This document shows positions 1 to 58,001 of a stretch of 58,001 bases of DNA, one piece after another (the first letter of the stretch is position 1; every line of letters starts with the position of its first letter). The stretch lies in contig WGBD01000009.1 in NCBI GenBank assembly GCA_015494465.1, forward strand, positions 1 to 58,001, written 5' to 3'. Below the pieces are notes generated by a model. The model did no database searches and was not told where the DNA came from. It saw only the letters and a list, made by a program, of their open reading frames with translations. Origin of the DNA: Candidatus Omnitrophota bacterium (GTDB taxonomy: Bacteria > Omnitrophota > Gorgyraeia > S143-82). The position numbers and the translations under genes are program-made.

Positions 1-26
1 GGCTCGGAGATGTGTATAAGAGACAG
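1..26 (+). other. Nextera/Tn5 adapter contamination (not biological)
   Basis: GGCTCGG-AGATGTGTATAAGAGACAG is the end of the Nextera read-2 adapter including the 19-bp Tn5 mosaic end; it interrupts an open CDS. Confidence 0.97.
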
Positions 27-1259
27 TATCAACACCCCCAACCTCCCCGGTGGCACCCCCAGTTCATCCGCCCGCCTCTTGGCCCCCTCCTCATCAAACC
101 AGGCCACCGCCCCGGGCACGGATACAGCGTTTTTACCCCGCAGTCCGTCGTGCTCCGGGGCCAGTATCAGGTCAAAACCACCCCTCAGGCCCCAGCCCGG
201 ATCCATAACGCAGACCGCCCGGGCCAGATTATACCTCTTAAGGAATAAACTGAGCCCCTTTGCCGAGGACCCCGTGCTCACCACCACCTCCCAATAGCGT
301 CCCAAGACCTGTCTGGTTTTAGGCCCAAACAGGAGCCTAACCACCTGTTCCCCAAGCAGTAGAGGTAAAAACGGCAGAAGGTAGGAAAGAAATCGCTTCC
401 ACTTGCTTCCCTCCAGCTCCGATACCTCCACCTCATCTACCTCCACCGCCTTACCCGGGAAGGCCTGTCTAAGGGCAGAGACCACCGCCCGGGACTGGCG
501 GAAGTGTCCGGGCTTGGAGTCCTTGAGGACCAAAACCCGGAGGTCCCAAGAGAACTTCCAGCGCTTGAAGGTCCAGAGGTACTGCTCCGGGTAACGCTTC
601 ACTACTGCCTCCAGTTGGGAGGTCATTCTCTGGGCAACCTCCTCGTCCGAAACATCGGGGCGCCAAGGCGGGCCCAAGAGGGTAAGGACAAACCGCCTTC
701 CCTCGTAGCAGACCATCGCCCCCAGCAACCTCGCCCCCAGTTTGCGGGCGAACCAGATCGGTCCTTTCGGGAAGTAACAGCCCTTGGAGAAGAACCGCAC
801 CGGTATCCCATCCCTCACCCCGTGGTCTATCACTATACCCACCGCAGTCGTTTTCCCCTGCCTGAGGGCCTTCCGCTCGTCCCTGCCAACCTCCCACAAG
901 CGTATCCCAAGTCCCTCTCTTCGCCGGGCCAACCAACGGGCCAACCACCTCTTCTGCGGGCGCACGAACACCCCGTACGAACCCACGATTACCTTCGCGT
1001 ACACATTCGCCATCTCCCAATTCCCAATGTGCCCGGTGAAGAGGATGACCGGTATCTGATTGGCCCACTCCCGTACTGCAGACGGGGAGGGAACGAATCG
1101 GGTACGGGAGAACAGGGCCTCCTCATCCCAAGAAGCCAGTCTCAACCAGTCCCGAAAGAGCCTAAACAGGTGCAAGTAAAACCGCAACCTTATCCAGTTG
1201 AGGGCAAGAACTCCCTTTTCCGGGAAGGCGATCCTCAGGTTGCGCCATACCGTGTCCAC
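27..1259 (-). CDS. Lipid A late acyltransferase (LpxL/HtrB family) fused to an ELM1/GtrOC1-like domain; 3'-truncated at contig end
   Basis: Not in ORF track (no stop). Hand translation from GTG 1259 is open to base 27: RNLRIAFPE, TGHIGNWE, PEQYLWTFKRWK (LpxL motifs), then VLVLKDSKPGHFRQS, FDLILAPEHD, LGVLI (ELM1 motifs); follows lpxK. Confidence 0.85.
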
Positions 1260-2194
1260 CGCACCACCCCCATCACCTTATCCCAGAAGGCCTCCTGCCC
1301 CCAGAGGAACCTTATCTCCACCTCCACCTTCACCAGCCTCACCCCTGCCCGGGAGAACTCCTGGGAAAACCGCTTCAGCTTCACCCAGTCCTTCAGCGTC
1401 GTCAACACCGGCGTGCCCGCTCCCTTGGCAAGGGATATTATCCTCCTTACATCCCGACTGGAATAGCGGTGATGGTCCCCAAAAGGCACTCTCTCTTTCA
1501 CCTCTATCCCCTTCCTCTCCAGATCGCGGAAGAAGGTCTCCGGCCGGGCAATCCCGCAGACCGCAACCCCTGAAGAGATCCCCTCCGGGATCCGCAAGTC
1601 GTACCTGCTGGCCACCACCAGGGGGCAGTATCTCTTTACCTCTTGGGCAAGGTCCTTTGCCAGATCCTCGTCTTCTACCTTGTTTATCACCACCACACCT
1701 GCCCGGCGCAGACTGGACAGGGGCTCCCTCGTCCATCCCCGCTCGGGGGTAATCAGGACTATGTCCAGATCCCTCTTTAGACGCCGGTACTGGAATCCGT
1801 CGTCCAAGACGACCACCTTGATCCCTCGCTTTTCCTTCAGGGCCCGCCGTATGACCTCCTCCCGCCGTCTGCCGATGTACACCGGCACCCCGGGGAGGGC
1901 CGTCTTCAGCATGGCGGGCTCGTCGCAACCCCAGTCCTCGGCAGAGACCTCTCTTATCCCATTTCCTTTGCACCTGTATCCCCGGCTGACCACCAGAGGG
2001 GAAAGGTTGTTCGTCTGGAGGTGACGGGCAATCAACTTCACGAACTCCGTCTTCCCCGTCCCGCCCCAAGACAGGTTCCCGACGCTGATGACAGGCACAG
2101 GCAATCGCTCGGTCTTAAAGACCCCCAGATCGTAGAGGAGGTTCCGCGCACCCGCACCCAACCAATAGAGTCTCTGGACCCACTCGCTATACAC
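1235..2194 (-). CDS. lpxK: Tetraacyldisaccharide 4'-kinase
   Basis: PVISVGNLSWGGTGKT, SRGY, DEPAML, LDDGFQY, FGDHH, TTLKDWVK; start set at GTG 2194 overlapping the waaA stop. Confidence 0.95.
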   Translation of the reverse strand: MYSEWVQRLYWLGAGARNLLYDLGVFKTERLPVPVISVGNLSWGGTGKTEFVKLIARHLQTNNLSPLVVSRGYRCKGNGIREVSAEDWGCDEPAMLKTALPGVPVYIGRRREEVIRRALKEKRGIKVVVLDDGFQYRRLKRDLDIVLITPERGWTREPLSSLRRAGVVVINKVEDEDLAKDLAQEVKRYCPLVVASRYDLRIPEGISSGVAVCGIARPETFFRDLERKGIEVKERVPFGDHHRYSSRDVRRIISLAKGAGTPVLTTLKDWVKLKRFSQEFSRAGVRLVKVEVEIRFLWGQEAFWDKVMGVVRWTRYGAT

Positions 2195-3407
2195 CCAACA
2201 CCTCCTTGGCCACCCGCCGGGCCACTCCCCTATGCCGATCCACCACCTCTCTTGCCCTCCTTCCCATCTCATTCAGATCCGAGTTCCTTATCTCCTTCAT
2301 CAGATCCTCCGGAGAGAGTACCACCTTCGCACCGCCCCTTTCCAGAAGCTCCTCACTTATCTGACGGAAGTTCCCCATATTCGCTCCGAAAAACACCGCC
2401 TTGGCCCAGTAGGCGGGCTCGAGGGGATTCTGCCCTCCCCGCGCAACCAGCGAGCCCCCGACGAACACCACGCTGGCCAACCGGTACAGTTGGGCCAACA
2501 CCCCAACCCTGTCCACCACCAAGACATCCACACCCTTCGGATCCCCTTGCGAGTACATAGCCACCCGCCATCCCCGCATGCGCGCCTCCTCGGCCACCTC
2601 CCTAGCCCGTTCCACATGCCGGGGCGCAAGGATCAAGAAAGCCTGCGAGTTTTCCTCCCGGAGAGCAGCAAAAACCTCCAACAAAAAGGCCTCTTCACCG
2701 GGATGGGTGCTCCCCCCCATCAACACGAATCGCCCCTTAGCGATCTCCTCGACCTGCCCCAGATCCTGCACCGGGATCTCCAGATCGTACTTTAGGTTCC
2801 CTACCACCCTCACCTTCCTCGGATCTGCCCCCAGGCCCAAGAATCTCTCCCTGGCAATCTCGTCCTGACACAGCACCGCATCCACGAACCTGAGGACTCT
2901 ATCCCGGATAAATCCCCGTATCCAGCGGTACCTCCGGAAGGCCCGGTCGGATATCCGGGCGTTGACTATCAGGATCCGCACACCCCTTTCCTTGGAGAGG
3001 CTTATCAGGTTGGGCCACAACTCCGTCTCCAGGAGGACCAATACCTCCGGCCTTACCGCATCCAGAAAGGCCCGCACCACCTGGGCAGAATCCCACGGGG
3101 CGTAGAAACTCACTCCGTCCCACCGTCGGGAGAGGTTCTCCATCCCCGTAGGCGTGGAGGAAGAAAAGACCACCGACCGCTCCGGATCCAGAGAGCGCAC
3201 GGCCCTGGCCAATATCAGGCCCACATTCGTCTCGCCCAGGCTCACCGCGTGTATCCAGACCCTGCCCTCCTCTGGAGGCAGTTGAGGAGGCACCGACCTT
3301 CCCCGAAAGTACTCCTCTCCCCGGCCCCGCACCCACCTCAGATAGGGATAGGCCAAGATCCGCCCTGCGGAGTATATTCCGTCATAGAGTGCGTCCGCCC
3401 AAGACAT
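2187..3407 (-). CDS. waaA: Kdo transferase
   Basis: WIHAVSLGE, ETELWPN, NARISDR, GNLKYD, STHPGEE, APRH, GGQNPLEP. Confidence 0.96.
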   Translation of the reverse strand: MSWADALYDGIYSAGRILAYPYLRWVRGRGEEYFRGRSVPPQLPPEEGRVWIHAVSLGETNVGLILARAVRSLDPERSVVFSSSTPTGMENLSRRWDGVSFYAPWDSAQVVRAFLDAVRPEVLVLLETELWPNLISLSKERGVRILIVNARISDRAFRRYRWIRGFIRDRVLRFVDAVLCQDEIARERFLGLGADPRKVRVVGNLKYDLEIPVQDLGQVEEIAKGRFVLMGGSTHPGEEAFLLEVFAALREENSQAFLILAPRHVERAREVAEEARMRGWRVAMYSQGDPKGVDVLVVDRVGVLAQLYRLASVVFVGGSLVARGGQNPLEPAYWAKAVFFGANMGNFRQISEELLERGGAKVVLSPEDLMKEIRNSDLNEMGRRAREVVDRHRGVARRVAKEVLGV

Positions 3408-4368
3408 CGCGCAGACCGTCCCCAAACAGGTTATAGCACATCACCACCCAGAAGATAACCACACCCGGAGAAAGTACCCACGGATACAGGTATATGTAAG
3501 TGATGTTCATCGCGGTGGAGAGCATGTTCCCCCAACTCACGAACGGCTCCTGTATCCCCAATCCCAGCATACTCAACGCGGACTCACCAAGTATGTATCC
3601 CGGGATAGACAGCGTCACCGCAACCACCACGTAGGAAAGGGTGTGGGGCAGGACGTGCCTTATCAATATCCCCAGATGGGACATCCCCAGCGCCTTGGCG
3701 GACAATACGAACGGCTGTTGAGAGATGTACAGCACCTGCCCCCGTATCACCCGCGAAAGAGAGGCCCATCCCAGAAACGACATGATTACCACTATCATAA
3801 TGTACACCGCCCGGGAATCCATATCCAGCGGAAACACCGCCCGCAGACCCAACATCAGATAAAACCCCGGCACCAGCATCACCACCTCGCAGGCCCGCAT
3901 CAGGATGGTATCCACCCACCCACCAAAATAACCCGCTACCGCCCCGATCAACATCCCCAGCAGAAACGATATCCCCGCGCCTATCAATCCCACCGAGAGG
4001 GATATCCTGCCCCCGTAGAGAAGCCGGGACAGGTAATCCCGCCCCCGGGCATCCGCACCGAGGAGGTACACCATCCCCTCCCCGTCGAAACCAAAGAGGT
4101 GCCCGTCCTTGAACCAGCGCAAGAACCACTTCCGCGAACGGTCCTCGGCGTAAACCGTCATACCGTCCTCTCCGACCTCCTTAACATAGGGATAAACGAA
4201 CGGCCTCAGATACAGCCTCTTGCCGTCGGAGAACCTCAAACGGTGCGGTGGGCAGAAGGCCATCGTGCGGTCTTCCCGACGATAATCGTAAGGGGCAAAG
4301 AACGGGGCAAAAGCGCTCAGCAGATAAAAAAGAAGCAGGCCCATCCCGCCGATCCACAACCTCTTCAC
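3382..4368 (-). CDS. ABC peptide/nickel transporter permease (OppC/DppC type)
   Basis: LGADARGRDYLSRLLYGGRISL, EAA-like loop (AKALG..HVLP), ESALSMLGLG, NLFGDGLRD. Confidence 0.9.
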   Translation of the reverse strand: MKRLWIGGMGLLLFYLLSAFAPFFAPYDYRREDRTMAFCPPHRLRFSDGKRLYLRPFVYPYVKEVGEDGMTVYAEDRSRKWFLRWFKDGHLFGFDGEGMVYLLGADARGRDYLSRLLYGGRISLSVGLIGAGISFLLGMLIGAVAGYFGGWVDTILMRACEVVMLVPGFYLMLGLRAVFPLDMDSRAVYIMIVVIMSFLGWASLSRVIRGQVLYISQQPFVLSAKALGMSHLGILIRHVLPHTLSYVVVAVTLSIPGYILGESALSMLGLGIQEPFVSWGNMLSTAMNITYIYLYPWVLSPGVVIFWVVMCYNLFGDGLRDVLGGRTL

Positions 4369-5336
4369 GCCACCACCCCCTCCCGCACCCGGGGATCCAG
4401 CCAGTAGAGCAGGATGTCGCTCACCAGATTACCGAATATAAGCATCACCGCGGACAGCATCAACCCTGCCATCACCAGATACACATCCTGAGACTGGACC
4501 GCGGAAAGGAACATAGTCCCCATCCCCGGCCAGTTGCAGATGATCTCCGTCAATGCCGCCCCGGACAATACATCCGCCAGTTGATAACCAAATATCACGA
4601 TGAGCGGATGCAGGGCATTGGGCAGGGCGTGGTGCCAGAGGATGTAATCCTCGGGGAAACCCTTGGCCCGGGCGTTGAGGATAAACTTGGCGGACATCAC
4701 GGCCTTAAGACTGCCCCGCACTATGCGAAACAGCCCTCCAATCGCCGGCAGGGATATTACCAGTGCAGGGATTATCAGGTGCCGGGCCAGGTCCACCCAC
4801 CGCCAGAGAGTCGGAAGGTCCTCGTGCAGGAGAGAGTACATCCCGCCCAAGGGCAGGGCACCCGTCAGCATCGCCAGAAAAAGCAACACGAAGGCCAAGA
4901 AGAAGGTGGGAAGACACATAAACACGAACGCAGTTACGCTTATCACCGGATCCAACGGCCTGTACCTCACCGCGTACACCCCCGCCGGCAGGACCACCAC
5001 CCACACCAGCACGAGCGAGACCAAGGACAGGACGAGCGTCGCCTTCACCCGACTGGCAATCACCTTGCCCACCGGGGCGTGGTAATAGAAGGAATATCCC
5101 AGATCCCCGTGGAGGAGGTTCCAGACCCACCACAGATACTGCTTGTAGACCGGCTCGTTCAGGTGATACTTCCTCTCCATCTCCTTTATCGTCTCCTCCG
5201 ATATCTGGGGATTCAGCCGTAGAGAGGCAAAATAACTTCCGGGCAGGGCCCTCAACAACACGAACGACAGGATAGACACACCAAACAACAGGGGCAAAGC
5301 CCATAAGATCCGGGCAAGGATAATCCTCACAAGCAT
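4365..5336 (-). CDS. ABC peptide/nickel transporter permease (OppB/DppB type)
   Basis: GDLGYS, ARAKG..HALPNA, E.I.NWPGMG, NLVSDILLYWLDPR; start at MLVRII. Confidence 0.9.
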   Translation of the reverse strand: MLVRIILARILWALPLLFGVSILSFVLLRALPGSYFASLRLNPQISEETIKEMERKYHLNEPVYKQYLWWVWNLLHGDLGYSFYYHAPVGKVIASRVKATLVLSLVSLVLVWVVVLPAGVYAVRYRPLDPVISVTAFVFMCLPTFFLAFVLLFLAMLTGALPLGGMYSLLHEDLPTLWRWVDLARHLIIPALVISLPAIGGLFRIVRGSLKAVMSAKFILNARAKGFPEDYILWHHALPNALHPLIVIFGYQLADVLSGAALTEIICNWPGMGTMFLSAVQSQDVYLVMAGLMLSAVMLIFGNLVSDILLYWLDPRVREGVVA

Positions 5337-7294
5337 ATCAATCTCGCCCCCGCCGATTCGAGGAGTTCCCGGGTGGCCCGATCGCAGGAGAAGTATATCA
5401 CCTGCCACCCCTCCGACGATACCTGCCTCAGGAACTCCACCTCCGCCTTGAGCCTCTCCCAGTCAGAAAAGACAAAGGCATCGTCCATGATGATGAATCC
5501 CGGCTCATCGTAAACCCTCTCCAACAAGGCAAACTTAAACGCCAACAGGACCTGATGCCGTACCCCGGAACTCAACAGAGAGAAACGATATTCCCTTCCG
5601 TCCGCAAGGTGGAAGACGATGTCCCCACCCTCCACTATCACCCGTCGGACCTCCATCGCCCCCGCAGTGATCCTGCGCAGATAAGCGGTGAACTCCTCCG
5701 AACTCACGATCTGGGAGACCTCTCGAAACTGCTCCTTCCGAAACCTATCCAACACCCGCTTCCAGGCTACTCCGGAGACGAACCTCACCGAAAGGTCCTT
5801 TAACTCCTCCTCCACCGCCTCCAGTCTCTTCCTCAGGGCAACGAACAACCGCTTCAACGAGGTCTCCTCTACCCCGAGCCCGGCACTCAACGCCACCAGC
5901 GTCCTCTGGAGGCGATCCTTCAAGGAGGTCCTCTTCTGGTAGAGGTCCTCCAGGGCCTCCCTCAATCGCCTCTCCTTCTCGGGATCATAAGGTAGGTCCG
6001 TCGCCACATCCCCTGCCTCCTCCCGGGCAACACCCAAGCGGGAAAGTTCCTCCTGAATCTCCCTCGCAGATCTCTCCAACTCCCCTCTGCGCTCCTTCAA
6101 CTCCTCGAGGTATCGCACCGGATCCCCCTCCACCAGAGAGGACAACTCCGCCTCACAGGCCTTGAGTCTCGTGCGGAGCCTCTCCTTTTCCTCCCGCACC
6201 GCCTGCTGGCGATGGTAAAGGCCCTCCAGTTCCTTTACGAACTCCCGCAGTTGCTCCCGAGACCCAAAGGACCTGCCGGTCTTCTCCTCTATCCAACGGG
6301 CGAACGAACCCCAACCCCGTCGGGACAGGACCTCCATCCCGACCCCCACCAATATCAACACCACGCCCAGCCAATCCCAGATCCCCCACATAACCGCCAC
6401 TATCCCCACACCCAATCCCAAACCTACCCAACCCAGCCAGTCCAGGCCCTTTAGCGCAGGGATCCATCCCGGCAAGGACTCCGCCCGGGAGAGGACACTG
6501 CGCCACCACAACCAGTCCTCTTCCCTTATCTCCTCTTCCTCCCTCCTCCCCGAGCGCAGGAGCTCCTCCAACTGCCTCCTCTGAGAGAGCAACTGGGAGA
6601 TCCTTTCCATCCTCTCCGTCGGTATAGAGGCGATTTCCCTCTGCACCTCTTCCAGGCGCAAGTAAAGTTGTCCCGCCAAGGCCCTCTTTGCCTCCTGTTG
6701 TGCAGACAACTCCCTCTCCAAGGCCGATATCTCCTCCTCCAGACCCATCAACTCCACGCCAGAAAAAGAAAAAATCTCCCTCTCCAGGGCAAGCAACCTC
6801 TCCCTCTCATCGAGGAGTTCCAGCCAGCGCCGGAAGGCACCCCTGCGGGCCCCCTTTATCCTCCCCCCGACGACATCCTCAACCCCCGTTCCCTGAAGGG
6901 GATTCCAATTCAACAGTTCCTGCGGAAGTAGCAGACCGGTAAGCATCTCCGAAAGAAGACCCTCTCGATAAGCCTCCCCCGGCCAGGAAAAGAGCAGGCG
7001 CAACCGCTGGGTATGCCCCCCTTTACTGGAGCGACCCTTAGACGGATAGGACCTGCGCACCAGCCTACCGTTCGCCTCCAACTCCACCCAGGCCGAGCCC
7101 ACGAACTCCGGATCCCTGCGCAGATAGGCGAAGACTTCGTCCGGATCCTTTGCCAAGGACATCAACAGGGCCTCAAGGATGGTGGACTTCCCCGCGGAGT
7201 TCTCTCCCCACACCAGGGTCAAGCCTTCCGGGAACTCCAACTCCCGCGCCCCGATCGGTCCCCAGTTGTGTATCCCGATCCGCCTTATCCTCAC
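5327..7294 (-). CDS. SMC/Rad50-like ATPase (YhaN/SbcC-like) with central hydrophobic segment
   Basis: Walker A GENSAGKST, long coiled coils, signature LSSG, Walker B IMDD; paired with an Mre11-like nuclease. Confidence 0.85.
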   Translation of the reverse strand: MRIRRIGIHNWGPIGARELEFPEGLTLVWGENSAGKSTILEALLMSLAKDPDEVFAYLRRDPEFVGSAWVELEANGRLVRRSYPSKGRSSKGGHTQRLRLLFSWPGEAYREGLLSEMLTGLLLPQELLNWNPLQGTGVEDVVGGRIKGARRGAFRRWLELLDERERLLALEREIFSFSGVELMGLEEEISALERELSAQQEAKRALAGQLYLRLEEVQREIASIPTERMERISQLLSQRRQLEELLRSGRREEEEIREEDWLWWRSVLSRAESLPGWIPALKGLDWLGWVGLGLGVGIVAVMWGIWDWLGVVLILVGVGMEVLSRRGWGSFARWIEEKTGRSFGSREQLREFVKELEGLYHRQQAVREEKERLRTRLKACEAELSSLVEGDPVRYLEELKERRGELERSAREIQEELSRLGVAREEAGDVATDLPYDPEKERRLREALEDLYQKRTSLKDRLQRTLVALSAGLGVEETSLKRLFVALRKRLEAVEEELKDLSVRFVSGVAWKRVLDRFRKEQFREVSQIVSSEEFTAYLRRITAGAMEVRRVIVEGGDIVFHLADGREYRFSLLSSGVRHQVLLAFKFALLERVYDEPGFIIMDDAFVFSDWERLKAEVEFLRQVSSEGWQVIYFSCDRATRELLESAGARLICL

Positions 7295-8361
7295 CTCAAC
7301 CTCGCCAAGGTATCGCGCAGGTCCATCATTCCTCGCAATACGATTTCTCCCTTATAGGCACCCCAGTGGACCGCGTCGTTCTCCTCCCCACACAGGCGAT
7401 CCACCTCCTCCAGGAAGGCAGAGACCAGCGGGGCCACCCTCTCCGGGATGTCCACCGCAACCGCCGAGATCTCCACATCGGAGATCCCCTTTTCAGCAAA
7501 GAACCTCTCCGCCTCCTCACGCACCACCGCCTCGTCCGCAGAAACGCACTCCAAGACCACCTGCAAGTGTAGATCCCTCACCCAACCCCTTCGAGAAGAG
7601 AAGACCTTCTCCGTATCCCCCCATAGCCTCTTCAGGGCCTCCTCCAGTCGATCCATCCCCAAAACCAGAGCCCGATCCCTCCAGTAGAGCGGACCCACCT
7701 GCACCGGGACCCACTCGATCGCCCCGGACACAGGCTCCACCACCCCGTACCGCCTTGGCCCCAACTCGTTGCTGGTGAGAGGAAAGAGCGATCCGCAATA
7801 GAAAAGGTTCAGGTCGGGGTACTCCGGCCCGGAATGGATGTGTCCCAGGATGGATAACCTCGGACCCAAGGCCCTCACCTCCGCCGGAGTAATCGGGAAG
7901 TAGCCCTCGTCGTCGTAATAATCACCGGTATAGAGGACCTCCCCGTGGGAGATGAGGAGGTAATCCGAATCGATACCCAGCGAGCGCTTGGCCTCGTATA
8001 GGGCCTGGCTCATGCTCACCTGCGGACGATAAGGAAGAAGAAGAACTGGCACCTCCCAGCCCGGCAACAGGGTCGGACTATCCACCACCCGCACGTGCTC
8101 CAGACCGATAAACCGATCGGAAAGCACCCCACCCTTCAGGTCGTGGTTACCGATAAGGATCCAGATGCGCACATCCGGGAACTCGCCGAGGAGCTGCCTT
8201 ATCCCCTCATACGGGAAGGGGGCAGAATCGCAGAAGTCCCCGGCAACGACCACCGTATCCAGCCCCCGCTCGCGAACGTCCTGCAGGGCCCACCGCAGGA
8301 CAGAAAAAGGCCGGGCATCGTCTTGGGAGAGATGGGTATCAGCGAAGACGGCGAAACGCAT
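7291..8361 (-). CDS. Mre11/SbcD-like metallophosphoesterase nuclease (YhaO-like)
   Basis: DTH, AGD, GNHD, SHG, GHIH motifs; 4-nt overlap with the ATPase gene. Confidence 0.88.
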   Translation of the reverse strand: MRFAVFADTHLSQDDARPFSVLRWALQDVRERGLDTVVVAGDFCDSAPFPYEGIRQLLGEFPDVRIWILIGNHDLKGGVLSDRFIGLEHVRVVDSPTLLPGWEVPVLLLPYRPQVSMSQALYEAKRSLGIDSDYLLISHGEVLYTGDYYDDEGYFPITPAEVRALGPRLSILGHIHSGPEYPDLNLFYCGSLFPLTSNELGPRRYGVVEPVSGAIEWVPVQVGPLYWRDRALVLGMDRLEEALKRLWGDTEKVFSSRRGWVRDLHLQVVLECVSADEAVVREEAERFFAEKGISDVEISAVAVDIPERVAPLVSAFLEEVDRLCGEENDAVHWGAYKGEIVLRGMMDLRDTLARLR

Positions 8362-8382
8362 CTACCGACTCATACAAAAACA

Positions 8383-8457
8383 TCGGGGCGGCCGGATTTG
8401 AACCGGCGACCTCCTGAACCCCATTCAGGTGCGCTATCCAAGCTACGCCACGCCCCG
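8383..8457 (-). tRNA. tRNA-Pro(GGG), CCA not encoded
   Basis: Reverse complement CGGGGCG..CGCCCCG-A acceptor stem, anticodon arm CCTGA-ATGGGGT-TCAGG, T-loop GGTTCAAATCC. Confidence 0.96.
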
Positions 8458-8741
8458 ATCCGCTAACTGAAGATTATACCACAAAATTGGTGCTTGAAAG
8501 ACCTTCTGATGGCCCCCTCATACCGCGCTTCTCAGTCTAAGGGAAGCGCAACAAGACTAATCCGTCAGGATCGCCTTGGGCAAAGCCTTGCTTATCCCAG
8601 CCCGGCCAATAATATTACAAACGGTAACTTAGGCCTTGACTGAGACTCCCATAAAAGGCAAAACCACCGCACATCCCGGCCCACACCACAAACCTCGAAA
8701 CTTCGCTTGTCAGCGCAGAGATTTCAAGGTACCATCCAGTT

Positions 8742-8963
8742 GTGAGAGAAAAAGCGAAAGAGAAGGACACGGAAATTCCCTTACTCAAGAAGTTCCCCGT
8801 CGTGAGGCTTATAGTAGCCCGGCAGGTGGGAAAGACCACACTCGCCCGCCAACTCGCAAAGGATGTCCCTTGGAAGGCCCACATGTTCGACCCTGAAAGT
8901 CCGCATGACCTTTCCCGTCTGGCAGGCCCAATGCTCGCCCTCAAAGGATTAAACGCCGCACCT
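8742..8963 (+). pseudogene. N-terminal remnant of an AAA+ ATPase (AAA_14/DUF4143 type)
   Basis: FPVVRLIVARQVGKTTLARQ with degraded Walker A (usually GPRQxGKT), FDPESPHDLSRLAGPMLAL; similarity ends where the AbiEii gene ends. Confidence 0.7.
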
Positions 8964-9644
8964 TCATTTCACCAGCGCCTCATTGATCTTGGCCAACAGA
9001 AAATCAAATCCGTTCCTTACATAATAATCACGCAAATCCTTTTCCAAAAGAGAACCCAACGAAACCTTGTAATCCCTCTTTTTGAAAGACCTTGCAATCC
9101 TATCTAACTTTTGCAATACATCTTTATCGTCGGGAAGAGACAAACCTTGTCGCAACAAAAATTCTATGTCAAAAAAATCCCGTATCTCCTTTCTATCCAC
9201 CGCAGCAGCGATCTTATTCTCTAAAGTCTGCTTCAATGTATGCACCTTGAGCGCAACCTGCCTTGTCGAATACGGGGAATACGCTATCCTCTGCTCAAAA
9301 TCCCACGCCTTAGTCTCTTTCCGTATCTCTATCTTCAATCTATTTGGATAATTAGGACTCCGTACCTCTATAAGGAGTGAATAATGCTTATTTTTGCTAT
9401 CCGTAATCTCAAAATCCCGAGATAGCCCCATTTTCATCTTCCTAAAGTAATCTCTAACATCCATAGGCTCTAAGGACCAGAAATCAAGGTCGATGGAATA
9501 CCTTTTAAGCCCCCAACAAACCCTTAGCATCGTTCCGCCACCAAAGATTAATGGGCCAAGAAGTCTCAAACTATTTAATCTATCCAGAACCTCCATCTCA
9601 AACATCTCATGCTTGCGAAGATTGTACATATCTCTCAACTTCAC
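8964..9644 (-). CDS. AbiEii/AbiGii-family nucleotidyltransferase toxin (type IV TA)
   Basis: FGGGTML, RYSIDLDF, LKIEI, K..A..DR...RDFFDI. Confidence 0.9.
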   Translation of the reverse strand: MKLRDMYNLRKHEMFEMEVLDRLNSLRLLGPLIFGGGTMLRVCWGLKRYSIDLDFWSLEPMDVRDYFRKMKMGLSRDFEITDSKNKHYSLLIEVRSPNYPNRLKIEIRKETKAWDFEQRIAYSPYSTRQVALKVHTLKQTLENKIAAAVDRKEIRDFFDIEFLLRQGLSLPDDKDVLQKLDRIARSFKKRDYKVSLGSLLEKDLRDYYVRNGFDFLLAKINEALVK

Positions 9645-10203
9645 CCCTTACCTTTTTGGGATACCTGCGACTGAAGCCCCTTAATTTTTTAATGTCAAAT
9701 TTATCAAAATCAATAGAAGAGATGTCGAACCTGTATCTGCCCAGTAATGCCATATAGAGACTGTCCAAAAAGGCCTTCTCCGGCTCTGCTATAAAAAAAT
9801 CACCTTTTCTGACAAACCCAAAATACAATTCACTCTTTATCTTGGTATAAATAAAAACGAAACCATCTATAGAGACCTCTTTTGTCCGCTTTTGGCTCAC
9901 GGACTCTATAAAATCACGCAATACCTGCGTCGTAATTCCGTAGTACTCAAGAGCAGACATGAAAGACACATAAGAAGGAACCTGTATAATATTGGCAATA
10001 GCAAACCGCTCCTCCTGAGAAAGGCCCTGCCACACAGACCGCAGAATATAGAGATTCCTCTTTATCCGCAACAGGATTCCATACTTAACAAAACGATGCG
10101 CCTCAACCCTTGCAGAGGCAAGACTAATCCCTAACACCTTGGCTATATCCTCATAACCAAAATAAAGTTTACCAATCTTGTTTAACTTGTCATAATTAAC
10201 CAT
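9607..10203 (-). CDS. AbiEi-family antitoxin / transcriptional regulator
   Basis: wHTH with RIKRNLY, PSYVSFMSALEYYGI, IAEPEKAFLD; directly upstream of and overlapping the toxin. Confidence 0.88.
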   Translation of the reverse strand: MVNYDKLNKIGKLYFGYEDIAKVLGISLASARVEAHRFVKYGILLRIKRNLYILRSVWQGLSQEERFAIANIIQVPSYVSFMSALEYYGITTQVLRDFIESVSQKRTKEVSIDGFVFIYTKIKSELYFGFVRKGDFFIAEPEKAFLDSLYMALLGRYRFDISSIDFDKFDIKKLRGFSRRYPKKVRGEVERYVQSSQA

Positions 10204-10221
10204 GGCTATTGCCAAGCATAT

Positions 10222-10245
10222 TTAATTAACAGTTTTGTTAACTAA
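10222..10245. promoter_or_regulatory. Inverted repeat, probable AbiEi autoregulatory operator
   Basis: TTAATTAACA-gttt-TGTTAACTAA (10-bp arms, 1 mismatch) just upstream of abiEi; AbiEi proteins bind promoter inverted repeats. Confidence 0.55.
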
Positions 10246-10648
10246 GTATACCTTGCGTGAAATAAAACATCAACCCAAATTCCGTAGATAAAGTCCAGCA
10301 ACAACCCAGAAAATCTTACCATTCGAAGAAGGATCTGGAAGAGACCTTGACGAAAAAAATTACATAGCGATATCGTTTAATCCACCTATCAGGGCACAGG
10401 TGAGACGGAAAAAGCTACTCACAAATTTTGGAGAAAACCGGGCGGCATAATGGAACTGCTAAAGTGCCTTGGCCACAAACCCGTCCATAAAGAAGTAAAT
10501 GTGAAATGGACAGAGAGTGTGCCGGCAGGATTGTTTTTCCAGAAAAAAATGGACTTGACCGGGTATAATTTATCTAGAAGATGAATATACTGGAGGTGGG
10601 TAACATGTAAAGCATCAATGCATCTATGAAATGAGAAGGAGGTAAAAA

Positions 10649-11779
10649 ATGAAGAAATTCCTCTTATTGGCGTTTGTGTTGATGTTACCAGGATGCGCAA
10701 CGATGTTCCCACCAAGGCTCAAAGCAGGTAGAATATGGATGTACACACAGCCTTTAGCAAATTACGAAAAAGATCCGGACGTCAATTTCAACGACTACAA
10801 AAAGTTTTCTGTGCTCCCGCAAGCGGAAATTAATACAGAAATCAAAATGAATCCCATTATAGAGAAACAACTCTTATTTATGTTACGCAACTACTTCGAA
10901 TCGCTGGGTTATTGTTATGTCAGTAATGTAAAAGACGCAGATTTTCTAATCGCTGTATATTATTCCAATGAATATAAATCTCAATATATTCCCCCTTCCT
11001 CCTATACTATACCTTGGTATATACCCACACAAACACAAACAACAGTTATTAATAGTTATAATACCTTTTCAGGAACAATGGGTTGCGATTATTTTTATGG
11101 GAGTGGCTCTGGATGGGCCACAGTTACAACTACAACACCGGGACACTATGTGCCAATGACAGTTACAAGACCTGGCCAATACATAGGGTCTTATTACCCC
11201 TATTTTTTCGTAGCTGTCATTGACAAGAATTCAAAGAAAATCGTATGGTCTGGTTCAGTAGTAGGTGCAACTTCCAATCCCGACATTCGGCTCTCAGCTC
11301 AGGTCCTATTCTCGTATTTATTTGGAATAAGAGAATCTAATTTCCCAACAAGTAATAGTCACAGAAATATGGACGATTCAAAAGACGGAGTCTTTGGTAT
11401 GTTTGCTTACCCTTATACAATCGATGGAAACCATTTCTATCCCCAAATTCTTGCTGTTGCAGTAGGATCACCCGCTTATAAAGAAGGTCTAAAACCGGGA
11501 GACTTCATAATAAAAATAGATGAAGAAAGCACTTTAAATTGGCCTCTATCTCGGATACTAAATGCTGTGGACAAAAGCACAGGCGAATCTCTTGCTGTTA
11601 CAGTTAAAAGACGAGATAACATACTTAATATCAATTTGATTGCGGAAAACGAGGCAACAGCGAGAAACCAATGGAAAGAGATAATAACATTTGACCAAAA
11701 ATTTAACATAAGAAGAATAAAAATTCCAACAAGTAAACAAAGCAATAAAAATGTATACTCTCACTCTCCTATGTTGTAA
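10649..11779 (+). CDS. Lipoprotein, DUF4136-like N-domain plus C-terminal PDZ domain
   Basis: RBS AAGGAGG; lipobox MKK..LPG-C; DPDVNFNDYKKF, ADFLIAV, KKIVWSG; PDZ motif GSPAYKEGLKPGDFIIKID; AT-rich. Confidence 0.7.
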   Translation: MKKFLLLAFVLMLPGCATMFPPRLKAGRIWMYTQPLANYEKDPDVNFNDYKKFSVLPQAEINTEIKMNPIIEKQLLFMLRNYFESLGYCYVSNVKDADFLIAVYYSNEYKSQYIPPSSYTIPWYIPTQTQTTVINSYNTFSGTMGCDYFYGSGSGWATVTTTTPGHYVPMTVTRPGQYIGSYYPYFFVAVIDKNSKKIVWSGSVVGATSNPDIRLSAQVLFSYLFGIRESNFPTSNSHRNMDDSKDGVFGMFAYPYTIDGNHFYPQILAVAVGSPAYKEGLKPGDFIIKIDEESTLNWPLSRILNAVDKSTGESLAVTVKRRDNILNINLIAENEATARNQWKEIITFDQKFNIRRIKIPTSKQSNKNVYSHSPML

Positions 11780-11982
11780 ATATTTCATAGCAATAACAAG
11801 AAAAACATCGGCTTCTCAATGCAAAATAAATTGTGCACTTTTGAATTGAAAAAAAGACCAATTCCCTATATTTTCAGGAAGAGTTTGCTAGCAACGAAGC
11901 ATATTATCGATAACATTTACGATAATACCTTACTATTTGGTCCTGTATGAACATGTCCTAAAAATAAGTGGCATGATTCACT

Positions 11983-12080
11983 CCACTCACCCCAGCAGAA
12001 ACCGACAGAAAGGAGAATCATCGTATTGAGAAAGGCATCTCACGCACTCAGCACACAATCAAGAAAAGTTGAAAATGGAG
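11983..12080 (+). repeat. Degenerate repeat copy A, probable DDE transposase/integrase relic
   Basis: 11983-12022 matches 13028-13067 at 31/40 nt, all mismatches transitions; encodes HSPQQKPTERRII. Confidence 0.5.
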
Positions 12081-12307
12081 ATAACTCCATGGATAGCCAT
12101 AAGGGATACGGATAGATTCTCGTTTTCCCGGAGAAATGGACTTGACCAGCAAAACCCTTCCAAGTCCAAAAACTCCTATTACAAAAAAAAGACAATTTTG
12201 AACTTGTAACCGGATAGTAGTTGTATTCAAATCATGTGTTGCCTTGACCGTACGATCTCATATACTTATAGGTTTATGCTCTTGCTAAAACAAACACCAA
12301 ATATTTT

Positions 12308-12871
12308 TCAGTTGCGAGCACATTTCCCGCAATATTTTAAGCAAAACGGCCTCATCAAGTTCTCAGCCAAAAGATTTCTCACACAGGATATCGTATCCTC
12401 GCTCAACTGGGCTAGGCTTTTATATTTCTCCTCTGAAAAATCCTGCATCTCCTTATGTAAATTGCCAAAGTATGGATCTGGCTTTAACCACCTTGCGAGG
12501 TGCACAAGATTTCTACTTTCCTGCAACCATTTGACCCAATCTTTCACAATGCCAAAATCTCCTACCCTCTCCTTAATTGGAATCCAATCCAACTCTTCCG
12601 CTATCTTTATTAGATCAGAAAAAGTAAATTCCAAAAAAATCCCTCGTTTTCGTTTCTTCCCACCTCTTCGTCCTTTGCTACCCTTATACTTTCTATATGT
12701 TTCGGTCCTTCTAACCTCCGACGCACGGACAAAACACATGCACAAAAGTGCTGCTTCTAAAAGCGCCCCGTATAGAATTAGCGAGGCAATATAACATTTA
12801 TGTTTAGAACAGATTCTTGCTTCTTTCTGAAACCTATCCATAATGTCCATGGCTAAATCGAGATTGTACAT
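12308..12871 (-). CDS. Hypothetical protein, HEPN/DUF4145-like
   Basis: EA..C....Y.ASLIL.GALLEAAL helix, LIKIAEELDWI, and RNLVH motif. Confidence 0.6.
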   Translation of the reverse strand: MYNLDLAMDIMDRFQKEARICSKHKCYIASLILYGALLEAALLCMCFVRASEVRRTETYRKYKGSKGRRGGKKRKRGIFLEFTFSDLIKIAEELDWIPIKERVGDFGIVKDWVKWLQESRNLVHLARWLKPDPYFGNLHKEMQDFSEEKYKSLAQLSEDTISCVRNLLAENLMRPFCLKYCGKCARN

Positions 12872-13027
12872 CTCTAATCCTCACCGCGACGGCCTAATAG
12901 GGTCATAATTAGTTTAATCTGTCTAAATTTGTTTCTAATCACCAAATCTTCTGTATTTAGACCATTCTTCCTATCTGCTTAGGCACTGTCCTAACACGCT
13001 CAGGGCAAATCAAGCCATACGATCTCC

Positions 13028-13125
13028 CCACTCACCTCAACAAGAGCCAACAGAAAGAAAAGTCATCAGGGCTAAGACAATGCTAGCACGCAGGTAGCTG
13101 GTTTACAAGCATTCGAATTGGGTGT
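13028..13125 (+). repeat. Degenerate repeat copy B, probable DDE transposase/integrase relic
   Basis: Reads SPHSPQQEPTERKVIRAKTMLARR*LVYKHSNW, resembling the rve core P-Q-x-N-x-x-ER...KxML...W. Confidence 0.5.
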
Positions 13126-13308
13126 TATAAAAAATTGCGGCTACGAGAAGAAGATGCCTGTTTATTTACCTTGAAATTGCTGATGACAAGTTGCAGTAGT
13201 TCATCCATTTCTCTCGCACCTATCCCTCCGAACTTATTATCCCTTTTGCCCCCCCTCCGTAGTTCCCAATAATACACTAACACCCAACAAATGCAGGTTC
13301 AAGGAGGT

Positions 13309-14607
13309 TCAGGTTTTCACCCCTAAGTCGGTGGGGGCGCGGCCGAGGGATTGGAGCAGGGATATGGCCTCGTCTATCTGGGTCTCCAGTTTCTCATCGC
13401 GCCACGCACGGTTGGGGTATATGGCGTAGGACCTGCGCTGGTGTATGGGGGTGATGTTCAGCATTATGGAATTCGCCCCGGCCATCAGCCCGCGTTCCCG
13501 GGCCTTGGAATCCAAGGTCTCGAATGCGGTGGTGACCAGTATCCTGCCTTGGCGGTAGTCTGCCATGCGCATCACTGCCAGGGTCTTCAACATCAACTCT
13601 GGATCAGGGGGTCTGGCCTCTGCAAGTGGGGTGTCTTGATGGGGTATAAACGGTCCGAACGAATACATCTCCGCGGACAACTCCCGGGCGAGGAGGATGT
13701 CGTTGACGATGTCCTCCAAGGTCTGTCCGGGCAGGCCCACCAGGGCCCCGGTGAAGACGAGGAAGCCTATCTCCCGGGCGTGGCGGATGTGCTCCAGCCG
13801 ACTGGACAGTTCCTTTCCGGGGTGGAGTTCCCGGTACAGGGCGGGATTGGAGGTCTCAAAGCGCATCAACAGGCCCCTTGCCCCTGCCGCAAAGAGGGCC
13901 TCTAATCCCTCCAATCCCACCTCTCCGAAACTCACGCAGAGAAAGACGCTGCGCTCCTCCAATATCGCCCTTACCAGAGAGACATAATAATCCAAGGGCA
14001 GGCCTTCTCCGGACTGGAGCACCAGGGCCTTGAAGCCATAACGGTCTATTGCCGAGAGCGCCAAGTCCTTTACCTCTTCGACGCTCATCTGATAGCGAGG
14101 CAGTCTTCGGTTGTGCACGGAGATCCCGCAGTACTTGCAGGCGCAGGTGCACCGGTTGGAGACCTCTATTATGCCGTGGACGCAGCAGGAGTTACCGGTG
14201 TACTTGTGTCTGAGGAAGTTCGCGGAGCGGTAGAGGTATTCCAGATCCTGCGGATCTTCCAGGTGGATGAGGTACAGGAGGTCGTCCCTATCCAGGTCCT
14301 TGCCGTAAAATGCCTTGTCTAATATCCTCAAGAGGCGCTGGTTCTGGGTGTGGGCCTCAGGGGCGCGGGACAAACTAAGGTCCAGCTCCTGAAGGCGGAA
14401 GAAGCTCTCCTTCCACAGGTCCAGAACGGACTCCGCGTAATCCGGAGGGAGTGTCTCTATGACGTACCCGCCCTGGGCGTATACGTAATCTCCTATGCGG
14501 ACCTCGTCGAGTTCGTTGATCGCTAGTTTCTTTTCTCCGAAGTAATCTATGAGGACCCGGTTCTCTCCTACGAAGGCCTCAACCTTACCGGGTATGGCAT
14601 AACACAT
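13309..14607 (-). CDS. HypC-domain / HydE-like radical SAM fusion protein
   Basis: N-term MCYAIPGKV..IDYFG..GDYVYAQGG (HypC); then SNRCTCACKYCGI (CxxxCxxC), VLQSGE, MRFET, GLPGQT, GPFIPH..TP, TTAF, GANSIMLN.TP, YAIYP (HydE/PylB/BioB clan). Confidence 0.88.
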   Translation of the reverse strand: MCYAIPGKVEAFVGENRVLIDYFGEKKLAINELDEVRIGDYVYAQGGYVIETLPPDYAESVLDLWKESFFRLQELDLSLSRAPEAHTQNQRLLRILDKAFYGKDLDRDDLLYLIHLEDPQDLEYLYRSANFLRHKYTGNSCCVHGIIEVSNRCTCACKYCGISVHNRRLPRYQMSVEEVKDLALSAIDRYGFKALVLQSGEGLPLDYYVSLVRAILEERSVFLCVSFGEVGLEGLEALFAAGARGLLMRFETSNPALYRELHPGKELSSRLEHIRHAREIGFLVFTGALVGLPGQTLEDIVNDILLARELSAEMYSFGPFIPHQDTPLAEARPPDPELMLKTLAVMRMADYRQGRILVTTAFETLDSKARERGLMAGANSIMLNITPIHQRRSYAIYPNRAWRDEKLETQIDEAISLLQSLGRAPTDLGVKT

Positions 14608-14618
14608 GGACCTTCTCC

Positions 14619-14864
14619 TTACTCCTCGTATTCAAAGGAGTCCAATATCAAGGTCTGACCTTGCGCGGGCTCTATCTCCACCCCGCAACCTTCAAAGAGG
14701 TCCTTCTCGTCGCAGTTCTGAAGATAAAACCTGACCACCTCGGGATCTATCTCGGAAAACTCCCCCATCTTTATCCGCACCCGGGTAATCCTCCTTGCCC
14801 CCAGCTCCCTTGCCCGCTTCACCAAGTCCTCAACCAGCGCCTTAACGAACTTGATCTCGTGCAT
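14619..14864 (-). CDS. hypA: Short HypA nickel metallochaperone lacking the Zn-finger domain
   Basis: MHE N-terminus, RITRVRIKMGEFSEIDPEVVRF, C-terminal G..L.LDSFE; no CxxC pairs. Confidence 0.85.
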   Translation of the reverse strand: MHEIKFVKALVEDLVKRARELGARRITRVRIKMGEFSEIDPEVVRFYLQNCDEKDLFEGCGVEIEPAQGQTLILDSFEYEE

Positions 14865-15348
14865 CTCTTTCCCTCCTTGTTCTTGCTATGCTCTCGGCAA
14901 TGCGCCTGCCCGCAGAGACCACCTCGGATGATATCTCTTCACCGAAGCCCATCTTGGCAACTTGTACCCCTAAAAAGCGGACCTCCATGTCCGGACGATC
15001 CAACTTTACCATAGATATTACCACTGGCAGGGGGATGCTGTGGGTGCTAAGGGTGAACAGGGACAACTCCTCCTCGGATACAAACTGCACCTCTCCTGCC
15101 TCTCCACCGAAGTCGGCTGCGTCTATCACGAGCAGTAAAGAGGCGTCGCTGTTTACTATTGGATCAATGAAGTTCTCGGGGGTGGTCCCTGCGGAGAATA
15201 CTGAGAGCCCCTCTTCCTCTTTCAGCAGGTCGGCGACGTAACAACCTATACCGTCGTCCATCCTATAGGGATTGCCTATTCCCAGGACGGCGACGGATCT
15301 GTGGCGGTTGAGCAGGTCAACGAGATCTCTTTCCCACGAACTTGACAT
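14842..15348 (-). CDS. Hydrogenase maturation endopeptidase (HycI type)
   Basis: LGIGNPYRMDDGIG, GTTPENF, IDAADFG, STHSIPL. Confidence 0.93.
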   Translation of the reverse strand: MSSSWERDLVDLLNRHRSVAVLGIGNPYRMDDGIGCYVADLLKEEEGLSVFSAGTTPENFIDPIVNSDASLLLVIDAADFGGEAGEVQFVSEEELSLFTLSTHSIPLPVVISMVKLDRPDMEVRFLGVQVAKMGFGEEISSEVVSAGRRIAESIARTRRERDARDQVR

Positions 15349-16651
15349 CTAAGAAGTGGGTTGAGCAGGATATGCAGGGATCGTAGGCGCGAACGAGCAT
15401 CTCCAACAGGAGGGTTATCTCCTCCTCGCTGTTGTCCAGTATCTCGGGAATGAGTTTCTTCATGTCGTGTTCGATGTTGTTGAGGTTCTGGTTGGTGGGG
15501 ATTATGCAGTTTGCCCCTACGATCTTACCCTGATCGTCTATCTCGTACTCGTGGAAAAGGACACCTCTGGGGGCCTCTACCGCACCTACCCCCCGGCCTG
15601 CCTTTACCGGGATGGTGCCCCTCTCGTTCAAACCGACGGAGACCTCCTCACTGTAGTCTATACCGTTCTCGAGAAAGTTCTTTACTATCGCTATCGAATC
15701 CTCAACGCAGTGCACGCACTCTATCAATTGGGCAACAGTATTCAAGTAGGGATTGTGATTCGGCACCTTGAAGCCCAAGGCCTCGGCAGCCTCCTTTGCC
15801 CGGGGATGGAGTTTGTCGAAGTTGAGGTTCAGGCGGGCCAGGGCCCCCACCATGTAACTTTCCCGGGAAAGGCGGGTGTGCTTGGCAGTGGAGTGGGGGA
15901 CGATGAACTCGTTGGTTATCTTTCGGTATTGGTGCTTGTGCTTTCTCACCCCGTCGGTGGAGCCGATGTCTCCGTCCAGCAACGGATACTCCTCGTCGTC
16001 CCTCACCAAGGCAACGTATTCGGTCTCTCTCTCGAACTCAGGGAACTTTATCCCCTTGAACAATTCAACGGTGGCGTCTACATCCAGTTTGAGGTCTTCC
16101 AGCATCCGGAGCATCGACTCCAGCTCGTGTCTTCTCGGGAGTTTCGTAAAGCCCCCTATCACGGTGGTGATGGGGTGAATGTGCCGTCCGGCTATCAGCT
16201 CGCAGACGTCGTTGACGCACTTCTTCATCTTCAGGGCCCTGCGGACTACCTTCTCGTGAGTCTCCAAGAGGGGAACGAAGCTCTTTACCCGCATCAGATC
16301 CGGCAGGACCAGGATGTAGATGTGGAGTATGTGGCTGTCGAGCATCTCCTGATGTAGCAAGAGGCGCCGGAGTTCCCTCGTCTGGTGAGACGGGGTTATC
16401 CCCAAGGCGTCCTCTGCTGCCTGTATGGAGACCAGACTGTGGGCACAGGAGCATATACCACAGATGCGAGAGGTGATGTGCTGGGCCTCAAATATGGAAC
16501 GCCCCCGCAACATCGCCTCAAAGAACCTCGGCGATTCTATTATCTCCAGTTTGCACTCCTTTATGGTGCCTTCTTCCACGTCCACGACGATGTTGCCGTG
16601 GCCTTCCACTCGGGTGAGGTACTCGACGTTTACCTTTACGCTCTTGGGCAT
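15317..16651 (-). CDS. Group 3b [NiFe]-hydrogenase large (alpha) subunit
   Basis: TRVEGHG, RICGIC (L1), EAPRG, RAYDPCISCSTH (L2) plus C-terminal extension. Confidence 0.96.
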   Translation of the reverse strand: MPKSVKVNVEYLTRVEGHGNIVVDVEEGTIKECKLEIIESPRFFEAMLRGRSIFEAQHITSRICGICSCAHSLVSIQAAEDALGITPSHQTRELRRLLLHQEMLDSHILHIYILVLPDLMRVKSFVPLLETHEKVVRRALKMKKCVNDVCELIAGRHIHPITTVIGGFTKLPRRHELESMLRMLEDLKLDVDATVELFKGIKFPEFERETEYVALVRDDEEYPLLDGDIGSTDGVRKHKHQYRKITNEFIVPHSTAKHTRLSRESYMVGALARLNLNFDKLHPRAKEAAEALGFKVPNHNPYLNTVAQLIECVHCVEDSIAIVKNFLENGIDYSEEVSVGLNERGTIPVKAGRGVGAVEAPRGVLFHEYEIDDQGKIVGANCIIPTNQNLNNIEHDMKKLIPEILDNSEEEITLLLEMLVRAYDPCISCSTHFLDVKFVGKRSR

Positions 16652-16652
16652 A

Positions 16653-17405
16653 TCACTCCTTCTCCTGCGGTTGGATCTCCTTGGCCCGATTGTACATGTT
16701 AAACTTGTTTATTATCCACTCCAAAGGAATCCCGTATCTCTTTAACACCTCCATCTGGGCGTTCTTGTTGGGGTTGGATACCATCCCCCGACAGCCATAG
16801 CATATGTTCCCGTTGTTCGTGCACCAGCTGTTGCACCCCGCCCGGGTTATGGGGCCAAGACAGGTTATACCCTTATCGTACATGCACTCGTTCTCGTTGA
16901 ATTTGCATTCCACACACACTGCATAATCCGGGACCTTGTAGGGCAACCCCTGCAGGACGCACTTCAAGACCCTCACGAATTCGGGGATGTACACCGGACA
17001 GCCCGGCACATAATAGTCCACCTTCACCACCTGATCCACTGCCATGGTGGGTACGGTGTCGAACCAATCCGCCTTGTCCTGATACACGTACCGTTTCACG
17101 TCCTCCAGATCAAAGTCGTTCTTCATCCCGTTTACTCCACCGGTGCAGGCACAGGCCCCGTAGGCGATGAGGATCTTGGCCTTCTCCCGGATTTTCTTTA
17201 TCCTCTCTATGTCGTGGTGGGTGGTGATGCTTCCTTCTACTACTGCAACCTCGTAATCGCCACCCCTCTCGGACATCACCTCGCGGAACTCCACCAGTTC
17301 TATCCGATCCAGTAGGTCTACCAAAAGGTCCCCCATGTTGGCCACCTGCAATTGGCAGCCTTCGCAACAGGCGAAGTCGAAGAATGCAACCTTTACCTTT
17401 TTCAT
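16653..17405 (-). CDS. Group 3b [NiFe]-hydrogenase small (delta) subunit
   Basis: CCEGC, EGS, GACA..GG, PGCP, VCVEC, CLGPITRAGC, CYGCRG. Confidence 0.95.
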   Translation of the reverse strand: MKKVKVAFFDFACCEGCQLQVANMGDLLVDLLDRIELVEFREVMSERGGDYEVAVVEGSITTHHDIERIKKIREKAKILIAYGACACTGGVNGMKNDFDLEDVKRYVYQDKADWFDTVPTMAVDQVVKVDYYVPGCPVYIPEFVRVLKCVLQGLPYKVPDYAVCVECKFNENECMYDKGITCLGPITRAGCNSWCTNNGNICYGCRGMVSNPNKNAQMEVLKRYGIPLEWIINKFNMYNRAKEIQPQEKE

Positions 17406-18238
17406 AGCGCCTCTAGGTTATCCTTTATCTCGTCGTAAGAAAAGACCGGTCCGTCCTGACAGCAGTAGTAATTGCCTATCTGGCAGTGTCCGCACTTGCC
17501 GATCCCGCACTTCATGTGCCTTTCCAACGAGACGATGATCTGCTTCTCGGGGATCCCCTTCTTGAGTAACTCTTTTATTACGAAGCGGTACATAATCGGC
17601 GGTCCCACCACCACCGCAAAGGTGCGCGTGGGATCCAGATCCACCCCGGGTATCAACGAGGTAATCAAGCCTACATTTCCTTTCCAGTCGGGATCGGCCC
17701 GGTCTACAGTACAGGAGAAGTCCACGTCTATCCTCCGGGCCCAACTCTCCACCTCGTCTTTGAAGAGGATGTCCTTCGGACTACGACATCCCAAGAGGAT
17801 GTGCACCCGCCCGAAGTCCCTACGGTTGTCTATCACGAAGTCCACTAAGGACCTCAGGGGGACCAGACCCAAACCACCGGCCACAAACAAGAGGTCATTA
17901 CCCTCAAGGATCCTCACTGGAAAGCCCCTGCCAAACGGACCGCGTATGCCGACGGTGTCTCCCACTTCCAGACGGTGGATCGCACTGGTGACCTTACCCA
18001 CCTTCCTCACCACCAGTTCAAAGTATCCCTTCTTGGTGGGAGAAGAGCATATGGATATCGGGGCCTCGCCCACCCCGAATATGGAGACCATCACGAACTG
18101 GCCGGGCTCGTGGTCGAGGTCCGGCTCGTCCCTCAACATCAACTTAAAGTACTTTTCGTGCTCGGTCATCTGTCGGACCTCGCACACCTTTGCCTCTTTC
18201 ACCAGATACGGGGAATCTACCAGCTGCAACCGCTTCAT
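17402..18238 (-). CDS. Group 3b hydrogenase gamma subunit (FAD/NAD(P)-binding, 2Fe-2S)
   Basis: PGQFVM, GEAPIS, RGPFG, AGGLGLVP, GPPIM, ERHMKCGIGKCGHC, CQDGPVF. Confidence 0.94.
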   Translation of the reverse strand: MKRLQLVDSPYLVKEAKVCEVRQMTEHEKYFKLMLRDEPDLDHEPGQFVMVSIFGVGEAPISICSSPTKKGYFELVVRKVGKVTSAIHRLEVGDTVGIRGPFGRGFPVRILEGNDLLFVAGGLGLVPLRSLVDFVIDNRRDFGRVHILLGCRSPKDILFKDEVESWARRIDVDFSCTVDRADPDWKGNVGLITSLIPGVDLDPTRTFAVVVGPPIMYRFVIKELLKKGIPEKQIIVSLERHMKCGIGKCGHCQIGNYYCCQDGPVFSYDEIKDNLEAL

Positions 18239-19284
18239 ACCCCAGCCCTTTCGGCTATCAAGGCCTTTATCGTCTCCTTTATGTGGATCTGGGCCATGCA
18301 GGCCCGGGAACACCTCCCGCAACCGGTACAGAAGAACCTGCTGTACTTGGCAAGGGGATACTTGAACTTGCGCAGGTACCTGTGCCTCTGCCGGCCACTG
18401 CGCTCCTCGCGAAAGCTCTCTCCTCCCGCCACCTTGGCGAAGTCCTCGTTCTGACAGGAATCCCAGATGCGGAACCTCTCACCAGTGCGCAGGTCCAGGT
18501 TTATCTCGTCTATCACGTCGAAACAATAACAGGTGGGACAGACCGTGGTGCAGTTCCCACAGGAGAGACACCGCTCTCCCAGCTCCTCCCAGACCCGGGC
18601 ATCCTCGCAATTGGCGAACAGATCCATCAGCTCCGGATGGGAAAGGTCTATGCCTGTGTCAAATGCGGACCTTTTCTTTTCCCTGAACTCCTGCAAGCGT
18701 TTCAGGTCCTCTCCTGTGGCCTCAGTGAAGACGCCTATGGAACGGACGATCTCCTCCCCAACCTCTGTGTTCACATGAATCAGGTGATAATCTCCCAGAT
18801 CGCTAAAGAAAAGGTCGTAACCTCCCTTAGGGAGGTGATTGTCCATCAGGGCACAAAGGGCGTGCTCGTCGCAGTAGTCCCAGCACTCCATGCCGATGAT
18901 TATGAGTTTGTTCTTTCGAATCAGGTAATTCACGTCCCGGGGCCTTTCGGAGAAGACCATGTTTAGGCACTGTATCCCCGCCAGGTCGCAGGTCCTGACG
19001 CCAAAGATGACTACCTTCTCGTACTCCATCACCGCCTTCTGGCGCTGAGCAACCGCGTCGTATTCCAGTATTGTCTCCCTTTGAGGGAAGAAGTACTTTT
19101 TCGGTGGGATTATCGTAGGGATGTACTCCTCTGGGGAGGCGATCTCGTCGGGAGAAGAGATGCGAGCGAAGACGAAGCTTTTTTCTCCCCGCTTCACTGG
19201 AGCGACCACCTGATAACGCGAGGTCAGGGCCCCGACGAACTCCCTACACTCGGTCTTGTTAAGACGATAGTACTGATCCATCAC
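18235..19284 (-). CDS. Group 3b hydrogenase beta subunit (4Fe-4S dicluster)
   Basis: PPKKYFFP, RTCD, CLSCGNCTTVCPTCYC, WDSC, CTGCGRCSRAC. Confidence 0.94.
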   Translation of the reverse strand: MMDQYYRLNKTECREFVGALTSRYQVVAPVKRGEKSFVFARISSPDEIASPEEYIPTIIPPKKYFFPQRETILEYDAVAQRQKAVMEYEKVVIFGVRTCDLAGIQCLNMVFSERPRDVNYLIRKNKLIIIGMECWDYCDEHALCALMDNHLPKGGYDLFFSDLGDYHLIHVNTEVGEEIVRSIGVFTEATGEDLKRLQEFREKKRSAFDTGIDLSHPELMDLFANCEDARVWEELGERCLSCGNCTTVCPTCYCFDVIDEINLDLRTGERFRIWDSCQNEDFAKVAGGESFREERSGRQRHRYLRKFKYPLAKYSRFFCTGCGRCSRACMAQIHIKETIKALIAERAGV

Positions 19285-19565
19285 TGCTCCAACAAATACC
19301 TTCCTATGCTAGGGCTTCGCTTGGCCAAGGCCAAGAGGCCGGCCCAGAAGCCGATAACTCCAGCGGTGATGAGAAAGCCCAAGAGTATGTCCTTCTGCCA
19401 CTCATCCGAGACGAGGAGCAGCTCCCCGTTGTAGAGGTGGTCTATCACCCCGAATGCGCTTGCCCCGTAGAGCATCAACACCAGCCACCACAACCTTGCG
19501 GTCTTCTTCTTGCGCCACTTGGCGGTGGCTATCACCGAAGCGATCAACGGGACCGTATAGCACAT
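19281..19565 (-). CDS. Small membrane protein of unknown function, first gene of hydrogenase operon
   Basis: RBS AAGGAGG; 4-nt overlap with beta subunit; 2-3 hydrophobic helices; MC N-terminus and DHLYNGE motif. Confidence 0.8.
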   Translation of the reverse strand: MCYTVPLIASVIATAKWRKKKTARLWWLVLMLYGASAFGVIDHLYNGELLLVSDEWQKDILLGFLITAGVIGFWAGLLALAKRSPSIGRYLLEQ

Positions 19566-19580
19566 CCTCGACCTCCTTAT

Positions 19581-19629
19581 TTGTTACTGTTTTCACAAAG
19601 TATATTAGCAAATCCTGCGCTCTTGTCAA
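19581..19629 (-). promoter_or_regulatory. Sigma70 promoter with Rex-like operator for hydrogenase operon
   Basis: - strand TTGACA (19629-19624), TAATAT/TATACT -10, then TTGTGAA-AACA-GTAACAA (19598-19581) resembling Rex consensus TTGTGAA-N4-TTCACAA. Confidence 0.65.
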
Positions 19630-19721
19630 GAGAAAATACAATCTTTTCGTTCGCCCCCTAACCGCAGGTCTTCTCAAAAGGTTATTTACCCCAGCCGAAG
19701 AGCTCGTTTATCGACCAGGGA

Positions 19722-20612
19722 CTATATCGCCAGCCCGTACTTTTCTATATTCGCCTGAGCGACCTTGCGGACCTCTTCCAAGACCTCGGGCTCCTTTAGC
19801 AGGTGTCTGAAGCGCCCCTGCAGTTTCAGGTACTCCTCAACGGGCTTTACCTTCACCTTCCTAACGGAGACGACCTTGCCGTTCTCGTACTCCACCAAGG
19901 GATAGAGGCCGGTCTCCACTGCCAGTCGGGCAATCTCCACGGTGAGACTTGGATCGTGTCTCCAACCCAACGGGCAGGGTACGTGTATCTGCAGGAACTT
20001 TGGCCCTTTATACTCTAAGGCCTTCTTCACCTTTCTCTCAATGTCTGCCGGATAGGCGACCGATGCACTGGCTGCGTAGGGTATGTTGTGGGCAACCGCT
20101 ATCTCCAACAACGGCTTCTTGGGCCGGGGATTCCCGTGTGAGCGTTTACCTACCGGTGAGGTGGTAGTATTGGAATCCAATGGGGTCAACCCACTCCTCT
20201 GGACACCAGTGTTCATGTAGGCCTCGTTGTCGTAGCAGACGTAAAGGATGCCGTGTCCTCGCTCCAACATCCCAGAAAGGGCCCCCATGCCGATGTCCGC
20301 GGTGCCTCCGTCACCACCCTGGGCAATGACCTTCACTTCGTCTATCCTGCCGAGGTATCTCAACGCTGCCTCTATACCCGAGGCAACCGCTGCGGCGTTC
20401 TCAAACAAGGAATGGATCCAGGCCACCCTCCAGGCACTCTGCGGGGCCTTAGTGGTAAAGACTTCCAGACAACCCGTGGCGTTGGATATGATCGTCTTCG
20501 GCCCGGCTGCGTTCGCTACTATTCTCGCTGCGATCGCCTGACCACAACCTGCACAGGCGGTGTGTCCCGAAGCCAATAAGTGCCTTTTCGGATCCGCTAC
20601 TACTCCTGCCAT
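19722..20612 (-). CDS. porB: Pyruvate/2-oxoacid:ferredoxin oxidoreductase beta subunit
   Basis: GHTACAGCG, ATGCLEV, FENAAAVASG, GGDGG, DNEAYMNTGVQRS, PCPLGW. Confidence 0.94.
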   Translation of the reverse strand: MAGVVADPKRHLLASGHTACAGCGQAIAARIVANAAGPKTIISNATGCLEVFTTKAPQSAWRVAWIHSLFENAAAVASGIEAALRYLGRIDEVKVIAQGGDGGTADIGMGALSGMLERGHGILYVCYDNEAYMNTGVQRSGLTPLDSNTTTSPVGKRSHGNPRPKKPLLEIAVAHNIPYAASASVAYPADIERKVKKALEYKGPKFLQIHVPCPLGWRHDPSLTVEIARLAVETGLYPLVEYENGKVVSVRKVKVKPVEEYLKLQGRFRHLLKEPEVLEEVRKVAQANIEKYGLAI

Positions 20613-20613
20613 A

Positions 20614-21783
20614 TTATGCCTCCAAGAGTTTCTCGTTGAGTCCGATAAACCGGCTCTCTCCTTCGTCCTTCTCCACTTCCTGGAATATTTGCCTTATCTG
20701 AGCAGGGGATATGTCTCTACCTCCCAATCCGACGGTGAAACTGTTCACTTTGGCATCTGCTCCCTTCTTATAAAGCAGGGATGCCACCTCGGAGAACAAC
20801 GGGCTGTCCGCACCCAAGGAAACCGCCTTCTCTACCACGCCTACGTACTTGGCCCCTTTGAGTGCCTCGTATATCTCGTCCTTGGGGAAGGGACGGTAGG
20901 TTATGATCTTTAACACGCCGACCTTCTCACCCTTTTCCCTTAGTTCGTCAACCACATCCTTTATGGTGCCTACCAACGATCCCATGGCCACGAGCACCTT
21001 CTCCGCATCTTCGACGCGATAGGCCTCTACCAAGCCCCCAACCTTACGACCAACCACCTGAGAGTAGGCCTCGGAGGCCTCCTTTATCACCCCCAAGGCG
21101 TCCTCCATCGTCTTGGCTATGGCGTAGCGGGTCTCCATGTACACATCGGGTGCGCCCAAGAGCCCCATGCTCTTGGGGTCGTCCGGATCCAGTTTCACCA
21201 CCGGATCCAGTGGTGGCAGGAACGACTGCACCTGATCCTCTTCGGGCATGTCCACGACCTCAAAGGCGTGGGTAAGGACATAGCCGTCTATCCCGACCAG
21301 GGCCGGCAGGGAGATCCGCTTGTCCTCGGCCACTTTATAGGCGATCACGTGGAGGTCTATGGCCTCCTGTATGTTCTCAGCGTAAAACTGGATCCACCCG
21401 CTGTCCCTTACGGTCATGGAGTCCTGATGGTCGTTCCATATGTTTATCGGGGCGGACACCGCACGGTTGGCACAGGTCAGGACCACTGGCAGGCGCATTC
21501 CCGCTATGTTGAACAGGACCTCCGCCATCAACAGGAGCCCCTGCGAACTGGTCGCGGTGTAGACGCGCACACCGGTTGCGGAGGCACCCAGGACCACTGA
21601 GGCTGCGGAGTGCTCGCTCTCCACATTGATGAACTCCGCATCTAATTCCCCATCCGCAATCAGTTTTGCCAGGCCCTCCACGATGTGGGTCTGGGGGGTA
21701 ATGGGGTAGGCAGAAATCACACCTGGTCTGCACTTGGCGATTATCTCAGCGATCGCGTGAGATCCCTCTACGAACTTTTTCAT
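20614..21783 (-). CDS. porA: Pyruvate/2-oxoacid:ferredoxin oxidoreductase alpha subunit
   Basis: AYPITPQT, VESEHSA, TATSSQG, ANRA, YRPFP, GLGGRD. Confidence 0.95.
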   Translation of the reverse strand: MKKFVEGSHAIAEIIAKCRPGVISAYPITPQTHIVEGLAKLIADGELDAEFINVESEHSAASVVLGASATGVRVYTATSSQGLLLMAEVLFNIAGMRLPVVLTCANRAVSAPINIWNDHQDSMTVRDSGWIQFYAENIQEAIDLHVIAYKVAEDKRISLPALVGIDGYVLTHAFEVVDMPEEDQVQSFLPPLDPVVKLDPDDPKSMGLLGAPDVYMETRYAIAKTMEDALGVIKEASEAYSQVVGRKVGGLVEAYRVEDAEKVLVAMGSLVGTIKDVVDELREKGEKVGVLKIITYRPFPKDEIYEALKGAKYVGVVEKAVSLGADSPLFSEVASLLYKKGADAKVNSFTVGLGGRDISPAQIRQIFQEVEKDEGESRFIGLNEKLLEA

Positions 21784-22049
21784 ATCTGTTCTCCTTCATC
21801 TACCATCTCTATATCCTTCTTAGGGCAAACATAAGCGCAAAGACCACACCCTTTGCAGAAATCGTAATCCGCTATGTAGGTGTTCGGTCCATTACCGGAG
21901 ATACACCCTTCTGGGCAGATGATAAAACACATATTGCAGGCAATGCAGTTCTGCTGTAAGAACTTTGGTTTTTTAATGCTCCTCCAAGATCCCGTCTTGT
22001 TCTCTTCACTGGATCCCGGAAGACCTACCAGGATATTTACCGGATACAT
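21780..22049 (-). CDS. porD: POR delta subunit (2x 4Fe-4S)
   Basis: KTGSWR, CIACNMC...CP, CKGCGLC...CP. Confidence 0.94.
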   Translation of the reverse strand: MYPVNILVGLPGSSEENKTGSWRSIKKPKFLQQNCIACNMCFIICPEGCISGNGPNTYIADYDFCKGCGLCAYVCPKKDIEMVDEGEQI

Positions 22050-22067
22050 GTCCTCCTCCTATCCCCT

Positions 22068-22625
22068 TCAATAATTCTCTTTTACGTAATCGAATCCCTT
22101 CTTAACCGCCTCTTTGTTCTTCTCGGCCACCTCTCCCTTGCCGGCAAACCTCTCCTCTATTGCCTGCAGGAGGTGATCCAGTTCCACCTCACCGGTGGCA
22201 GCAGCAAACGCCCCCAGGATCACCGTATTTCCCAAGGGCCGTCCGATCACCTCTTGGGCTATACGGCTGGCGGGGACCCCGAATATCCTTTGGTTCTCTC
22301 CTGGGAGGGAATAATTGGAAAGGTTCTCTTTGGAATCGTCGATGATAACGACCCCCTCCGGCTTCAGCCCGTAAAAACAGTCGTAGCCGTAGGTGAGGGT
22401 CTTATCGACGATCAACACATAGTCCGGTTCGTAGATCTGACAGCGGAGGCGTATCTGTTTGTCGTCATACCTCAGGAACGCGTTCATCGGCGCACCCATG
22501 CGGGCAGCACCAAAGTAAGGGAATGCGTAAGCGAATCTCCCCGAGCGGAAGATAGCACTACCTAATATACCAGCGGTGGTGATTGCACCTTGACCTGCTC
22601 GGGCGTGGACGCGGACCTCTTTCAT
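22068..22625 (-). CDS. porG: POR gamma subunit (PorG/PorC)
   Basis: EVRVHARAGQGAIT, FPYFGAARMGAP, NTVILGAF. Confidence 0.93.
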   Translation of the reverse strand: MKEVRVHARAGQGAITTAGILGSAIFRSGRFAYAFPYFGAARMGAPMNAFLRYDDKQIRLRCQIYEPDYVLIVDKTLTYGYDCFYGLKPEGVVIIDDSKENLSNYSLPGENQRIFGVPASRIAQEVIGRPLGNTVILGAFAAATGEVELDHLLQAIEERFAGKGEVAEKNKEAVKKGFDYVKENY

Positions 22626-22718
22626 TTGTATCCTCCTATTCTAAGGTCTACCACCTAAAAGCGGGAAGTTATATTCTACAACTAATGTCCGCCTTCGGCA
22701 AGCAAAGAGGTTTCGTCA

Positions 22719-23228
22719 TTAGAATACCTTGAACACCTCCTTCTTGGCCCCGCAGACCGGACAGAAGTCCGGGGCCTCACCCTCGACGGTATATCCGCAC
22801 ACCGGACAGACGTAGACCTTACCCAATTCCACATCCTTTCCTTCCTCTGCGACCGCCTTCGCCTTCTTGTACATCTCGGCGTGGATCTTCTCCGCCTCCA
22901 GGGCATAGAGAGTGCTCCGTTCGGCCCCCTTTTCTTCTTGAAACCTCGCCACCTCGTGATAAACAGGATACATCTCTTCCACCTCAAAGGTCTCCCCGTC
23001 GATGGCCGTCTGGAGGTTCTTGACGGTGTCCCCGATACCGGCCAGCTCCTGAAGGTGGTTGCGGGCGTGCACCAATTCCGCATAGGCGATGGCCTTGAAT
23101 AGACGGGAGATGTTAGCCTTGCCCTCCTTCTCGGCTATCTCGGAGAAGATGAGGTACTTCATGTGGGCCTGCGATTCACCGGCAAAGGCAGAAGACAGGT
23201 TGGCTGAAGTCATCTTGTGCATAATCAA
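22719..23228 (-). CDS. rbr: Rubrerythrin
   Basis: AFAGESQA, ELVHA, GETFE..EMY, EKIH, CPVCGY..CPVCG. Confidence 0.95.
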   Translation of the reverse strand: MIMHKMTSANLSSAFAGESQAHMKYLIFSEIAEKEGKANISRLFKAIAYAELVHARNHLQELAGIGDTVKNLQTAIDGETFEVEEMYPVYHEVARFQEEKGAERSTLYALEAEKIHAEMYKKAKAVAEEGKDVELGKVYVCPVCGYTVEGEAPDFCPVCGAKKEVFKVF

Positions 23229-23764
23229 CCTCCTTGTTTTAATATTACCTGCGCTATCTCCTCAGGGTCCACCATCCTACCCAGACCGCTATCCCCGCTG
23301 GCAAGGGCACCGGTCGTCGGGCCTATGAACTGCACGCCCCACGAGCTCAACCGCTGAACCGCGGACTGCACCTGGGGAGATCCCCACATCTGGGAGTGCA
23401 TCGCCGGGGCAATCCAGCGGGGTTTATCGCTCATCGCCAAGAACAGGGTAGTAAGGAGATTATCCGCGATCCCCCAGGCCAGTTTGCAAAGGGTATTCGC
23501 GGTGCAGGGTGCAACCACCAAGGCCTCCCCCCACTTCGCCAGGGGTATGTGGTACCCATCATTGACAAGGGCCTCGGGGAAGAGGTCCACATAGACCCCA
23601 TCCGCCCCTAGGGCGGAAAATAGCTGAGGAGAAATCAGTTTCGTCGCTGCGGGAGTAAAGACGACCTTCACCCTGCAACCGCTGGAGAGCAGGGCTCGAA
23701 GCAGGTGTGCAGACTTGTACACCGCCACCGACGAGGTGAGGCCCAATATTATCTTTGCAGACAT
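23225..23764 (-). CDS. coaC: Phosphopantothenoylcysteine decarboxylase (stand-alone CoaC domain)
   Basis: SVAVYKS, HIPLA, APCTANTL.K...GIADNL, PAMH, GxLASG..GLGRM; follows gmk-rpoZ. Confidence 0.88.
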   Translation of the reverse strand: MSAKIILGLTSSVAVYKSAHLLRALLSSGCRVKVVFTPAATKLISPQLFSALGADGVYVDLFPEALVNDGYHIPLAKWGEALVVAPCTANTLCKLAWGIADNLLTTLFLAMSDKPRWIAPAMHSQMWGSPQVQSAVQRLSSWGVQFIGPTTGALASGDSGLGRMVDPEEIAQVILKQGG

Positions 23765-23934
23765 CAGTGAATGCTCTTTTCGACCATACGGTGCAAGGCC
23801 TCGGTGGTTGCTGGTCTGGCCAGCGGACGACCGGTGTTGCGAGACTCCTCGGAAAGGATGAGCGCCAGTTTACTGGCCTTCACCACCGTCTTGTAGATCT
23901 CTCTAGTAGCCTCCCAGATCTTGGCCTCTATCAT
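23764..23934 (-). CDS. rpoZ: RNA polymerase omega subunit (divergent, 56 aa)
   Basis: Not in ORF track; AGGAGG RBS; MIEAKIWEATREIYKTVVKASKLALILSEESRNTGRPLARPATTEALHRMVEKSIH; canonical gmk-rpoZ-coaBC synteny. Confidence 0.75.
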   Translation of the reverse strand: MIEAKIWEATREIYKTVVKASKLALILSEESRNTGRPLARPATTEALHRMVEKSIH

Positions 23935-23964
23935 AACCCACACCTCCTCACCTGGACGCTTTTC

Positions 23965-24039
23965 TCGGGGAGGTGGGACTTGAACCCACGACCTCCTGCT
24001 CCCAAAGCAGGCGCTCTAGCCAAGCTGAGCCACTCCCCG
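23965..24039 (-). tRNA. tRNA-Pro(TGG), CCA not encoded
   Basis: CGGGGAG..CTCCCCG-A acceptor stem, CCTGC-TTTGGGA-GCAGG anticodon arm, GGTTCAAGTCC T-loop. Confidence 0.96.
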
Positions 24040-24091
24040 GAGCAGTTGCTTCATCCCGGTAAACAATAATGATACCATAGATGCCCAACTA

Positions 24092-24685
24092 TTAGCAACT
24101 GACCCCTACCTTCTCCAGAAACCCCACGACTGCGGACCTGACCTCCTCCACCGCCTTGTCCAGATCGTCGTTCACGATCACCACATCGTATTCTTTTGCC
24201 GATTCCATCTCTTCGTGGGCGATCCCTAAGCGCAATTCCAGGTCCTCTCGGGTTATTCCCGGGCGCTGAGAGAGACGCCGTTTCAGCTCCTCCTCGGACG
24301 GGGGCATCACGAATATGGTAAAGCTGTCCTGAGGGTACAGGTTCTTTATGTACCTGGCCCCCCTCACGTCTATTATCAACAATGCCACTTTCCCCTTTTC
24401 CCATATCTTCTCCAGCTCCCGGCGGGAAGTGCCGTAGAAATTGCCAAATATCTCCACCCATTCCAAGAAGTTTCCTGCGGAGAGCTCCCAGGCGAACTCG
24501 GTCTTGCTTACGAAGATGTAGTCCTCCCCCTCCACCTCCCCCGGACGAGGAGGACGGGTGGTATAGGTGGGCACGCGCTCCACGCACCTGCGTATCTCGG
24601 GGAACTCCAGCAGTTTCTTGCCTATGGTCGTCTTACCCACGCCCGAAGGCCCTGATATTATGATGAGTTTACCCTTACTCGACAT
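24092..24685 (-). CDS. gmk: Guanylate kinase
   Basis: ISGPSGVGKTT, TTRPPRPGEVEGEDYIF, NFYGT, IDVRGA, VNDDL. Confidence 0.96.
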   Translation of the reverse strand: MSSKGKLIIISGPSGVGKTTIGKKLLEFPEIRRCVERVPTYTTRPPRPGEVEGEDYIFVSKTEFAWELSAGNFLEWVEIFGNFYGTSRRELEKIWEKGKVALLIIDVRGARYIKNLYPQDSFTIFVMPPSEEELKRRLSQRPGITREDLELRLGIAHEEMESAKEYDVVIVNDDLDKAVEEVRSAVVGFLEKVGVSC

Positions 24686-25496
24686 TCTGTACGACCTCCC
24701 TTATCCTGTCCACCACCATCCGCAACTCCAGGGCGTACTTTGCCACCCTGGCATCGGCGATCTTTGCCAGCATAGTATTGGCCTCTCTCATTATCTCCTG
24801 GGATATAAAGTCCAGGCGCTTGCCCTTGGCCCCAGTTTTTTTCATTTCAATTAAAAACATATCTATATTCATTTTCAATCGTTTAAGTTCTTCGTGCACG
24901 TCCTTTCTTTTGTAACCGCTTTCTTGATCCTGCAGAAAGAAACCCTGTTTATCCAGCGCAGAGATCCTCCTTGCTATGCGGGAAAAGAGGACCTCTACCT
25001 TGGAGATCAATCTGCGCACCACCTTCTCCATCCGAATCCCTTCTTTATGCCGAAAAACGTGGAGTCCACGTAGAGCCTTTTGGAGGGCCCTCTTTAGATC
25101 GGGGACGATCTGGGAGGGATTCTTTAGCGAGGTAGAGATGAGTCCGGGGACCGCCATAGCATCTGCTACAGAAAGGGTCCCTCCTACCCCTATCTTGGTC
25201 AATTCCCTCTGCAGGCTCCTCCACAGACCGTAGTTTATGATAACAGCGTAATCCACCTGCCGGGGTCGAACGAAGACGTCCACCCGGATATTGCCCCTTT
25301 GAACACCCGAGCGGTGGACCTCTTCCCTTACAACCGCCTCCCACTCAGGGAGCAAAAACCCACCCCTGACGCTGATGTCCAGCCCCTTGGAATTCCAAGA
25401 GCGTACCTCTATCCTTATGGAGGCACGGGGGCTTTCTACCTCTCCTACCCCGTATCCGGTCATCCCTACAAATACCGCCTTGCTTCCCATCTCCAC
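24675..25496 (-). CDS. yicC: YicC/YloC-family endoribonuclease
   Basis: MTGYG, EVRSWN, RG, DVHEELKRL, GKRLDFISQEIMREANT..K, REVVQNVE. Confidence 0.92.
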   Translation of the reverse strand: MEMGSKAVFVGMTGYGVGEVESPRASIRIEVRSWNSKGLDISVRGGFLLPEWEAVVREEVHRSGVQRGNIRVDVFVRPRQVDYAVIINYGLWRSLQRELTKIGVGGTLSVADAMAVPGLISTSLKNPSQIVPDLKRALQKALRGLHVFRHKEGIRMEKVVRRLISKVEVLFSRIARRISALDKQGFFLQDQESGYKRKDVHEELKRLKMNIDMFLIEMKKTGAKGKRLDFISQEIMREANTMLAKIADARVAKYALELRMVVDRIREVVQNVE

Positions 25497-25502
25497 CTCC
25501 TA

Positions 25503-25563
25503 TGTTCCACGTGGAACATCGCCCCCCATTCCATGGGCCTGAAAAAATGTTCCACGTGGAACA
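25503..25563. repeat. Two parS sites between ndk and yicC
   Basis: Perfect palindrome TGTTCCACGTGGAACA at 25503 and 25548. Confidence 0.93.
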
Positions 25564-25564
25564 T

Positions 25565-26068
25565 TCAGGCCCAGACCTTATGGACCCGGCTACCCTCCAC
25601 CTGCGTCCGGGTCGGATACAGGTCTATTATCAATTCTTCCGGGGAAAACCAGAGTTTTATCTCCTTCTCCGCGTTCTCCGGGCTGTCGGAGACGTGAACA
25701 ACGTTCTCGTAGACGCCTTTCGTGGTGATCCTCCCGTAGGCCCCCCGGATAGTGGTGGGGTCTGCCTCCTCGGGGTTGGTCTTGCCCGCCAAGGCCCGGA
25801 GTTTGGATATCGCGTCCTCCCCGTAGTACACCAAGGCGATCACCTTGTTCCTGCCGTGCTGTTTTCCGCAGATGTAGTCTATTACATCCTCAAAGAATGG
25901 CTTGTCCCTCAGGTGGGCGTAGTGGGTCTCGGCCAACTCCCGTGATACCTTCACCACCTTGGCCCCAATTATCTCCAGCCCGGTGGAGGATATCCGGCTG
26001 AGTATGTCCCCGGTCAGGTTCTTCTGCAGGGCATCCGGCTTAATTAGGACTAACACCGCCTCTTCCAT
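25565..26068 (-). CDS. ndk: Nucleoside diphosphate kinase
   Basis: LIKPDA, HYAHL..KPFF, GKTNP..A..TIRG, ENVVHVSDS..AEKEI.LWF. Confidence 0.96.
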   Translation of the reverse strand: MEEAVLVLIKPDALQKNLTGDILSRISSTGLEIIGAKVVKVSRELAETHYAHLRDKPFFEDVIDYICGKQHGRNKVIALVYYGEDAISKLRALAGKTNPEEADPTTIRGAYGRITTKGVYENVVHVSDSPENAEKEIKLWFSPEELIIDLYPTRTQVEGSRVHKVWA

Positions 26069-26906
26069 TGCTATGCCTCCTTCCTTCCCTCAACATATCC
26101 ACCAACCTGTCGAGGTCCGCCAGAGAATAATACTCTATTATCAGCCGGCCCCGATTCTTCTTAGCATTGTGGTCCAACTGCACCTTTGTCCCGAGGAGGA
26201 CCTGTAGGCTCTCCTCCAAGCGCTTCACAAACGGATCAGGGCCGTTTATCTCCCGCTTTATCTCCCTCACGCTGACCCTCTTCTCTACCACCAACTCCGC
26301 TCGCTTGCGGATCTCCTCTGGAGAAGGTGCACCGCTCATTATCTCCCTTGCCTGGGAGAAGGTGATCTTCCCCTCCGCTATCCGACTCTTCACATCTTCG
26401 GGCAAGGTCAAGAGGCGAAGGACATTGGCAATGTGGGAGCGAGAGAGACCTAACAGGCGGGCCAGATCCTCTTGGGAGAGCCCAAACCTGTCCATTATCG
26501 CCCTGTACCCCTCGGCCTCCTCTATCGGGGACAACTCCTCCCTTTGGAGGTTCTCCACCAAGGCCAACAGGGCCATATCCCTATCTTCCACCTCCCTGAC
26601 AAGGGCCGGACAGGTATCCCAACCGAGACGCCTTATCGCCCGGAGCCGTCTCTCCCCAGCGATCAACTCAAAACAATCCTTTTCCCGATTGTGTCTCACC
26701 ACCAAGGGCTGAAGTAGCCCGTTCCGGGAGATAGACTCGGCCAGGGAGGTGATCTCTTCTTCCGGAAAGGTCTTTCTGGGTTGATAAGGATTGGGAACTA
26801 TCTTCTCAACGGGGATGGATCGGGTTATACTCCCCGCAGGAACCTCGTCTCCCGACATCTCCCCCAACAAGGACGCAAGCCCCCTCCCTAAGACTCTTTT
26901 TGCCAT
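26040..26906 (-). CDS. parB: Chromosome partitioning CTPase ParB/Spo0J
   Basis: LGRGL, PNPYQPRKTF, GLLQPL, IAGERRLRA, ENLQREELSPIEEA, SRSHIANVLRLL. Confidence 0.97.
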   Translation of the reverse strand: MAKRVLGRGLASLLGEMSGDEVPAGSITRSIPVEKIVPNPYQPRKTFPEEEITSLAESISRNGLLQPLVVRHNREKDCFELIAGERRLRAIRRLGWDTCPALVREVEDRDMALLALVENLQREELSPIEEAEGYRAIMDRFGLSQEDLARLLGLSRSHIANVLRLLTLPEDVKSRIAEGKITFSQAREIMSGAPSPEEIRKRAELVVEKRVSVREIKREINGPDPFVKRLEESLQVLLGTKVQLDHNAKKNRGRLIIEYYSLADLDRLVDMLREGRRHSNGRGGVSPN

Positions 26907-26924
26907 ACTTACCCCCCTTCTTAA

Positions 26925-27666
26925 TGTTCCACGTGGAACATTCTACACCTTAACCACCGGTCAAATTGGGAGCTGGTTTCCGATCCGGGCAGTGTTCCAC
27001 GTGGAACATCTAAACACGCCTCACCTCCCATACACAAATGTTCCACGTGGAACATCCGCCAAAACCCCTATGACTGATTGTAGCACAGTTTCTCCCCGAA
27101 ATGAAGATGTTCCACGTGGAACATAGACTATCACGACGGACCTACTCCGAGCATTGTTCCACGTGGAACACTCGATCCGAGCATGGTTTCTATCTTTCCC
27201 AACCCGTTCCACGTGGAACACCCGCGCTGTTCATAAAGTTTACACTTCGGCCGTACTCTCGTATGCCCCACATGTTCCACGTGGAACATACCTATGCATT
27301 AATGCGCATCAACACGGCAATCTACATATATGTTCCACGTGGAACACCTCCATAGGCCATCCGTAGAAACGCGACACGATCGTTCCACGTGGAACACTGT
27401 CAAGAAAGTTTACACATGAAAGGTCCGTACCCGTGTGGCATTACATGTTCCACGTGGAACATGTGGATCGCACCGCTTTTCCCTAGGACGGCATCATGAG
27501 CCTCTATCATCTTGGTCCAGGATGTATGTTCCACATGGAACAGTATCAAAAAGCTTTACACCCCTAGTCCAGCGTCAACAAGTCTCCCAGCCCATCGAAT
27601 GTTCCACGTGGAACATCTCAGCAAGCGTGCTAGGAAGTTGCACCCAGGAATGTTCCACGTGGAACA
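26925..27666. repeat. Array of 13 parS sites between parA and parB
   Basis: (T/C)GTTCCACGTGGAACA at 26925, 26993, 27039, 27108, 27155, 27205(C), 27273, 27331, 27381(C), 27446, 27527 (variant CACATG), 27600, 27651; fits universal parS consensus TGTTNCACGTGNAACA. Confidence 0.95.
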
Positions 27667-27672
27667 TCCACT

Positions 27673-28449
27673 TCAGGCAAGTTCTGTCTTTAGGCCGAGC
27701 CGACCGCAGACCTCTAAGGCAAGTGACCGGTAGGCCGTAGCACCTGCAGACTTGGGATCGTAGGCCAGTATAGGCAGGCCATAACTGGGGGCCTCCCCTA
27801 ACCGGACATTCCTGGGTATCAGGGTGTGAAAGACCTTATCTTTAAAGAACCGTTTGACCTCGTCGACCACCGATGCGGACAAATTCGTCCGGGCGTCCAC
27901 CATGGTAAGCACCACCCCCAACAGGTCCAGATCGGGATTAAGCCTCTCTCTCACCAACTTTATAGTATTCATCAACTGCGCCAATCCCTCCAAGGCAAAG
28001 AACTCCGCCTGCACCGGCACCAATACCTTGTCCGCACACACCAGGGCCATGACCGTCAGCAGGCTCAAAGAGGGTGGACAGTCCAGTACTATGAGATCAA
28101 AGGCCTCATTCAAGGGCCTTATCCTCTCCGCCAACCTGTACTCCCGCCGGGGTACACCCACTAACTCCACCTCTATCCCGGTGAGGTTATTATTTGATGG
28201 AATTAAAAACATTTTTTTATCTCCCGCAACAACCTCCCTGATTGCGTTCTTAGCGGGAATCACATCGCTTAGGACCTCGTAGAGCGTAGGGGGATCCTTC
28301 TCCTGTCCCAGCCCGCTGGTGGCATTCCCTTGGGGATCCACATCCACGAGGAGGACTCGGTTGCCGAACACCGCAGAGTAGACCGCCACATTTATGGCGG
28401 TGGTGGTCTTTCCCGTACCACCCTTTTGGTTAGCGATCGCCACTATCAT
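27673..28449 (-). CDS. parA: Chromosome partitioning ATPase ParA/Soj
   Basis: NQKGGTGKTTT, DVDPQGNATSG, DCPPSL, PVQAEFFALEG, IPRNVRLGEAPSYG. Confidence 0.97.
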   Translation of the reverse strand: MIVAIANQKGGTGKTTTAINVAVYSAVFGNRVLLVDVDPQGNATSGLGQEKDPPTLYEVLSDVIPAKNAIREVVAGDKKMFLIPSNNNLTGIEVELVGVPRREYRLAERIRPLNEAFDLIVLDCPPSLSLLTVMALVCADKVLVPVQAEFFALEGLAQLMNTIKLVRERLNPDLDLLGVVLTMVDARTNLSASVVDEVKRFFKDKVFHTLIPRNVRLGEAPSYGLPILAYDPKSAGATAYRSLALEVCGRLGLKTELA

Positions 28450-28461
28450 CCGAGCAAAACC

Positions 28462-29865
28462 TCATCCCATACGGGAGATGATAACCTGCTGACCTGCGTT
28501 AAACAGGCTCATTACCAACCAGAACAGGACTAGCCCCGAGGGCAGATTGTAGAAGATGAAGAGAAAGAGGACCGGGAACAGCCACAGCATCGTCTGGTTG
28601 CCCTGGGCACTAGCGGTGCTCGTCCTCTGTTGGATCACCATCAGAAGGGCTACCAGGATCGGCAATAAGTGGATCTCCAGTTTCCCCACGGAAAACAGGA
28701 CGTCCGGCCGAGAGAGGTCCTTTATCCACAAAAACCCCGCCCCCTTCAACTCGTAGGTGTTCAGCAACAGCGGGTACAAGGCGAATATCACCGGCAATTG
28801 CAAAAGCAGTGGCAGACACCCAGAGAGCGGATTCACCTTGTACTTGGCGTACAACATGATGAGTTCCTGATTTAGCCTCTGGGGATCGTCTCTATACCTC
28901 TCCTGCAGGGCCTTCATCTCCGGCTGCATCGCCTGTAAGCGCTTCATCGCGGTATAACTCTTCAGGGTCAGAGGCATGAAGACCAGGGAGAATGCGACCG
29001 CCAACAACACGATCGCCAATCCCCAGTTCCTGGTTACCCTGTAGAAACCCTTCAGGGTCCACCAGAGAAGGTTGGTAATACCTGAGAGGATGGAGCCCTT
29101 TACCAGCCTACCGGCCTCTGGAAGCCCTTTCATAAACTCCTTGCGGAAGAGCCCGGCGTAAAAGAGGAGCCTAACCGGTTGACTCACCTCATCGGGGATC
29201 AAATGGAGGTAGGTCCGGATCCAGCCGTCCTCCTGTCTCGCTACTACCTGATCTATCACCCCCCTATCCACCCTCACATAGGCCAGGTAGTACTTGCTGT
29301 AGACCCCTACGCCCTCCAGCGTGTCGTTCAAATTCAACTTCTTGTCTTTCAATCGGATGCGTCTAACACGGGTTCCATAGTTCACCACCAGCCCCTGATA
29401 GAGCCTGGCATATCTCCTAGGCAGCTCTGCATCTTGGGGTACAGCCGGACCGCTGACCCATACCCCCTTCGTGCCCAACTCCCCCTCCAGCCTCAGCACC
29501 CCGTCTGTCACAGCCACCCTCCACGACCTTGCATCCTGGCGCACTAGAGCAGGCGGGTGGAACTCCAACTCCACGGGAGCCTTAGCCCCCTCCACCTCCT
29601 GGTGGCACCCAAACACACCCAGATCGCTGACCCTGTACCTCGTCTCCTCCCCTATCCACCCAGCCTCTTCATCCGATACGGCGGGCATCTCCGCGGGCAG
29701 GCCCATCCCCTTGTCCTGCCTCATATCCCCTTTGGAGGCTACATCCTCGTATGCGGGTTGGGGTGCTCCCGGTTTATCATTACGTATCTTCTTGAGCACC
29801 AATGTATTATAAAAAGAGATCAGAACCATCGATATAACGAACGCCAGTATAATCCTCTTCTCCAT
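28462..29865 (-). CDS. yidC: Membrane protein insertase YidC
   Basis: MEKRIILAFV anchor, NWGLAIV, KSY..M..LQ..QP, NPLSGCLP..LQLP, FLWIKDLS, PSGLVLFW. Confidence 0.95.
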   Translation of the reverse strand: MEKRIILAFVISMVLISFYNTLVLKKIRNDKPGAPQPAYEDVASKGDMRQDKGMGLPAEMPAVSDEEAGWIGEETRYRVSDLGVFGCHQEVEGAKAPVELEFHPPALVRQDARSWRVAVTDGVLRLEGELGTKGVWVSGPAVPQDAELPRRYARLYQGLVVNYGTRVRRIRLKDKKLNLNDTLEGVGVYSKYYLAYVRVDRGVIDQVVARQEDGWIRTYLHLIPDEVSQPVRLLFYAGLFRKEFMKGLPEAGRLVKGSILSGITNLLWWTLKGFYRVTRNWGLAIVLLAVAFSLVFMPLTLKSYTAMKRLQAMQPEMKALQERYRDDPQRLNQELIMLYAKYKVNPLSGCLPLLLQLPVIFALYPLLLNTYELKGAGFLWIKDLSRPDVLFSVGKLEIHLLPILVALLMVIQQRTSTASAQGNQTMLWLFPVLFLFIFYNLPSGLVLFWLVMSLFNAGQQVIISRMG

Positions 29866-29872
29866 AGACCTA

Positions 29873-30082
29873 TCACCTCACCGGATCGTAACCACCTTTG
29901 CTACCGGGATGGCACCTTAACACCCTATGGGCTGCCATCACCACGCCCTTAAAACCGTAGCGCTCTATCGCCTCTTTGGCGTACTCAGAGCAGGTGGGCA
30001 CGAAACGACAATGCCTACCAAGATAGGGGGAGATCGCCCTCTGATAAAGGACTATGAGCCCCAACAGGATCCTCTTAACCAC
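29873..30082 (-). CDS. yidD: Membrane protein insertion efficiency factor
   Basis: [21 protein letters not shown]...GGYDPV. Confidence 0.96.
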
Positions 30083-30440
30083 CTGCTACTTCCACCTGTC
30101 CCAAAAGATCCCCCAATGTCCCGCGTATCCAGTGAAAATCCACCGATCCCCCTCTTACACAAACGGTTATCAGGAGAAGGAGCCTCTTTCCTTCGGGTAT
30201 CTGCCTCGCCTTGAACCACTCCCTCAAGGCCTCCCGCACCCACCTCCTGATGCGGTTCCTTTCCACCGAACCCCGGTGACACCGCTTGCTGACGCGGATC
30301 GCCACCCCCACTGCGGGCCCTTCCTGACCTTCCCGGGGCAGATAGAGATAGCGAATGCGCACACCAGAGGTGCCTACCAGAGGCCCTTGCCTCAGCCTGG
30401 CGACCTCTCTATCCTTCTTTATAGGCCTGATCAGAGCCAA
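30075..30440 (-). CDS. rnpA: RNase P protein component
   Basis: RNR motif VSKR....[12 protein letters not shown]; rpmH-rnpA-yidD synteny. Confidence 0.9.
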
Positions 30441-30446
30441 AGTCCC

Positions 30447-30584
30447 TCAAACCGTGAGGCGCTTACGGCCCTTTGCCCTTCTCCTCTTGAGGACCTTCTG
30501 TCCCGCCCGGGTGGACATCCTCTTGAGGAAGCCGTGCGTGCGCTTCCGCTTAAGGTTGCTTATGGGTCTCAGGTTCTTTTTCAT
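30447..30584 (-). CDS. rpmH: 50S ribosomal protein L34 (45 aa)
   Basis: Not in ORF track; [45 protein letters not shown]. Confidence 0.97.
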
Positions 30585-30743
30585 AGTTGCCCATTATATA
30601 TGCAAAACCGACATCCGGTCAATCCGAAGTTTAGATTAGATATTTCCCACCCGAATATGTGTGATATAATATTTCTCCACATCGCTGTGGAAAACTTGTT
30701 GATTTTGTGTAAAACTCGGTGGATTTTCTTTGTATAAATTGAT
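30585..30743. promoter_or_regulatory. rpmH-dnaA intergenic: dnaA promoter and DnaA boxes (oriC part 1)
   Basis: TGnTATAAT at 30662-30670; box-like TTCTCCACA 30673, TGTGGAAAA 30686, TGTGTAAAA 30706; AT-rich. Confidence 0.75.
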
Positions 30744-32054
30744 ATGTCTTTGTGGGACAAGGTATTACAAAACCTGCAGACCAGACTGGAACCCCAGCAG
30801 TTCAAGACCTGGATCCAGCCAATAAAGGTGGTATCAGAATCCGAAGGGCAGATAAGTCTCGCGGTGCCGGACAACTTTTTCAAGTCCTGGATAGAGGAGC
30901 ACTTTCAATCCGAGATAAATCAGGCACTGTATCAGGTATCCGGTGTGCCAGTCCGTACCGAGATACGGGTCCACCCCGAGATGTTCCAGCGCGAAGAAGA
31001 GATGCCTCCCGACGAAAGGGTGATAACCTCATCTGCACTCAGACTCAACCCAAAGTACCGCTTCGAGAACTTCGTCATAGGCCCGTCCAATAGGTTCGCC
31101 TTCGCCGCTGCCACCGCGGTGGCCCAGAGCCCGGCAAAGGCCTACAACCCGCTGTTCATATACGGCGGGGTGGGGTTGGGCAAGACCCACCTCATGCAGG
31201 CGATCGCCCACTACGCCATAGAACACCACCCGGGTATAAAGGTCTGTTACATATCCAGTGAGCAGTTCACCAACGAACTCATCGACGCAATCCAACACCG
31301 CTCCACCAAGACCTTTCGGGAGAGATACCGCAATGTGGACATCCTCCTCATCGACGACATACAATTCATCGGCGGAAAGGAATCAACGCAGGAGGAGTTC
31401 TTCCACACCTTCAACGCCCTATACGACGCACACAAACAGATAATAATTTCCTCCGACCGGCACCCGAAGGAGATATCCACGCTTGAAGAGAGGCTGATCT
31501 CCAGATTCGGTTGGGGTCTGATAACTGACATCCAGCCACCCGACCTGGAGACCAGAATAGCGATACTGAAGAAAAAATTAGAGCACGAACAGGTGAAGGT
31601 GGAAGAGGATGTAATCCTGTTCATCGCGGAGAACATAAAGACCAACATCAGGGAACTGGAGGGGGCCCTGGTGAGGGTGATAGCGTTTTCAATAATAGAG
31701 CGCAAACCGGTGACCCTGGACTTCGCTAAAGAGGTGCTGAAGGACATGGTCAGCTCGGTGAAAAAGAAGGTCACCATAGACGACATACTAAGAGAGGTCT
31801 CCGACTTCTTCGGGATAACCGCGCAGGACATAAAGGCCAAGAAGCGCAGTCGCACCTACCTATTACCCCGACAGATAGCGATATACCTGGCAAGGGAACT
31901 GACCGAGATGTCCCTGCCGGAGTTGGGACTTGCCTTTGGAGGAAAGGACCACACCACGATCTTGCATTCTTACAACAAGATAAAAAGGGCAATAAAGGAA
32001 GACAGGGCCCTTGCAGGCACATTGGAGGCGATACAAAAGAGGTTGGAGAGGTGA
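30744..32054 (+). CDS. dnaA: Chromosomal replication initiator DnaA
   Basis: YNPLFIYGGVGLGKTHL, LLIDDIQF, QEEFFHTFN, NIRELEGAL, KDHTTILH. Confidence 0.99.
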   Translation: MSLWDKVLQNLQTRLEPQQFKTWIQPIKVVSESEGQISLAVPDNFFKSWIEEHFQSEINQALYQVSGVPVRTEIRVHPEMFQREEEMPPDERVITSSALRLNPKYRFENFVIGPSNRFAFAAATAVAQSPAKAYNPLFIYGGVGLGKTHLMQAIAHYAIEHHPGIKVCYISSEQFTNELIDAIQHRSTKTFRERYRNVDILLIDDIQFIGGKESTQEEFFHTFNALYDAHKQIIISSDRHPKEISTLEERLISRFGWGLITDIQPPDLETRIAILKKKLEHEQVKVEEDVILFIAENIKTNIRELEGALVRVIAFSIIERKPVTLDFAKEVLKDMVSSVKKKVTIDDILREVSDFFGITAQDIKAKKRSRTYLLPRQIAIYLARELTEMSLPELGLAFGGKDHTTILHSYNKIKRAIKEDRALAGTLEAIQKRLER

Positions 32055-32208
32055 TGTGGATTTCCCGTGGGTTTTCCACAACTTATTCAGGGACAAAACC
32101 TGAAGTCTTACATATAGAAAACAAAAGGGTTAAGGAGTTTTCCACAAATACACAGGCCCTAATACTTGTGCGTCTGGACATTGTCGTAAAAAGAGAAGGA
32201 GGAGTAAT
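32055..32208. promoter_or_regulatory. dnaA-dnaN intergenic oriC with basal unwinding system motif
   Basis: TGTGGATTT 32055, TTTTCCACA 32072 and 32138, followed by AATACACA-GGCCC-TAA-TAC; gene strand and C-rich to G-rich skew switch in this region. Confidence 0.85.
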
Positions 32209-33318
32209 ATGAAGTTCTCTGTGGAAAAGGACCAACTGTTAAGGGCCTTGACCATTGCCCAAGGGATAATTTCCTCGCGCACGAATTTACCTATACTAGC
32301 CAATGTCTTGATAAGGTCAAACGGAAAGAAGGAGATCACCCTTACCTCAACCGATCTGGACATAGGAGTAAAGGTGTCCATCCCTGCAGATGTCAGCGCG
32401 GAAGGGGGGATATCGGTAAACAGCAGGAAGCTATTTGACTTCGTGCGGGAGATGGAGACAGATACCTTGGAATTCGTAGTAAAGAGAAACTACCACGTCC
32501 ACCTGAGCTCGGGAGCGGTCAGTGCGCGCTTCTACGGTATCCCCGAGGAAGAATTTCCTGCCTTACCCAGCGTAAAGGCCAGCGCTTCCTTGGAGATGCC
32601 CGCAGACGTCCTAAAGAACCTGCTCCAGCTCACCCTGTTTTCCGCATCCAAAGACACTATAAGGTACGAATTGAACGGTGTCCTCTTCGAGCTGGAGCCG
32701 GGGAGGATCCGGGCGGTTGCCAGCGACGGAAAAAGGCTCTCGCTTGCGGAAGTTGAATTCGATCACGACATCACGCACAGCGTTATACTTCCTCTCAAGG
32801 CAGGGCAGGAGCTTATGCGGTTCCTCTCTGACGCGGATGTCGTGAGTGCGGTCTTTGGTGACAACATGGTTGGATTTTCCTGGAACGGTGTGGAGTTGGT
32901 CTCTCGGGTGATAGAGGGTGAGTATCCCCAGTATCGGCGGGTGATCCCGGAGGAAAAAGAGGAAAAGGCCATAGTCCCTAGGGCCAATTTTCTCTCCGCT
33001 TTGAAGAGGGCCAGCATATTCACCAGCACCGATTCCCATGCGGTTAAATTGGACTTTTATCGTAACAAGTTGGTGATCACCAAGGATTCTCAGGAGGTTG
33101 GATCCTCTCGGGAGGAACTCCCCATAGCTTACGACGGGGAGGAGATAAGCATAGGGGTGAATCCGGACTTTCTTATAGACATGCTCCGCACGGTCCCGGT
33201 GGAGGAGGTAAAGATAGAGGTCACCGCTCCGGATGTGCCTATAGTGATCCGGGATACCTTGTCTCTGGACGGGATTGATTACAACTACATGTACCTGGTC
33301 TCGCTGATGAGGATGTGA
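32209..33318 (+). CDS. dnaN: DNA polymerase III beta clamp
   Basis: LPILANVLI, TDLD, EFP, LNGV, ASDGKRL, SRVIEGEYP.Y..VIP. Confidence 0.97.
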   Translation: MKFSVEKDQLLRALTIAQGIISSRTNLPILANVLIRSNGKKEITLTSTDLDIGVKVSIPADVSAEGGISVNSRKLFDFVREMETDTLEFVVKRNYHVHLSSGAVSARFYGIPEEEFPALPSVKASASLEMPADVLKNLLQLTLFSASKDTIRYELNGVLFELEPGRIRAVASDGKRLSLAEVEFDHDITHSVILPLKAGQELMRFLSDADVVSAVFGDNMVGFSWNGVELVSRVIEGEYPQYRRVIPEEKEEKAIVPRANFLSALKRASIFTSTDSHAVKLDFYRNKLVITKDSQEVGSSREELPIAYDGEEISIGVNPDFLIDMLRTVPVEEVKIEVTAPDVPIVIRDTLSLDGIDYNYMYLVSLMRM

Positions 33319-33548
33319 TGGGTGCCAAGAAGGTGGATAAGATATGCCGTTCCTTCTTGGAGGGGGTAAAGACGGTGGATCTTTCCCCTCTGGGGGATCT
33401 GGCGGGGTATGTATCTTCGGTGGAAGTGAGGGGATCAGTTGGTATAATAAGGGCCAAGGATCCGACCTCGCGGTACCTGCTCAGGAGGGCGAGCGAGGTT
33501 ATTAAGGACCTATTGGGGGTAGATGAAGTCAAGATAGAATTGGAGTGA
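33315..33548 (+). CDS. Small protein, possibly DciA/DUF721-like
   Basis: 77 aa, overlaps dnaN stop, occupies the dnaN-gyrB slot typical of DUF721; KH-like beta/alpha pattern; weak sequence support. Confidence 0.5.
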   Translation: MMGAKKVDKICRSFLEGVKTVDLSPLGDLAGYVSSVEVRGSVGIIRAKDPTSRYLLRRASEVIKDLLGVDEVKIELE

Positions 33549-35978
<2,430 letters not shown>

Positions 35979-35992
35979 AGGAGGACGATTAG

Positions 35993-38419
35993 ATGTACAC
36001 GCGCAACGAGAGGATTATACCTAGACCGATAGAAGAGGAGATGAAGACCTCCTACCTCAACTACGCGATGAGCGTGATCATCGGCAGGGCCTTGCCCGAC
36101 GTCAGAGACGGGTTAAAACCGGTCCAGAGACGCATCCTCTACGCTATGCACGAACTGGGCCTGCAGCACGGCAAGCCCTTTAAGAAGAGCGCGAGGATCG
36201 TCGGTGAGGTCTTGGGCAAGTATCATCCCCACGGGGACAGTGCGGTATACGATGCCTTAGTGAGGATGGTCCAGCCGTTCTCGCTGCGCTATCCCTTGGT
36301 GGAAGGGCAGGGGAACTTTGGATCCATAGACGGGGACGCCGCAGCTGCGATGCGTTATACCGAGGCCCGCCTGGCCAAGATCAGTCAGGAGATGTTGAGA
36401 GATATAGACAAGGACACGGTGGACTTCGTCCCCAACTTCGACGAGAGTCTACAGGAACCGACGGTCTTGCCGGCAGCGATCCCCAACCTCCTTATCAACG
36501 GTGCCAGCGGTATTGCGGTGGGTATGGCCACGAACATACCTCCCCACAATCTGGGGGAGGTGATATCCGCCTTGGTAGCGATGATAGACGATCCCAACAT
36601 CGATGTGAAAGGACTGATGAGGCACATAAAGGGTCCGGACTTCCCCACCGGTGCCCTCATCTGCGGGAGGTCGGGGATAAAGCAGGCCTACGAGACCGGG
36701 CGGGGCAAGATAACCCTGCGGGCCAAGGCAGTCACCGAGAAACACCCCCGCACCGGTAGGCAGTCCCTGGTAATCACCGAGATACCCTACCAGGTCAACA
36801 AGTCAAACCTGCTGGCCACCATAGCCTCTTATGTCCAGTCCAAGAAGATAGAGGGCATATCCGATATCCGGGATGAGTCGGACAAGGAAGGCTTGAGGAT
36901 CGTCCTCGAGCTCAAGAGGGACGCCCAGCCGGAGATCGTCTTGAATCAATTGTACAAGTACACCCAGTTGGAAACTACCTTTGGGATTATACTCCTGGCC
37001 ATCGTCCACGGCAGACCGCAGGTCCTGACCTTGAAGGAGATGCTACAGCAGTTCATCCAGCACCGCAGGGAGGTGGTCACCCGCAGGACCAGGTTTGAAC
37101 TCGCCAAGGCCAAGAGGCGTGCCCACATCCTGGAGGGGTTAAAGATTGCCTTGGACAACATAGACGCGGTCATAGAGACGATAAAGAAGTCCCGGACCAC
37201 CCAGGATGCCAAAGAAAAGTTGATTAAGAGGTTTTCCCTCACCGAGGTGCAGGCCCAGGCCATCTTGGAGATGCAACTCCAGAGGTTGGTGAGTTTGGAG
37301 AGGAAGAAACTGGAAGAGGAATATCTGGAACTCATCAAGAGGATAGAATTCCTCGAGTCCGTCCTGGCCTCGGATGCCAAGTTGATGGGTATCATCCGGG
37401 AGGAACTTCTGGAGATCAAAGAGAAGTACGCAGATCCCCGCCGGACGGACATAACCGCCGAGACCAAGGAACTCAACATAGAGGACCTCATCCAGGAAGA
37501 GGACATGGTGATCACCATAAGCCACCGCGGTTACATAAAGCGGCTTGCGGTGAGCAGTTATAGGAAGCAGGCAAGGGGCGGAAAAGGGGTAAGCACCGCT
37601 GCAGCCAAGGAAGGAGACTTTATAGAGCACCTGTTCGTGGCAAAGACCTTGGATTACCTGTTGTTCTTCACCAACAAGGGCAAGGCCTACTGGCTTAAGG
37701 TGTACGAGATCCCCGAGGCCTCCCGTACCAGCAGGGGACGGGCGATAGTGAACCTATTGTCTTTGTCTCAAGGGGAGCACATAAGCACCGTTCTGGCCCT
37801 GAGGAGCTTTGGGGAGGAAGAGAGGATGTGCCTGATTACCCGCAACGGTATTATCAAGCGGGTGGAGGCCCGGGCCTTCAGCCATGTGAGAAAGGGCGGG
37901 ATTATTGCCATTACCCTGGACAAGGGCGACGAGTTGGTGCGGGCACTCCTTACCAGCGGGGAGGACGAACTGGTCATCGCCACCGCCAAGGGTATTGCGA
38001 TAAGATTCAAGGAGACCGACGTGCGGGAAATGGGCAGACAGGCCCGCGGGGTAAAGGCGATATCCCTGCGCAAGGGAGATTACGTCGTGGGGGCGGTTAT
38101 AGTGGAAAAAGGTAAGGACTTGCTCACCATAACCAGCGATGGGATAGCCAAGAGGTCGGGTTTCGAGGAATACCGGCTTCAAAACCGGGGAGGCACGGGA
38201 TTGATCAACATAAAGTTGAGGCCTGGCGCAGAGGTGGTCTTTGCCATGGCCGTGGACGACGAAACCGAGGTGATGGTGATCACTCAGAAGGGAATGACTG
38301 TGCGCTGTCCGGTCAAGGACATCCGCCGGACCTCCCGGAACACCCAAGGCGTGCGCCTTATAAAGATGGAGGAGGGGGACAGGGTGGTCACTGCAGCAAA
38401 GGTGGAGAAAGATGAGTGA
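35993..38419 (+). CDS. gyrA: DNA gyrase subunit A
   Basis: [26 protein letters not shown], GyrA-box QARGGKG. Confidence 0.99.
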
Positions 38420-39782
38420 TGAACAGAGAAGACAAGATCGCGTCCCGTTGGCCGGACCGGACATCCAGGAAATACTTTCGGACCCCGACTATCCAAAAAA
38501 ACTTCGGGAGCTCTTCGACGACCTGCACCCTTACGACGTATTCTCCCTCATAGAAGACCTCCCCCCTGAGGACATAGCCAAGATTATCTCCGCACTGGGG
38601 AAGAAAGGAATAGAGGTCTTTGAGTACTTTCCCGATGAGGAGAAGAAGGACATCTTCTACTGTTTCTCCCGGAAGAAGATGGTCGAGCTTTTGGAGGAGA
38701 TGGCGCCGGACGATAGAGTGGACTTCGTGAAGAAACTACCCGAGGACCTGGTGGAAGACATCTTGCCTCTCCTCGCCCAGGCGGAGCGAAACGACATAAA
38801 ACGCCTTCTCCAATACGAAGAAGGCACTGCCGGGGCGATAATGACCACTGAATACGCGACCATCCCTCCGGACATCACCGTGGACAAGGCCTTGGAATAC
38901 CTCCGGCGGGTGGCCCCGGATAGGGAGACGATATATTACGTGTACGTGACGGATAGGGATAGGAAGCTGCTGGGCTTGGTCACCCTGCGCGATCTTATAG
39001 TTGCCCGCAGGACGGCCAAGATAGAGGACATAATGCACAGAGACTTGATAGTGGTGAGGGTGGACGATCCGGTGGAAGAGGTTGCCAAGAAGGTGCGGGA
39101 TTACGACTTTTTGGCGATTCCAGTAGTGGATCACGAGAACAGACTCGTAGGTATCGTCACCGTTGACGACGTCATCGATGTCATAGAGGAGGAAGATACC
39201 GAGGACATGTTTGCCTACGGTGCATCTGGCGTGGTCCACAATTACACCGAGGAAAGCGTCTGGAACATCGCCCGCAAGAGGATCACCTGGCTTCTGGTGT
39301 TGGTCTTCGTGCAGTTTATCTCCGGGGCAGTCCTGCAGATGCATTCGGCGGAATTGCAGGCGATGATTGCCCTTGCCTTTTTCCTCCCGGTGTTGTCGGG
39401 GATGGGGGGAAATGCGGGTTCGCAGTCTTCTACGACCATCATCCGCGGGTTGGCCACGGGGGAGATAGAGGAAGCGGACATGTGGCGCATATTCTACAAA
39501 GAACTCAGGGTCGGCCTGTTGGTGGGGAGCATATTGGGTATTATAGGATTCGCCCGGGCGATGTTTATCCAGCAAGATGTGCGGTTGGGTTTGACGGTCT
39601 TTCTCTCCATGGTCGCGACGGTGACCGCTGCAACAACCGCGGGGGCTATGTTGCCGATATTCTTCAAGAAAATCGGTCTAGATCCTGCCCTAATGTCCGG
39701 ACCGTTTATTGCCAGTGTGGTGGACATCGTCTCCATACTCATATACTTTGAGATCGCCCGGATAATTATTATGGGTTTTTGA
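38412..39782 (+). CDS. mgtE: Magnesium transporter MgtE
   Basis: [13 protein letters not shown] pair, [26 protein letters not shown]. Confidence 0.96.
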
Positions 39783-39847
39783 TTTGATCTTGGGCTGGTC
39801 TGTGTTATACTCTATCGGTGCTTGTGAGTGTTTAGTTTGCGTGTCCG

Positions 39848-39883
39848 AGCCACCGGGCTAAATGCTCGGTGGCTTTGTTTTTT
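39848..39883 (+). terminator. Intrinsic terminator-like hairpin between mgtE and slyD-like gene
   Basis: AGCCACCGGGC-TAAAT-GCTCGGTGGCT followed by TTGTTTTTT. Confidence 0.75.
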
Positions 39884-39919
39884 GTCAGTGGGCCTGCAAA
39901 GAGAGAGGAGGAACGGAAG

Positions 39920-40435
39920 ATGCAGGTACAGGTTCTGGCGCTGCTGATAGCAGGCGTGCTCATCTTCGCCCCGCGCTTGTTCGCTGCCAACGAGGGCGAA
40001 CAGTCCGCGGGCGAGGTGAAAGAGGGCTCCACGGTGACGCTGGAGTACACCCTCAAGGACGAGACCGGGAAGGTGGTGGAGTCCAATGTGGGCAAGAAGC
40101 CCCTTACTGTCCACCTGAACGGGAAGGAAATCATCCCGGGTCTGGAGAAACGGATGATCGGGATGAAAGAGGGCGAGAGCAAGGAGATAACGGTCCCGGC
40201 CAAGGAGGCCTACGGAGAGGTCCAGAAGGAGCTGATGCTAGAGGTCCCTCTGGAGAAGTTGCCTCCTAATACCAAGGTCGGGGACCAGCTCCAGTTGCAG
40301 GCGCCCGACGGGAAGGTCTTTCCCTGTCGAGTGAAGAGCATCGACGAGGAGAAGAAGGTCGCCATTATAGACCTGAACCACCCGTTGGCAGGAAAGGATC
40401 TGACGTTTGACATCAAGATCCTTAAAGTTGAGTGA
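39920..40435 (+). CDS. FKBP-type PPIase (SlyD/SlpA type) with N-terminal signal peptide
   Basis: VTLEYTL, IIPGLEK..GM..GE, AYG, IF domain, DLNHPLAGKDLTF; leader MQVQVLALLIAGVLIFAPRLFAA. Confidence 0.9.
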   Translation: MQVQVLALLIAGVLIFAPRLFAANEGEQSAGEVKEGSTVTLEYTLKDETGKVVESNVGKKPLTVHLNGKEIIPGLEKRMIGMKEGESKEITVPAKEAYGEVQKELMLEVPLEKLPPNTKVGDQLQLQAPDGKVFPCRVKSIDEEKKVAIIDLNHPLAGKDLTFDIKILKVE

Positions 40436-40466
40436 GTTAGTGCTTAGAAAGGAGAGGTTCGTGGAA

Positions 40467-40769
40467 ATGGGAAAGAGACTGTATGTTGGGAATCTACCTT
40501 ATGCGGTTAACGACGAGAGACTTCTGGAAATCTTTTCCGAAGTTGGCACTGTCAGTAGCGCACAGGTAATATTGGACAGGAACACTGGTAGGTCCAAGGG
40601 GTTCGGATTCGTGGAGATGTCCACGGAGGAAGAGGCCCAGGCTGCGATAGAGAAACTGAATCAGCAGGAGATCGACGGGAGAAACATCGTGGTGAACGAG
40701 GCCCGTCCGAGCACGGGGAGGACGAGGTCCTTTTCCGATCGATCCCGGGGATTCAGGTCCTATCGGTAG
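40467..40769 (+). CDS. RRM RNA-binding protein
   Basis: RNP2 LYVGNL, RNP1 KGFGFVEM, VVNEARP. Confidence 0.95.
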   Translation: MGKRLYVGNLPYAVNDERLLEIFSEVGTVSSAQVILDRNTGRSKGFGFVEMSTEEEAQAAIEKLNQQEIDGRNIVVNEARPSTGRTRSFSDRSRGFRSYR

Positions 40770-40803
40770 GATGAAGAGATAGTCTGTTTGCAGGTCCACT
40801 GAG

Positions 40804-40837
40804 ATTTACCCGGTCATCGTGGCCGGGTAAATTTTTT
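40804..40837 (+). terminator. Intrinsic terminator
   Basis: ATTTACCCGGTCA-TCG-TGGCCGGGTAAAT-TTTTT. Confidence 0.85.
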
Positions 40838-40908
40838 CTTCACACATATGTTTTTTACATATATACTATTAGCAGATATTAATTATCAACCCTTCGCAAG
40901 GAGAGGGT

Positions 40909-41280
40909 ATGGGAAGGAAGTTGGACACGGAACGCGGTTGTATCTATTCCCTGAAGCGTATATCGCGATTCATAGAGCCGAGCCTCCTGCTCTTCCTGTC
41001 CAGAGAGCCAGGTCATGGATACGAGTTGCTGGAGAAGGTCAGGTCTCTGGGTTTTGACGAGGATCAGGTGGATGTGGGTGGTGTTTACAGGACCCTGCGC
41101 AGGATGGAGAGGGAGGGCCTGGTGCGCTCGCGTTGGGAGAGGGTAGGCGGTCGGAGGAGGAGGGTCTATTTGATTACCGAAAAGGGGAAGGGTGCTCTTG
41201 AAGAGTGGGTCCAGCGCATAGAGGAACGCAGGCGAGCACTGGGCAGGTTCTTAAAGGTCTATTACAGGAGGAGGAGATGA
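40909..41280 (+). CDS. PadR-family transcriptional regulator
   Basis: HGYEL, GGVYRTLRRMEREGLV.S.W, RRVY.IT..G; upstream inverted repeat ATATGT-N5-ACATAT at 40846-40862. Confidence 0.93.
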   Translation: MGRKLDTERGCIYSLKRISRFIEPSLLLFLSREPGHGYELLEKVRSLGFDEDQVDVGGVYRTLRRMEREGLVRSRWERVGGRRRRVYLITEKGKGALEEWVQRIEERRRALGRFLKVYYRRRR

Positions 41281-42356
41281 GGAAGTTCGTCCTGGTCTTG
41301 TTGTTGATCTTGGCGGTGGCGGGGGTCTTGGTGGTGCGCAGGAAGGTGGAGTTGGCAAAGGCACCCCGGCAGGGCGGGATCAAAGTGGTGCAGGTCGTCC
41401 GGGCCCGTAGCGGGAAGTTAGAGAAAAAAAGGCATTACCTTGCCCGGGTGGAGTCCCGACACAGGATTGGGGTTATGGCCAGAGGCGCCCTAAGGGTGGA
41501 GGAGGTGCCGGTGGATGAGGGCGATAGGATCAAGAAGGGGCAGGTTATTCTCCAACTGGATGCCTCTCAGGCGAAAGCGGCACTGGAAAGGGCCAAGGCA
41601 AACCTCGAGTCCGCTAAGGAAAACCTCGCCTTCTGGGAGAAGGAACTGAAGCGGGCGGAGTACCTGTTCTCCCAAGGGGCCATCCCCGAGGCCGAGAGGG
41701 ACAAGGTGAAGAACAGTTATGCCCAGGCCAAGGCAAGGATGGCCTCCGCGCAGAAGGAGGTGGAGCGCCAGGAGGCGGAGATGCGCTATCTCACGATCCG
41801 CTCGCCGATAACCGGCGTGGTCATCAAGCGGTTGGCGGATCCCGGGGACATGGTGGGGCCTGGGAAACCCATCGTGATATTGGCGGACGATTCTCGCCTA
41901 AGGCTGGTCTTTGAGGCCCCGCAGGAAGACCTCCCGGACCTGAGGGAGGGTGAGGATGTGTCGTTTAGGCTTAAGGATGAGGAGCACAAGGCAAAGGTCT
42001 CGCGGGTCTTCCCGGCGTTGGAACCCTCACGCACCGTTCGGGTGGAGGTGGATCTGGAGGAAGATCCCGGTCTGAGGTTGGGGCAGACGGTGCCCGTGGA
42101 TGTGGTGGTGGAAAAGAAGGACTCCGCCGTGCTCCTGCCCCGCAGTTCCCTGATGCGCACTACAGAGGGTGGATGGCAGGTATTCCTGGTGAAGGAGGGA
42201 GTCGTGCACAGGAGGCCGGTGGAACTGGGGATAGAGGGCGACGGTTGGGTGGAGGTGAAGGGGGTCTCTCCCGGGGAGATGGTGATAAGGGCCCCGTTCC
42301 TCTCCTTGGTGAGGTTGAACGATGGGGATAAGGTAAGGGTGGCGGGTAAGAGATGA
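41277..42356 (+). CDS. RND efflux periplasmic adaptor (MFP)
   Basis: N-terminal anchor, VDEGDRIKKGQ, alpha hairpin, IRSPITGVV, GDMVGPG. Confidence 0.93.
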   Translation: MRKFVLVLLLILAVAGVLVVRRKVELAKAPRQGGIKVVQVVRARSGKLEKKRHYLARVESRHRIGVMARGALRVEEVPVDEGDRIKKGQVILQLDASQAKAALERAKANLESAKENLAFWEKELKRAEYLFSQGAIPEAERDKVKNSYAQAKARMASAQKEVERQEAEMRYLTIRSPITGVVIKRLADPGDMVGPGKPIVILADDSRLRLVFEAPQEDLPDLREGEDVSFRLKDEEHKAKVSRVFPALEPSRTVRVEVDLEEDPGLRLGQTVPVDVVVEKKDSAVLLPRSSLMRTTEGGWQVFLVKEGVVHRRPVELGIEGDGWVEVKGVSPGEMVIRAPFLSLVRLNDGDKVRVAGKR

Positions 42357-45300
42357 ACCTTACGGAGGTATCAGTAAAGAATCCCTATCTGGTCCTGGCG
42401 GCGAGTCTGCTGGTCGCGGTCTTGGGGACGATTTCTTTCTTCCGCACGCCGGTTGATCTCTTTCCCGACACTTCTCCTCCTCAGGTCCTGGTCTTGACCG
42501 TGGAGCCAGGGGCCTCGGCAGACGACGTCGCAGACAAGATAACCGAGGTGCTGGAGAAGGAACTCAACACCCTCCCCGGTCTGAAGCGGATTCGCTCCAT
42601 CTCCCGGGATGAGGTCTCTGCCATAACCGTGGAATTCCGCTACAGTAGGGACATAGACACCGCATTGATTGACGTGGTGAATGCGGTCTCCCGGGTGAAG
42701 GCCCAACTGCCCAAGGACATTCTCCCGATAAGGATATACCGAATAACCGATGCGACCCGGCCCACCCTCACTTTGGCCCTCTCCCCGAAGGCAGACAGCG
42801 GTAAGACCTTGGAGGACATCCGCCTCCTGGCCGAGAACCAGATAAAGGACGAGTTGCTCTCTCTGCCAGAGGTGGGGGATGTGGATGTCTTCGGGGGGTA
42901 CCTGCCGGAGGTGAGGATACGCCTGGATAGGGATAGATTGAGATCCTACGGGATAGGCCTTCCCGAGGTCCTGTCCGCTGTGAGCAAGAGGAATATCACC
43001 GTCCCCGGTGGCTATCTCTATTCCCGGGGCGGGGAGTATCTGGTCAAGACATCTGGAGAAGTGGACGACCTTGAGGGTTTACGAAACCTGCCGATAAAGA
43101 GGCAGGGCGGGGGGTATGTACTGCTCAGAGATGTTGCCAGAGTAGAACTGTCCCATGCAGACCAGCGCAGTCTCTTCCACGGCAACGGCCACAGGGCAAT
43201 AGCCCTGAACGTCCTTCGTCCCGACGACGGGCACACCTTAGAGACGATCCGCGCGGTGAAGAGGTTTCTTCCCAGACTAAGGAAGAAGTATCCCGACATC
43301 CAGTTTGAGATCGTGGACGATCAGGAGGGGATAATCACCATAAACCTAAAAGGGATGCGGTCTTCGCTGTGGCAGGCGGTCATCCTGACGGTCCTGGTGG
43401 TCTTTCTGTTTCTGGCAGACAGGCGGACTGCAGGAGTGATAGCCCTGAGCATACCGATGTCCTTCCTGTTCAGTTTGATGGTCCTGAAGTTCAGCCCCTA
43501 TACGATGAATATGGTGACCCTCTCGGGATTGATCATCGCGGTGGGTATGGTGGTGGACGCCTCTATAGTGGTCTTGGAGAACATCTACCGCCACTATCAC
43601 CTCGCCCAGGGGAGGAAGTCCATATTCGAGGTGGTCTTGGAGGGGACGAAGGAGGTGGCTCTCGCCAACACCGCAGGGGCCTTTACCACCATCGTGGTCC
43701 TTATCCCGGTGATGTTCGTGGGGGGCTATCCCCAGACGGTCCTTCGCCCGCTGAGTATAATGATAGGGTCCACTATATTTGCCTCGCTTATCGTGTCCCT
43801 GACCATAGTCCCGCTCCTGTCTTCTCGCCTGTTGGCCAAACCCACCAAACCTTCCCTGATAGAGGTCTGGACCCGGGCCTTTGGAAAGGTTGTGGATCGC
43901 CTTGCAGATTTTTACGTCTCCTTATTGGAGGTGGCCCTGCGCCATCGCTTCAAGGTGATACCGATCGTGATGGCCAGTTTCGTCCTGACGATAAGGGTGG
44001 TTCTTCCCCTTTTGGTGGGAGAACTTATGCCTCCAATGGATACGGGGATCGTGAAGATAACCCTGGACATGCCCGCCTCTTTCGGGATAGAGAAGGTGGA
44101 GCGGGTGCTCAATCAGGTGGAACGGGTGATTAAGTCCACCCCTGGGTTCATATCCATGTCATCAGTGGTGGGTTCCGAGCCGGGTCAGATCAGTTTCGGT
44201 GGGGGAGGGGCGACGACGCAGACGGTCCACATGACCGTGAACCTAGTCACCCGGGACCGCAGGAAAAAGACGATATGGGAGATAGAGGACGAGTGGAGGG
44301 AGGCCCTCAGGAAGATAGAGGGACTGCGGTCCTTCTCGGTGATGGAGTACGGTGCTACCCCTATCTCAACCACCAAGGCCCCTCTGGATCTGGTCCTATA
44401 CGGCGATGATGTGAATCTGTTGGACAAGATGGCCGACGGGGTGGTGAGGAGGATAGTGGGTATCCCGGGCCTGTTGGACGTCCGGAGGAGTTGGTACAGG
44501 GATAAACCCCAGTTGGAGATAGTTCCCGACGAGAGACTGTGCAAACTTTACGGTGTCTCCACTGAGGATGTGGCCCGTCTGGTCCGGCTGGCGGTGGGAG
44601 GAGGGATCGTATCCTACATGCGACTGAAAGACTTTCTGGATATCCCCATCCGTCTGGATTACGCGGAAGGGGATGTCGGGTCCCCGGATGCCCTGGGGCT
44701 GATATACATCCCCACCCGATATGGTCAGATCCCGTTGAGGGCCTTGGTGAAGACGGTGGAGCGGACCTATATCCCTCCCTTTATCTCCCGTGAGGACATG
44801 AAAAAGACCATCGACATCACCGGTATAAACCGAACCGCGACGATAATTCAGGTGGCCAAGCAGGTGGGAAGAAGGCTCCGTCAGGCCCATCAGGTCGTTC
44901 CTGCAGGCTACGGGATGAAGATGTCGGGCACACCCGCGGACATGAAGGAGGCAAGAGACAGGCTCCGCAAGGCCCTGTTATTGGGCCTGCTCCTGCTGTA
45001 CCTCTTGCTGGTGCCGATGTACCGCTCCCTTACCCACCCGGTGGTTATAATGGTTGCCATCCCCCTCGCAGCGGTGGGGGCGGTGTGGGGTCTGCTTGTG
45101 TTTGACAAGCCGATGTGTATGCCCGCAATAATGGGCATAATCCTGTTGGGCGGGACGATAGTCAACAACTCCATTCTCCTCTTGGACTTCATCCTCCAGG
45201 CCCGGGCCCGGGGCAAGAGCAGGGAAGAGGCGATTATAGATTCGGTGCGCATACGGACCCGCCCTATACTGATGACCGCCTCTTCCACCATAATAGGCCT

Positions 45301-46816
45301 TACCCCCTTGGTCTTCGAGATGGCGGTGGGTCTGGAGAGGTTAAGCCCGATTGGAATCGTGGCAGCGAGCGGACTCCTCTTGGGCACATTCTTGACGATG
45401 ATAGTGGTGCCGGTGGTCTATACCCTCGTAGACGATATAGTCGCCCGGTTCCGTCCGAATCGCAGGGCCTTGGCAGGGGTGATGGTTGCCTTGTTCCTGT
45501 TTGCCTCCTATGGTTTCGCTGGAGAGGATAAGGGCCCGGTGCTGATGTCTTTCCGGGATGTGATAACCCATGCAGAGGAGCACGCTCCGGATGTAAAGAT
45601 CGCTTTTCTGGAGGCGGAGATCGCCCGGACGGAGAGGGATGCGCTCCACGCCAGATTACTGCCCAATTTGGACCTGGAGGGGGGATACATCCACTATCAG
45701 GAGGATCACGGAATCCTGCCGGGAGTAGGCGGCCCTGCCCAGCGGTTCGACGACGAGGTGCTGTCCGCAAGGGCGGTCCTGTCCTGGTTGATAACCGACT
45801 TTGGGGCGACGGGATATCAGTACAGGGCCTTGGACAGCCTTTACCTCTCCAAGAAGGAGTTGGCGCAGTGGAAGAGGGATCTCGTCGTGTTCGCCAGCGC
45901 CTGTCTGTACGCCAGAGCGGTGGCCCTTAGGGAGGAAAAGGTTGCCCTGCGCTATCGCAAGAAGGCCTTGGAGGAGTTGTTAAGGCGGATGGAGGATTTC
46001 CTGTCCCAGGGCAAGATCGCCCGGGTAGACCTGTTGCGGGTCAGGGCCCGGCTGGCGGAGGTGGAATCCGCTATAGCCAAGGTAGAAACCGCCTATCGGT
46101 CCTCTTCGGCCCGGTTGGAGGAGGTCATAGGCTGGCAGGGACGGGAGATAGAGTTGGCGGGGTTGCCGGACCTATCCGGTTGCGGGTTGGAACTGGATGG
46201 GGATCGGGCTATGGAGGTTGCCTTGCAGAACCGAAAGGACCTTATGTCCTTGTACAAAAGCCGGGAGGCGGGAGAGTGGAGGGTCCGGTCCGCAGAGCGC
46301 AGGTATCTTCCCCAGATGTTTCTCGTGGCCGGGGTAGGCGAGTTCTCGGGCAGGGATTCGTCCGCCCGCTTTTCAGGGGGTGATCGCTGGGAGGACGATA
46401 ATTGGATTGGGGTGAAGGTGAATCTCCCGATATTGGACGGGGGAAAGAGGAAGGCCGAGAAGGAGATGGCCCGAATCGCGTATCGCCGGCAGTTGGTCGA
46501 GGTCCAGAAGAGGATCCTGCAGATTTCCCGCCAGATAAAGACCGCCTTGGCGCAGGTAAAGTCTGCCCGCAAGCGGATGGAACTGGCCTCCATTGAGGTG
46601 GAGCAGGCGAGGGAGTCGTTTCGCTTGGAGAGGTTGAAGTACGCCACTGGCAAGGGTGTGATAGACGATGTCCTCTCCGCGGAGGCCCAACTGCGCTCCG
46701 CAGAGGCGGACCTCATCCACGCCCGCCGAGACCTGTTGTGCGCACGGTTGCAACTGTATCTGGCTGAGGGCGTTTTGCTCGAGAGGTTGGCGGGCAAGTG
46801 CAGGGATTTGCCTTGA
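42353..46816 (+). CDS. RND efflux permease fused to TolC-family outer-membrane factor (1487 aa)
   Basis: aa 1-~1030 AcrB-like (GMVVDASIVVLENI, RTRPILMT); signal-like linker at 45446-45525; then OMF repeats (LLPNLDL, YLPQMFL, LPILDGG, YATG...DVL.AE). Confidence 0.92.
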   Translation: MNLTEVSVKNPYLVLAASLLVAVLGTISFFRTPVDLFPDTSPPQVLVLTVEPGASADDVADKITEVLEKELNTLPGLKRIRSISRDEVSAITVEFRYSRDIDTALIDVVNAVSRVKAQLPKDILPIRIYRITDATRPTLTLALSPKADSGKTLEDIRLLAENQIKDELLSLPEVGDVDVFGGYLPEVRIRLDRDRLRSYGIGLPEVLSAVSKRNITVPGGYLYSRGGEYLVKTSGEVDDLEGLRNLPIKRQGGGYVLLRDVARVELSHADQRSLFHGNGHRAIALNVLRPDDGHTLETIRAVKRFLPRLRKKYPDIQFEIVDDQEGIITINLKGMRSSLWQAVILTVLVVFLFLADRRTAGVIALSIPMSFLFSLMVLKFSPYTMNMVTLSGLIIAVGMVVDASIVVLENIYRHYHLAQGRKSIFEVVLEGTKEVALANTAGAFTTIVVLIPVMFVGGYPQTVLRPLSIMIGSTIFASLIVSLTIVPLLSSRLLAKPTKPSLIEVWTRAFGKVVDRLADFYVSLLEVALRHRFKVIPIVMASFVLTIRVVLPLLVGELMPPMDTGIVKITLDMPASFGIEKVERVLNQVERVIKSTPGFISMSSVVGSEPGQISFGGGGATTQTVHMTVNLVTRDRRKKTIWEIEDEWREALRKIEGLRSFSVMEYGATPISTTKAPLDLVLYGDDVNLLDKMADGVVRRIVGIPGLLDVRRSWYRDKPQLEIVPDERLCKLYGVSTEDVARLVRLAVGGGIVSYMRLKDFLDIPIRLDYAEGDVGSPDALGLIYIPTRYGQIPLRALVKTVERTYIPPFISREDMKKTIDITGINRTATIIQVAKQVGRRLRQAHQVVPAGYGMKMSGTPADMKEARDRLRKALLLGLLLLYLLLVPMYRSLTHPVVIMVAIPLAAVGAVWGLLVFDKPMCMPAIMGIILLGGTIVNNSILLLDFILQARARGKSREEAIIDSVRIRTRPILMTASSTIIGLTPLVFEMAVGLERLSPIGIVAASGLLLGTFLTMIVVPVVYTLVDDIVARFRPNRRALAGVMVALFLFASYGFAGEDKGPVLMSFRDVITHAEEHAPDVKIAFLEAEIARTERDALHARLLPNLDLEGGYIHYQEDHGILPGVGGPAQRFDDEVLSARAVLSWLITDFGATGYQYRALDSLYLSKKELAQWKRDLVVFASACLYARAVALREEKVALRYRKKALEELLRRMEDFLSQGKIARVDLLRVRARLAEVESAIAKVETAYRSSSARLEEVIGWQGREIELAGLPDLSGCGLELDGDRAMEVALQNRKDLMSLYKSREAGEWRVRSAERRYLPQMFLVAGVGEFSGRDSSARFSGGDRWEDDNWIGVKVNLPILDGGKRKAEKEMARIAYRRQLVEVQKRILQISRQIKTALAQVKSARKRMELASIEVEQARESFRLERLKYATGKGVIDDVLSAEAQLRSAEADLIHARRDLLCARLQLYLAEGVLLERLAGKCRDLP

Positions 46817-46966
46817 CAAGCGATTTGGTTGTGTGTTATTTTGAGTCCACTCGGGCAAAGGGGCCCGTGTAAATAGACTGGCACGCTGGTGTGCTCGATT
46901 AGATAGGAAGCGAGGACGCTCCACATGTAGACGGGGTTCGTCTATGTGTGGGGCGTTTTCGTTTTT
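46813..46966 (+). promoter_or_regulatory. amtB promoter and ANTAR-type antitermination leader with terminator
   Basis: TTGACA 46813; hairpin CGGGC-AAAGGG-GCCCG 46852-46867; AGC-GAGGAC-GCT 46909-46920 overlapping the 5' arm of a 22-bp terminator stem (46912-46960) followed by GTTTTT. Confidence 0.7.
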
Positions 46967-46998
46967 GGGGTAGGGTGCTCATAAGAAGGAGGTATGAG

Positions 46999-48231
46999 AT
47001 GGACGTAGGGGCTTTGTCTCAGGCTCTGCGGGATCTGACCAACAGTGGGAATGTGTTCTTCCTGCTGATGGGCGCGATCCTGGTCTTCTCTATGCACGCG
47101 GGATTCGCCTTTCTGGAGGTAGGTTCCGTCAGGAAAAAGAATCAGGTCAACGCCCTGGTGAAGATCCTCGTGGATTGGGGGGCGTCTACGGTGATGTACT
47201 TCTTCATCGGATACTTTATCGCCTACGGTATTCGCTTCTTCTCTCCTGCCCAGGTCCTGCTGGGTGACGATCACGGTTATCAGTTGATTAGGTTCTTCTT
47301 CTTGCTCACCTTTGCTGCCTGTATCCCGGCAATAATCTCCGGCGGGATAGCGGAGAGGGCGAAGTTCTGGCCCCAGTTCTTTGCCGGCGCCTTCTTCGTG
47401 GGTTTCGTTTACCCGTTCTTTGAGTCCTTGGTATGGGGGAAGACCCCGCTTCTGGGACAGCCTGGCTCCTGGCTGGCGAAACTGGCAGGGGTGCCGTTCC
47501 ACGACTTTGCGGGTTCGGTGGTGGTGCACTCCTTGGGTGGTTGGTTGGCCTTGCCGGCGATAATCCTCTTGGGGCCGAGGTTGAAACGCTACGTCAACGG
47601 CAAGAGCCAGGTAATCAAGGTCAGCAGCATACCGTTTCTCGCCCTGGGCAGTTGGCTGCTGTGCGTAGGTTGGTTCGGGTTTAACGTGATGAGCGCGGGA
47701 GAACTCACCAACATATCCGCCTTGGTAGCGGTGAATTCCCTCCTGGCGATGGTGGGCGGTATACTGGTTGCCCTGTTCGTCTCCAAGAACGACGCCGCGT
47801 TTATCCACAACGGTGCCTTGGCCGGGCTCATCGCCATATGCTCGGGCTCGGATGTGGTCCACCCGATAGGGGCATTGATAATCGGCGGGATCGGTGCCCT
47901 TATCTTCATAAAGTTGTTCGAATTTGAGACCGAGGTGTTGAAGATAGACGACGTCTTGGGCGTCTGGCCCCTTCACGGGGTGGCAGGTACCTGGGGTGGT
48001 GTTGCCTGCGGTATCTTCGGACAGAAGGCCCTTGGGGGGCTCGGGGGCGTGAGCCTGCTGGCACAGGTGATAGGTAGCCTTGCTGCGGTGGTCTACGCTC
48101 TTGTGCTGGGATTCGTGGTCTACGGAATCTTGAAGTCCACGGTGGGGATCCGCCTCTCTGAGCACGAGGAGATACTGGGTGCGGATCTCAGCATCCACAA
48201 CATAGAGGCTTATCCGGAAGAGGCACTGTGA
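46999..48231 (+). CDS. amtB: Ammonium transporter
   Basis: [43 protein letters not shown] (twin His). Confidence 0.96.
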
Positions 48232-48259
48232 TAGTGGCGCAGGCGATAAAGAGGAGGAT

Positions 48260-48607
48260 GTGGCGATGAAGAAGATAGAGGCGATAATACAGCCGGAGAA
48301 ACTCGACGACGTCAAGGAGGAATTGTTCAAGGCGGACATACACAAGATGACCGTCAGCCGGGTGAAGGGCTGCGGACAGCAGAAGGGATACGTGGAGAGT
48401 TATAGGGGTAAGATATACAAGGTGAACCTCCTTCCCAAGATAAAACTGGAGATCGTGGTAAACGAAGAATTCGTGAAGCCCACGGTAGATGCGATAATAA
48501 GGGGAGCCAGGACCGGGAACATCGGTGACGGCAAGATATTCATCAGCGATCTGGTGGAGTGTATCCGCATCCGCACCGGTGAGACCGGGGAAAAGGCAGT
48601 AGGGTGA
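48260..48607 (+). CDS. glnK: Nitrogen regulatory PII protein
   Basis: [44 protein letters not shown]. Confidence 0.96.
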
Positions 48608-49314
48608 TGGATCCCGTATTGGTGATAAAGCACGTGGAGAGCGAAGGCCCGGGTCTGTTGGGTGAGTTCCTGCAGGCCCGGGGCCTTGCCCTTTCCGTAG
48701 TGGAACTGGAGAAGGGTGAAGGCCTGCCGGACAGACCGGAGGGCTTTTCTGCGGTGATAAGCATGGGCGGGCCGATGGGGGTTTACGACGAAGAGGATTA
48801 TCCCTTCCTCCGAAAGGAGCTCCCGTTGCTGCAGGCGGTGATAGAGAGGGACATCCCCTTTATCGGCGTGTGTCTGGGGGCCCAGATGCTGGCCCGGGCA
48901 GGAAATGCAAGGGTCCTATCCAAGGCCTGCACCGAGATCGGGTTCTACCCGATCAGGTTGACGAAAGAGGGGCAGGAGGATCCCCTCTTTGCCGGGGTAC
49001 CGGAGGAGTTCGTGGTATTCCAGTGGCACAACGACGTCTTTGAGATCCCCGAGGGGGCGGTTTGGCTTGCGGAGTCTGCGAAGTGTCCCAATCAGGCCTT
49101 TCGGTTGGGCGGGAGGGTGTATGCCCTGCAGTTCCACGTGGAAGCAACCCCAGAGATGGTAGAGGACTGGTTTTCCGAGGATCTGGAGAGTTCGGATCCT
49201 ACGGCGCGCGCCCGGGCAGAAGAGATGATCCGCATGGCCCCTAAGGTAGTGGAGGCCAACAGGGCCACATACGACAGGATATTCGAGAACTTCCTTTCTA
49301 TCCTCCGCGGTTAG
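48604..49314 (+). CDS. Class I glutamine amidotransferase-like protein
   Basis: [31 protein letters not shown] (Cys-His-Glu triad). Confidence 0.9.
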
Positions 49315-49385
49315 GGATTGAATCTCCGCTTTGGATTTATAAACTGGGTTGGTTTCTACCCCGATGCTTATCCTTGTGCGGTTTT

Positions 49386-50063
49386 TTAGTTCCCTTTTGT
49401 CTCCTCTTCCCCGTGGTGGTGTTTGATGATCTTGCCTTCCACCACGAATATGACGTCCTCGGCGATGTTGGTTGAGAGGTCGGCGATGCGTTCCAGATTG
49501 CGGGATATCTTTATCAGGTGGATTGCCCGCTCTATGGTGGTGGGATCCGAGGTCATGTAGGTGATAAGTTCCCGCAGGACCTGATCCCTTAGGTTGTCCA
49601 CTATCTCGTCCCGTTCGCATACCCGTTTGGCCTTCTCTGCGTCGGAGTTGATGAAGGCGTCTATTGCGTCCTTCAGCATACCGGTGGTCTCCTCGGCCAT
49701 CTTGGGTATGTCTATGAGGGGTTTGACCTGCGGTCTCTCTATGAGGTATTGTGCGCTAGTGGATATGTTTACTGCCAGATCGCCGATGCGCTCCAGGTCG
49801 TTGTTCATCTTGAGGACCATAAGGACGGTGCGTAGTTGGGCTGCCCGGGGCTCGTAGAGGGCGATGAAGTTTGTGCACATCTCGTCCAATTCCACCTCGG
49901 TTTCGTTCATGCGGGGCTCCATCTCGTTTATGACCTTATCCAAAAGGTCTGCCCGCCTTTCCAAGAGTCCTTGGATAGAGTACTTTACCATGGTCTCCGC
50001 GAGGCTGGCCTCTTCCACCAAGCGCCTCTTTATCTCGTTCAACTTCTCTTCGAACATAACCAT
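49386..50063 (-). CDS. phoU: Phosphate signalling protein PhoU
   Basis: DLERIGDLA and NLERIADLSTNIAE repeats; end of pst operon. Confidence 0.96.
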   Translation of the reverse strand: MVMFEEKLNEIKRRLVEEASLAETMVKYSIQGLLERRADLLDKVINEMEPRMNETEVELDEMCTNFIALYEPRAAQLRTVLMVLKMNNDLERIGDLAVNISTSAQYLIERPQVKPLIDIPKMAEETTGMLKDAIDAFINSDAEKAKRVCERDEIVDNLRDQVLRELITYMTSDPTTIERAIHLIKISRNLERIADLSTNIAEDVIFVVEGKIIKHHHGEEETKGN

Positions 50064-50069
50064 CCCTCC

Positions 50070-50831
50070 TTATCCGAATTTCCCAGTCAGGTATTCCTCG
50101 GTGCGAGGATCCTTAGGAGCGGTGAACATCTGAGGCGTGGGCCCGATCTCCACGATCTCTCCGAGGTACATAAACGCGGTGTAATCGGAGACGCGCGCCG
50201 CCTGGGCCCGGTTGTGGGTGACGAGCACGATACTAACCGTCTCTTTTAATTGGGTTATGAGCTCCTCTATCATTGCCTGGGCCTTAGGGTCCAGGGCAGA
50301 GGTTGGCTCGTCTAACAGGAGTATGTCCGGCCTCATGGCCAGGGCCCGGGCTATGCACAGCCTCTGCTGCTGCCCCCCGGACAGGAAGGTGCCTCGCTTG
50401 TGGAGGGAATCTTTTACCTCGTCCCAGAGGAATGCCTTTTTGAGGCTGGTCTCCACTATCTCGTCTCTCTCTGCCCGACTGAGTTTTTCTCCCCGTAGTA
50501 TGTACCCCGCCAGGACGTTGTCGTAAATGCTCATCGTTGGGAAGGGATTTGGCCGCTGGAAGACCATCCCTATCCTCCTGCGCACGGTGGTGGGGGGGAG
50601 GTCGAATATGTTTTCCCCTTCCAAGAGGACCTGGCCCTTTATCTTCGTCCCGGGCAGGAGCTCGTGCATGCGATTGAGACAGCGGATAAAGGTGGACTTG
50701 CCACAGCCGGACGGCCCCATTATGGCGATGACCTTGTTGTAGGGGACCGCCAAATTCACACTTTTTACTACCCAGTTGTCGCCGTAGGCAGCGCTTAGGT
50801 CTATAGTTTCCAGTATTATCTCCTTTTCCAT
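50070..50831 (-). CDS. pstB: Phosphate ABC transporter ATPase
   Basis: GPSGCGKST, FQRPNPFP, LSGGQQQRLCIAR, DEPTSALDP, YLTGKFG. Confidence 0.97.
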   Translation of the reverse strand: MEKEIILETIDLSAAYGDNWVVKSVNLAVPYNKVIAIMGPSGCGKSTFIRCLNRMHELLPGTKIKGQVLLEGENIFDLPPTTVRRRIGMVFQRPNPFPTMSIYDNVLAGYILRGEKLSRAERDEIVETSLKKAFLWDEVKDSLHKRGTFLSGGQQQRLCIARALAMRPDILLLDEPTSALDPKAQAMIEELITQLKETVSIVLVTHNRAQAARVSDYTAFMYLGEIVEIGPTPQMFTAPKDPRTEEYLTGKFG

Positions 50832-51643
50832 GGTCCCTTCCTGATGGTTATGTTAATACCCAATATGAATACCATCAACACCAGAGATGCTCCCCAGGCC
50901 TTTTGGTGCCAGTCGGAATAGGGGCTCATGGCGTAGTTAAACACCAGCAGTGGCACCGCGTCCACGGGTTTGAGCGGGTTGAGGTTGAGGTATGGGTTCC
51001 CAAAGGCGGTGAACAACAGCGGTGCGGTCTCCCCGGCGATCCTCGCCACGCCGAGAAGGACTCCCGAGAGTATCCCGGGCATGGCAGAAGGCAGTATCAC
51101 CTTCCATATCGTGCGGGTATAACTGGCACCGAGGGACAGCCCTGCCTCTTTTAGGGAGGTGGGCAGGCGAATCAGTGTCTCCTGCGTGGCCCGGGCCACG
51201 GTGGGGAGCATGATAATCGCCAAGGCCACCCCTCCGCTCAGGGCAGAAAACCCCCCGAGAGGTTTTACTATCCACAGGTAAGCGAGGATCCCCACGACGA
51301 TGGAAGGGATCCCTTGGAGGGTATTTATCAGTATCTCTACCAGGGAGGCCCAAGGACCCCGAGTCTCCGAGAGATACAAGCCCAATCCCACCCCGGTAGG
51401 CACGGATATAACCACCGCTATCGCTATCAAGAGCAGACTCCCTACGATGCTATTTAGGATACCTCCTCCCGGGTCTCCCGGAGGGGTGGGGAGTTTGGTG
51501 AAGAAGTCAAGGGATATGGCAGAGTAGCCCTTGCTGATTATGGTAATGAGTATCAGTAGAAGGGGCAGGAGAGTCAACAAGGAGAGAGAGAGAATCGTTG
51601 CCTTGAAGATCCTGTCCTTTATCCTGCGTGCGCGCGTGCTCAT
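50816..51643 (-). CDS. pstA: Phosphate ABC transporter permease
   Basis: Start MSTRARRIKD; GIPSIVVG, EAGLSLGA, ARIAGETAPLLFT. Confidence 0.95.
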   Translation of the reverse strand: MSTRARRIKDRIFKATILSLSLLTLLPLLLILITIISKGYSAISLDFFTKLPTPPGDPGGGILNSIVGSLLLIAIAVVISVPTGVGLGLYLSETRGPWASLVEILINTLQGIPSIVVGILAYLWIVKPLGGFSALSGGVALAIIMLPTVARATQETLIRLPTSLKEAGLSLGASYTRTIWKVILPSAMPGILSGVLLGVARIAGETAPLLFTAFGNPYLNLNPLKPVDAVPLLVFNYAMSPYSDWHQKAWGASLVLMVFILGINITIRKGPWKRR

Positions 51644-52512
51644 CTTCGGATAGAGACCTTCCTTACTATCACTTGCCCTACGAGGTTCACTATCACGTTT
51701 ACCAGGAACAGCCACAGGCCTATCTGGATCAGAGAGCTCAGGTGCAGGTCCCCGACCGCCTCGGCGAATTCGTTGGCTATCACCGAGGCCATGGTGTTGC
51801 CCGGAGAGAAGAGGTCCTTGGGCATGCCGTTGAAGTTGCCTATCACCATCGTCACCGCCATGGTCTCGCCCAGCGCCCTTCCAAGGCCCAGGAGTATCCC
51901 TGCGTAAAACCCGGAGAGGCAGTAAGGGACGATGATGTTCTTTACCACCTCCCAGTCGGTTGCCCCTAAGGCCATACCCGCCTCTAACAGGTCCTGCGGC
52001 ACCATGGCAACCATCTCCTTGGAGATGGAGGAGATGTAGGGGATTATCATTATCGCAAGGACCAGGCTTGCAGTGAATATGCCCACTCCGAAGGGGGTGA
52101 TGTTCATTTTTATCTCCATCCAGCGCACTACCGGTACCAGAAAGAACAGGGCCCATAGTCCGTATATCACCGAAGGGATACCCGCCAGTAAATCTACTGC
52201 ATAGTCGAGGATATAGGCAAATCGTAGACCCTTTCGCGAATAGATGCCGAGGAATAAAGCTAAAGAGAAGGCCAAAGGCGTGGACATCAGCAGGGCAAGA
52301 AACGAGGTCAATAGTGTGCCGGTCAGAAAGGGCAGGGCCCCGAACTTGCCTGCGGTAGGATCCCATTCGGTAGATATAACGAACTTCCAGCCAAAGGCCT
52401 TTATCGAGGGCCCACTCGCTATGATTAGGGAAAGGAAGGTTATCCCGACGAACAGGATAAACAGAAAGGCGGTCAGGTTAAGGCCAATCCGAAACGCTTT
52501 ATCGCCGTCCAT
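51640..52512 (-). CDS. pstC: Phosphate ABC transporter permease
   Basis: WDP, LAGIPSVIYGLW, GRALGETMAV, IANEF.EA. Confidence 0.96.
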   Translation of the reverse strand: MDGDKAFRIGLNLTAFLFILFVGITFLSLIIASGPSIKAFGWKFVISTEWDPTAGKFGALPFLTGTLLTSFLALLMSTPLAFSLALFLGIYSRKGLRFAYILDYAVDLLAGIPSVIYGLWALFFLVPVVRWMEIKMNITPFGVGIFTASLVLAIMIIPYISSISKEMVAMVPQDLLEAGMALGATDWEVVKNIIVPYCLSGFYAGILLGLGRALGETMAVTMVIGNFNGMPKDLFSPGNTMASVIANEFAEAVGDLHLSSLIQIGLWLFLVNVIVNLVGQVIVRKVSIRR

Positions 52513-52584
52513 CTGTGCGACCTCGTCGGATCGTTGGGATAGCCCTTAAATTTTATCATCGTTTCCTTGTCTTGTGTGGTATTT

Positions 52585-53664
52585 TCAGGGCCGGCTCTCT
52601 GGTTGCAATAATACCTTACCTTTGAAGGTGAGTTTCTTCAACAGGGCCTCCACCTTTCTCTTGGCGGTGTCGGATAAGGGAGAGAAGTGTAGGGGCTTGG
52701 TGTACTTTTGTCCCTCGTGGGTCATCCACCAGAGAAGGTCCGCCAAGGCCTGGGCCTTTTCTTCGGATAGGCCTCCTTGAGATAGGTCCTGATAGACGAG
52801 TATCCAGGTAAATCCGGATATGGGATAGCCGTTAGGGGCAGAGGTGTCGCAGAGGGAGACACGCATGTCGTCGGGGAGTTCTATGTTGGCCGATTCGGTG
52901 ACGCTCTCTATAGAAGGCAGGACGAAGTTCCCGCTCTTGTTCTTTATGGCAGCGAAGGGCATATCGTTGGTGAGACAGTAGACCAGTTCTACGTACCCTA
53001 TTGCCCCGGGGAGCTGTTTTATCAGCCCCGCCACTCCTGCGTTGCCCTTGCCCCCCAATCCGGTTGGCCACTTTACTGCCTTGCCCTTGCCGACCCGCTG
53101 GGCCCATTCCTTGCTCACCTTGGAGAGGTAGTCGGTAAAGATAAAGGTGGTCCCACTTCCGTCGGAGCGGTGTACTACTATGATCTTCATAGGCGGGAGT
53201 TTGGTGCTGAGGTTTATCTGCTGTATTCGGGGATCGTCCCAACGGGTGATCTTGCCCAAAAATATGTCTGCTAACACCTCGGGCGTAAGGCGCAGAGAGG
53301 GATTACCCGGCAGGTTGTAGGAGATGGCCACTGCCCCTGCGGTAATGGGGATGTGGAGTACCGGTGCGGGGAACTTAGCCAATTCCTCGTCGCTAAGGTA
53401 GGCGTCGGATGCCCCGAAGTCCACCACCTTTGCCCTCAACTGTCTTATCCCCCCGCCCGATCCGATGGCCTGATAATTTACCTTTACCTTGTAGACTCTG
53501 TAGTACTCGCTGAACATCTTGGAGTAGAGGGGATAGGGGAAGGTGGCCCCTGCACCTACCAGTTCCTTTTCTTTGGCCAAGGCGTTAGATGTGAACGAGG
53601 GAGATGTAAACCCGAGAAAGGCCAGCAGGCTTACGAAGAGATAGAGGCCCCTAATCCTATTCAT
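52585..53664 (-). CDS. pstS: Phosphate-binding protein
   Basis: GAGATFPYP, YQAIGSGGG, DFGASD, RSDGSGTT, YPIS. Confidence 0.97.
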   Translation of the reverse strand: MNRIRGLYLFVSLLAFLGFTSPSFTSNALAKEKELVGAGATFPYPLYSKMFSEYYRVYKVKVNYQAIGSGGGIRQLRAKVVDFGASDAYLSDEELAKFPAPVLHIPITAGAVAISYNLPGNPSLRLTPEVLADIFLGKITRWDDPRIQQINLSTKLPPMKIIVVHRSDGSGTTFIFTDYLSKVSKEWAQRVGKGKAVKWPTGLGGKGNAGVAGLIKQLPGAIGYVELVYCLTNDMPFAAIKNKSGNFVLPSIESVTESANIELPDDMRVSLCDTSAPNGYPISGFTWILVYQDLSQGGLSEEKAQALADLLWWMTHEGQKYTKPLHFSPLSDTAKRKVEALLKKLTFKGKVLLQPESRP

Positions 53665-53760
53665 GGATACCTCCTGCTTTGTTTGTATTGGCTGAAAGGA
53701 CTTATTCGCATCGGATTTTCCTGCACGATGATATCGTAAAAAGCACGGTTTGTATAGAGA

Positions 53761-54066
53761 CTAATTTTCTTTCTGTTTTGTCCCATCCTTGCGGTAGATG
53801 TAGGCCAGTATGGTGGCAACCGCCCGGTATAGTTTCTCGGGGATCTCTTCCCCCACTTCTAGGGAAAACAACGCTTCTGCCAGGCGTTCGTCCTCGTGGA
53901 TGGCGATGTCCATCTCCCGGGCGATCTCTAAGATGCGTTCTGCGGTCAGGCGCTCTCCCTTGGCCAGCACCTTGGGTGCGCTGGCGGTTATCTTTCCGTA
54001 GCCCAAGGCCACCGCCTTTTTGGGCTTGGCCTTTTTGTCTATGCCTTTGCGTTTATCTTCATCCAT
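53761..54066 (-). CDS. Stand-alone FlhB C-terminal-like protein (FlhX/YlqH)
   Basis: KAVALGY, APKVLAKG, AERI..A, LA..L..LEVGEEIPEKLY.AVA.IL. Confidence 0.9.
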   Translation of the reverse strand: MDEDKRKGIDKKAKPKKAVALGYGKITASAPKVLAKGERLTAERILEIAREMDIAIHEDERLAEALFSLEVGEEIPEKLYRAVATILAYIYRKDGTKQKEN

Positions 54067-54782
54067 AGTGGTTGGGCCTTTGCAGGGACCAGTCTTCGGG
54101 TGCGTATGCGGGCGTTGAGTTCCCGGGCTATACGGGATAGTTCCGGGTCCTGGTTCATTGCCTTACGGTTTTTCTCGGTGGAGATGGTGATTTGGAGGGT
54201 ATCTTCCGGCCCAAGGAGGAATTCTATCTGCACGGCGCCAAAGCTCCTGGTCTGGGTCAGGCAAATAATCCTGCGCAGGCCGGTGCGAAAATGGTATCTG
54301 CTCTTGTTCCCTTCGTAGCGAAGGATGAGAGGAGCTTGCGTATTCTGTGATTGAAAAGAGAAAAAAGAGAGGATCGCGCCTTCCTCTAGGGCCCGCATGC
54401 CTAGGATCCGGATCTGCAGTAGGGTTTGCATGGCCTTCAATATCTGCTGGCGGGTGAAAGTCCCTCTTCGTCCAGCATCGGTGAGAAGTTGGCGTAGTGT
54501 CTTCAGGGGATCGTTTTTTCCTCCAGCGAGGAGGTACCACAGGGGTTTGTCTAGCCTGCCGGGTAGGATACGGAGATTCTCATTGAACGAAGGGACGATC
54601 TTTAGATGAGAGAGGACAGCTAACAGCTCCTTGATCTCCACGAGTCCGGGAAGGGCCTCTAGGGAGGCTTCGGCTTGCGCAGACTGAGGAGTGGAGACCA
54701 ATATATCCTCAGCGATGGATTGCAGTCTTCCTAGCAAGATGCCCAGCTGGGCAAAAGCCTTGCTCGAAGAAATCTCGTTCAT
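54039..54782 (-). CDS. Hypothetical protein with FliK-C-like C-terminus (YlqG-like)
   Basis: C-term LTQTRSFGAVQIEF..LQITISTE resembles FliK/T3S4 domain; directly upstream of the FlhB-C gene; start at ATG 54782. Confidence 0.5.
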   Translation of the reverse strand: MNEISSSKAFAQLGILLGRLQSIAEDILVSTPQSAQAEASLEALPGLVEIKELLAVLSHLKIVPSFNENLRILPGRLDKPLWYLLAGGKNDPLKTLRQLLTDAGRRGTFTRQQILKAMQTLLQIRILGMRALEEGAILSFFSFQSQNTQAPLILRYEGNKSRYHFRTGLRRIICLTQTRSFGAVQIEFLLGPEDTLQITISTEKNRKAMNQDPELSRIARELNARIRTRRLVPAKAQPLWMKINAKA

Positions 54783-54893
54783 GGCTAGATTATACCACCC
54801 GTTAGCGAAGGGAGGCGAACCGACAAAGAGGGTTTTGGTGTTGACACCAGGGACTGACGGTGGGATAAGAACATAGGAGATTAGGGTGAGAGA

Positions 54894-56924
54894 GTGAATC
54901 ATACGCACCATCACGGCCATCCCACGGATAAAGGGGATCGTACTCCTCCGGCGTGTGGTGATTGCCATACCAGCCACCATTCGCATCACGAGGAGATGTT
55001 ACATGACTTTCGAAAACGGTTTATCGTCTCCACCGCATTGACGGTGCCCGTCCTCCTGCTATCACCTATGGTGCAAAGGTTGTTCCGATTTTCTATTGCC
55101 TTCCCCGGGGACAATTACCTGTTGTTTCTGCTTTCCAGTGCGATCTTTTTCTGGGGCGGATCCCCATTCCTGCGAGGCTTTTGGGAGGAGATGAGGCAAA
55201 GGCGTCCAGGGATGATGACCTTGGTAGCGATAGCGATCACGGTTGCCTACGTTTACAGCAGTGCTGTAGTCTTTGGTTTAAAGGGCAGGTACTTTTTCTG
55301 GGAGCTGGTTACCCTTATAGACCTGATGCTCTTCGGACACTGGATCGAGATGCGCTCGGTCCTGAGTGCCTCTCGTGCTTTGCAAAGACTGGCGGAACTG
55401 ATGCCGGATAAGGCCCTTCTGATAAAAAAAGACGCGGCCTTGGTGGAGGTCAGGGTCGCGGACCTTAAAAAAGGGGACCGCGTGTTGGTCAGGCCCGGGG
55501 AGAGGATACCGGCCGATGGCGTGGTGGTGAAGGGATCTAGTTATGTCGACGAATCGATCCTCACCGGTGAGTCACGGCCGGTTAGGAAAGAAGCAGGGGC
55601 AAAGGTGGTAGGCGGGTCCGTCAATGGGGAAGGGGCGTTGGAAGTAGAGGTCACGGGCACGGGAGAGGAGTCTTACCTTGCCAAGGTCTTGCGCTTGGTG
55701 AGGCAGGCCCAGGAGACCAAGTCCCGTACGGAAAGATTGGCAGATCGCTCCGCAAGGTGGCTCACGCTCCTAGCTATAAGTGTGGCCGTCCCTACCTTTG
55801 TTTTTTGGTTCTACTTCGGCCCGGATCTGGTTTTCGCTGTGGAACGCTTCGTCACGGTTATGGTCATCGCCTGTCCCCACGCCTTAGGCCTGGCCATCCC
55901 CTTGGTGAGCGCGGTTTCTACCTCCATAGCAGGCCAGCACGGCATATTGATCCGCAACCGGGTTGCCTTTGAGAACGCCAGAAAGGTAAATGCAGTCGTC
56001 TTTGACAAGACGGGGACCTTGACGAGAGGGACCTTCGAGGTAACGGGGGTCTTCGTCTTCGATGATCATTACGACGAGGAAGGGATATTGCGGATCGCCT
56101 ATTCACTGGAAAGACAATCGGAGCATCCCATTGCTCGCGGGATCGTGAAAAAGGCAGAAGGGTTGGGATTGAGCCCTCTGGATGTAAGAGAGTTTGAATC
56201 CGTGAGGGGGAAGGGGATAAAGGGGAAGGTAGAGGGCAAACTCGTTCATCTGTTGAGCAGACGGGCCCTAGAGGATAAAGGGATTGGCCTGCCCGGGAGA
56301 GGGGAGCTCCCTGACGTAGGGACGGAGGTTTTCGTCCTGGTGGAGGACAGGCCTGTGGGGGTTATCGTATTGGGAGACCAGGTCCGGAAGCAGGCAAAAG
56401 AGGCAGTTGATGCCTTAAAGGGTCTGGGTATAAAGTGCTACATGTTGACCGGCGATAACGAGGATATTGCTAAGTGGGTGGCAGATCAGTTAGGCCTTGA
56501 CGGGTATTTTGCCGAGCTCATGCCCCATCAAAAGCAAGAGAAGTTGGAGGCGTTAAAACGAGAGAGGAAGTTCGTCGCTATGGTAGGTGATGGGGTAAAC
56601 GATGCCCCTGCCCTTGCCACCGCAGATGTGGGTATTGCAATAGGGGCAGGGACCGACGTTGCGGTAGAGACCGCAGACGTCGTGTTGGTGAATAGCAACC
56701 CAATGGATGTTGTCACTCTGATCCGCTTGGCGCGAGCTACTTATAGCAAAATGGTGCAGAACCTATTTTGGGCGGTGGGATATAATGTCTTTACGATCCC
56801 TCTAGCTGCAGGGGTCTTGATGAAGTATGGGATCGTCGTTTCCCCTGCGATTGGGGCCTTGTTGATGTCCTTAAGTACCGTGATAGTGGCGGTAAACGCC
56901 CGCACCCTCAGGTTGCCTAAGTAG
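54894..56924 (+). CDS. copB: P1B-3 copper-translocating ATPase
   Basis: His-rich N-terminus, [31 protein letters not shown]. Confidence 0.93.
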
Positions 56925-56957
56925 CTCCTCGGGTTTTGTGATAAAAGGAGACCCAGG

Positions 56958-57404
56958 GTGGAGAGGAAGAGGAGGATAAAAATCTTATTCCTGTGTACGG
57001 GGAACTCCTGTCGCAGTCAAATGGCCGAGGGTTGGGCTCGGCATCTGTGGGGAGAGGTAATGGAGGTCTATTCTGCTGGTGTGAAGGCAGGTTCGCTGGA
57101 TCCTCTCGCAGTAGTTGTTATGCAAGAAGCGGGAGTGGACATCTCCTCACAGTATTCCAAGCATGTATCCGAGGTCCTGCACATAGATTTCGATTGGGTC
57201 ATTACCGTCTGCGACCACGCCCGGGAGACCTGCCCTAATTTTCCGCGCAAGACCAAGAAACTGCATCGGGGCTTTGACGATCCTCCCCACCTTGCCAAGA
57301 CCGCCAGCAGTCCAGAAGAGGCCTTACAGCACTACCGACGGGTGCGGGACGAGATAAGATGCTTCGTTGAACGATTGCCAGAGGTGTTAGGAACAGTGGA
57401 ATGA
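56958..57404 (+). CDS. arsC: Arsenate reductase (LMW-PTP, thioredoxin-type)
   Basis: CTGNSCRSQMAEG, VITVC...ETCP, FDDP, VRDEI. Confidence 0.92.
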   Translation: MERKRRIKILFLCTGNSCRSQMAEGWARHLWGEVMEVYSAGVKAGSLDPLAVVVMQEAGVDISSQYSKHVSEVLHIDFDWVITVCDHARETCPNFPRKTKKLHRGFDDPPHLAKTASSPEEALQHYRRVRDEIRCFVERLPEVLGTVE

Positions 57405-57706
57405 ATGTGGCTCTCGTCATCCGGACCGAGCACTGAGCTCTGGGTGGAGAGTGATGCCTGTTCTCAACTCGGAAGATAAAAGGAGATTCCACTTTATTTT
57501 TCCTGCTTTCTTCCTTGTGCGGACGAGTCGGAAGGACACCTTAAAAGAGTTTGAAACAGCAATTAAAATGGCTCCGCTCGTGTGAGGCTTTGCGAACCTT
57601 CAAGGACGAATTGAAAATAGAGGTGATAAGGGGCAAGGGACACCCTCAAGAAATTAAAGTCGTTGCCTCGTGAAATTATTCTTTTGAAGATGAAACTCCT
57701 ACGAAC

Positions 57707-57735
57707 TTGACTTTCTTTGAATTTTTCCATATAAT
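57707..57735 (+). promoter_or_regulatory. Sigma70 promoter
   Basis: TTGACT-17 nt-TATAAT upstream of the HTH gene. Confidence 0.7.
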
Positions 57736-57806
57736 TATGGACGATGTTAAACTATTGTGTACTTGACTGTGACCTTCTGATTGCGAACTGTGGAGGCACA
57801 TAGGGT

Positions 57807-58001
57807 ATGAGAAACAGCGAAGAAAAGTTGATGACCGTAAAGGAAGTAGCAGAATACTTGCGACTTGACGAGCATACGATTTACAGAATGGCGAGAAAGG
57901 GAGAGATACCCGCTTTTAAGATTGCTGGACAGTGGCGGTTTAAAAGAGACCTAATAGAAAAGTGGCTCAAAACTAAAACGAAGGGAAAACACTATGAGTG
58001 A
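57807..58001 (+). CDS. Excisionase-like helix-turn-helix protein (HTH_17)
   Basis: LMTVKEVAEYLR...TIYRMA..GEIPAFKI.GQWRF. Confidence 0.9.
   Translation: MRNSEEKLMTVKEVAEYLRLDEHTIYRMARKGEIPAFKIAGQWRFKRDLIEKWLKTKTKGKHYE

What the first reader, a model, noticed from the sequence alone, without database searches (positions are those of the whole stretch)
13309..14607. HypC-HydE fusion: candidate hybrid maturation route for a [NiFe]-hydrogenase
Seen: the last gene of a group 3b [NiFe] operon is one uninterrupted ORF. It has a ~68-aa HypC-like N-domain (Cys2 kept; the usual GDYVLVHVG His appears as Gln, GDYVYAQGG) and a full radical SAM barrel with HydE-type motifs (CxxxCxxC at 14128-14151, VLQSGE, RFET, GPFIPH, TTA, YxxY). 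No hypB/D/E/F or hydF/G occurs in these 58 kb. Established: HypC with HypD carries Fe(CN)2CO to the NiFe large subunit, and no radical SAM enzyme is part of the standard Hyp pathway. HydE binds the HydG-made Fe(CO)2(CN)-cysteine synthon in [FeFe] maturation. Inference: the fusion may hand an Fe-CO/CN unit from radical-SAM chemistry to a NiFe enzyme, replacing or supplementing HypD/E/F, or supply the CO ligand whose anaerobic source is unresolved.
Basis: partly seen in the sequence, partly recalled or inferred. Interest (0 to 1): 0.88.

Follow-up and report, generated by a model that had tools for sequence, protein, structure and literature searches.

The report
HypC–HydE fusion replacing HypCDEF maturation
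A real, widely conserved fused gene at the end of nickel-iron hydrogenase operons, together with the tyrosine-splitting enzyme HydG, appears to replace the textbook HypC/D/E/F machinery that builds the enzyme's iron-carbonyl-cyanide centre.

Summary
Window 13309-14607 (-) is one 432-aa ORF with a HypC-like domain (Cys2 kept, His replaced by Gln) and a HydE-like radical SAM barrel. It is the last gene of a group-3b-like [NiFe] operon.

The fusion is a conserved family. All 120 best database hits carry both domains, and 356 stretches in species-representative genomes encode a relative.

Its own genome (1.41 Mb, 96.7% complete) has no HypD, HypE, HypF, HypB, HydF or [FeFe] HydA. It does have a bona fide HydG.

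In 201 genomes of the phylum:
- 23 carry the fusion, and none of them has HypD or HypF.
- The 75 [NiFe]-positive genomes split into 49 with HypD, 23 with the fusion, 3 with neither and 0 with both.
- 21 of the 23 carriers have HydG.
- 12 of the 23 lack HydA and HydF, and in 11 of those HydG sits next to the fusion gene.

Two genomes encode HypC-HydE-HydG as a single ORF. One of them is a record titled as a chromosome, and it lacks HypD, HypE, HypF and HydA.

Best reading (about 0.6): HydG plus HypC-HydE is a HypCDEF-independent route to the Fe-CO/CN unit of [NiFe] hydrogenases. No experiment exists, and the CO:CN stoichiometry is unexplained. In the library searched, one 2026 preprint mentions such a fusion in passing.

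The parts
13309..14607 (-). HypC-HydE fusion gene (432 aa), last gene of the operon
   Evidence: ORF. Pfam HupF_HypC, Radical_SAM and BATS. Best NCBIfam family is HydE. AlphaFold2 model has pLDDT 91.7 and pTM 0.91. Closest solved fold is T. maritima HydE: TM 0.92 normalised by target length, rmsd 1.6 A.
14413..14607 (-). HypC-like domain (residues 1-65): N-terminal Met-Cys, with Gln45 where canonical HypC has His
   Evidence: Pfam 39.1 bits against a 28.5 cut-off. C2, Q45, G46 and G47 are invariant in 39 fusion proteins. Compared with canonical HypC of HypD-positive relatives. The model shows five strands plus helix 55-80.
14176..14187 (-). Clade-specific Cys-Cys-x-His (C141, C142, H144) just before the radical SAM cluster motif
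   Evidence: Invariant in 39 fusions. Present in all 8 fusion rows and absent from all 6 stand-alone HydE rows of the alignment. Aligns to V51, H52 and R54 of T. maritima HydE (native numbering derived from the offset of the 3cix row). Function unknown.
14128..14151 (-). Radical SAM CxxxCxxC motif (C153, C157, C160)
   Evidence: Translation. Invariant. Lies within the Pfam Radical_SAM match 147-304.
13402..13650 (-). BATS domain (residues 320-402). The C-terminal part lacks the three Cys of stand-alone HydE and ends in the conserved GRAPTDLG
   Evidence: Pfam BATS. Alignments.
14619..14864 (-). HypA reduced to its N-terminal (MHE) domain, 81 aa, with no zinc-finger Cys pairs
   Evidence: Pfam HypA match covers residues 1-70 of a 112-position profile. 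An 80-aa form recurs in 40 of 80 fusion loci. The HypA of HypD-positive genome G089 is 113 aa with two CxxC pairs.
14842..15348 (-). HycI-type hydrogenase maturation protease
   Evidence: Pfam HycI. TIGR00072 scores 104 bits against a 47 cut-off.
15317..16651 (-). [NiFe] hydrogenase large subunit (444 aa) with RICGIC and DPCISC..H motifs and a C-terminal extension
   Evidence: Pfam NiFeSe_Hases. Best NCBIfam family is sulfhydrogenase HydA. The motifs are invariant in 31 fusion-linked large subunits.
16653..17405 (-). Small (delta) subunit
   Evidence: Pfam Oxidored_q6. Best NCBIfam family is sulfhydrogenase HydD.
17402..18322 (-). Gamma subunit (FAD/NAD/Fe-S). The true start may be the internal Met near 18238, because relatives align only from about residue 29-37
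   Evidence: Pfam FAD_binding_6, NAD_binding_1 and DHODB_Fe-S_bind. NCBIfam. Alignment start positions.
18235..19284 (-). Beta subunit
   Evidence: Best NCBIfam family is sulfhydrogenase HydB, 237.6 bits. Syntenic in relatives.

Best explanation
The gene encodes a bifunctional [NiFe]-hydrogenase maturase. Together with HydG it replaces HypC, HypD, HypE and HypF.

Proposed steps:
1. HydG splits tyrosine and builds an Fe(CO)x(CN)y-cysteine synthon. This is established for the [FeFe] pathway (PMC8855341, passages read). It is inferred here.
2. The HydE-like barrel of the fusion takes up the synthon and strips the cysteine by 5'-deoxyadenosyl radical attack. This is established for T. maritima HydE and inferred here.
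3. The unit does not dimerise and does not pass to HydF. Instead the mononuclear Fe-carbonyl-cyanide unit is caught by Cys2 of the tethered HypC-like domain, possibly with the clade-specific Cys141/Cys142/His144. This step is inferred.
4. The HypC-like domain docks on the apo large subunit and delivers the unit. This is inferred by analogy with HypC.
5. The zinc-finger-less HypA inserts Ni, and the HycI-type protease removes the C-terminal extension. This is inferred from the gene set.

What is shown: the domain composition, the operon position, the conservation, and the pattern of which genomes carry which genes. What is not shown: any chemistry, and how a (CO)2(CN) synthon would become the (CO)(CN)2 unit expected in [NiFe] sites.
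For: 1. Domains and fold.

2. Own genome (96.7% complete, 12 contigs). HypD gave no match and HypB none at E<=0.01. HypE, HypF and HydF gave nothing near their cut-offs (best 49, 28 and 92.5 bits against 251.6, 466 and 325.6). HydA gave no match and there is no second HypC. HydG scores 448.6 bits against a 312 cut-off.

3. Phylum sample of 201 genomes:
- 23 carriers: 21 plus 2 short-linker forms recognised.
- HypD in 51 of 201 but in 0 of 23 carriers.
- HypF-like matches in 54 of 201 but in 0 of 23 carriers.
- HypE in 0 of 23 carriers against 5 of 5 HypD-positive controls.
- The 75 [NiFe]-positive genomes split into 49 with HypD, 23 with the fusion, 3 with neither and 0 with both. Both types occur within at least six of the sample's family groups (f3, f12, f31, f36, f44, f45; my reading of the family columns).

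4. HydG is over its cut-off in 21 of 23 carriers. Twelve of the 23 have no HydA and none of those 12 has HydF. In 11 of those 12, HydG is next to the fusion gene. Genomes with HydG but no HydA number 13, and 12 of them are carriers (my reading of the tables).

5. A single ORF encoding HypC-HydE-HydG occurs in G153 (915 aa) and in L070 (921 aa; Pfam HupF_HypC plus two Radical_SAM plus two BATS). The L070 record is titled as a chromosome, and its genome lacks HypD, HypF, HypE and HydA.

6. In the 80 loci from species-representative genomes:
- a [NiFe] large subunit lies within the locus in 63;
- a protease in 68;
- a maturation or [NiFe] gene directly upstream in 68;
- HydG directly downstream in 34;
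- HypD, HypE or HypF in 0;
- HydA in 7.

7. Twelve carriers whose record titles name other phyla: HypD 0 of 12, HydG 10 of 12, HydA 6 of 12.

8. The radical SAM domain forms its own clade apart from the stand-alone HydE of the same phylum (SH-aLRT 98). It scores below the HydE cut-off, while 6 of 6 stand-alone HydE pass. Met314, the counterpart of T. maritima Met224, is at least 90% conserved. Met224 is the residue that holds the Fe(CO)2CN product (PMC8855341, passage).

9. Complex prediction of the HypC domain with the large subunit gave 'weak support': score 0.40, best control 0.00. That mark was reached by 58 of 80 solved pairs and 2 of 110 mismatched pairs. At 0.60 or under it was reached by only 7 of the 80 solved pairs and by both mismatches. 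The runs agree in at least 59% of contacts and the partner pLDDT is at least 71.
Against: - No experiment of any kind exists. All carriers listed among the best 80 loci are metagenome or single-cell assemblies (record titles), so even hydrogenase activity is unproven.
- The known HydG product carries two CO and one CN (PMC8855341, passages). By my recollection, standard [NiFe] sites carry one CO and two CN. The large subunits show only the canonical invariant RICGIC and DPCISC..H motifs, so nothing points to an unusual site.
- Absence of HypD/E/F rests on HMM searches of six-frame translations. A non-homologous substitute would not be seen.
- One of 67 carriers reached through loci does have HypD (G248, on a 2,040-base contig).
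- G162 has no HydG match and G108 has only a partial one. G210 has none. All three are incomplete assemblies.
- In carriers that also have [FeFe] hydrogenase there is a single HydG, of ordinary type by its C-terminal motif. No HydG specialisation supports a different product.
- Monophyly of all fusions, long-linker and short-linker together, is unresolved (support 34).
- The complex prediction is only weak.
Confidence: 0.6

Rival explanations
1. Partial role. HydG plus the fusion supply only one kind of ligand, for example the CO whose anaerobic source is unresolved. Cyanide and the Fe scaffold would come from unrecognised proteins.
For: - The stoichiometry mismatch between the HydG synthon, (CO)2(CN) (PMC8855341, passages), and a (CO)(CN)2 site.
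- The absence of HypE/F is shown only at the level of HMM homology.
Against: - HydG makes both CO and CN (PMC8855341, passages), so a second cyanide route is not needed.
- The carbamoyl-phosphate route needs both HypF and HypE (my recollection). Neither was found in 23 of 23 carriers.
- No other conserved unknown gene sits in the module. The recurrent extra ORF is a Rex-type regulator.
Confidence: 0.13
2. Different chemistry. The HydE-like domain carries out another radical SAM reaction, such as a modification of the large subunit or synthesis of a small thiol ligand. The HypC-like domain only targets it to the hydrogenase. The Fe(CN)2CO unit would arise in some other way.
For: - The domain scores below the HydE equivalog cut-off (220.5 against 254.6).
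- It forms a clade of its own.
- It has a clade-specific CCxH motif and lacks the C-terminal Cys triad of stand-alone HydE.
Against: - HydE is by far the closest family and fold.
- The counterpart of Met224 is conserved.
- The tight linkage to HydG, the enzyme that makes HydE's substrate, includes two in-frame fusions.
- This reading leaves the loss of HypD/E/F unexplained.
Confidence: 0.12
3. Ordinary [FeFe] maturase. The HydE part serves an [FeFe] hydrogenase, and its fusion to HypC is incidental.
For: - 11 of 23 carriers also have HydA, and 10 of those have HydF.
- 7 of 80 loci hold a HydA nearby.
Against: - 12 of 23 carriers, including this genome and the genome of the record titled as a chromosome, have no HydA and no HydF.
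- Among the fetched loci of HydA-positive carriers, G088, G200, G180, G187 and G051 each also hold a separate stand-alone HydE beside the HydG/HydF/HydA genes, and it passes the HydE cut-off.
- The fusion gene always sits in [NiFe] operons.
Confidence: 0.03
4. Artefact. The fusion or the missing Hyp genes result from misassembly, mis-binning or incomplete genome bins.
For: - Nearly all carriers are metagenome bins.
- Completeness is unknown for the 67 genomes reached through loci.
Against: - All 120 best hits are fused, and 356 stretches were found in species-representative genomes.
- The same HMM searches find HypD in 51 and HypF-like genes in 54 genomes of the same 201-genome sample.
- This genome is 96.7% complete in 12 contigs.
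- A record titled as a chromosome shows the same gene set.
Confidence: 0.02

Closest known systems
HypC/HybG/HupF chaperone working with HypD (the Fe(CN)2CO scaffold of the standard Hyp pathway)
   Same: - The Pfam HupF_HypC match is over its cut-off.
- The N-terminal Met-Cys is invariant.
- The predicted fold is a small beta barrel plus a helix.
- The gene sits in a [NiFe] operon next to HypA and the protease.
   Different: - It is covalently fused to a radical SAM enzyme.
- The position that is His in canonical HypC of related genomes is Gln. It is Ala in the L070 triple fusion.
- It scores below the NCBIfam HypC cut-off (34.1 against 48).
- Its obligate partner HypD is missing from the genome and from 23 of 23 carriers in the phylum sample.
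HydE, the radical SAM maturase of the [FeFe] H-cluster pathway (HydG to HydE to HydF to HydA)
   Same: - It is the best sequence family and the best solved fold: T. maritima HydE at 198.7 bits, TM 0.92 normalised by target length, rmsd 1.6 A, 37% identity.
- It has the CxxxCxxC motif and a BATS domain.
- The counterpart of Met224 is conserved.
- It co-occurs with HydG.
   Different: - It scores below the HydE equivalog cut-off, while 6 of 6 stand-alone HydE of the phylum pass.
- It forms a separate clade.
- It has CCxH in place of the xHxR of stand-alone forms, and it has no C-terminal Cys triad.
- It occurs without HydF or HydA in 12 of 23 carriers.
- It lies in [NiFe] operons, not [FeFe] operons.
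HypX, the aerobic CO-ligand synthase of some [NiFe] systems (named from my own knowledge; a paper on its structure appeared in the listing, title and abstract start seen only)
   Same: It is an accessory enzyme that supplies a diatomic ligand to the [NiFe] Fe centre from a source other than the core Hyp proteins.
   Different: HypX supplements HypCDEF, and by my recollection it is not a radical SAM enzyme. Here the core HypD/E/F are gone and the proposed ligand source is tyrosine via HydG.
'Unusual HydE-HypC fusion protein' noted in the [NiFe] operon of a Legionellales symbiont of Anaeramoeba pumila (bioRxiv 10.64898/2026.04.11.717937; passages read)
   Same: The same kind of fused gene sits in a [NiFe] operon beside a protease and HypA, in a reduced 1.52-Mb genome.
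   Different: It gets one sentence and is listed as part of a 'full maturation machinery'. The main text holds no occurrence of HydG, HypD, HypE or HypF and proposes no function. That operon also has HypB, which this genome lacks. I could not compare the sequences. The supplements are closed and may hold more.

Membership tests
HypC/HupF (PF01455, TIGR00074) | Profile match over the curated cut-off | tested here: inconclusive
   Pfam 39.1 bits against 28.5 is met. NCBIfam TIGR00074 at 34.1 bits against 48 is not met.
HypC/HupF (PF01455, TIGR00074) | N-terminal Cys directly after the initiator Met | tested here: met
   The protein starts MCYAIPG. C2 is invariant in 39 of 39 aligned fusions.
HypC/HupF (PF01455, TIGR00074) | Conserved His in the GDY..H.G segment. 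That this His is a defining Fe ligand is my recollection. The His itself was seen in two canonical HypC of the phylum. | tested here: not met
   Gln45 is invariant in 39 fusions. Canonical HypC of G008 and G089 have His there.
HypC/HupF (PF01455, TIGR00074) | Works with HypD, so the two genes co-occur | tested here: not met
   HypD is absent from this genome and from 23 of 23 carriers in the phylum sample. It is present in 1 of 67 further carriers.
HypC/HupF (PF01455, TIGR00074) | Binds the apo large subunit | tested here: inconclusive
   The complex prediction gave 'weak support': 0.40 against a best control of 0.00. There is no experiment.
HydE (TIGR03956) | Equivalog HMM score over the cut-off of 254.6 bits | tested here: not met
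   This protein scores 220.5 bits. Other fusions score 237.9, 235.4 and 253.5, and one short-linker form scores 267.4. Stand-alone HydE of the phylum score 292-378.
HydE (TIGR03956) | Radical SAM CxxxCxxC motif and the HydE barrel fold | tested here: met
   C153, C157 and C160 are invariant. The model superposes on 3iiz with TM 0.92 normalised by target length and rmsd 1.6 A over 336 columns.
HydE (TIGR03956) | Acts between HydG and HydF for an [FeFe] HydA, so it co-occurs with HydF and HydA | tested here: not met
   This genome has no HydF and no HydA. Both are absent in 12 of 23 carriers.
HydE (TIGR03956) | Uses the HydG product as its substrate | not testable with these tools
   Only indirect evidence is available: HydG co-occurrence in 21 of 23 carriers, adjacency, two in-frame fusions, and the conserved counterpart of Met224.
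HydG (TIGR03955), partner gene at G000:C4:64402-65835 | Equivalog HMM over its cut-off, with the C-terminal Cys-rich domain present | tested here: met
   448.6 and 449.1 bits against 312.15. The C-terminal Cys motif is present in a variant spacing that is also seen in HydG of HydA-positive genomes.
Group 3b (sulfhydrogenase-type) [NiFe] hydrogenase | Four subunits (beta, gamma, small, large) and the large-subunit Cys motifs RxCGxC and DPCxxCxxH | tested here: met
   All four subunits best match the sulfhydrogenase families, below their equivalog cut-offs. The motifs are invariant in 31 sequences. No HydDB classification was run.

The most novel reading that the evidence does not exclude
Some anaerobic bacteria build the active-site iron of [NiFe] hydrogenases entirely from tyrosine-derived CO and CN. 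They are mostly Omnitrophota, but records titled Margulisiibacteriota/Saganbacteria, Atribacterota, Brevinematales, WOR-3 and Auribacterota also carry the fusion. The route runs from HydG through a HydE-like barrel to a fused HypC-like carrier, with no HypD, HypE, HypF or carbamoyl phosphate. This would be a second, independent biosynthetic route to the [NiFe] cofactor. It would also link the [FeFe] and [NiFe] maturation systems directly, and possibly yield a non-standard CO/CN ligand set.
Probability: 0.5. Interest if true: 0.92.

Novelty: new variant of a known kind. Interest (0 to 1): 0.86.

Why it matters
[NiFe]-hydrogenase maturation is described as universally dependent on HypC, HypD, HypE and HypF.

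A lineage-spanning set of genomes keeps canonical [NiFe] catalytic subunits but has lost HypD/E/F. These genomes always pair a HypC-HydE fusion with HydG. That gives a concrete, testable alternative: both ligand types come from tyrosine by radical SAM chemistry.

If true, it would have four consequences:
- It adds a second route to a major metallocofactor.
- It shows that the [FeFe] and [NiFe] maturation toolkits are interchangeable at the level of the Fe(CO)(CN) synthon.
- It offers a much smaller gene set for heterologous [NiFe]-hydrogenase production: HypA N-domain, protease, fusion and HydG.
- It changes how hydrogen metabolism is scored in metagenomes, where a missing hypDEF is usually read as incompleteness.

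Tried and rejected
1. HydG specialisation. I suspected that the odd spacing of the C-terminal Cys motif in this genome's HydG marked a [NiFe]-specific HydG. The alignment shows the same variant in HydG of HydA-positive genomes, so I dropped the idea.

2. An extra maturation factor in the 550-850-bp gap between the fusion gene and hydG. The ORF there is a Rex-type regulator in 16 of the 17 gap loci examined. Pfam was run on 2 of them. I rejected it as a maturase.

3. Residue-level comparison with the HydE substrate site. The structural paper (Rohac et al. 2021) is not held. Only Met224 could be mapped, from passages of PMC8855341.

4. Expression. No RNA holder is listed for this stretch.

5. 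Reads. Contigs of a second run (X2, same study as X1) cover only parts of the stretch, so the uncovered parts say nothing.

6. Literature. Searches found no paper that analyses a HypC-HydE fusion or a HydG-dependent [NiFe] maturation. The only mention found is one sentence in bioRxiv 10.64898/2026.04.11.717937.
- For PMC11216029 and PMC8542988 I read passages only. Neither treats the matter.
- For PMC6349859 I saw only the search listing, which gives 0 occurrences of 'maturation'.
- Subscription journals and supplements were not searchable.

8. Not done:
- a HydDB-type classification;
- a check of whether any cultured organism carries the fusion (only the best 80 of 356 loci are listed);
- searches for HydA, HydF or HypE/F in the 50 genomes;
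- a HypB survey beyond this genome.
Full report
**The object**

One search lists a 432-aa ORF at 13309..14607 on the minus strand. It starts with ATG 11 nt after the stop of the preceding gene and has a GGAG-type ribosome-binding site (read).

Pfam finds three domains:
- HupF_HypC at residues 1-65 (39.1 bits, cut-off 28.5);
- Radical_SAM at 147-304;
- BATS at 320-402.

NCBIfam ranks HydE first at 220.5 bits, below its 254.6 cut-off. PylB (120), BioB (94) and HmdB (61) follow.

The closest solved sequence is T. maritima HydE (198.7 bits over residues 102-425).

An AlphaFold2 model built on 39 family members is confident (pLDDT 91.7, pTM 0.91). It shows five strands and a long helix for the HypC-like part. 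The rest superposes on T. maritima HydE with TM 0.92 (normalised by target length), rmsd 1.6 A and 37% identity. PylB and biotin synthase come next.

**The operon**

Upstream on the same strand lie, in order:
- an 81-aa HypA that holds only the N-terminal domain;
- a HycI-type protease;
- the large, small, gamma and beta subunits. Their best families are the four sulfhydrogenase (group 3b) subunits, all below the equivalog cut-offs.

The large subunit has RICGIC and DPCISC..H motifs and a C-terminal extension. These are invariant in 31 fusion-linked large subunits. The catalytic subunit therefore looks like a standard [NiFe] protein that needs a standard cofactor.

**The genome**

The window is contig C9 of a 1.41-Mb, 12-contig assembly rated 96.7% complete. 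HMM searches of the six-frame translation gave these results:
- HypD: no match.
- HypE: nothing near the cut-off. The best match is 49 bits against 251.6.
- HypF: best 28 bits against 466.
- HypB: no match.
- HydF: only GTPase domains, best 92.5 bits against 325.6.
- [FeFe] HydA domain: no match.
- HypC: none other than the fusion.

There is a HydG at 448.6 bits against a 312 cut-off. It lies on contig C4 between truA-like and metX-like ORFs, which I named by eye and did not test.

A tblastn search with the radical SAM part finds no other paralogue in the genome except HydG.

**The fusion is a family**

All 120 best hits in the protein collection are 431-454 aa, cover 99-100% of the query and carry PF01455 plus PF04055. 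Where named, they come mostly from Candidatus Omnitrophota.

An alignment of 39 members has these invariant positions:
- C2, within MCYAIPG;
- Q45, G46, G47;
- C141, C142, H144;
- the cluster Cys residues;
- a C-terminal GRAPTDLG.

Canonical HypC proteins from two HypD-positive genomes of the phylum have His where the fusions have Gln.

A scan of species-representative genomes found 356 stretches encoding a relative. The best 80 are all full-length fusions. Their record titles name Omnitrophota and also Brevinematales/Spirochaetota, WOR-3, Atribacterota (Caldatribacterium), Margulisiibacteriota/Saganbacteria/WOR-1 and Auribacterota. A few bins are labelled Planctomycetia, Clostridia or Deltaproteobacteria.

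**Which genomes have what**

I searched the same sample of 201 genomes of the phylum, this genome included, six times.

- *Fusion.* Full-length fusion matches occur in 21 genomes. Two more (G055, G131) turned out to be fusions with a linker about 40 aa shorter. That gives 23 carriers.
- *HypD.* Found in 51 of 201 and in none of the 23 carriers.
- *HypF.* HypF-like genes occur in 54 of 201 and in none of the 23.
- *HypE.* Found in 0 of 23 carriers and in 5 of 5 HypD-positive controls.
- *[NiFe] large subunit.* Found in 75 of 201. These are the 23 carriers, 49 of the 51 HypD-positive genomes, and three others (G140, G146, G196). The three are 72-91% complete, and two of them hold HypF fragments. 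No genome has both systems.
- *Independence.* Both types occur within the same family groups of the sample (f3, f12, f31, f36, f44, f45, by my reading of the family columns). The pattern is therefore not a single split.
- *HydG.* Over its cut-off in 93 of 201 and in 21 of 23 carriers. G108 has a fragment at a contig end, and G162 (89% complete) has none.
- *HydA.* Found in 85 of 201, and in 11 of the 23 carriers.
- *HydF.* Found in 10 of those 11 and in none of the 12 HydA-less carriers.

By my reading of the tables, 13 genomes have HydG but no HydA. Twelve of them are the HydA-less carriers. The thirteenth (G150) is HypD-positive and is rated 6% contaminated.

Among the fetched loci of HydA-positive carriers, G088, G200, G180, G187 and G051 each also hold a separate stand-alone HydE beside the HydG/HydF/HydA genes. 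These stand-alone proteins score 292-378 bits on the HydE model, while fusions score 220-267.

**Linkage**

In 11 of the 12 HydA-less carriers, HydG is the next gene after the fusion, or it lies on the contig that carries the fusion's cut-off end. This genome is the exception.

Two genomes encode HypC-HydE-HydG as one ORF:
- G153, 915 aa;
- the genome of L070, 921 aa, with Pfam HupF_HypC, two Radical_SAM and two BATS domains.

The L070 record is titled as a chromosome of 1.52 Mb. Its genome has no HypD, HypF, HypE or HydA.

In the 80 loci (plus or minus 8 kb):
- a [NiFe] large subunit is in the locus in 63 (49 group-3-like, 14 group-4-like);
- a maturation protease in 68;
- the short HypA in 40;
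- a maturation gene or the large subunit directly upstream in 68;
- HydG directly downstream on the same strand in 34, and anywhere in the locus in 42;
- HypD, HypE or HypF in none;
- HydA in 7, HydF in 1 and stand-alone HydE in 1.

The module is: protease, HypA N-domain, HypC-HydE, then often HydG. It is attached to both soluble group-3b-like and membrane-bound group-4-like enzymes.

**Beyond the phylum sample**

HypD was sought in 67 carrier genomes reached through loci and found in one. That copy (G248) lies on a 2,040-base contig. At least three of these 67 genomes are the same as sample genomes, and completeness is not given for any of them.

Of 12 carriers whose titles name other phyla, 10 have HydG over the cut-off and 6 lack HydA.

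**The radical SAM domain**

On a tree rooted with HydG:
- the 36 long-linker fusions form one clade (SH-aLRT 98);
- the seven stand-alone HydE form another (90);
- the two short-linker fusions form a third (89).

The order of these three clades is unresolved, and a single origin of all fusions has support of only 34.

Compared with stand-alone HydE of the same phylum, the fusions differ in three ways:
- they have Cys-Cys-x-His just before the cluster motif;
- they lack the three C-terminal Cys;
- they have TTAFETL where the stand-alone forms have TTA(I/L)G(T/S)(I/L).

Met314 aligns with T. maritima Met224 and is at least 90% conserved. According to the passages of PMC8855341 that I read, Met224 is where an Fe(CO)2CN species sits after turnover.

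**Mechanism**

The passages of PMC8855341 give the established [FeFe] sequence. HydG makes [Fe(II)(CN)(CO)2(cysteinate)]- from tyrosine on a dangler iron. HydE binds this complex and attacks the cysteine sulfur with the 5'-deoxyadenosyl radical. A mononuclear Fe(CO)2(CN)S species then goes on to dimerise.

I propose that the tethered HypC-like domain intercepts the mononuclear species through Cys2 and carries it to the large subunit. This would make HypD (the scaffold) and HypE/HypF (cyanide from carbamoyl phosphate, by my recollection) dispensable.

A prediction of the HypC-like domain against the large subunit gave 'weak support':
- scores 0.40, 0.43 and 0.39, with a best control of 0.00;
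- the mark was reached by 58 of 80 solved pairs and 2 of 110 mismatched pairs;
- at 0.60 or under it was reached by only 7 of the 80 solved pairs and by both mismatches;
- the runs agree in at least 59% of contacts, and the partner pLDDT is at least 71.

**The main gaps**

- There is no experiment.
- The ligand count is unexplained: two CO and one CN on the synthon, against the one CO and two CN expected in a [NiFe] site (my recollection).
- HydG offers no clue. Its variant C-terminal Cys spacing is shared with HydG of [FeFe]-containing genomes.

**Prior work**

Eight full-text searches found one relevant mention. [quoted passage not shown] Its main text does not name HydG, HypD, HypE or HypF.

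I read passages of papers describing Omnitrophota hydrogenases (PMC8542988) and archaeal hybrid hydrogenases (PMC11216029). Neither treats the matter.

**Verdict**

The pathway is a new combination of known parts and has not been tested at the bench.

Noticed in passing
window 14619-14864 (-); L049-L128: The HypA of the module is only about 80 aa. It keeps the N-terminal MHE start but has no zinc-finger Cys pairs. This form recurs in 40 of 80 fusion loci. The HypA of HypD-positive genome G089 is 113 aa with two CxxC pairs. This genome also has no HypB.
   Followed up: partly
L084 9312-9965; L118 9349-9981; 14 further loci: A Rex-type redox-sensing regulator (Put_DNA-bind_N plus CoA_binding) sits between the fusion gene and hydG in 16 of the 17 loci that have a 550-850-bp gap. 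This suggests NADH/NAD-dependent control of the module.
   Followed up: partly
G153 = L030 12651-15398; L070 8001-10766: Natural triple fusions HypC-HydE-HydG (915 and 921 aa). In the L070 protein the otherwise invariant Gln45 position reads Ala.
   Followed up: partly
phylum sample, (e.g. G179:C18:25542-26645, G063:C24:14715-15812): Most HypD-positive genomes of the phylum have a short HypF of about 365-420 aa next to hypD. It matches only positions about 380-740 of the HypF model. Only 11 of 201 genomes have a match over the full-length cut-off.
   Followed up: no
L001 1477-2910 (G000:C4): HydG occurs in two C-terminal Cys-motif spacings in the phylum: C-x5-C and C-x2-C before the RTG segment. 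Both occur with and without HydA. The HydG of G187 also carries a tandem repeat of a 7-residue unit inserted before the C-terminal domain.
   Followed up: partly
L035 4194-6026 (G123); L091: In G123 the large-subunit ORF is 610 aa and no separate protease ORF was found, so the large subunit and the protease may be fused. In L091 a 733-aa ORF matches the large subunit. Neither was examined further.
   Followed up: no
window 8964-10215 (-) and 12308-12871 (-): Between the operon and its neighbours lie two overlapping ORFs (226 and 202 aa) and a 187-aa ORF. They look AT-richer than the operon by eye. The 187-aa ORF has no Pfam match, and the other two were not scanned.
   Followed up: no
G248:C25:479-1534 (L131): This is the only HypD found in a fusion carrier. 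It lies on a 2,040-base contig that holds nothing else of note, so it could be a binning contaminant or a real exception.
   Followed up: no
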